Shown one piece after another: positions 1 through 11,411 of a DNA stretch of 11,411 nucleotides; positions within the stretch are counted from its first letter, which is position 1; each line of letters opens with the position of its first letter. The stretch lies in contig CAZQEL010000022.1 of NCBI GenBank assembly GCA_964591795.1, forward strand, positions 1 to 11,411, written 5' to 3'. The stretch comes from an uncultured archaeon. Lineage in GTDB: Archaea; Iainarchaeota; Iainarchaeia; Iainarchaeales; CSSED10-239. Both the position numbers and the translations under genes were made by a program. Under the pieces are notes generated by a model. The model was not told where the DNA came from and made no database searches. It saw nothing but the letters and a program-made list of their open reading frames with translations.

Positions 1-483
1 TTAAAAAGAGATTACAATACCCGTTTTTAGGGGTGATTGATTAATTTACTTAAAGTCCCACTATATATTTTTATAGAGCAGGGAATTAACAAAAAGAAAA
101 TCTCTAACCCTAATCAAAAAAATGGAAATACTCATCGTTATGTTTATTATCATTGCTCAAGAGGAAAAGACAGATTCTGTAAAGAGAAAGCTATAAGAGA
201 AGAAGAGTTACTTAAACAATTATTGGAAATGATTGATAAGATTGATCTTGATGAAATTACCACCCAAGATAAAATTAAAAGAAAAATAACTAAGTTTAGA
301 AAATTTAGTTATAGTGTGTTAGGGCAAGAAACCGAATTTGACAAAAGACCTATCGAAACAGATATCCGAAACTATGCAAAATACATCCTCACAGATGGCA
401 CCAAGGATGATAAGAGGGAACTACTGGGATGTTTGAGAAGTAGAGTAGAGATAAAAGATAAGGGAGTTAATTTAAATAAATGA
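1..483 (+). pseudogene. Decayed C-terminal remnant of a large serine recombinase (second half of the zinc-ribbon plus the coiled-coil region)
   Basis: ORF 37..483 contains 'HRYVYYHCSRGKDRFCKEKAIREEELLKQLLEMIDKIDLDE', which matches the YYxC...C half of the recombinase zinc ribbon followed by the coiled-coil. The upstream CxxC pair is missing ('LLKVPLYIFIEQG' sits where CGxCG is expected). The frame is closed by TAG 28-30 and TGA 34-36, and the only available start is TTG at 37. Frame 3 at 3..41 reads 'KKRLQYPFLGVID*', which resembles the conserved segment just before the zinc ribbon and suggests a frameshift. Confidence 0.55.
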
Positions 484-543
484 AAGAAAGTTTAAAAAAG
501 CCAAAAGGACCTTATTTTACAACAGTAATTAATTTAGTAAGTT

Positions 544-2289
544 ATGATAACCTATGAAGGCTTGATTTTATATTTACAACGCGATAGAATACTGATTAAT
601 ACTATGCGTAAAGATATAAAAGCAAAATTAAAAGATATGCCCGAACTACTTACTATTGGACAAGTAGCTGAAGTTTTTTCTATTCACCCTGATACTCTTA
701 GGAATTGGGATAAAGAAGGGATTTTAGTTCCTTTAAGGGTTGGAACAAGAAAAGACCGAAAATATAGACCTCAAGATATTCAAACCATTATGGATAAAAT
801 GGGTAGTGAACTTACACTTCCCCAACTAGAGCAATTCCTTTGGAAAAGTGCTGATATTCTTCGTGGGAAAATTGATGGTTCTGATTATAAGAAATATATT
901 TTCGGATTGTTATTCTTTAAAAGAATTAGTGATGTTTGGGATGAAGAATATAAAAAAACAAAAAAAGAATATGGGGATAAAAAAATCGCTCGTACTGACT
1001 ATAATCATCGCTTCCAAGTTCCTAGAGAATGTCGCTGGGCTGTTATAGAAGAACAAGCAGAAAATATCGGACAAAAACTTAATGAAATTTTTGATAAATT
1101 AACAAATGCTAATAGCCCAAAACTAGATAAAATTTTTAATGATTTAGATTTTGCTAATAAAGACCGTTTCCCCAACGAAACGACCCAACGATTAATAAAT
1201 CATTTTTCTCAATATAACTTTGGTGATACTTATATAAGTTCGGATTTGCTCGGAGATGCTTATGAATATCTAATTAAACAATTCGCTGCGGATGCTGGAA
1301 AAAAAGGTGGCGAATTCTACACACCACGAGAAGTTGAAAAAGTTATTGTTGAAATTTTAAAACCTCATAAAAAAGATCACATCTATGACCCTACTGTTGG
1401 ATCAGGAGGATTTCTCCTTGAGGCTTTTCATTATTTAAAAAATAAAGAAAATGAAACTGTGGCGAGAACACTTTATTTAAATGGGCAAGAGTTAAATATT
1501 GGAACTTTCGCAATTGCGAAAATAAATATGTTTTTGCATGGGTTAGACGGGGCTGATATTCAAAGAGGAGATACTTTAGCAAATCCACAATTCTTAAATC
1601 CAAATGGGAGTTTGAAAACTTTTGATATTGTTGTAGCAAATTTTCCATATTCTATTAAAGATTATGAATATAATATTCTAAAAATAAATAAATATGGAAG
1701 AATTGATGGATATGAAATGCCCCCTAAAAGAAATGCCGACTATGCTTTTATCTTACATATAATTAAATCAATGAATTCAAATGGAAGAGCAGGTGTAGTG
1801 GTTCCTCATGGAGTGCTTTTTAAAACTGATGCATCAAAAAGAATTCGAGAACAAATTTTAAAAAATGACTTAATTGAAGCTGTTATTGGTATGCCATCAA
1901 AATTATTTTATGGAGTTGGTATTCCTGTAGCGATTATTATTTTCAATAAAAATAAACCAAAAGAAAGAAAAAATAAAGTTTTGATTATTAATGCTGAAAA
2001 AGAATATTCAGAAGGTAAAAATCAAAACTCACTTCGTGTTCAAGATATCCAAAAGATTGTTAAAACTTATGATAATTATAAGGATGTAGAAAATTATGCT
2101 CGGGTGGTAGATTTAAAAGAAATTGAAGAGAATGAATTTAACTTGAATGTAAGTCGTTATATTGATAATGGAGAAAAAGAAGAAAAAATTGATGTTTCTG
2201 CTGTTAAGAAAGAATTGGTTAAACTAGAAAAAGAGCGAACAGAGATTGATAAAAAAGTCGAGGATTATTTAAAAGTATTAAAGTATTAA
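544..2289 (+). CDS. hsdM: Type I restriction-modification system methyltransferase subunit HsdM (N6-adenine) with an extra N-terminal MerR/excisionase-type HTH
   Basis: HsdM_N-like region 'LEQFLWKSADILRGKIDGSDYKKYIFGLLFFKRISDVWDEE'. 'GEFYTPREV' is present. The AdoMet motif I 'IYDPTVGSGGFL' lies at 1381..1416. The catalytic motif IV variant 'NFPY' lies at 1639..1650. 'YAFILHI' and 'GRAGVVVPHGVLF' are also present. The HTH 'LTIGQVAEVFSIHPDTLRNWDKEGILVPL...RKYRPQDIQTIM' spans about 640..800. Alternative starts are ATG 604 and ATG 637. Confidence 0.95.
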   Translation: MITYEGLILYLQRDRILINTMRKDIKAKLKDMPELLTIGQVAEVFSIHPDTLRNWDKEGILVPLRVGTRKDRKYRPQDIQTIMDKMGSELTLPQLEQFLWKSADILRGKIDGSDYKKYIFGLLFFKRISDVWDEEYKKTKKEYGDKKIARTDYNHRFQVPRECRWAVIEEQAENIGQKLNEIFDKLTNANSPKLDKIFNDLDFANKDRFPNETTQRLINHFSQYNFGDTYISSDLLGDAYEYLIKQFAADAGKKGGEFYTPREVEKVIVEILKPHKKDHIYDPTVGSGGFLLEAFHYLKNKENETVARTLYLNGQELNIGTFAIAKINMFLHGLDGADIQRGDTLANPQFLNPNGSLKTFDIVVANFPYSIKDYEYNILKINKYGRIDGYEMPPKRNADYAFILHIIKSMNSNGRAGVVVPHGVLFKTDASKRIREQILKNDLIEAVIGMPSKLFYGVGIPVAIIIFNKNKPKERKNKVLIINAEKEYSEGKNQNSLRVQDIQKIVKTYDNYKDVENYARVVDLKEIEENEFNLNVSRYIDNGEKEEKIDVSAVKKELVKLEKERTEIDKKVEDYLKVLKY

Positions 2290-2300
2290 AGTATTAAAGT
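2273..2300. repeat. Tandem octamer AAGTATTA, 3.5 copies, spanning the hsdM stop codon and the junction to the next gene
   Basis: Read directly: AAGTATTA at 2273-2280, 2281-2288 and 2289-2296, then AAGT at 2297-2300. The hsdM TAA is at 2287-2289 and the next ATG is at 2302. Confidence 0.9.
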
Positions 2301-2301
2301 T

Positions 2302-3009
2302 ATGAATAAATTATTTAAATTAAAAATAAATAAATCATCAGAATACTGGGCTTTTATGCTTTTGTTTTTTCTCAGTTTTTCCTGCCTATATTTTTTTAGT
2401 TTTAGACTAGATGATCCTTTTAGAACTGAGTTTTTGAATATTATTGAATATTTAGGGGCTATCTTAATTGCAATGGTTGCTGGGTATTTTGCTTACTCTC
2501 AATTTTTAGAAATACGTTTTGAAAAAATAAAAGAACAAGCTAACCTTAGTTTTAAAAGAGATATGTACGCTAGAGCGATAAATTTATATACAGAAGCTAT
2601 TTCCATCAGATCCGATGAGTTTCCTGTTTTTGCTGAATATACGGAAGTTTTGATTGCAATTTCTGATTTTGATAAATTTGATTTGATAGCTAAAGATTTA
2701 AAAAAATATGCAGTTGATAAAAGAGAACATTTGATTTGTTGCTACTTGATGTTTTCTAGGTTCATGTTGCAAGAAAATCTTGGTTTTGCTAAAAAACATA
2801 TACTTGAAACAATAGAATCTTATGAAAAAAATAAAAATATTTTTGTATTAGGTAATTGGGATTTTTCTGATATAAAAAGGACAGAAAATTATAAGTCTCT
2901 TCAAGGAGAAGCAAAAAAGATTTTTGATAATTATATAAAATTTGTAACAGGACAGTTGAAGAATGATTCGTTAAGTAAGTTTTTGAATGGCGATTACATT
3001 TTAAGTTAA
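2302..3009 (+). CDS. Hypothetical membrane protein with two N-terminal TM helices and a cytoplasmic TPR-like helical domain
   Basis: Hydrophobic segments are 'YWAFMLLFFLSFSCLYFFSF' (about 2344..2403) and 'IIEYLGAILIAMVAGYFAYSQF' (about 2440..2505). 'FKRDMYARAINLYTEAISIRSDEF' fits the TPR consensus pattern (Y..AI..Y..AI). It is a long ORF with no stops that fills the gap exactly, 12 nt after hsdM. Confidence 0.75.
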   Translation: MNKLFKLKINKSSEYWAFMLLFFLSFSCLYFFSFRLDDPFRTEFLNIIEYLGAILIAMVAGYFAYSQFLEIRFEKIKEQANLSFKRDMYARAINLYTEAISIRSDEFPVFAEYTEVLIAISDFDKFDLIAKDLKKYAVDKREHLICCYLMFSRFMLQENLGFAKKHILETIESYEKNKNIFVLGNWDFSDIKRTENYKSLQGEAKKIFDNYIKFVTGQLKNDSLSKFLNGDYILS

Positions 3010-3016
3010 TTTAAAA

Positions 3017-3307
3017 ATGAAAAATCAAGAATATTACAACAAAATATTTAATGAATACAAAGAATTAGAAGCTAAAACTTTTATTCCTGTTAATGATGTT
3101 GTTAAGGGTAAAAAAATAATAGGTGTTCATATTAAACCCGAAGATCTCTTTCGTCGAGATGAAGTTAGAGAAGAATTAAGAAAGGGTTTAAATTTTCTTT
3201 CTAATGAACAATTAGAATTTTTGTATGACGATAGTGATTCTTTATTGGTTTTAGAAGCGGTAAAAACTTTGGCTAATAGAGATTTAATAAATAACAATAT
3301 TAACTAA
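3017..3307 (+). CDS. Hypothetical small protein (96 aa), family not recognised
   Basis: The ORF starts 7 nt after the upstream stop and ends 1 nt before the next ATG, so it fits the operon packing. I recognise no motifs. Residue counts are about 18 acidic and 15 basic. Confidence 0.6.
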   Translation: MKNQEYYNKIFNEYKELEAKTFIPVNDVVKGKKIIGVHIKPEDLFRRDEVREELRKGLNFLSNEQLEFLYDDSDSLLVLEAVKTLANRDLINNNIN

Positions 3308-3308
3308 T

Positions 3309-4379
3309 ATGCCAACACTTTCAACAAGGTCAACTTCTAGAGAAACAATGGAAATGGATCCCATTGTATTAAGAGAAACAACTACAACTAGATTGACTTT
3401 TTATCCATGTTGGGTTAGTTCATCAAGTAACCCATTGAGAGGAGGTTTTAAATTTGAAAGAAAAAGCCCATTAGATACTTGGGAAGCTTTTGATTCTAAA
3501 CCGCTATCTAGTTTAAAAAAAGACGAAGCATATATTTTACCTTTAAAAGGCGACGAAATATCTTCTCTCTTGTTTAATTTAGAAAATATTAAAGAAATTC
3601 TTGAAAAGTACGGACATTCTTATGGTGAAAGAAATATTATTTTTAGTGAAAAAAATGCAGAAAATGTTTTATTACAAATAGGTGAAATAGATAATCGAGA
3701 TTTAGTTATTCAACAATTAAAAAAATTAGAAGAAAATAATTTTAAGAATATAAGTTCTCTCGTTGACATAACAAAATTAGACAAAATTATTGAAGAATTT
3801 GAGAAAAACTTAAATAATTCAGATGAAAGTTTCTGGCAAAACTTTTTTGAAGACAAAGATGGTGTTTGGGTTTTACAACAAATTTTTTCATTTCCTGTTC
3901 TTTTTTTGCAAGGAGAGGCATATGTTGGCGGAAAAAATACTAAAGGGCGTCAAGGAAGAGGCGGTGTTGCCACAGATTATTTATTTAAAAATCATTCAAA
4001 TGATAGTTTTGCTGTTGTAGAAATAAAAACTCCAAAAACCAAGTTAGTAAAAAATTATTTGTATAGAGGTGATTTTGAAGGAGAAACCAATTGTATCCAT
4101 GAATTAGAAAAAGATTTGTATGGAGGCGTTATTCAATTAGAAAATCAAATACATACAGCGATAGACAAATTTAAAGATGAATTAGGGGAAGATTTTAAGG
4201 AATTAAACATGATTGATCCTTGTGGCGTGTTATTAATTGGTAATAAAGAAGATTTAAATATTAGTCAGAAAAAAACTTTTAATTTGTTTAGAAAAACATT
4301 GGGGAAAAATTTAATTTATACCTTTGATGAACTTTTATTTAAAATTAAGCAATTTCGAACATTTTATAATGAAAACTAA
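3309..4379 (+). CDS. Shedu-like (SduA / DUF4263) PD-(D/E)xK nuclease-domain protein with an unrecognised N-terminal domain
   Basis: The C-terminal half reads 'ESFWQNFFEDKDGVWVLQQIF...GVATDYLF...FAVVEIKTPKTKL...GGVIQLENQIH...PCGVLLIGNKEDL...NLIYTFDELL'. The candidate catalytic residues are D (3975-3977) and ExK (E 4020-4022, K 4026-4028), followed by Q. A terminal 'iiG...TYDELL'-type motif is as I recall for DUF4263. The first 170 aa or so are unassigned. Alternative starts are ATG 3348 and ATG 3354. Confidence 0.7.
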   Translation: MPTLSTRSTSRETMEMDPIVLRETTTTRLTFYPCWVSSSSNPLRGGFKFERKSPLDTWEAFDSKPLSSLKKDEAYILPLKGDEISSLLFNLENIKEILEKYGHSYGERNIIFSEKNAENVLLQIGEIDNRDLVIQQLKKLEENNFKNISSLVDITKLDKIIEEFEKNLNNSDESFWQNFFEDKDGVWVLQQIFSFPVLFLQGEAYVGGKNTKGRQGRGGVATDYLFKNHSNDSFAVVEIKTPKTKLVKNYLYRGDFEGETNCIHELEKDLYGGVIQLENQIHTAIDKFKDELGEDFKELNMIDPCGVLLIGNKEDLNISQKKTFNLFRKTLGKNLIYTFDELLFKIKQFRTFYNEN

Positions 4380-5529
4380 CCAAATACAAAAGAATATTCC
4401 AAAAGGTTGGGGAGAAAAACAATTTAATGATTGTATTGTTTTACCTACAAAACTTAAAGGACTTAAAAAATCACAATATAAATTAAGTGGTAAATATCCT
4501 ATTTTCGATCAAGGTCAAAGCTACATAAGTGGATATACAGATAATAATGATTTTTTGAATGATAATTCTCCAGTAATATTGTTTGGGGATCACACAAGAA
4601 TTGTTAAATTAATAAAATCACCCTTTGTTTTAGGAGCTGATGGTACTAAAGTTTTTTGGGTAAACGAGAATATTGATATTGATTTCTTTTTTTATTCTTT
4701 ATTAAATACCGAAATACCGAACACTGGCTACAATAGACATTTTAAATTTCTAAAGGAGAAAAAGTTTTTAATTCCAGAAGATATAAACGAACAAAAACAA
4801 ATTGCGAAAATTTTGAAAACAGTTGATAAAGAAATGGAAAAAACTGACGAGATTATAGGGGGAACGGAAAAGTTGAAAAAAGGTTTGATGCAAAAACTTT
4901 TTGAGAAAAAAGAGGGGTGGAATGTATTGAAAATAAAAGATTCTCCGATTAAACTAATTGATGGCGATCGAGGTGTAAATTATCCGAAAGTCAGTGACTT
5001 TACTACTGGTGGTTATTGTCTTTTTCTGAGTAATAAGAATATAAAAAATGATGAATTTATTTTTTCAGATTCACAATTTATTTCTAAAGAAAAAGATGAG
5101 TTATTAAGAAAAGGAAGGCTTCAAAAAGAAGATGTTATTTTAACAACAAGAGGAACTGTTGGAAGTGTGGCTTTTTATGATAAAACCGTAAGTTTTCAGA
5201 ATATAAGAATAAATTCAGGGATGCTTATTTTAAGATCGTTTGACGGAATAGAACCTATATATTTATATCAATTATTGAAAAGTTCTTTATTAAAAAACAA
5301 ATTTAAGGAGATCGTTTCAGGATCTGCCCAACCCCAGCTCCCGATAAGAACACTTGAACAAGTTTTTATACCAATACCACCAGAAGGTGAGCAACAAAAA
5401 ATTGCAGAAATTCTTTCGGCTGTCGATGAAAAAATTTTAGTTAATAAAAAATTAAAAGAAAAACTAACCCAACTCAAAAAAGGTCTGTCGCAAGATCTTT
5501 TGAGTGGTAAAGTACGAACAAAAAAATGA
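4369..5529 (+). CDS. hsdS: Type I restriction-modification system specificity subunit HsdS (two target-recognition domains)
   Basis: The N-terminus 'MKTNQIQKNIPKGWGEKQFNDC' is typical for HsdS. TRD1 contains 'GKYPIFDQGQSYISGYTD...ILFGDHT'. TRD2 contains 'LIDGDRGVNYP...ILTTRGTVGSVAFYD'. There are two conserved helical spacers: 'EQKQIAKILKTVDKEMEKTDEIIGGTEKLKKGLMQKLF' from 4789 and 'EQQKIAEILSAVDEKILVNKKLKEKLTQLKKGLSQDLLSG' from 5389. I prefer ATG 4369 to the track start TTG 4324, because codons 4324-4368 overlap the previous gene and add a non-HsdS-like leader. Confidence 0.9.
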   Translation: MKTNQIQKNIPKGWGEKQFNDCIVLPTKLKGLKKSQYKLSGKYPIFDQGQSYISGYTDNNDFLNDNSPVILFGDHTRIVKLIKSPFVLGADGTKVFWVNENIDIDFFFYSLLNTEIPNTGYNRHFKFLKEKKFLIPEDINEQKQIAKILKTVDKEMEKTDEIIGGTEKLKKGLMQKLFEKKEGWNVLKIKDSPIKLIDGDRGVNYPKVSDFTTGGYCLFLSNKNIKNDEFIFSDSQFISKEKDELLRKGRLQKEDVILTTRGTVGSVAFYDKTVSFQNIRINSGMLILRSFDGIEPIYLYQLLKSSLLKNKFKEIVSGSAQPQLPIRTLEQVFIPIPPEGEQQKIAEILSAVDEKILVNKKLKEKLTQLKKGLSQDLLSGKVRTKK

Positions 5530-6986
5530 ATAATATATATATAAAATCAATGCCAGTCAATATGTTTAATGGGATTTTTAACATCACCGTTACTTTTGAT
5601 AATGGATTAAATATAATAAGTGGGGTAAATGGTACTGGAAAGACACAAATATTAAGGTTGCTTAAAGAGAATAAAGGGATTACTTCTACTGCAGAAAAAT
5701 CATCAGACCAACTTTCTATTTTTGCCATTAGTCCAAAAAGAAATACAGAGAAAGAAGCAATCGATAGTATCTTTCAACAAGTTCGAACACAAAACAAAAC
5801 AATCAAAACTTTTTTTGGGCAAATTAAGGGATTTCAAATTAAAGATTCTGGTTTTGAAAATTATCCATCCTTTGCAGAATTATTTATACAGGAATATGAT
5901 TCTTTAATGCAGGATGGTGTAACTGGTCATAAACTAGCAATAGAGAAAACTTCTGAAAGTTTCAATGAAGTTCTATCAAAAGTATTTCCTGAATACAAAA
6001 TTAAAGCCACATGGGTTTTAGGCGAAACTGATCTTTCTGGGAAGTTAGATTTAAAAATCAGTAAGTATTCAACAGAACCCATATCAATAGAATATCTCAG
6101 TACAGGAGAACGCGAAATGTTTGCCCTTCTGTTTGCTATCTTTGTGAGTAGGCACGAAGAAGATATTTATTTAATAGATGAGCCAGAAATTCACCTAAAT
6201 TGGGATTTAGAAAAAGGACTTTTCCAATTCTTTGATTGGTTTGGTACTAAATTTGAAAAACAAATAATTATTGTGACGCACTCCAGGATTATTTTTAAGA
6301 AAGAGTTTTATCCTAGAACCCAATTTTTAGTTTGGAAAAATAATCAGATAATTAGCCGTTCTGAAATAACTGATAAGCAAAAAGAATCAATAGCGGGTGA
6401 ATTGTCTGACTCGATTAGCATTTCAGATTTTTCTAAGACAACCTATTTTGTAGAGGATGAAACTCAAAAATTAATTATTAATTTTTTGGCAGAAAAATTT
6501 AATAAAACCGTATCTATAGTTGTTTGTGGCAATAAGTCAAACGTTAAATCAATGTACTCTTTATTATTAAAGGAACAAAGTGATCTTCTATATTTTTTGG
6601 TTGACGGAGACAATGAAGGAAATGGGATCGTAGATCCAAACTTTATTAGCTTAGGTAAATATTGCATAGAGAATTATTTATTAAATATATCAATATTATC
6701 GTCACTTCTTTCTAAAACCGAAGATCAAATAAAAATAATGCTAGTTGATTGTTTGAAAAAAATAAGCTCAAATAAACATTTTTTGGTTTATAAAAAACTT
6801 GCGGAAAATAGTAGCGACTTTCCTCTTGATGTTTTAGACACCTATAGCGGTAAGGATCTGTTAAAATGCTTTGCTTCTGATCTCAATAAAACAGTTCCGG
6901 AATTAACGAAAGAAATTCTTGAAAAGATTGCTCTAGAAGATAAGCTCGATGGAATTTTTTCAGAGATAATTCCCGGAATAAAATAA
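5526..6986 (+). CDS. Single-polypeptide fusion of an ABC/SMC-type ATPase and a TOPRIM (DUF4435-like) domain; a PARIS AriA-AriB-like or OLD-family candidate nuclease
   Basis: Walker A 'GVNGTGKT' lies at 5622..5645. The ABC signature-like 'LSTGEREMF' starts at 6096. Walker B 'IYLIDEPEIHL' has DE at 6177..6182. 'IIIVTHS' fits an H-loop. The C-terminal half has 'YFVEDETQ' (E at 6453-6455), 'VVCGNKSNV', 'FLVDGDNEG' (DxD at 6603..6611) and 'CIENYLL' (6663..6680). Together these fit the TOPRIM Glu plus DxD arrangement and the ENY motif I associate with DUF4435. Its ATG overlaps the hsdS stop (ATGA at 5526-5529). Confidence 0.75.
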   Translation: MNNIYIKSMPVNMFNGIFNITVTFDNGLNIISGVNGTGKTQILRLLKENKGITSTAEKSSDQLSIFAISPKRNTEKEAIDSIFQQVRTQNKTIKTFFGQIKGFQIKDSGFENYPSFAELFIQEYDSLMQDGVTGHKLAIEKTSESFNEVLSKVFPEYKIKATWVLGETDLSGKLDLKISKYSTEPISIEYLSTGEREMFALLFAIFVSRHEEDIYLIDEPEIHLNWDLEKGLFQFFDWFGTKFEKQIIIVTHSRIIFKKEFYPRTQFLVWKNNQIISRSEITDKQKESIAGELSDSISISDFSKTTYFVEDETQKLIINFLAEKFNKTVSIVVCGNKSNVKSMYSLLLKEQSDLLYFLVDGDNEGNGIVDPNFISLGKYCIENYLLNISILSSLLSKTEDQIKIMLVDCLKKISSNKHFLVYKKLAENSSDFPLDVLDTYSGKDLLKCFASDLNKTVPELTKEILEKIALEDKLDGIFSEIIPGIK

Positions 6987-6987
6987 T

Positions 6988-9894
6988 ATGAAATTCAACG
7001 AACAATACACAATAGAAAATTACATCATTAAGTTCTTAGGAAAAGAGCTTGATTATGAATACATAAAACCGAAGGATTTTGCAAAACTGCGGGAATTTGA
7101 GAATGAATATATTATTTCTTCTCTTTTACTTAATGCTATAAAAAAGATAAATAACATTTCTGATGACGAAGCAAAATCTATTTTAAGAGAAGTTAGGAAA
7201 ATAGATAATAATGAAGATTTTCTTAAAACTTTCCGTAATGGAATTAATCTTAAAGATTCCGAAACTGGAAAAATGAGAGATTATTTTATTATTGATTTCG
7301 ACAATCTTGGAAACAACCATTTTGTTATAACTAACCAATTTTATTTTGAAGGTAATTCTGAAAATATAAGAACGGATGTTTTGGTTTTTTTAAATGGTTT
7401 ACCTGTTGTAAATATTGAAGCTAAAAGTCCTACTGTCTCAAGTAGTGTAAATTATGCGAATGCTGTTGGGCAGATCAAAAGATATGAAAGAAACGCTTTT
7501 AAACTTTTCTGGCCAAATTGTTTTAATATTGCTACAGACGGATTGGAAACAGTTTATGGAGCAACCTATTCTCCTGCTCAGTATTTCTTAAAATGGAAAG
7601 AGGAAGAATTAAATGAGAAGTATGAAGAAGAACTTGAAATAACTTTATATGCTTTGCTATCGCGAGAGAGATTATTAGATATTATCAGAAATTTTATTCT
7701 TTTTGACAAAGATAAAGAACAAACCATAAAAAAAATTGCTCGTTATCAACAATTAAGAGCTACTAATAAAATCGTAGAGAGAGTTAGAAAAGGAGAAGAT
7801 AAGAGAGGTCTTATTTGGCATACTCAAGGATCAGGGAAATCACTGACTATGTTTTTTACTGCATGGAAATTACGATTTAATAAAAACTTAAAAAATCCAA
7901 AGATATTTATTTTGGTTGATAGAATTGATTTAGATGATCAAATTTATGAAACTTTTGTAAATTGTGGAGGTAAGAATGTTGTTCGGGTTAATTCTCGTCG
8001 TGATTTGGAGAAAAAAATAAAATCTTCAGAAAGAGGTATTTTTATCTCAACTATTCAAAAGTTTTCAGAATTAGGAAATGATGTTAAAAATCTTGATGAA
8101 AATATAATTGTGCTTTCTGATGAAGCTCACCGTGACAATGAAGGAATTTCAGCAATCAATTTAAGAAGCTCAATGGAAAATGCTTTTTTCTTTGGATTTA
8201 CAGGAACCCCTATTGATAGAACTACTTTAAATACTCATAGAAATTTTGGAGCTGAGGGAGAAAGATATCTTGATTACTATTCAATCAAACAAGCTATTGA
8301 TGATGGAACTACTCTTCCTGTTACATATGAAGCAAGATTATCTAAATTCTTTATTGATGAAGAAAAACTTGATAAACAGTTTGAAGAAATGACTGAAGGA
8401 CTTTCTGAAAAAGAAAAAGAGCAAATATCTAAAAAATACGGGAGAAAAGAAGCAATCGTAAAGCTTGATAAACGAATGGAAGCAATTGCTCAAGATATTA
8501 CTGAACATTATAAGTTATATGTTGAACCTGCTGGATTTAAGGCTCAGATTGTTTGTTATGATAGAGAGGCTACAGCTAAGTATAAGGAACTTTTAGATCA
8601 ACTTGTGTCAAAAGATTGGTCGGCTGTTATTTATTCTGCAGGTGATCCAAATACAAGTCCTGAAGAATTACAAAAATATAATACCACTAAAGCAAAAAGG
8701 GAAAAATTAATTAATGACTTTAAAGATCCAAATAGTCCTTTAAGGTTCTTATTGGTGTGCGATATGTTATTAACTGGTTTTGATGCTCCTATTGAACAGG
8801 TGATGTATTTAGATAAGCCTCTTTGGGATCATAATCTTTTACAAGCTATCGCTAGAACTAACAGAATCTATCCAAACAAAGGAGCTGGGAAAATTATTGA
8901 TTATTACGGAATAACTAAAAGTTTACATAAAGCTTTAGATTTTGATGAAAGTGAAGTTGATTCTGCAATGATTAATATAGATAAACTTAAAGAAGAATTC
9001 AAAGATATTCTATATGAAATTATGGGTATTTTTGTCAATGTAAATATTGAAGACCCTTCAATTGAGAATCTTCGTCGCTGTTTGAAAATATTTGCTGAAA
9101 ATAACGAAAAGCAAAAATTCTTTAGTAATAAATATGGACGACTAAAACTTTTATTTGAAGTCTTGTCTCCTGATCCTTTCCTTAAAGAATTTGTAAGAAA
9201 ATTTGAATGGTTAACTAGTGTTTATATTGCTTTCAGTAAAGAGTTTGGTGAAAGTGCTTATAGTTCAGAAGTCTTGGCTGAATATGGTGAGAAAGTTAAA
9301 AACTTAATTCAACAAAGAGTTGATTATGAAGGAATTACAAAAAATTTCAGAGAATTAAATATAAATGATTTGTATGTGATGGAAAGATTAAACAAAATGG
9401 ATGATGAAGAGAAAGCTTTGAATCTTGAAAAGATGCTTAAACAAGAAATTTCTTTAAATGTTGATACAAATCCTGCTTATAAAAAATTTAGTGAAAGATT
9501 ATCAGCAATCAGAAGAGAATTCGAGAAGAATCAAATTGATTTATCTGAAAGAATTAAACGGTATCAAGAATTACTTGAAGATATAAAAAATAAAGGTGAC
9601 GAAGCTAAAGAACTTGGATATTCATTAAAAGAATATGGTCTTTATGTAATTTCAGAAGAATTTATTAAAGGAGATAAAGATTTAATAAGAGATTTTATTC
9701 AAGAGATGTCTAAAAGAATTGAAAATGTACTTGATGCTGGGTGGCAAGAATCTTCTAAAAGAGATGAATTCTTGAAAGAAGTTAAGAGAATTATTCAAGA
9801 ATTAATATTAAAAGAATATAAAGAAAAAATAGAGGTTTCTGATTTCCATAAATATCTAAATCGTTTAGTGGATATTGTAATAAAAAAATTCTAA
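6988..9894 (+). CDS. hsdR: Type I restriction enzyme endonuclease/translocase subunit HsdR
   Basis: The N-terminal PD-(D/E)xK is 'RTDVLVFLNGLPVVNIEAKSP' (D 7375-7377, E 7417-7419, K 7423-7425). SF2 helicase motif I is 'HTQGSGKSLTM' (GK at 7834-7839). Motif II is 'DEAH' at 8119..8130. Motif III is 'GFTGTP'. Motif VI is 'QAIARTNR'. 'LLVCDMLLTGFDAP' is present. The C-terminal helical region 'LFEVLSPDPFL' is typical of the HsdR C-terminal domain. Confidence 0.95.
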   Translation: MKFNEQYTIENYIIKFLGKELDYEYIKPKDFAKLREFENEYIISSLLLNAIKKINNISDDEAKSILREVRKIDNNEDFLKTFRNGINLKDSETGKMRDYFIIDFDNLGNNHFVITNQFYFEGNSENIRTDVLVFLNGLPVVNIEAKSPTVSSSVNYANAVGQIKRYERNAFKLFWPNCFNIATDGLETVYGATYSPAQYFLKWKEEELNEKYEEELEITLYALLSRERLLDIIRNFILFDKDKEQTIKKIARYQQLRATNKIVERVRKGEDKRGLIWHTQGSGKSLTMFFTAWKLRFNKNLKNPKIFILVDRIDLDDQIYETFVNCGGKNVVRVNSRRDLEKKIKSSERGIFISTIQKFSELGNDVKNLDENIIVLSDEAHRDNEGISAINLRSSMENAFFFGFTGTPIDRTTLNTHRNFGAEGERYLDYYSIKQAIDDGTTLPVTYEARLSKFFIDEEKLDKQFEEMTEGLSEKEKEQISKKYGRKEAIVKLDKRMEAIAQDITEHYKLYVEPAGFKAQIVCYDREATAKYKELLDQLVSKDWSAVIYSAGDPNTSPEELQKYNTTKAKREKLINDFKDPNSPLRFLLVCDMLLTGFDAPIEQVMYLDKPLWDHNLLQAIARTNRIYPNKGAGKIIDYYGITKSLHKALDFDESEVDSAMINIDKLKEEFKDILYEIMGIFVNVNIEDPSIENLRRCLKIFAENNEKQKFFSNKYGRLKLLFEVLSPDPFLKEFVRKFEWLTSVYIAFSKEFGESAYSSEVLAEYGEKVKNLIQQRVDYEGITKNFRELNINDLYVMERLNKMDDEEKALNLEKMLKQEISLNVDTNPAYKKFSERLSAIRREFEKNQIDLSERIKRYQELLEDIKNKGDEAKELGYSLKEYGLYVISEEFIKGDKDLIRDFIQEMSKRIENVLDAGWQESSKRDEFLKEVKRIIQELILKEYKEKIEVSDFHKYLNRLVDIVIKKF

Positions 9895-9896
9895 TA

Positions 9897-10469
9897 ATGA
9901 AAAAAGATATTACTTTAAAAGATAAAAAAATCTCATACACCCTTAAAAAGAGCAAAAGGGCTCGAAGAATGAGGTTGGCGGTTTATTGTGATGGAAGTAT
10001 TGTTGTAACTACACCTCTTGGTTTAAGAGGAAATATTGTAGAAAAGTTTTTAACTGAAAAAACTCAATGGTTATTTGCTAAATTAAATTTTTTTAAACAA
10101 TTTGATGGAAAAGCAATTACAAAGTATAGCCATGAAGACTATTTGAAATTTAAAAAAGAAGCTTATATTTTGGCTGAAAAAAGAATTACTTATTTCAATA
10201 AAATATATAAATTAAAATACAACAAAATAAGTATCAAAAATCAAAAGACTCGTTGGGGTAGTTGCTCAAAAAAAGGTAATTTAAATTTTAATTATAAAAT
10301 AGCTCTTTTACCTCAAAAAATTTCTGATTACATTATTGTTCACGAACTATGTCATCTAAAAGAATTTAATCATTCAAGAAAATTCTGGAATCTAGTTGCT
10401 CAAGTGATGCCTGATTATTTAGAAATAAGAAAAGAACTTAAACAAAGTGGTTATCAATTTTATAAATAG
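9897..10469 (+). CDS. DUF45/YgjP-type (M48/SprT-like) zinc metallopeptidase-fold protein, coupled to hsdR
   Basis: 'TRWGSCSKKGNLNFNYKIALLPQKISDYIIVHELCHLKEFNHSRKFW' carries the HExxH motif 'HELCH' at 10341..10355 and a downstream 'NHS..FW'. This matches the YgjP/DUF45 signature as I remember it. The gene starts 2 nt after the hsdR stop. Confidence 0.85.
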   Translation: MKKDITLKDKKISYTLKKSKRARRMRLAVYCDGSIVVTTPLGLRGNIVEKFLTEKTQWLFAKLNFFKQFDGKAITKYSHEDYLKFKKEAYILAEKRITYFNKIYKLKYNKISIKNQKTRWGSCSKKGNLNFNYKIALLPQKISDYIIVHELCHLKEFNHSRKFWNLVAQVMPDYLEIRKELKQSGYQFYK

Positions 10470-10488
10470 TTTTAATTTTTGAGAATAA

Positions 10489-10599
10489 AAAGATGATCCA
10501 GAAGTGGAGATTGCTGATTTAGAAAAAGGGATTGATGAAATGGTTTATAAAATTTATGATTTAACGGATTAGGAAATAAAAATTGCTGAAGGTAATTAA
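10489..10599 (+). pseudogene. Relic of the extreme C-terminus of an N6-adenine methyltransferase or type IIG restriction-modification protein, with an internal stop
   Basis: Hand translation gives 'KDDPEVEIADLEKGIDEMVYKIYDLTD*EIKIAEGN*'. The internal TAG is at 10570-10572 and the terminal TAA is at 10597-10599. The '(I/L)D..VY.(I/L)Y.LT.EEI..(I/V)E' tail is a common C-terminal ending of Eco57I/PglX-like methyltransferase proteins. The frame is closed upstream by TAA 10486-10488, so only the tail survives. Confidence 0.5.
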
Positions 10600-10659
10600 A
10601 AATTGTAAAAAAACAAATTGAGGAGTTGATGGAAAGGACTGAGAAATAAATTAAACATT

Positions 10660-11310
10660 ATGGGTAAAGATGAAGTTAATAAAATAATAAAGCAAAAAAT
10701 AAACTCTACTATTGGAAATATTGGAAATGGTGTTTTGTATGATTTGTGTCAAAAATATCCATTACACGATAATCCAGATGTTATAAATGCAAAAATATGG
10801 CTTATCGGTAGAGCATATGCTGCAGCTATTGAGAGAAGAAAAAAATATCTTAATGATTTAAATGATGATTTTTACGAAAAACGAGTAATTCCAATGATTA
10901 TGAAATCAAGTATTGATCAAAGGATAGATAAAATTAGAGAATATAAATCAATCACAAAAGAAAATATTTTAAATATATTGAAAGTTCACAAATTTTTATC
11001 CGATTTGTTTTGTGATATTTCAGGACTTAAAAAAAGATCATTAGCATCAAAGTATTTGCATTTTCATTTTCCAGATTTATTTTTTATATATGATTCAAGA
11101 GCAAAAAATGCTCTGTCTAAAATTTCTGATAAATTATCATTAGAATATAAAAAGATTATTGACAGTAAAAAAGTGGATAAAAAATATGCGACATTTTTTT
11201 GTAAATCATATGAAAAAAAGAATGAATTTGAAGATATCCAGCCAGATATCTCTACTAGACAATTTGATTCAATATTAATAGTAATAGCTAATCAAGAACT
11301 AAGAAAATAA
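10660..11310 (+). CDS. Hypothetical protein (216 aa), family not confidently recognised
   Basis: This is a clean 216-codon ORF after a 190-nt gap. Its conserved-looking segments are 'AKIWLIGRAYAAAIERR' and 'LASKYLHFHFPDLFFIYDSRA'. The second resembles an 'SK-x-LHF..P..xPIxDS' motif that I vaguely associate with uncharacterised OGG-fold-annotated proteins. That association is unverified. Confidence 0.6.
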   Translation: MGKDEVNKIIKQKINSTIGNIGNGVLYDLCQKYPLHDNPDVINAKIWLIGRAYAAAIERRKKYLNDLNDDFYEKRVIPMIMKSSIDQRIDKIREYKSITKENILNILKVHKFLSDLFCDISGLKKRSLASKYLHFHFPDLFFIYDSRAKNALSKISDKLSLEYKKIIDSKKVDKKYATFFCKSYEKKNEFEDIQPDISTRQFDSILIVIANQELRK

Positions 11311-11411
11311 AAAACAAAAAAAGAGGTCAACCATCTTTCCCCCTAATCAGCTAACCCCTAACAAGCCAACTTATGCTACAATTAACTCAATGAAAACCAA
11401 AGCAATTCTTG

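Follow-up and report, generated by a model that had tools for sequence, protein, structure and literature searches.

An operon-like type I restriction-modification array with Shedu and AriAB/OLD-like cargo at two internal gene boundaries

Results

The window, by which we mean the whole stretch of 11,411 nucleotides that was analysed, contains eight co-directional ORFs on the + strand between positions 544 and 10469 (544-2289, 2302-3009, 3017-3307, 3309-4379, 4369-5529, 5526-6986, 6988-9894, and 9897-10469). They are joined by junctions of 12, 7, 1, -11, -4, 1, and 2 nt, and the ORF list and the sequence agree exactly with an earlier note on this DNA, which had reported eight ORFs on one strand with these junction sizes. 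Each of the eight ORFs is full length, with intact catalytic residues except for a variant of motif IV in HsdM. [quoted passage not shown] The PADLOC search of the locus matched type I R-M models as well as SduA and AriAB. Cargo genes are located, as had been noticed, at both internal junctions of the scaffold, hsdM/hsdS (slot 1) and hsdS/hsdR (slot 2). Membership of MADS (methylation-associated defence system) was rejected, since the NCBIfam models MAD2 and MAD5 reached 83.7 bits (against 720) and 37.9 bits (against 400), respectively, and type I models score far higher. No RNA elements or tRNA genes were found in the window. The locus is flanked by a recombinase fragment on the 5' side (37-483) and by a methylase-type C-terminal remnant on the 3' side (10480-10602).

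The first gene, hsdM, encodes a MerR-type HTH domain followed by the type I methyltransferase subunit. Its longest ORF begins at 544, which had been taken as the start, and we correct this to the more likely ATG at 604 (604..2289, + strand, 561 aa), because the N-terminus MRKDIK is conserved in locus L099 and the DNA homology with L099 starts at 603. The ATG at 544 falls within a conserved non-coding motif of 16 nt (TATGATAACCTATGAA, 543..558, + strand) on the 5' border of the array, which has two CTATGAA half-sites 10 nt apart. Exact matches to TATGAnAAnCTATGAA were found once in the window, once in L099 and once in L010, and L104 carries the 16-nt motif too, near position 200. It is the sole conserved block amid diverged upstream DNA and may be considered a candidate operator to which the MerR-type HTH of HsdM would bind. 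A consensus scan, with a sigma-70 consensus that may not be the one used by this lineage, gave a sigma-70-like promoter candidate (TTGATT-17-TAGAAT, 562..590, + strand) that ends about 14 nt 5' of ATG 604; the corresponding hexamer in the alignment with L099 is TTGACA. The HsdM protein matches the Pfam domains N6_Mtase (9.4e-106, 354 bits), HsdM_N (5.8e-26, 92 bits), and MerR_1 (3.4e-09), and with 251.9 bits it passes the cut-off of TIGR00497 (242.75). Of the catalytic motifs of gamma-class N6-adenine methyltransferases, motif I occurs as DPTVGSGGF. The sequence at motif IV is NFPY where seven relatives carry NPPY or NPPF, and because NFPY replaces NPPY in this catalytic motif the methyltransferase activity of HsdM is not assured.

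Slot 1 is occupied by three ORFs. The first of these (2302..3009, + strand) encodes a membrane-anchored TPR-like protein of 235 aa (TM-TPR) from an unannotated family without a match in Pfam, NCBIfam or PADLOC. Homologues comprise 130 representatives at E <= 1e-3. The AlphaFold2 model (pLDDT 93.3) begins with two long helices at the N-terminus and continues as a helical-repeat domain, and Foldseek returned weak, generic TPR matches only (best 6e-3). In L103 and L104, too, a TM-TPR homologue is located between hsdM and hsdS, and the protein belongs to a recurrent hsd-embedded membrane-TPR family. The earlier note had overlooked this family, as well as the MerR-HTH fusion of HsdM and the conserved motif 5' of it. 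The second is a candidate gene of 96 aa (3017..3307, + strand), an open frame with junctions of 7 and 1 nt. It has no family match in Pfam, PADLOC or NCBIfam and no homologue was found, the plasmid and phage databases included, so that its status as a real gene is unproven.

The third cargo gene of slot 1 is sduA (3309..4379, + strand), encoding a Shedu PD-(D/E)xK nuclease with an SduA N-terminal domain. Both Pfam domains were recognized (SduA_C 55.3 bits, SduA_N 53.1 bits, cut-off 27 each), the protein matches the PADLOC SduA model at 8.5e-69, and profile A1 aligns over its full length with PDB entry 8ti8 (1.9e-82). What had been described as a Shedu-like gene therefore encodes a full-length canonical SduA. 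Alignment A1, with 33 homologues, shows no variation at residues E173, D223, K240, and Q276 and almost none at E238. In the alignment to 8ti8, D223, E238 and K240 correspond to D249, E264 and K266 of the Bacillus cereus protein, and E173 and Q276 match its E204 and Q295 by position. The gene lies between hsdM and hsdS in L003, L004/5/6, L007, L009, L010, L014, and the decayed locus L012. Eight of the 11 independent loci of this SduA clade are inside hsd operons; the three outside are compatible with single-gene autonomy.

The specificity subunit gene hsdS (4369..5529, + strand) encodes two target-recognition domains. The longest ORF begins at TTG 4324, and the ATG at 4369 is backed by a protein start (MKTNQ..QKNIP.GW) conserved in six loci. 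HsdS matches Pfam Methylase_S in two stretches (7.7e-29) and PADLOC Specificity_I over residues 2-380 (9.1e-49). The 11-nt overlap of sduA and hsdS (ATGAAAnnTAA) is conserved in L004, L007, L009, L010, and L014, which makes six loci with the window. The hsdS gene itself is a mosaic, as positions 4376-4902 resemble L099 and positions 4912-5507 resemble L010 and L017.

Slot 2 contains one gene (5526..6986, + strand) for a protein of 486 aa in which an ABC-ATPase is fused to a Toprim nuclease of probable DUF4435 type (ATPase-Toprim), an AriAB/PARIS-like protein with OLD-family architecture. The start at 5526 is backed by an N-terminus (xxNxYIxS) conserved across alignment A2. Pfam recognized AAA_21 and AAA_15. 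The match to the PADLOC AriAB model (9.2e-31) spans only positions 260-539 of the 694 in the model and is thus not full length. AriA was the best solved relative when profile A2 was searched against the PDB (1.1e-15), with an alignment restricted to the N-terminal 47 residues and residues 122-251; the AriA insert of ~250 residues between Walker A and the signature motif has no counterpart, and no AriB chain was matched by sequence with this profile. DUF4435 (PF14491) was found in 13 of 36 family members (best 1.6e-7) and not in the window protein at E <= 0.01. OLD-like_TOPRIM (PF20469) was found in only one of the 36, at 0.008, and the protein was not assigned to that sequence family. With an AlphaFold2 model (pLDDT 86.8) the top Foldseek match was Thermus OLD 6p74 (8.4e-9 over 565 columns), and GajA was also matched; TM-scores were low (0.2-0.3), indicating that the domain arrangement differs. 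Walker A (G33-T40), Walker B (D218/E219) and H252 are invariant or nearly so in alignment A2, as are the acidic residues E310/D311 and D360/D362 of the Toprim domain. A single chain hence combines an ABC ATPase at its N-terminus with a C-terminal Toprim domain that bears metal-binding acidic residues, as in OLD. The gene had been noted as PARIS/OLD-like, and the AriAB model, the AriA profile match and the 6p74 Foldseek match support this for a fused ABC-ATPase/Toprim protein.

The order hsdS/ATPase-Toprim/hsdR is shared by the window, L017 and L099. Members of the family also lie tightly inside Type III mod/res pairs (L022, L036, L100/L101) and inside a Type IIB/G-like RM/S pair (L023, L032), and one adjoins GmrSD in L035; gaps in the tightly coupled contexts are at most about 30 nt. 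About two thirds of the family loci lie outside R-M in a sample of 29 loci that was not drawn to measure enrichment. Neighbours there are PFK, a transposase, an HTH gene or a serine recombinase, and other members stand alone. The plasmid and phage databases gave one weak match to the protein.

The hsdR gene (6988..9894, + strand) encodes the restriction and translocase subunit (TIGR00348, 555.4 bits, cut-off 284.55), with the Pfam domains HSDR_N, SWI2_SNF2, ResIII, T1R_D3-like, and T1RH-like_C. The motifs D130...E144-A-K146, QxxxY at 162, GSGKS at 281, and DEAH at 378, together with TIGR00348, identify an N-terminal PD-(D/E)xK nuclease and an SF2 motor. It is followed by a ygjP-like (DUF45) gene (9897..10469, + strand; Pfam YgjP-like 6e-46, 157.5 bits against a cut-off of 26) with the HExxH motif HELCH at residues 149-153, so that the protease-type activity suggested for the last gene can be specified as that of a YgjP-like metallopeptidase. 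A homologue lies directly 3' of hsdR in L003, L004, L007, L009, L010, and L014. The extra gene noted after hsdR is thus present, but its recurrent position marks it as a constant accessory of the operon family and not as cargo. Nothing specific on a role of YgjP in type I R-M was found in the literature.

Signals for expression were scored along the array. With a generic anti-SD, duplex energies in the 18 nt 5' of each start range from +2.5 to -3.5 kcal/mol and no start reaches -4 kcal/mol, in line with the near-absence of Shine-Dalgarno sequences described before; the background of the window has a mean of -1.6, with 16% of positions at -4 or lower. Terminator-like sites occur at chance level (3 versus 2.6 +/- 1.9 in shuffles), and those on the + strand, at 6139 and 6625, are both weak and both within the ATPase ORF, which agrees with the claim that internal terminator hairpins are lacking. 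Promoter-like sites numbered 51, versus 60.5 +/- 7.9 in shuffles. Nothing in these scans, which are not decisive, points to internal transcription units. Co-transcription, translational coupling and coupled stoichiometry can reasonably be inferred from the junction spacing. A search for direct or inverted repeats flanking the cargo cassettes gave chance-like A+T-rich matches only.

The operon family occurs mostly in uncultured CPR/Patescibacteria-like genomes and has the same two cargo slots. The names of MAGs with homologues and the low G+C point, indirectly, to an ultra-small CPR-like bacterium as the probable source of the window. Close relatives, with HsdM proteins 68-82% identical, have kept the scaffold and exchanged the cargo at both slots. 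Slot 1 contains Bro-N and a 188-aa protein of unknown function in L099, RhuM and SduA in L010, and TM-TPR in L104; slot 2 contains ATPase-Toprim in L099 and L017, DUF3800 in L010, and a protein with a weak SIR2_2 match in L104. NYN and Mrr-like proteins are further cargo across the family. DNA collinearity with L099 ends at 2305, just 3' of the hsdM stop, and picks up at 4376, at the hsdS start. Cargo is thus swapped as whole cassettes, and the break-points coincide exactly with the limits of genes. Slot 2 of L004 is empty, and sduA is missing from L099. A search for empty hsdMSR operons that would define the insertion boundaries had been suggested; no relative with both slots vacant was found in searches that were all seeded with cargo proteins. 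Five of the seven junctions and the order of the scaffold genes recur in independent assemblies, which answers the concern that the gene order might be a one-off assembly chimera. The only junctions without an independent repeat are the two flanking the 96-aa ORF.

Discussion

We consider it probable that the locus is one operon-like array, in which a complete type I R-M system with a YgjP-like gene carries cargo at two slots and the cargo consists of autonomous modules that give layered defence. The modules are identified and intact, the scaffold and most junctions recur, and the cargo is exchanged by cassette swapping. All eight genes would be co-transcribed from a promoter just 5' of 604, and since they are without Shine-Dalgarno sequences, translation may proceed by termination-reinitiation. 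HsdMSR would restrict unmethylated DNA. SduA would be a normally auto-inhibited DNA nuclease, possibly acting on DNA ends that result from infection or restriction. ATPase-Toprim could be an abortive back-up, in which the ATPase senses an anti-restriction protein or lost R-M function and the Toprim domain then cuts nucleic acid, probably tRNA by analogy with AriB. Transfer of the PARIS trigger and tRNA target is a weak analogy, because ATPase-Toprim is without the AriA insert and falls below the DUF4435 threshold. The cargo genes would be self-contained modules that also exist outside R-M, and what they gain from embedding would be linkage and co-regulation, without being bound into an obligatory complex.

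The position of ATPase-Toprim between hsdS and hsdR could also be read in terms of a PrrC-type guardian, which docks on the R-M enzyme, is kept inactive by it, and is freed when a phage inhibitor disables the enzyme. Docking would account for this particular insertion site, with the methylase/specificity gene on one side and the restriction gene on the other. Wherever members of the family were found in tight coupling, the context is an R-M gene pair (Type I, III or IIB/G-like, with the GmrSD adjacency), and PrrC shares the position and the N-terminal ABC-ATPase logic (PMC12707154; 10.1101/2024.01.29.577857). Most sampled members, however, are alone or beside unrelated genes, which means that ATPase-Toprim must be capable of remaining inactive where it has no R-M partner. 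The lack of structural relationship among the partner R-M types speaks against a single docking surface, and the 29 loci were not sampled with enrichment in view. We therefore regard this reading as unlikely. A broader version is doubtful: the compact ATPase-Toprim would be a dedicated position-specific guardian, repeatedly recruited between the modification/specificity and restriction genes of Type I, III and IIB/G-like systems to monitor R-M integrity or a bound inhibitor as PrrC does, and the MerR-HTH::HsdM fusion of this clade would autoregulate the entire nested operon via CTATGAA-N3-CTATGAA.

A possible, though not a likely, account is that the cargo hitch-hikes. The hsd operon would then be a "genomic sink" that tolerates insertions at its junctions, and the cargo would gain linkage and expression with no functional interplay or selected stoichiometry, an option discussed by Payne et al. 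(10.1101/2024.01.29.577857). Cassette replacement at exact gene boundaries among close relatives speaks for it, as does the heterogeneity of the cargo (Bro-N, RhuM, NYN, DUF3800, Mrr-like, TM-TPR), and the cargo families are found elsewhere too, including on the small Rep-encoding element L105. The overlap of sduA and hsdS, however, is conserved at the nucleotide level although the SduA proteins are only about 50-55% identical, indicating long-term co-inheritance rather than frequent random insertion, and the ATPase-Toprim family prefers a position inside three kinds of R-M system. Finally, the gene order could be an assembly artefact or the locus could be decaying into pseudogenes. It was seen once, on a single 11.4-kb metagenomic contig, with gene remnants in its flanks (37-483 and 10480-10602) and an atypical motif IV in HsdM. 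The recurrence of five of the seven junctions in independent assemblies largely refutes a chimera, and against decay all eight ORFs are full length with catalytic residues intact but for that motif. L012, which is truly decayed, differs in that its hsdM and hsdR are fragmented and its sduA is truncated. An artefact or a decaying locus is therefore very improbable.

Read as an array of autonomous modules on a type I scaffold, the locus is a clean and well-delimited natural case of modular cargo exchange, in which four or five related operons hold the scaffold constant while different cargo comes and goes in two slots at gene boundaries. What has been published on embedded defence is thereby extended to uncultured small-genome bacteria, in which little defence biology has been tested. 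Three leads emerge: a membrane-TPR family that lacks annotation and is found repeatedly between hsdM and hsdS, the minimal AriAB/OLD-like nuclease within three kinds of R-M system, and an HsdM to which a DNA-binding domain is fused, along with its candidate operator. Current understanding is not overturned by any of them, and since Shedu in R-M, type I embedding, and PrrC and PARIS guardians have all been published, the locus is a fresh example of an already-described arrangement. The combination of Shedu and PARIS/OLD-like cargo in one hsd operon, which the earlier note had judged unusual, cannot be upheld as such, given the share of SduA-clade loci inside hsd operons (8/11) and the published embedding. 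In the count by Gu et al., R-M systems of types I-IV contained 602 of 5,499 Shedu genes (10.1101/2023.08.10.552793). Payne et al. found that type I R-M commonly has defence genes embedded in it, with the same orientation in 96.7% of cases, proposed embedded PARIS and Gabija as back-ups, and applied guilt-by-embedding to type I R-M, BREX, DISARM, and Hma as hosts (10.1101/2024.01.29.577857). ABC-ATPase/Toprim modules are common cargo there, with HEC-04 as a validated single-chain example (10.1101/2024.01.29.577857). PrrC and PARIS have been reported as R-M guardians (PMC12707154; 10.1101/2024.01.29.577857).

Like the systems of Payne et al., the window locus has same-orientation defence genes nested between subunit genes and shares the back-up rationale. 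It differs in belonging to an uncultured low-G+C lineage, in having cargo at two slots at once, and in its TM-TPR family, which has no match in PADLOC-DB v2.0.0. Among the PADLOC matches listed for ATPase-Toprim, AriAB stands far above every HEC or PDC model. SduA resembles the Shedu protein of B. cereus (8ti8) in its N-terminal domain, linker and PD-(D/E)xK nuclease, with all four catalytic motifs kept; in contrast to B. cereus Shedu, sduA of the window clade is fixed between hsdM and hsdS, with the 11-nt overlap in six loci. PARIS senses Ocr, and AriB cleaves tRNA-Lys (PMC11464382); a trigger by Ocr or Stp and the cleavage of tRNA-Lys are known for E. coli PARIS only (PMC11464382, PMC12707154). 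ATPase-Toprim resembles PARIS (PMC9122126, PMC11464382) in having an ABC ATPase that is nearest to AriA among solved structures and a Toprim of probable DUF4435 type, in a single polypeptide as in fused ariAB clades (PMC12707154), and the sensing of anti-restriction proteins by PARIS provides a conceptual tie to R-M. Unlike PARIS, the protein has only 486 aa, is without the large AriA insert and stays below the DUF4435 threshold. With PrrC of the EcoprrI hsd locus, viewed as a guardian, it has in common the position between hsdS and hsdR, the N-terminal ABC-type ATPase and the C-terminal nuclease. The effector, however, is a Toprim and not an anticodon-nuclease domain, no PrrC model was among the best 25 of 67 matched PADLOC families, and two thirds of the family lie outside R-M, whereas PrrC is almost always embedded. 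The RptR-regulated type I R-M island with DarTG2 (PMC12255303) is likewise an R-M operon with embedded cargo, controlled by one upstream promoter with direct-repeat operators, to which we liken the window locus. Here a separate regulator is absent and HsdM itself carries a fused MerR-type HTH, and the putative operator is a conserved repeat of two CTATGAA units instead of the TAGCTA of RptR.

Organization of the hsd operon

The operon consists of eight ORFs on the plus strand between 544 and 10469 of the window, an entire metagenomic contig (11,411 nt) with a G+C content of about 28%. The ORF list and the sequence confirmed the single orientation and the junction lengths described in the earlier note, which are in order 12, 7, 1, -11, -4, 1 and 2 nt. 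The first gene (604-2289) encodes a MerR-type HTH fused to HsdM (N6_Mtase, 9.4e-106; TIGR00497 above cut-off) and is followed by genes for a 235-aa membrane-TPR protein (TM-TPR, 2302-3009), a 96-aa orphan ORF that is recognized as an open frame (3017-3307), the Shedu protein SduA (3309-4379) and HsdS (4369-5529; Methylase_S in two stretches). The distal genes encode an ABC-ATPase/Toprim protein (5526-6986), HsdR (6988-9894; TIGR00348, 555 bits, with nuclease and helicase motifs) and a YgjP-like metallopeptidase with the Pfam domain and the HExxH motif (9897-10469). The modules guessed from sequence alone, a type I R-M system with Shedu-like, PARIS/OLD-like and protease genes, were borne out by Pfam, PADLOC, NCBIfam and structure comparison. 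No homologue of the 96-aa ORF was found in Pfam, NCBIfam, PADLOC, the loci of relatives or phage records. The starts that create the overlaps at hsdS and at the ATPase gene are backed by conserved N-termini (MKTNQ..QKNIP.GW in HsdS and xxNxYIxS in the alignment of the ATPase-Toprim family, A2).

The earlier remarks on a lack of evident internal terminators and of Shine-Dalgarno sequences were supported as well. A scan of the window detected three terminator-like sites against 2.6 ± 1.9 in shuffled sequences and 51 promoter-like sites against 60.5 ± 7.9, neither of which is above chance. Duplex energies revealed a Shine-Dalgarno sequence at none of the eight starts, the best anti-SD duplex (-3.5 kcal/mol) being at background level. 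The gene anatomy proposed for 544-10469 stood, except probably for its first start codon. Judged by sequence comparison, hsdM probably starts at 604 instead of 544, because the N-terminus MRKDIK... is common to the homologous operon L099 and DNA homology begins at 603.

The ATG at 544 falls within a conserved non-coding motif of 16 nt (TATGAnAAnCTATGAA, 543-558), composed of two CTATGAA half-sites spaced one helical turn apart (CTATGAA-N3-CTATGAA). The motif is also present in L099 (111-126), L010 (346-361) and L104 (about 200), once per operon and at the 5' edge, in all four operons in which a MerR-type HTH is fused to HsdM. L104 has an additional gene, coding for 244 aa, that separates the motif from hsdM. 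The upstream DNA of the four operons has diverged and the motif is the sole conserved block; it may act as an autoregulatory operator. The catalytic motif IV of HsdM (residues 346-349 of 561) reads NFPY in the window, a variant seen only in this contig; seven relatives, among them the L099 protein at 82% identity, have NPPY or NPPF.

SduA is linked to hsdS in independent loci

Both Pfam domains of SduA scored above cut-off, PADLOC assigned it to SduA (8.5e-69), and the family profile matched the solved structure 8ti8 over its full length (1.9e-82); the residue numbering of 8ti8 agrees with that of Bacillus cereus Shedu in Gu et al. (10.1101/2023.08.10.552793). Of the PD-(D/E)xK residues, four (E173, D223, K240 and Q276) do not vary and E238 is nearly invariant. 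The source names of the homologues include Parcubacteria, Saccharibacteria and Peregrinibacteria MAGs. The sduA gene lies between hsdM and hsdS in 8 of 11 independent loci of the SduA clade (window, L003, L004/5/6, L007, L009, L010, L014 and the decayed L012), and the type I operon ends with hsdR and then ygjP. Six of these eight loci share one overlap, ATGAAAnnTAA, in which hsdS begins before sduA has terminated. This recurrence across independent loci indicates that the linkage is old, and it rules out that the linkage is an assembly artefact. The one-off chimera that the earlier note had considered is very unlikely, as five of the seven junctions recur in independent assemblies.

Where hsdS does not follow, sduA is succeeded by a protein of about 285 aa (L003, 11052-11909; L008, 11052-11912), which in L003 has a weak Mrr_cat match. 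Its ATG is made by the final sduA codons (..TATGAATAG, -8 overlap), and therefore the 3' end of sduA provides a start codon to any following gene. A complete Saccharibacteria chromosome (L012, 8035-15281) carries the arrangement in decayed form, with fragmented hsdM (208 aa), sduA shortened to 295 aa and a 426-aa piece of hsdR.

Cargo genes are exchanged between related operons

Operons that share 68-82% identity in HsdM and 66-79% in HsdR with the window differ in the cargo found at the hsdM-hsdS and hsdS-hsdR junctions. The window carries TM-TPR, the 96-aa ORF and SduA at the first junction and the ATPase-Toprim gene at the second. The same positions hold Bro-N with a 188-aa unknown protein and ATPase-Toprim in L099, TM-TPR and a 342-aa protein with a weak SIR2_2 match in L104, and RhuM with SduA and DUF3800 in L010. 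DNA collinearity between the window and L099 ends at 2305, just beyond the hsdM stop, and restarts at 4376 (hsdS start) to continue through the ATPase gene and hsdR, which argues that cargo is swapped as cassettes limited by gene junctions. HsdS itself is a mosaic, with a first target-recognition domain (4376-4902) like that of L099 and a second (4912-5507) like those of L010 and L017. Such domain shuffling is typical of type I specificity subunits. Of the full-length relatives that have sduA, L010 is the closest (HsdM 68%, HsdR 66% identical); its contig, which has a heliorhodopsin gene downstream, is labelled uncultured Gammaproteobacteria, so that either the operon was horizontally transferred or the contig was mis-binned.

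Pfam, NCBIfam and PADLOC v2 lack the family of the TM-TPR protein, for which an exhaustive search gave 130 representatives. In a confident structure model (pLDDT 93) two helices form a membrane hairpin, and a TPR-like repeat domain comes after it. The gene lies between hsdM and hsdS in three (window, L103, L104) of six contexts (window and L102-L106) and also occurs outside hsd operons, e.g., in a small Rep-encoding element in L105. We consider it a candidate accessory or defence gene.

On the 3' side of the operon, ygjP is separated by 190 nt from a 216-aa ORF (10660-11310) without a match in Pfam, NCBIfam or PADLOC. The spacer holds the C-terminal tail remnant of an R-M or methyltransferase-type gene with an in-frame TAG (10480-10602; DDPEVEIADLEKGIDEMVYKIYDLTD*EIKIAEGN*), which suggests that the operon lies next to or inside an earlier R-M gene that has been destroyed. 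On the 5' side, ORF 37-483 looks like a recombinase 3' fragment, with a sub-threshold match to the large serine recombinase zinc ribbon (22.2 bits, cut-off 25.3). A full-length serine recombinase adjoins a stand-alone ATPase-Toprim homologue in L097, and together these observations hint at a mobile-element context.

The ATPase-Toprim protein resides in diverse R-M operons

The 486-aa ATPase-Toprim protein has the Walker A, signature, Walker B and H-loop motifs and, in the Toprim domain, the E and DxD residues, all with no or almost no variation across the family. Its best curated match is the fused AriAB model of PADLOC (9.2e-31, partial coverage), and AriA is the best solved relative of the ATPase half (1.1e-15). 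DUF4435 was reached by 13 of 36 family members and OLD-like_TOPRIM by one. The AlphaFold2 model (pLDDT 86.8), compared using Foldseek, is overall most like Thermus OLD and GajA. Because the long insert of AriA is missing, the protein is AriAB/OLD-like rather than a proven PARIS member.

Among 29 family loci, a sample not meant for statistics, all those in which both neighbours are tightly coupled (at most about 30 nt away) are R-M contexts. The gene lies between hsdS and hsdR in the window, L017 and L099, between the type III genes mod and res at gaps of a few nt (L022, L036, L100/L101), between the fused RM protein and the S subunit of type IIB/G-like pairs (L023, L032), and between the type IV enzyme GmrSD and DUF2779 (L035). 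The other loci are solitary or lie beside a serine recombinase, HTH gene, PFK, Vsr, transposase or SF1 helicase-nuclease. With all tight contexts being R-M and the remainder stand-alone or next to unrelated genes, the family looks, from gene context, like an autonomous single-gene module that is markedly prone to reside in R-M operons.

Proposed mechanism

The catalytic residues of SduA, the ATPase-Toprim protein and HsdR are intact, the architecture is recurrent and cassettes are exchanged. We propose that a single transcript would start just upstream of 604, where TTGATT-17-TAGAAT (562-590) is a candidate promoter by a sigma-70-like consensus that may not be that of the host, and that translation would proceed by termination-reinitiation over junctions without Shine-Dalgarno sequences. 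In the proposed layered defence HsdMSR would restrict unmethylated DNA and SduA would be a nuclease that is auto-inhibited by default, as in Gu et al. (10.1101/2023.08.10.552793). The ATPase-Toprim protein might serve as an abortive back-up, by analogy to PARIS, a sensor of Ocr that cleaves tRNA-Lys (PMC12707154; PMC11464382), and to PrrC, whose gene is nested between hsdS and hsdR and which becomes active upon inhibition of EcoprrI (PMC12707154; 10.1101/2024.01.29.577857). A physical PrrC-like complex with the R-M enzyme is possible but disfavoured, since many family members stand alone.

Comparison with known systems

As far as we found, the literature holds no earlier description of the fixed sduA-hsdS overlap in the SduA clade, of TM-TPR proteins as a recurring cargo of hsd operons, of the MerR-HTH::HsdM fusion with CTATGAA-N3-CTATGAA, or of NFPY at motif IV of HsdM. 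The combination of Shedu and a PARIS/OLD-like gene in one hsd operon had been regarded as unusual in the earlier note, but such embedding has already been published: 602 of 5,499 Shedu genes lie within type I-IV R-M systems (Gu et al., 10.1101/2023.08.10.552793), and type I R-M, BREX, DISARM and Hma systems often carry embedded defence genes, with equal orientation in 96.7% (Payne et al., 10.1101/2024.01.29.577857). Fused ariAB clades have been described (Burman et al., PMC11464382), as has a type I R-M island into which DarTG2 is embedded and in which repression acts via promoter direct repeats (Zhang et al., PMC12255303). These reports place the operon of the window within known embedded-defence arrangements. 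HEC-04 is a validated single-chain ABC-ATPase/Toprim system, and embedded PARIS or Gabija have been proposed as back-ups (Payne et al., 10.1101/2024.01.29.577857).

Follow-up and report, generated by a model that had tools for sequence, protein, structure and literature searches.

A Shedu nuclease gene in a probable variable cargo slot of a Type I restriction-modification operon

A Type I restriction-modification (R-M) operon was identified in a stretch of DNA of 11,411 nucleotides, which was analysed as a whole and is referred to here as the window. Three co-oriented genes on the + strand (ORF1, ORF2 and sduA) separate hsdM from hsdS in this operon, and the region that they occupy, 2290-4362, is probably a variable cargo slot (slot A) filled by three separate modules. 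Genes are swapped among related operons at this position and at a second one between hsdS and hsdR (slot B), and the three genes of slot A have independent distributions. ORF1 and ORF2 are most likely independent embedded genes rather than subunits of a Shedu system. Shedu genes within R-M systems and cassettes embedded in Type I R-M operons have both been published already; the locus is therefore no new kind of system and its nuclease is ordinary. It is a clean case of modular cargo exchange, with two slots, breakpoints at gene boundaries and different cargo in each related locus.

Operon layout

The scaffold of the operon consists of genes for a serine recombinase and a MerR-HsdM protein, slot A, the gene for HsdS, slot B and the genes for HsdR and a YgjP-like protein, in that order (Table 1). 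Gaps of 12, 7 and 1 nt separate hsdM, ORF1, ORF2 and sduA, respectively, and the stop of sduA overlaps the start of hsdS by 11 nt. These positions and spacings had been given in an initial annotation of the DNA and were confirmed from the ORF list and the sequence. In an orthologous operon, L024, a complete Resolvase/Recombinase gene of 459 aa immediately precedes hsdM, and its 3' end aligns with positions 113-483. The YgjP-like gene is kept with the operon, within a block 84% identical to L024. The host lineage is uncultured and its DNA is low in G+C.

Table 1. Features of the Type I R-M operon and its cargo, with window coordinates and the matches on which each assignment rests
Feature	Coordinates	Strand	Evidence
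Serine recombinase, large, 3' part, cut by contig end	37..483	+	Zn_ribbon_recom match
hsdM, Type I methyltransferase with N-terminal MerR-type HTH	544..2289	+	N6_Mtase 9e-106, HsdM_N 6e-26, MerR_1 3e-9, PADLOC MTase_I 3.6e-141
8-nt unit AAGTATTA, ~3.4 copies, across hsdM stop codon and left cargo junction	2273..2299	+	Direct sequence reading
ORF1, 235 aa, 2 TM segments and TPR-like region	2302..3009	+	Family of at least 116 clusters
ORF2, 96 aa, predicted all-alpha, slightly acidic, rare family	3017..3307	+	Six homologues, AlphaFold2 model
sduA (ORF3), 356 aa, canonical full-length Shedu nuclease	3309..4379	+	SduA_N, SduA_C, PADLOC SduA PDLC00399, PDB 8TI8
hsdS, specificity subunit, ATG at 4369	4369..5529	+	Methylase_S 8e-29
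Slot B gene, fused ABC-ATPase/TOPRIM, PARIS AriAB-like	5526..6986	+	PADLOC AriAB 9e-31, AriA 3e-19; AAA_21/AAA_15
hsdR, restriction subunit	6988..9894	+	HSDR_N, SWI2_SNF2, ResIII; PADLOC REase_I 2e-135
YgjP-like metallopeptidase gene, 2 nt past hsdR	9897..10469	+	YgjP-like 6e-46

The tight spacing fits a single transcript, as the initial annotation had assumed. A scan for promoter-like sites returned 51, against 60.5 expected, which is not above chance, and the scan found no terminator-like sites within the cassette. The counts of both kinds of site, at chance level or lower, thus gave no sign of a separate transcription unit. Co-transcription is consistent with these results, which fall short of proof. 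A single message would run from the hsdM promoter through all genes, and the cargo would therefore be expressed together with the R-M enzyme, with hsdS translationally coupled to the gene that precedes it.

Exchange of cargo at two positions

The limits of slot A were set by comparison with L024, whose HsdM and HsdR proteins are 90% and 91% identical in amino acid sequence to those of the window, respectively. Nucleotide identity is 82.6% over 113-2289, up to the hsdM stop, and similarity picks up again at 4363-4431 (85.7%), 5389-5508 (90%) and 6977-10468 (84.4%). The inserted stretch is thus 2290-4362; it begins right after the hsdM stop and ends 6 nt short of the hsdS ATG, with both breakpoints at gene boundaries, which bears out the earlier view that a cassette interrupts hsdM-hsdS. 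Within hsdS, the match to L024 is confined to the first ~60 nt and the 3' end of the gene. The slot comparison covered L024, L004, L002 and L023; HsdM at 90% identity or more is also encoded on two further contigs (P0165 and P0166).

Slot A of L024 contains two unrelated genes of 262 and 296 aa in place of ORF1, ORF2 and sduA. The same slot is occupied by genes for RhuM, ORF2 and a 375-aa TM protein in L004, by RhuM, ORF2, TM135 and a 141-aa protein in L002, and by a single ORF1-family gene in L023, where the order is MerR-hsdM, ORF1-family gene, hsdS. Slot B also differs: a 325-aa gene replaces the AriAB-like gene in L024, an SduA gene is present in L002, and the occupants in L024, L023, L004 and L002 are all unrelated to that of the window. 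The cargo thus lies between hsd genes, is co-oriented with them and differs in content at the same position in orthologous or related operons. The unrelated cargo of L024, L004 and L023 is spaced as tightly as ORF1, ORF2 and sduA, as is every gene of the operon, so the spacing does not mark a functional unit; in compact operons, tight gene spacing is no evidence of a functional complex.

Genes embedded in Type I R-M operons include PrrC and the Campylobacter rlo genes. As in other embedded cassettes, the window contains co-oriented foreign genes between hsd genes, with content that varies among related operons, and the cargo of these operons includes known defence genes (Shedu, PARIS-like, RhuM/PDC-S05 and a SIR2-like protein). 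The window differs in that two slots are filled at once, that the host belongs to an uncultured lineage, and that ORF1 and ORF2 match no PADLOC v2 candidate family; PADLOC assigns SduA and the AriAB-like protein to known defence families, and no defence model fits ORF1 or ORF2. Embedded cassettes are frequent in Type I R-M systems: a 'guilt-by-embedding' survey across BREX, DISARM and Type I R-M systems covered 17,432 embedded genes in 3,568 cassette combinations (Payne et al. 2024, bioRxiv 10.1101/2024.01.29.577857). TgvAB, from VPI-2 of V. cholerae, is an experimentally tested cassette embedded in a Type I R-M system (PMC11411939). The present locus supports the use of such slots to nominate defence genes.

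The Shedu nuclease

The last gene of slot A had been annotated as a DUF4263-like, Shedu-type nuclease, and this assignment is upheld. SduA contains the Pfam domains SduA_N (3.9e-14, residues 8-103) and SduA_C (1.1e-14, residues 170-343) and matches the PADLOC model SduA PDLC00399 at 8.5e-69. It also matches B. cereus SduA (PDB 8TI8) at 1.1e-40 across both domains (2.7e-9 for domain 1 and 8e-29 for domain 2), with ~30% identity over the full length of 356 aa, compared with 382 residues in the PDB chain. Residues E203, D223, E238, K240 and Q276 align with motifs I-IV of the B. cereus enzyme (E204, D249, E264/K266 and Q295), and all catalytic residues are present. Judged by its sequence, the window SduA is a canonical, self-contained Shedu nuclease.

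B. cereus SduA is described as a single-gene system (Gu et al., bioRxiv 10.1101/2023.08.10.552793), and R-M systems, Type I included, contain 602 of the 5,499 Shedu genes (bioRxiv 10.1101/2023.08.10.552793). The window protein shares with the Shedu of B. cereus B4264 the SduA_N plus DUF4263/SduA_C layout of a PD-(D/E)XK nuclease and the residues of motifs I-IV. Unlike the B. cereus gene, it is embedded between hsdM and hsdS, its stop overlaps the start of hsdS, and the 96-aa gene ends 1 nt upstream. The closest plasmid homologue, from Priestia, is a stand-alone gene. A peptide-pattern scan of GTDB species genomes yielded no close relatives of the window SduA for neighbourhood comparison. By analogy with B. 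cereus, SduA may act alone as a tetramer whose N-terminal and linker domains block its activity until a cue from infection releases it, and it could back up Type I restriction as a second nuclease layer that is independent of sequence.

ORF2 and the question of a Shedu partner

ORF2 encodes a helical protein for which an AlphaFold2 model (pLDDT 86.7) predicts five helices and an all-alpha fold. Six homologues are known, with dN/dS values of 0.11-0.48. ORF1 and ORF2 are both real genes, conserved as proteins under purifying selection, a point that the initial annotation had raised. The model has no match at E<0.6 in PDB or BFVD by Foldseek, the profile found nothing among PDB sequences, and no match above curated cut-offs was obtained in Pfam, NCBIfam, PHROGs or PADLOC. 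Alignment scans of GTDB species genomes, JGI metagenomes and IMG/VR, as well as tblastn against plasmids and phages, returned nothing for ORF2.

The relatives of ORF2 occur in five other contexts, all without ORF1, and the sample is small (n=6 with the window). The neighbours differ by locus and include RhuM, TM proteins, a PD-(D/E)XK protein and DUF3892. Nucleotide similarity between the window and L002, L003 and L006 stops at the borders of ORF2. L002 and L005 share RhuM-ORF2, and their similarity ends just past the ORF2 stop, where the following gene begins, so ORF2 travels with its upstream and not its downstream neighbour. On this pattern of sequence similarity, ORF2 is a single-gene mobile unit among R-M and defence loci.

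An alternative is that ORF2 and SduA form a two-gene variant of Shedu, in which ORF2 would be an inhibitor, adaptor or sensor and ORF1 a bystander, with the layout of KELA-KELB and a partner of unrelated fold. This is unlikely, although several observations point towards it. In addition to the 1-nt gap between ORF2 and sduA, an SduA gene is located within four genes downstream of ORF2 in three of the six contexts (the window, L002 and L006), which is more than expected if the two were unrelated, and these genes belong to three different SduA subfamilies. The order in L006-L009 is ORF2-DUF3892-SduA, and in L002 three genes separate ORF2 from SduA. In L003, ORF2 precedes another PD-(D/E)XK protein (PD-Lambda-3_A 3e-13). 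However, ORF2 directly adjoins SduA in the window only; in L004 and L005 the next gene encodes a coiled-coil TM protein and SduA is absent, and no nuclease was detected near ORF2 in L010. The 375-aa protein encoded next to ORF2 in L004 was considered as a diverged SduA and rejected; it has no SduA or PD-(D/E)XK match and shows a coiled-coil appearance with hydrophobic, TM-like segments. The association of ORF2 with its upstream neighbour and the SduA domain layout, which is that of the single-gene B. cereus enzyme, also argue against a two-gene variant. Among the Type I loci collected, Shedu is present in two of three with ORF2 and in none of three without it, numbers too small to carry meaning.

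The precedent for such a pair is KELShedu of E. coli, in which the 333-bp KELA gene lies 3 bp upstream of the gene for a Shedu nuclease of ~360 aa and encodes a 12.6-kDa partner needed for defence (PMC12577705). The view that no multi-component Shedu has been described, on which the initial annotation relied, is thus outdated. The window resembles KELShedu in having a small gene (291 bp) 1 nt upstream of that for a 356-aa SduA. KELA binds dsDNA and is built on a four-stranded beta-sheet, with similarity to CapW/BrxR (PMC12577705), whereas ORF2, compared with KELA by description only, is predicted to be all-alpha, is slightly acidic and has no PDB match; ORF2 is also found without any Shedu. 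The possibility that ORF2 is a homologue of KELA was ruled out on the predicted fold. ORF2 may nevertheless modulate Shedu in a layout parallel to that of KELShedu with an unrelated fold.

A broader proposal, also rather improbable, is that ORF2 represents a new family of small modulators repeatedly recruited upstream of Shedu and further PD-(D/E)XK effectors in R-M loci. This would explain its presence near SduA proteins of three subfamilies in half of its contexts. If true, ORF2-SduA would make up a second kind of two-component Shedu, with no structural relation to the first.

ORF1 and the R-M enzyme

ORF1 had been described as a membrane protein with a TPR-like region, and this description holds. 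Hydrophobic segments are located at approximately residues 15-36 and 44-66, and the profile of the family matches TPR repeats. The family includes at least 116 cluster representatives at E<1e-10, its members contain two or three TM segments plus TPR, and dN/dS for ORF1 is 0.20, a further sign of purifying selection. Among the sources searched, members are known only from metagenome assemblies, where a 12-sequence alignment was used for the scan. No match above curated cut-offs was found in Pfam, NCBIfam, PHROGs or PADLOC, and tblastn against plasmids returned nothing for ORF1. The AlphaFold2 model, built from a 2-sequence alignment, has a pLDDT of 47.7 and is too poor for use.

The family occurs in ~15 other contexts, a small sample from which the second-closest relative (P0010) was left out, and all of these are without ORF2 or SduA. 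Its neighbours are mostly housekeeping genes (parAB, ruvC/pyk, ftsAZ and rplM/rpsI). ORF1-family genes adjoin hsdS in three of the ~15 contexts, including L023 and L025, in which the gaps to hsdS are 1 and 2 nt, respectively. In the family tree, the members linked to R-M belong to two distinct clades, and the family may thus have been recruited to R-M loci more than once.

ORF1 could instead assist the Type I enzyme, e.g., by tethering the HsdM/HsdS complex to the membrane or by serving as its scaffold. Such a role would explain the ORF1-family genes directly upstream of hsdS, including the one placed between hsdM and hsdS in L023, and the two R-M-linked clades are in line with it. This role is very unlikely. 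An hsdS neighbour is confined to the minority of contexts given above, the L024 and L004 operons lack an ORF1-family gene, and most members are located in housekeeping neighbourhoods, with hsd genes absent from the flanks that were retrieved.

The arrangement suggested by the initial annotation, a three-component Shedu variant with a TPR membrane sensor or anchor, a 96-aa adaptor or inhibitor and SduA as the executor, is the least credible of the readings and highly improbable: all three are conserved, co-oriented and tightly spaced coding genes and a TPR domain could mediate contacts between proteins, but neither the trio nor ORF1 with ORF2 or SduA was found elsewhere among ~20 distinct contexts, L024 has entirely different genes at the same position, the ORF1 family is mostly found among housekeeping genes, the same spacing holds for unrelated cargo, and SduA is full length with its own SduA_N. 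TPR domains are common protein-interaction modules. Two uncharacterised candidate families emerge from the locus: the TM-TPR proteins, which are widespread, and the rare helical protein, which turns up repeatedly in R-M loci as a single gene.

Slot B and the left junction of slot A

The gene in slot B, which lies outside 2302-4379, resembles PARIS (AriA/AriB) in that it encodes an ABC ATPase with a TOPRIM-type domain, for which the OLD-like TOPRIM match is weak. It differs from PARIS in being a single fused protein of 486 aa, which covers the AriAB model in part. This PARIS-like protein would guard against anti-restriction proteins.

At the left junction of slot A, the AAGTATTA repeat listed in Table 1 is possibly a junction scar. 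In L024, the same 8-nt unit is present in two copies that end at the hsdM stop codon.

Organization of the Type I R-M operon

Three genes (ORF1, ORF2 and ORF3) lie between hsdM and hsdS in the window, and all of the genes listed in the first table are co-directional. The gaps hsdM-ORF1-ORF2-ORF3 are 12, 7 and 1 nt and ORF3 overlaps hsdS by 11 nt, so that the ORF list and the sequence exactly reproduce the cassette geometry described in the initial annotation. No terminator-like sites were found within 2290-4380, and promoter-like sites did not exceed the shuffled expectation (51 found vs 60.5 expected). A single transcript across the operon is plausible.

Genes of the window
Feature	Position	Strand	Family match
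Large serine recombinase gene fragment (window begins inside gene)	37-483	+	
hsdM	544-2289	+	Pfam, PADLOC
ORF1, 235 aa	2302-3009	+	
ORF2, 96 aa	3017-3307	+	
ORF3 (sduA), 356 aa	3309-4379	+	
hsdS	4369 (ATG)-5529	+	Pfam, PADLOC
ABC-ATPase/TOPRIM fusion gene, 486 aa	5526-6986	+	PADLOC AriAB, 9e-31
hsdR	6988-9894	+	Pfam, PADLOC
YgjP-like gene	9897-10469	+	
ORF, 216 aa	10660-11310	+	none

HsdM carries an extra MerR-type HTH at its N-terminus (window 544-800, residues about 35-85). The same module (55% identity over 51 residues) occurs in the comparison locus L006 (11885-12060) as a fusion with an unrelated N6_N4 methyltransferase, whose gene lies downstream of ORF2-DUF3892-SduA. This HTH-methylase type co-occurs with ORF2 in the window, L004 and L006.

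Exchangeable gene slots

At 90% identity, the window HsdM clusters with three further sequences, one of which is located on L024, a 108-kb contig (GCA_018401295.1) containing an orthologous R-M locus. Four blastn blocks (window 113-2289, 4363-4431, 5389-5508 and 6977-10468) match L024 at 9559-11746, 13425-13493, 14436-14555 and 15565-19055 with identities of 82.6%, 85.7%, 90% and 84.4%, respectively. There are no blastn matches to L024 between these blocks, and the hsdS target-recognition domains diverge as expected. Similarity stops at the hsdM stop codon and restarts 6 nt before the hsdS ATG; HsdM and HsdR of the two loci share 90-91% protein identity (dN/dS 0.05). No relatives of the L024 cargo genes occur within the window. 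The loci L004 and L023 have the same scaffold at about 70% nucleotide identity, yet contain other cargo. Since the cargo differs among L024, L004 and L023 on a shared scaffold, the operon has two exchangeable slots, A (hsdM/hsdS) and B (hsdS/hsdR), and ORF1-ORF2-sduA is the present content of slot A. The cargo genes in every locus are packed as tightly as ORF1-ORF2-ORF3, and in L004 and L002 the final slot-A gene likewise runs into hsdS (by 11 and 13 nt, respectively); close spacing is a property of the operon and no mark of a three-part complex.

Gene orders in the comparison loci
Locus	Gene order or neighbors
L024 (orthologous R-M locus)	serine recombinase (459 aa), hsdM, 262-aa gene, 296-aa gene, hsdS, 325-aa gene, hsdR, YgjP
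L002 (ORF2)	RhuM, ORF2, TM135, 141-aa gene, hsdS, SduA (383 aa), hsdR
L004/L005 (ORF2)	MerR-hsdM, RhuM, ORF2, 375-aa coiled-coil TM protein, hsdS, 197-aa gene, hsdR
L006-L009 (ORF2)	ORF2, DUF3892 (76 aa), SduA (430 aa), MerR-N6_N4 methylase, NYN, ResIII helicase
L003 (ORF2)	DpnI, methylase fragments, ORF2, 148-aa PD-(D/E)XK protein (PD-Lambda-3_A-like)
L010 (ORF2)	DUF3800, replication-like protein, ORF2, 74-aa gene
L001 (closest ORF1 relative)	ORF1 relative, 52-aa zinc-ribbon gene, 163-aa membrane-protein gene
L012-L017 (ORF1 family, Uhrbacteria)	parA-parB on one side, relA on the other
L018 (ORF1 family)	adjoins EcoRI-type methylase and GmrSD-HNH gene
L021 (ORF1 family)	ruvC on one side, pyk on the other
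L023 (ORF1 family)	MerR-hsdM, ORF1-family gene, hsdS, SIR2-like gene, hsdR
L025 (ORF1 family)	DUF3800-like gene, 97-aa gene, ORF1-family gene, hsdS
L028 (ORF1 family)	rplM-rpsI upstream
L034 (ORF1 family)	ftsA-ftsZ upstream

The L024 cargo (11748-13428 and 14583-15560) is almost without family matches and comprises further candidate embedded genes. The 262-aa protein has no family matches. The 296-aa protein hits PD-Lambda-5_A weakly (1e-4), and a faint TPR_8 hit is all that the 325-aa protein gives.

The slot-B product of the window, an ABC-ATPase/TOPRIM fusion, is most similar to PARIS AriAB. Its gene shares 4 nt with the end of hsdS and stops 1 nt short of hsdR. Slot B is occupied by a 325-aa gene, a SIR2-like gene, SduA and a 197-aa gene in L024, L023, L002 and L004, respectively.

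The Shedu nuclease ORF3

ORF3 contains the Pfam domains SduA_N (residues 8-103, 3.9e-14) and SduA_C (residues 170-343, 1.1e-14), and its best PADLOC SduA model is PDLC00399 (8.5e-69). Both domains align with the solved SduA of B. cereus (PDB 8TI8, E=1.1e-40). Residues E203, D223, E238, K240 and Q276 align with E204, D249, E264/K266 and Q295, which Gu et al. give for motifs I-IV of the B. cereus enzyme (10.1101/2023.08.10.552793). The nearest plasmid-borne homologue (30% identity) is a stand-alone gene of Priestia koreensis. On these alignments, ORF3 is a canonical Shedu nuclease.

Shedu genes have been found within R-M systems, including Type I, in 602 of 5,499 cases by Gu et al., who still call Shedu a single-gene system (10.1101/2023.08.10.552793). 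The initial annotation also gave canonical Shedu as a single-gene system. A view of Shedu as known solely in single-gene form is outdated, because KELShedu, with a small upstream partner, has been published as a two-component Shedu (PMC12577705). The KELA fold described for KELShedu is not shared by ORF2. A tested two-gene system within a Type I operon is TgvAB (PMC11411939). For BREX, DISARM and Type I R-M systems together, Payne et al. counted 17,432 embedded genes, which make up 3,568 cassette combinations, and used embedding for defence-gene prediction (10.1101/2024.01.29.577857).

ORF2 and its relatives

Only six relatives of ORF2 were found among 5.8 billion clustered proteins. These relatives are 88-109 aa in length with the conserved core EDLFRRDEVREELRKxLxFLSxEQLKFLY, and dN/dS is 0.11-0.48. 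The AlphaFold2 model of ORF2 is confident and all-helical (pLDDT 86.7), and the net charge is -3. Foldseek with this model returned nothing meaningful in PDB or BFVD, and profile searches against PDB and Pfam were empty.

Nucleotide similarity of the window to L002, L003 and L006 is restricted to 3014-3294, which is ORF2 itself. L002 and L005 are 88% identical across RhuM-ORF2, and this similarity is lost within ~25 nt past the ORF2 stop, where the following gene begins. ORF2 thus acts as a single-gene unit untied to the gene that follows.

SduA is located near ORF2 in three of six contexts. The three SduAs belong to different subfamilies, with PDLC00399, PDLC00392 and PDLC00405 as best PADLOC models. 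Among the Type I loci gathered, 2/3 of those with ORF2 and 0/3 of those without it contain Shedu, a sample too small to inform. The proximity could reflect a functional link, or simply that the same R-M loci often carry both as cargo. That ORF2 represents a partner of a new kind for Shedu or PD-(D/E)XK proteins is possible but improbable.

ORF1 and its family

ORF1 contains two hydrophobic segments (residues about 15-36 and 44-66) and itself has no matches in Pfam, NCBIfam, PHROG or PADLOC. A word-indexed search detected one relative (53% identity), whereas an exhaustive profile search recovered 157 cluster representatives with E values no higher than 0.001, 116 of them at E<1e-10, giving a family of at least 116 clusters defined at 50% identity. 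The representatives are typically 255-280 aa and match over their full length; dN/dS of ORF1 against its closest relative is 0.20. In a 32-member alignment, most members have a third, N-terminal TM helix and conserved features include an invariant Trp and motifs like GYFAFxQVxExRxDKL. In PDB, the family profile hits consensus TPR proteins, and 11 of the 32 members match Pfam TPR_2, which bears out at family level the earlier "TM-TPR" label. Just two members are named, one being a Candidatus Uhrbacteria MAG protein and the other labelled Magnetospirillaceae. These TPR proteins with 2-3 TM helices have no Pfam or PADLOC model and were seen here in metagenome assemblies only.

The family loci handled were window 2302-3009, L012, L018, L021, L023 and L025-L035. 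Core genes (parAB, ruvC, ftsAZ, rplM) often adjoin ORF1-family genes. The R-M-linked members form two separate clades in a neighbour-joining tree, both recruited directly upstream of hsdS. A link of ORF1 to the R-M enzyme is possible, because two further loci have an ORF1-family gene immediately before hsdS. Upstream of the closest relative, the L001 contig begins (1-120) with sequence resembling a tRNA 3' end (…GTTCGAATCTCGCC…), and a G+C-rich hairpin-like stretch comes next. No gene was called there by ARAGORN; the sequence may be left over from an integration site.

Independent distribution of the three genes

Neither ORF2 nor SduA is found in the ORF1-family contexts inspected (L001, L012-L017, L018, L021, L023, L025, L028 and L034), and no ORF1-family gene occurs in the ORF2 contexts (L002, L003, L004/L005, L006-L009 and L010). 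The cassette between hsdM and hsdS was correctly observed, but its reading as a new multi-component Shedu variant is unsupported, since the three genes are independently distributed and the slot content differs in L024, L004 and L023. Gene identities, slot structure and this independent distribution are matters of observation; the best reading, and a likely one, is a mosaic of embedded cargo in which the Shedu is canonical and autonomous.

Proposed mechanism

Transcription would start upstream of hsdM, possibly with autoregulation through the MerR-type HTH of HsdM. The cargo would be co-expressed with the R-M enzyme, and hsdS would be coupled to the preceding gene. SduA would act as B. cereus Shedu does, and would therefore add a nuclease layer independent of the Type I recognition site. 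PARIS-type systems are reportedly triggered by anti-restriction proteins, Ocr among them (10.1101/2024.01.29.577857). The PARIS-like slot-B protein, if triggered by such proteins, would complement Type I restriction.

Boundaries of the operon

The recombinase fragment at window 37-483 corresponds to a full 459-aa gene in L024 (8559-9938, ~83% nucleotide identity), directly upstream of hsdM. The entire R-M operon may form part of a recombinase-borne island. At the other end, the YgjP-like gene is followed by the 216-aa ORF (10660-11310), a singleton within the protein collection. This ORF lies just beyond where L024 similarity stops and therefore marks another variable position. About 3.4 copies of the 8-nt unit AAGTATTA (window 2273-2299) span both the hsdM stop codon and the left cargo junction; in L024 the same unit occurs twice, and the repeat ends with the hsdM stop codon. 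The additional copy in the window may be a recombination scar.

Follow-up and report, generated by a model that had tools for sequence, protein, structure and literature searches.

Organization of the operon

The window, a stretch of 11,411 nucleotides from an uncultured archaeon of the Iainarchaeota, carries a type I restriction-modification (R-M) operon on the forward strand. hsdM (544..2289, +; N6_Mtase 9e-106, HsdM_N) encodes a protein with an N-terminal MerR-type HTH (MerR_1 at aa 37-82), hsdS (4324..5529, +; start TTG at 4324 or ATG at 4369) encodes two target-recognition domains (Methylase_S 8.5e-29, in two stretches), and hsdR (6988..9894, +) comprises HSDR_N, SWI2_SNF2, ResIII, T1R_D3-like and T1RH-like_C domains. 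The gene between hsdS and hsdR (5526..6986, +, stop codon included) encodes a single-chain protein of 486 aa composed of an AriA-like ATPase and an AriB-like TOPRIM nuclease, that is, a compact fused PARIS-type protein, as judged from the ORF call, the junctions, Pfam, PADLOC and the alignment of homologues.

The ATG of this ORF (5526-5528) shares bases with the TGA stop of hsdS (5527-5529), giving an ATGA overlap, and its TAA stop (6984-6986) is separated by 1 nt from the ATG of hsdR at 6988. Both junctions were found as a first-pass annotation of this DNA had described them, and the ORF does occupy the hsdS-hsdR slot known for PrrC. The public gene call (P0001, 478 aa) starts 8 codons downstream of the ATG at 5526; since the N-termini of the homologues (MNNxYIKS) favour the longer start, the overlap with hsdS is favoured as well. 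Equally tight packing was seen in the homologous loci L006 (again an ATGA overlap), L164, L168 and L012. The operon of the window has taken up unrelated genes at another place as well, Shedu and two ORFs lying between hsdM and hsdS; this second insertion is missing in L006, and in L164 a Bro-N gene and a 188-aa ORF are found instead.

The ATPase domain

The N-terminal part of the protein (aa 1-285; 5526..6380, +) is an ABC ATPase domain of the AriA/OLD-ABC type, with matches to Pfam AAA_21 (2.3e-10) and AAA_15 (6.3e-10) and to AriA of PADLOC (2.6e-19). AriA (chain 8ux9_B, 3.8e-15) was also its best sequence match in the PDB profile search, residues 5-48 aligning with 5-48 and residues 120-248 with 302-426. 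The fold matches of the full-length model were OLD, AriA, GajA and SMC/Rad50 heads, with the Thermus OLD nuclease 6p74 on top. The four motifs of the AriA-type ABC ATPase of PARIS are all present and invariant: Walker A GVNGTGKT (aa 33-40; 5622..5645, +; G33, N35, G36 and K39, the last aligning with K39 of AriA), the signature-like LSTGERE (aa 191-197; 6096..6116, +; S192, G194 and E197), Walker B IYLIDEPE (aa 214-221; 6165..6188, +; D218 and E219, the latter corresponding to E393 of AriA) and the H-loop VTHS (aa 250-253; 6273..6284, +; H252, S253 and R254).

At the position of the AriA coiled-coil, a reduced helical insert (aa 49-135; 5670..5930, +) was recognized from the AriA alignment, its variability and the comparison with the 695-aa class described below. 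Between the aligned blocks it amounts to about 70 residues, compared to about 250 in AriA, and in the AF2 model this region consists of four short helices only; with a mean pairwise identity of 34% it is among the two most variable segments of the family. The ATPase is joined to the TOPRIM half by an 18-residue linker (aa 286-303; 6381..6434, +), whose variable sequence and AF2 pLDDT below 50 at residues 292-300 indicate flexibility.

The TOPRIM domain and the C-terminal helical domain

The TOPRIM core (aa 304-386; 6435..6683, +) was assigned to the AriB/DUF4435 type from DUF4435, PADLOC AriB and Foldseek matches and from its invariant acidic residues; its motifs are VEDE (V309, E310, E312), CGNK (334-337), VDGDNEG (359-365, with D360 and D362) and IENYLL (381-386). 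The C-terminal half alone matched Pfam DUF4435 at 3.2e-5 and 24.2 bits, which is under the curated cut-off of 27, and many homologues carry a precomputed PF14491 match. In PADLOC the same half matched only AriAB, AriB (5.3e-7) and, weakly, HEC-01B. The model of the C-terminal domain (pLDDT 92.6) gave, in a Foldseek comparison with the PDB, only the AriB chains 8v46_D (7.4e-5) and 8ux9_A (3.8e-4) below 1e-3, matches significant by E-value with a TM of just 0.43. By sequence, E. coli AriB was out of reach of the family profile in the PDB profile search. No OLD or GajA chain appeared at E < 1e-3 in the fold search of this domain, the OLD-like_TOPRIM family PF20469 reached 0.033 and 15.2 bits on the C-terminal half against a cut-off of 23.2, and RloB of Pfam gave no match there at E up to 10. 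Together with the match of the whole protein to the fused AriAB of PADLOC (9.2e-31, 105 bits), these results bear out the earlier reading of the gene as an ABC-ATPase/TOPRIM fusion of PARIS type, including the DUF4435/TOPRIM similarity proposed for its second half.

The remaining residues form an all-helical C-terminal domain (aa 387-486; 6684..6983, +), delimited from the C-domain model, the comparison with the 695-aa class and its variability. It is the most variable segment of the protein and about 65 aa shorter than its counterpart in that class.

A compact family separate from the classical fused AriAB

In an alignment of 43 homologues (33-67% identity) the residues K39, S192, G194, E197, D218, E219, H252, E310, D311, D360, D362 and N363 are invariant and IENY is conserved to at least 90%. 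The motifs named in the first-pass annotation all lie where it had placed them. Judged from this alignment, such invariance is far beyond chance, and the intact catalytic residues predict catalytic competence.

With a length of about 485 aa, the homologues make up a tight and rare family whose members come mostly from uncultivated lineages, among them the Patescibacteria; no match to it was obtained in the plasmid or phage collections. Fused forms of PARIS are known, and the authors of the system include them in it (PMC9122126). The classical fused AriAB (PADLOC PDLC02981; 'merge' types of DefenseFinder), with a median length of about 695 aa, likewise combine, in one polypeptide, an N-terminal AriA-like ABC ATPase with a C-terminal DUF4435/AriB TOPRIM, and they also contain LSxGE, DEPExHLN, THS, the TOPRIM Glu, DxD and IENYLL. 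A comparison of the two groups with hhalign (26 members of the 695-aa class) gave a probability of 99.9% and an E-value of 2.2e-31, with an aligned core confined to aa 136-413 and with DEPExHLN, THS and IENYLL in common; the PADLOC AriAB match, too, spans only profile positions 260-539 of 694. The identity of the compact family to the classical fused proteins is only 23-28%, and the 486-aa protein, which lacks their full-length architecture and size, is about 210 residues shorter, about 130 being accounted for by the ATPase insert and about 65 by the C-terminal helical domain. It is, therefore, a compact variant of the fused PARIS type, set apart from the classical class of about 695 aa, and the minimal variant suspected earlier on account of its size has turned out to represent a family of its own.

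Association with restriction-modification operons

Among the family loci with readable neighbours, 14 of 31 were located within an R-M operon or right next to one, and four kinds of R-M system are represented. Those of type I account for nine of the 31: the arrangement hsdS-X-hsdR, where X is the family member, occurs in six (the window, L006, L081, L164, L168 and L012), hsdM-AntA-X-hsdS in one (L011), and in two X follows hsdR (L167, L172). The other members lie in IIG-like operons as RM-X-S (L004, L088), in type III operons as Mod-X-Res (L086, L169) and behind a type II set, M-R.HinP1I-Vsr-X (L084). In the 695-aa class a methyltransferase was the immediate neighbour in only 2 of 62 cases. 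The difference corresponds to a Fisher odds ratio of 24.7 (p = 1.4e-6), a statistic which ignores shared ancestry and in which the control was scored on immediate neighbours only. On these counts the compact family is enriched in R-M loci, in agreement with the first-pass annotation, and the repeated adjacency suggests, without proving it, a back-up role for restriction. Since 17 of the 31 loci have no R-M neighbour, the link to restriction is not an obligatory one.

The cassette is independent of any single R-M enzyme. The surroundings of standalone homologues of 61-63% identity (L161, L163, L165) are free of R-M genes over 5-8 kb, and no conserved partner gene was found among the family loci. 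In L162 and L166 the family member is immediately preceded by a small XRE-type HTH gene, serine recombinases adjoin the gene in L015, L161, L165 and L170, and another is found 3.4 kb downstream in L171. A relative, L007, has a UvrD-like gene upstream. In L006 hsdR is 69% identical to that of the window and the cassette 42%, whereas in L168 the cassette is 51% identical and hsdR 25%; the similarity of the cassette is thus uncoupled from that of the hsd genes, as would be expected if it were exchanged between R-M systems independently of them.

These findings bear on the proposal, made in the first-pass annotation, that the protein monitors the integrity of the type I enzyme encoded around it. 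In the manner of PrrC, it would be bound and silenced by the HsdMSR complex and would fire once a phage inhibitor disables that complex, so that its latency would depend on the type I enzyme. PrrC of the EcoprrI (E. coli prr) locus also resides inside a type I hsd operon beside hsdS and hsdR and combines an ABC-type NTPase head with an RNA-directed effector as a back-up of restriction, which would parallel the model proposed below. Its head, like that of the 486-aa protein, is an ABC-type ATPase (10.1101/2024.01.29.577857), and the exact coincidence of the slot, the probable translational coupling to hsdS and hsdR and the recurrence of hsdS-X-hsdR in six loci, even with an hsdR only 25-32% identical (L012, L168), are all in keeping with such a guardian. 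However, PrrC is nearly confined to type I systems (10.1101/2024.01.29.577857), whereas the family of about 485 aa is often standalone and is also found after hsdR or in operons of type III, of type II and of the IIG-like kind, none of which has a subunit in common with type I enzymes. Moreover, the effector is a TOPRIM and not the anticodon nuclease domain of PrrC: that domain is absent, there was no PrrC model among the PADLOC matches of the C-terminal half and no AAA_13/PrrC-type Pfam match. Since close standalone homologues exist and the cassette moves without the hsd genes, the 486-aa protein is unlikely to depend on the type I enzyme as PrrC does; unlike PrrC, it gives no sign of a latency imposed by the R-M enzyme, and this part of the earlier proposal is not supported.

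Another explanation would be that of a mere passenger, an autonomous defence cassette placed in a recombination hotspot of hsd operons, sharing a promoter with restriction and having no functional interplay with it. The hsdS-hsdR slot is indeed a known hotspot for various cargo, DarTG2 included (PMC12255303), type I R-M loci are documented hosts of many unrelated systems (10.1101/2024.01.29.577857), and the same operon holds the second insertion with Shedu, which differs in L006 and L164. Against this stand the near absence of R-M adjacency in the 695-aa sister class (2/62 vs 14/31) and the internal positions with overlapping or nearly abutting codons in R-M operons of four mechanistically different types, which exceed what generic clustering in islands would give. 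This explanation is considered rather unlikely.

Relationship to other ABC ATPase-TOPRIM systems

PARIS is the textbook defence system sensing phage anti-restriction proteins, and it needs a hexameric coiled-coil scaffold and the release of a separate nuclease. Its phage triggers are Ocr, Stp and Ptr1/2, and the RNA that it cleaves is tRNA-Lys. Its mechanism has been described in structural and functional terms (PMC11464382, PMC10802264). The two-gene PARIS of E. coli B185 (AriA of 464 aa and AriB of 306 aa; PDB 8ux9, 8v45-8v49) is the best solved-structure match for each half of the 486-aa protein. The first 48 residues align one-to-one with AriA, K39 included, E219 of Walker B corresponds to E393, and E26, D88/E90 and E122 of AriB (PMC11464382) follow the same order as the acidic residues of the TOPRIM domain. 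The four-helix coiled-coil insert of AriA provides the CC interface, holds the hexamer together and is the docking site of the phage trigger Ocr (PMC10802264); since most of these residues are missing here, the sensing mode of PARIS is not simply transferable. The PARIS effector leaves its sensor as a separate protein, whereas both domains are contained here in one ORF, and the tethered TOPRIM does not allow an AriB-style release. The TOPRIM to ATPase ratio is 1:1 (a stoichiometry which would be 2:2 in a dimer) instead of the 1:2 of PARIS (six AriA to three AriB), and the total length is 486 aa compared to 770 aa. Sensing of proteins of the Ocr/ArdA type is therefore no more than hypothetical here.

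HEC-04, a single-chain ABC-TOPRIM protein with validated phage defence which requires Walker A and TOPRIM residues (10.1101/2024.01.29.577857), is likewise embedded in another defence system. Its required residues K62, E319 and D375/D377 show a spacing similar to that of K39, E310 and D360/D362; on the other hand, its host system is Hma and not R-M, and its TOPRIM was likened to that of OLD, whereas that of the 486-aa protein resembles AriB. The HEC-04 model was not among the best 25 of 70 PADLOC matches of the full protein, nor among those of its C-terminal half. RloAB of Campylobacter type I loci, noted as 'PARIS-like within RM' (PMC10802264), and AbiL (AbiLi/AbiLii) also combine an ABC ATPase with a TOPRIM-type nuclease, but as two genes with a TOPRIM of the RloB type; a separate RloB/AbiLii-type protein is absent here, and AbiLi matched, weakly, the ATPase half only (PADLOC, 3.9e-11).

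The OLD proteins of class 1 (P2 Old, Thermus OLD 6p74) and class 2 (GajA of Gabija) share the ABC ATPase and TOPRIM in a single chain and gave the top full-length fold matches. The class 1 enzymes are single-gene exonucleases acting 5' to 3' on DNA, and the standalone members of the compact family fit the context definition of this class (PMC10568477). On the other hand, the GajA models of PADLOC reached 8e-13 at best, compared to 9e-31 for AriAB, and a UvrD-like helicase of the GajB type was not found in the window, where hsdR is the sole helicase. The 486-aa protein might also be an OLD-like helper of restriction, an ATP-dependent DNA nuclease which degrades the ends or nicks left by the neighbouring restriction enzyme and strengthens restriction with no killing of the cell. 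R-M linkage across types I, II, IIG and III would suit a factor acting on cleaved DNA, and would suit a sensor of enzyme-class-specific inhibitors less. The TOPRIM subtype argues otherwise: in OLD and GajA it is that of OLD, while the domain found here matched on its own only AriB, a tRNA nuclease, and the OLD-like_TOPRIM score remained below its cut-off. Moreover, many members lack an R-M partner. The helper function is thus unlikely.

Proposed mechanism

The domain identities, the intact catalytic residues, the reduced sensor insert, the operon embedding, the R-M linkage of four kinds and the independence from any single R-M enzyme are direct observations, and the most likely reading, with moderate confidence, is that of a compact single-chain relative of PARIS, an autonomous, mobile one-gene abortive-infection cassette that is co-expressed with restriction as its back-up. 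Its defence function, trigger, substrate and activation geometry we infer as follows. The horizontally mobile cassette would have inserted between hsdS and hsdR of a type I operon; being co-transcribed and probably translationally coupled with the restriction genes, the protein would be made whenever restriction is made. The AriA-like ABC ATPase would act as sensor and gate and, through the flexible linker, control the AriB-like two-metal TOPRIM nuclease as effector. At rest, ATP-bound ATPase heads would keep the TOPRIM domains apart or occluded; a phage-derived signal, most plausibly an anti-restriction protein, would alter the state of the ATPase, and an active dimer of two TOPRIM domains could then form. 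The substrate of this dimer would be nucleic acid and, if AriB is taken as a guide, host tRNA, the cleavage of which would stop translation and abort the infection. The variable ATPase insert and C-terminal helical domain display what recognition surfaces would be expected to show.

It is tempting to speculate further, though only tentatively, that the protein is a portable restriction guardian for any R-M class (I, IIG, II, III), which senses that restriction has failed or been evaded and does so by a route other than that of PARIS, with neither the coiled-coil Ocr trap of AriA nor a PrrC-like masking by the R-M enzyme. In this case the pared-down ATPase head and the variable C-terminal helical domain might respond to a signal shared by all restriction systems, the candidates being a DNA-mimic protein that occupies the DNA-binding groove or incoming DNA left unrestricted, and activation of the tethered TOPRIM pair would take place in cis.

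Significance

The idea that embedded PARIS and Gabija respond to anti-restriction proteins has been put forward before (10.1101/2024.01.29.577857). The embedding in R-M operons of the compact family, and not of the larger fused class, provides comparative evidence for the published hypothesis that PARIS-like modules are selected as back-ups of restriction, and offers a small and concrete construct for it, namely the single gene, either alone or together with its hsd operon. In this family both catalytic cores are retained, most of the scaffold is lost, and nuclease and sensor are joined in one chain; if the protein has a defence function, its activation must therefore differ from that of PARIS, and it would represent a minimal system for the study of the gating of a TOPRIM nuclease by an ABC ATPase. 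Its main hosts are uncultivated lineages such as the Patescibacteria, which are probably under-sampled by isolate-based surveys of defence systems.

An AriA-like ATPase fused to an AriB-like nuclease

The 486-residue protein encoded at 5526-6986 (+), between hsdS and hsdR, is an AriA-like ATPase fused to an AriB-like TOPRIM nuclease, on account of the AriA matches of its N-terminal half and the AriB/DUF4435 sequence and fold matches of its C-terminal half. The ATPase-TOPRIM architecture proposed in the first-pass annotation was thus borne out, and every motif it named is found in the sequence. Among 43 aligned homologues (33-67% identity), Walker A K39, the signature residues S192, G194 and E197, Walker B D218 and E219, and H252 are invariant, as are the TOPRIM glutamate E310 and the DxD pair D360/D362. 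The N-terminal half (aa 1-285) is an ABC ATPase matched by Pfam AAA_21 and AAA_15 and by the PADLOC AriA model (2.6e-19). When the family profile was compared with all PDB sequences, E. coli AriA ranked first (3.8e-15), residues 5-48 of the two proteins aligning one-to-one and residues 120-248 corresponding to AriA 302-426.

The AriB assignment is based on PADLOC, Pfam and fold comparison. Scanned alone, the C-terminal half matched the PADLOC AriAB (1.4e-10) and AriB (5.3e-7) models, and Pfam DUF4435 at 3.2e-5 (24.2 bits, just below the curated 27 bits). Residues 296-486 were modelled confidently by AF2 (pLDDT 92.6), and only two fold matches in the PDB were significant, both to AriB chains of the PARIS complex (7.4e-5 and 3.8e-4). 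The TOPRIM domains of OLD and GajA were absent among them, and the Pfam OLD-like TOPRIM profile reached only E 0.033 on this half. The full-length model (pLDDT 86.7, interdomain residues 292-300 disordered) did match OLD, together with AriA, GajA and SMC/Rad50 heads, which this ATPase clade leads one to expect; an OLD-like DNA exonuclease assisting restriction is unlikely, since the fold match of the C-domain is specific for AriB. Membership of OLD class 1 was rejected because the TOPRIM is not OLD-type, and that of RloAB/AbiL because the C-terminal half has no RloB match.

A single-sequence search with the C-terminal half against PDB sequences gave no meaningful match, and the family profile reached AriA there and not AriB. 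NCBIfam returned sub-threshold ABC-type matches only and none for the C-terminal half, PHROGs unannotated ATPase families only, and the viral fold library no significant match to the C-domain.

A compact family distinct from classical AriAB

Homologue lengths fall within the narrow range of 483-505 aa. When the family profile was run exhaustively against 1.84 billion representatives of 50% identity clusters, only 139 reached E 1e-30 or better, some 75 being full-length. No match at 1e-8 was obtained by tblastn in plasmid and phage collections; the hosts are mostly uncultivated lineages. Next among the relatives from genomes come the classical fused AriAB proteins, whose median length is near 695 aa. 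Profile-profile comparison joined the two classes with 99.9% probability (E 2.2e-31) over residues 136-413 of the present protein only, the compact family lacking about 130 residues in the N-terminal half and about 65 at the C-terminal end. The minimal size suspected at first reading is therefore a property of the whole family.

Compared with E. coli AriA, the coiled-coil insert is reduced from about 250 residues to about 70. In PARIS (the AriA ATPase and the AriB DUF4435/TOPRIM nuclease, encoded by two genes) this insert provides the CC interface of the hexamer and is the site where the phage anti-restriction trigger Ocr wedges in (PMC10802264), and pore residues of the same region influence Ocr and AriB binding (PMC11464382). 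The Ocr-docking coiled-coil is thus largely gone from the compact protein; moreover, its nuclease is tethered and cannot be released, and the nuclease:ATPase ratio is 1:1, unlike in PARIS. Variation within the family is greatest in the remnant insert (aa 49-135, 34% mean pairwise identity) and in the helical C-terminal domain (aa 387-486, 29%), compared with 50-53% for the catalytic lobes.

Three relatives of about 290 aa (P0222, P0224 and P0232) share the TOPRIM and helical module, matching the family profile at E about 1e-44, and have the ATPase replaced by an N-terminal zinc-ribbon-like segment of about 90 aa with four cysteines (CGKCG...CPRC). In locus L173 such a gene (5001-5891) stands alone amid housekeeping genes, with no ATPase nearby. 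These relatives keep the effector and join it to another sensor.

The concept itself is not new, since the PARIS papers recognise fused AriAB proteins (PMC9122126, PMC11464382), RloAB, an ABC ATPase and TOPRIM pair of Campylobacter type I loci, has been termed PARIS-like within a restriction-modification (R-M) system (PMC10802264), BREX-embedded OLD-ABC/TOPRIM modules have been catalogued (PMC12839542), and both the idea that anti-restriction proteins set off embedded PARIS or Gabija and a validated single-chain ABC-TOPRIM defence, HEC-04, have been reported (bioRxiv 10.1101/2024.01.29.577857). An existing PADLOC model already matches the protein. No description was found in the searchable literature of the compact clade with its loss of most of the sensor scaffold, of its marked preference for several R-M operon types, or of its mostly uncultivated-lineage distribution.

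Association with restriction-modification operons

Every fetchable family locus was taken, giving 31 with readable neighbours, the window included. In 14 of these the gene lies inside or directly against an R-M operon. The type I arrangement hsdS / cassette / hsdR is found in the window and in L006, L081, L164, L168 and L012; in L011 the order is hsdM / AntA-domain gene / cassette / hsdS, and in L167 and L172 the cassette directly follows hsdR. It separates a IIG-like HSDR_N_2, N6_Mtase and Eco57I fusion from its specificity subunit in L004 and L088, lies between Mod and Res of type III systems in L086 and L169, and follows a type II set of C5 methylase, R.HinP1I and Vsr with a 4-nt overlap in L084. 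At least six unrelated operon types are represented among the R-M-linked cases. As a control, the genes directly flanking 62 loci of the 695-aa class were scanned, and a methyltransferase domain was present in only 2 and a phage integrase in 6; in one further locus, L046, a type I operon lies at a distance of 1 kb. The difference (14/31 against 2/62) corresponds to an odds ratio of 24.7 (p = 1.4e-6), uncorrected for shared ancestry and with a control restricted to immediate neighbours.

No R-M gene adjoins the cassette in the remaining 17 loci, which include three of the closest relatives: L161 (62% identical), adjoining a large serine recombinase and ParAB; L163 (61%), amid purine-synthesis and NUDIX genes; and L165/L166 (63%), adjoining a serine recombinase and a helicase-nuclease gene. 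The first-pass annotation had proposed that the protein monitors the surrounding type I enzyme and takes the genomic place of PrrC, the anticodon nuclease held latent by that enzyme in the same hsdS-hsdR slot of the E. coli prr locus. Latency imposed in this way is unlikely and PrrC-like monitoring is not supported, given that close relatives stand alone and that the host operons are of four R-M types. Membership of PrrC was likewise rejected, the C-terminal half being a TOPRIM and the family not being confined to type I loci. That the gene is a pure passenger in a known hotspot agrees with the occupation of the same slot by DarTG2 (PMC12255303), but appears unlikely because it leaves the contrast with the 695-aa class unexplained.

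The helicase-nuclease (1127 aa; L082/L166, 3584-6967; L165, 5929-9312) combines an AAA_11/AAA_12 helicase with an MTES_1575/DUF559 (Vsr-like) nuclease. On two different contigs it is conserved as the next gene downstream of the 63%-identical homologue, and it is probably a further defence gene of the same island. A small XRE-type HTH gene (68-69 aa) lies directly upstream of the standalone cassettes in L162 (1306-1515) and L166 (1518-1724), and in L169 (2230-2436) it lies ahead of Mod (type III), the gene that comes before the cassette; its product may act as a dedicated repressor. In L007 a UvrD-like helicase gene (665 aa, 428-2425) is located 160 nt upstream of the family member (2585-4045) on the same strand. 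This pairing resembles Gabija, but the gene order is opposite and the TOPRIM is AriB-like, not GajA-like. For the window, membership of Gabija was rejected, as there is no GajB helicase.

The hsd operon of the window

The window contains ten ORFs, all on the + strand, nine of them packed together in an operon-like block at 544-10469. Pfam and PADLOC identified hsdM (544-2289), hsdS (about 4324-5529) and hsdR (6988-9894). The hsdS stop overlaps the ATG of the fusion gene (ATGA), and a single base separates its TAA from the hsdR ATG, so that the position first described was confirmed. The public 478-aa call (P0001) begins eight codons downstream, at the second in-frame ATG (M9), and omits 5526-5549; the longer ORF and the ATGA overlap are favoured because homologue N-termini are conserved as MNNxYIKS. 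A YgjP-like (WLM/SprT-type) metallopeptidase gene (9897-10469) starts 2 nt after hsdR; the same gene also follows hsdR in L006 and L172, and one is close to it in L046. Beyond a 190-nt gap, at the island end, a 216-aa ORF (10660-11310) was unmatched in Pfam, PADLOC, NCBIfam and PHROGs.

A second insertion occupies the hsdM-hsdS junction (2302-4379). It comprises a 235-aa ORF (2302-3009) with apparent hydrophobic helices, for which Pfam, PADLOC, NCBIfam (E<=0.1) and PHROGs gave nothing, a 96-aa ORF (3017-3307), also unmatched, and a complete Shedu SduA gene (3309-4379; PADLOC 8.5e-69). In L006 hsdM and hsdS are adjacent, L164 has a Bro-N gene and a 188-aa ORF at this place and L011 the AntA-domain gene; the differing contents make the junction a second variable cargo slot. 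Residues 37-82 of HsdM form an N-terminal MerR/HTH_17-type DNA-binding domain (MerR_1, 3.4e-9), a fusion shared by the L164 HsdM, which may serve operon autoregulation. Promoter and terminator counts equalled those of shuffled sequence and were uninformative on internal signals; the window gave no Rfam or tRNA hit.

Cassette mobility and proposed function

As judged from sequence identities, movement of the cassette is independent of the R-M genes. Between L006 and the window hsdM and hsdR are 70% and 69% identical but the cassette just 42%, whereas in L168 the cassette is 51% identical and hsdR and hsdM 25% and 28%; in L167 a 62%-identical cassette is positioned after, not before, an hsdR of 29% identity. 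A conserved partner gene of the standalone loci was rejected, the downstream neighbours in L002 and L003 being non-homologous and neighbours varying by locus. A large serine recombinase fragment (37-483, +; Pfam Zn_ribbon_recom) opens the window and full-length ones adjoin five family members (L015, L161, L165, L170 and, 3.4 kb downstream, L171), which suggests serine-recombinase elements as vehicles of the cassette or, in the present case, of the entire island.

Both domains retain intact catalytic residues that are strongly constrained. Together with the one-gene mobile unit and its repeated recruitment into restriction operons, this makes it reasonably probable that the protein is a PARIS-type abortive-infection nuclease which acts autonomously and, being co-expressed with restriction, provides a second line of defence. 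A phage-derived signal would be sensed by the ATPase head, upon which two tethered TOPRIM domains would pair and cut nucleic acid, the substrate being tRNA if the analogy with AriB holds (PMC11464382, PMC12409363).
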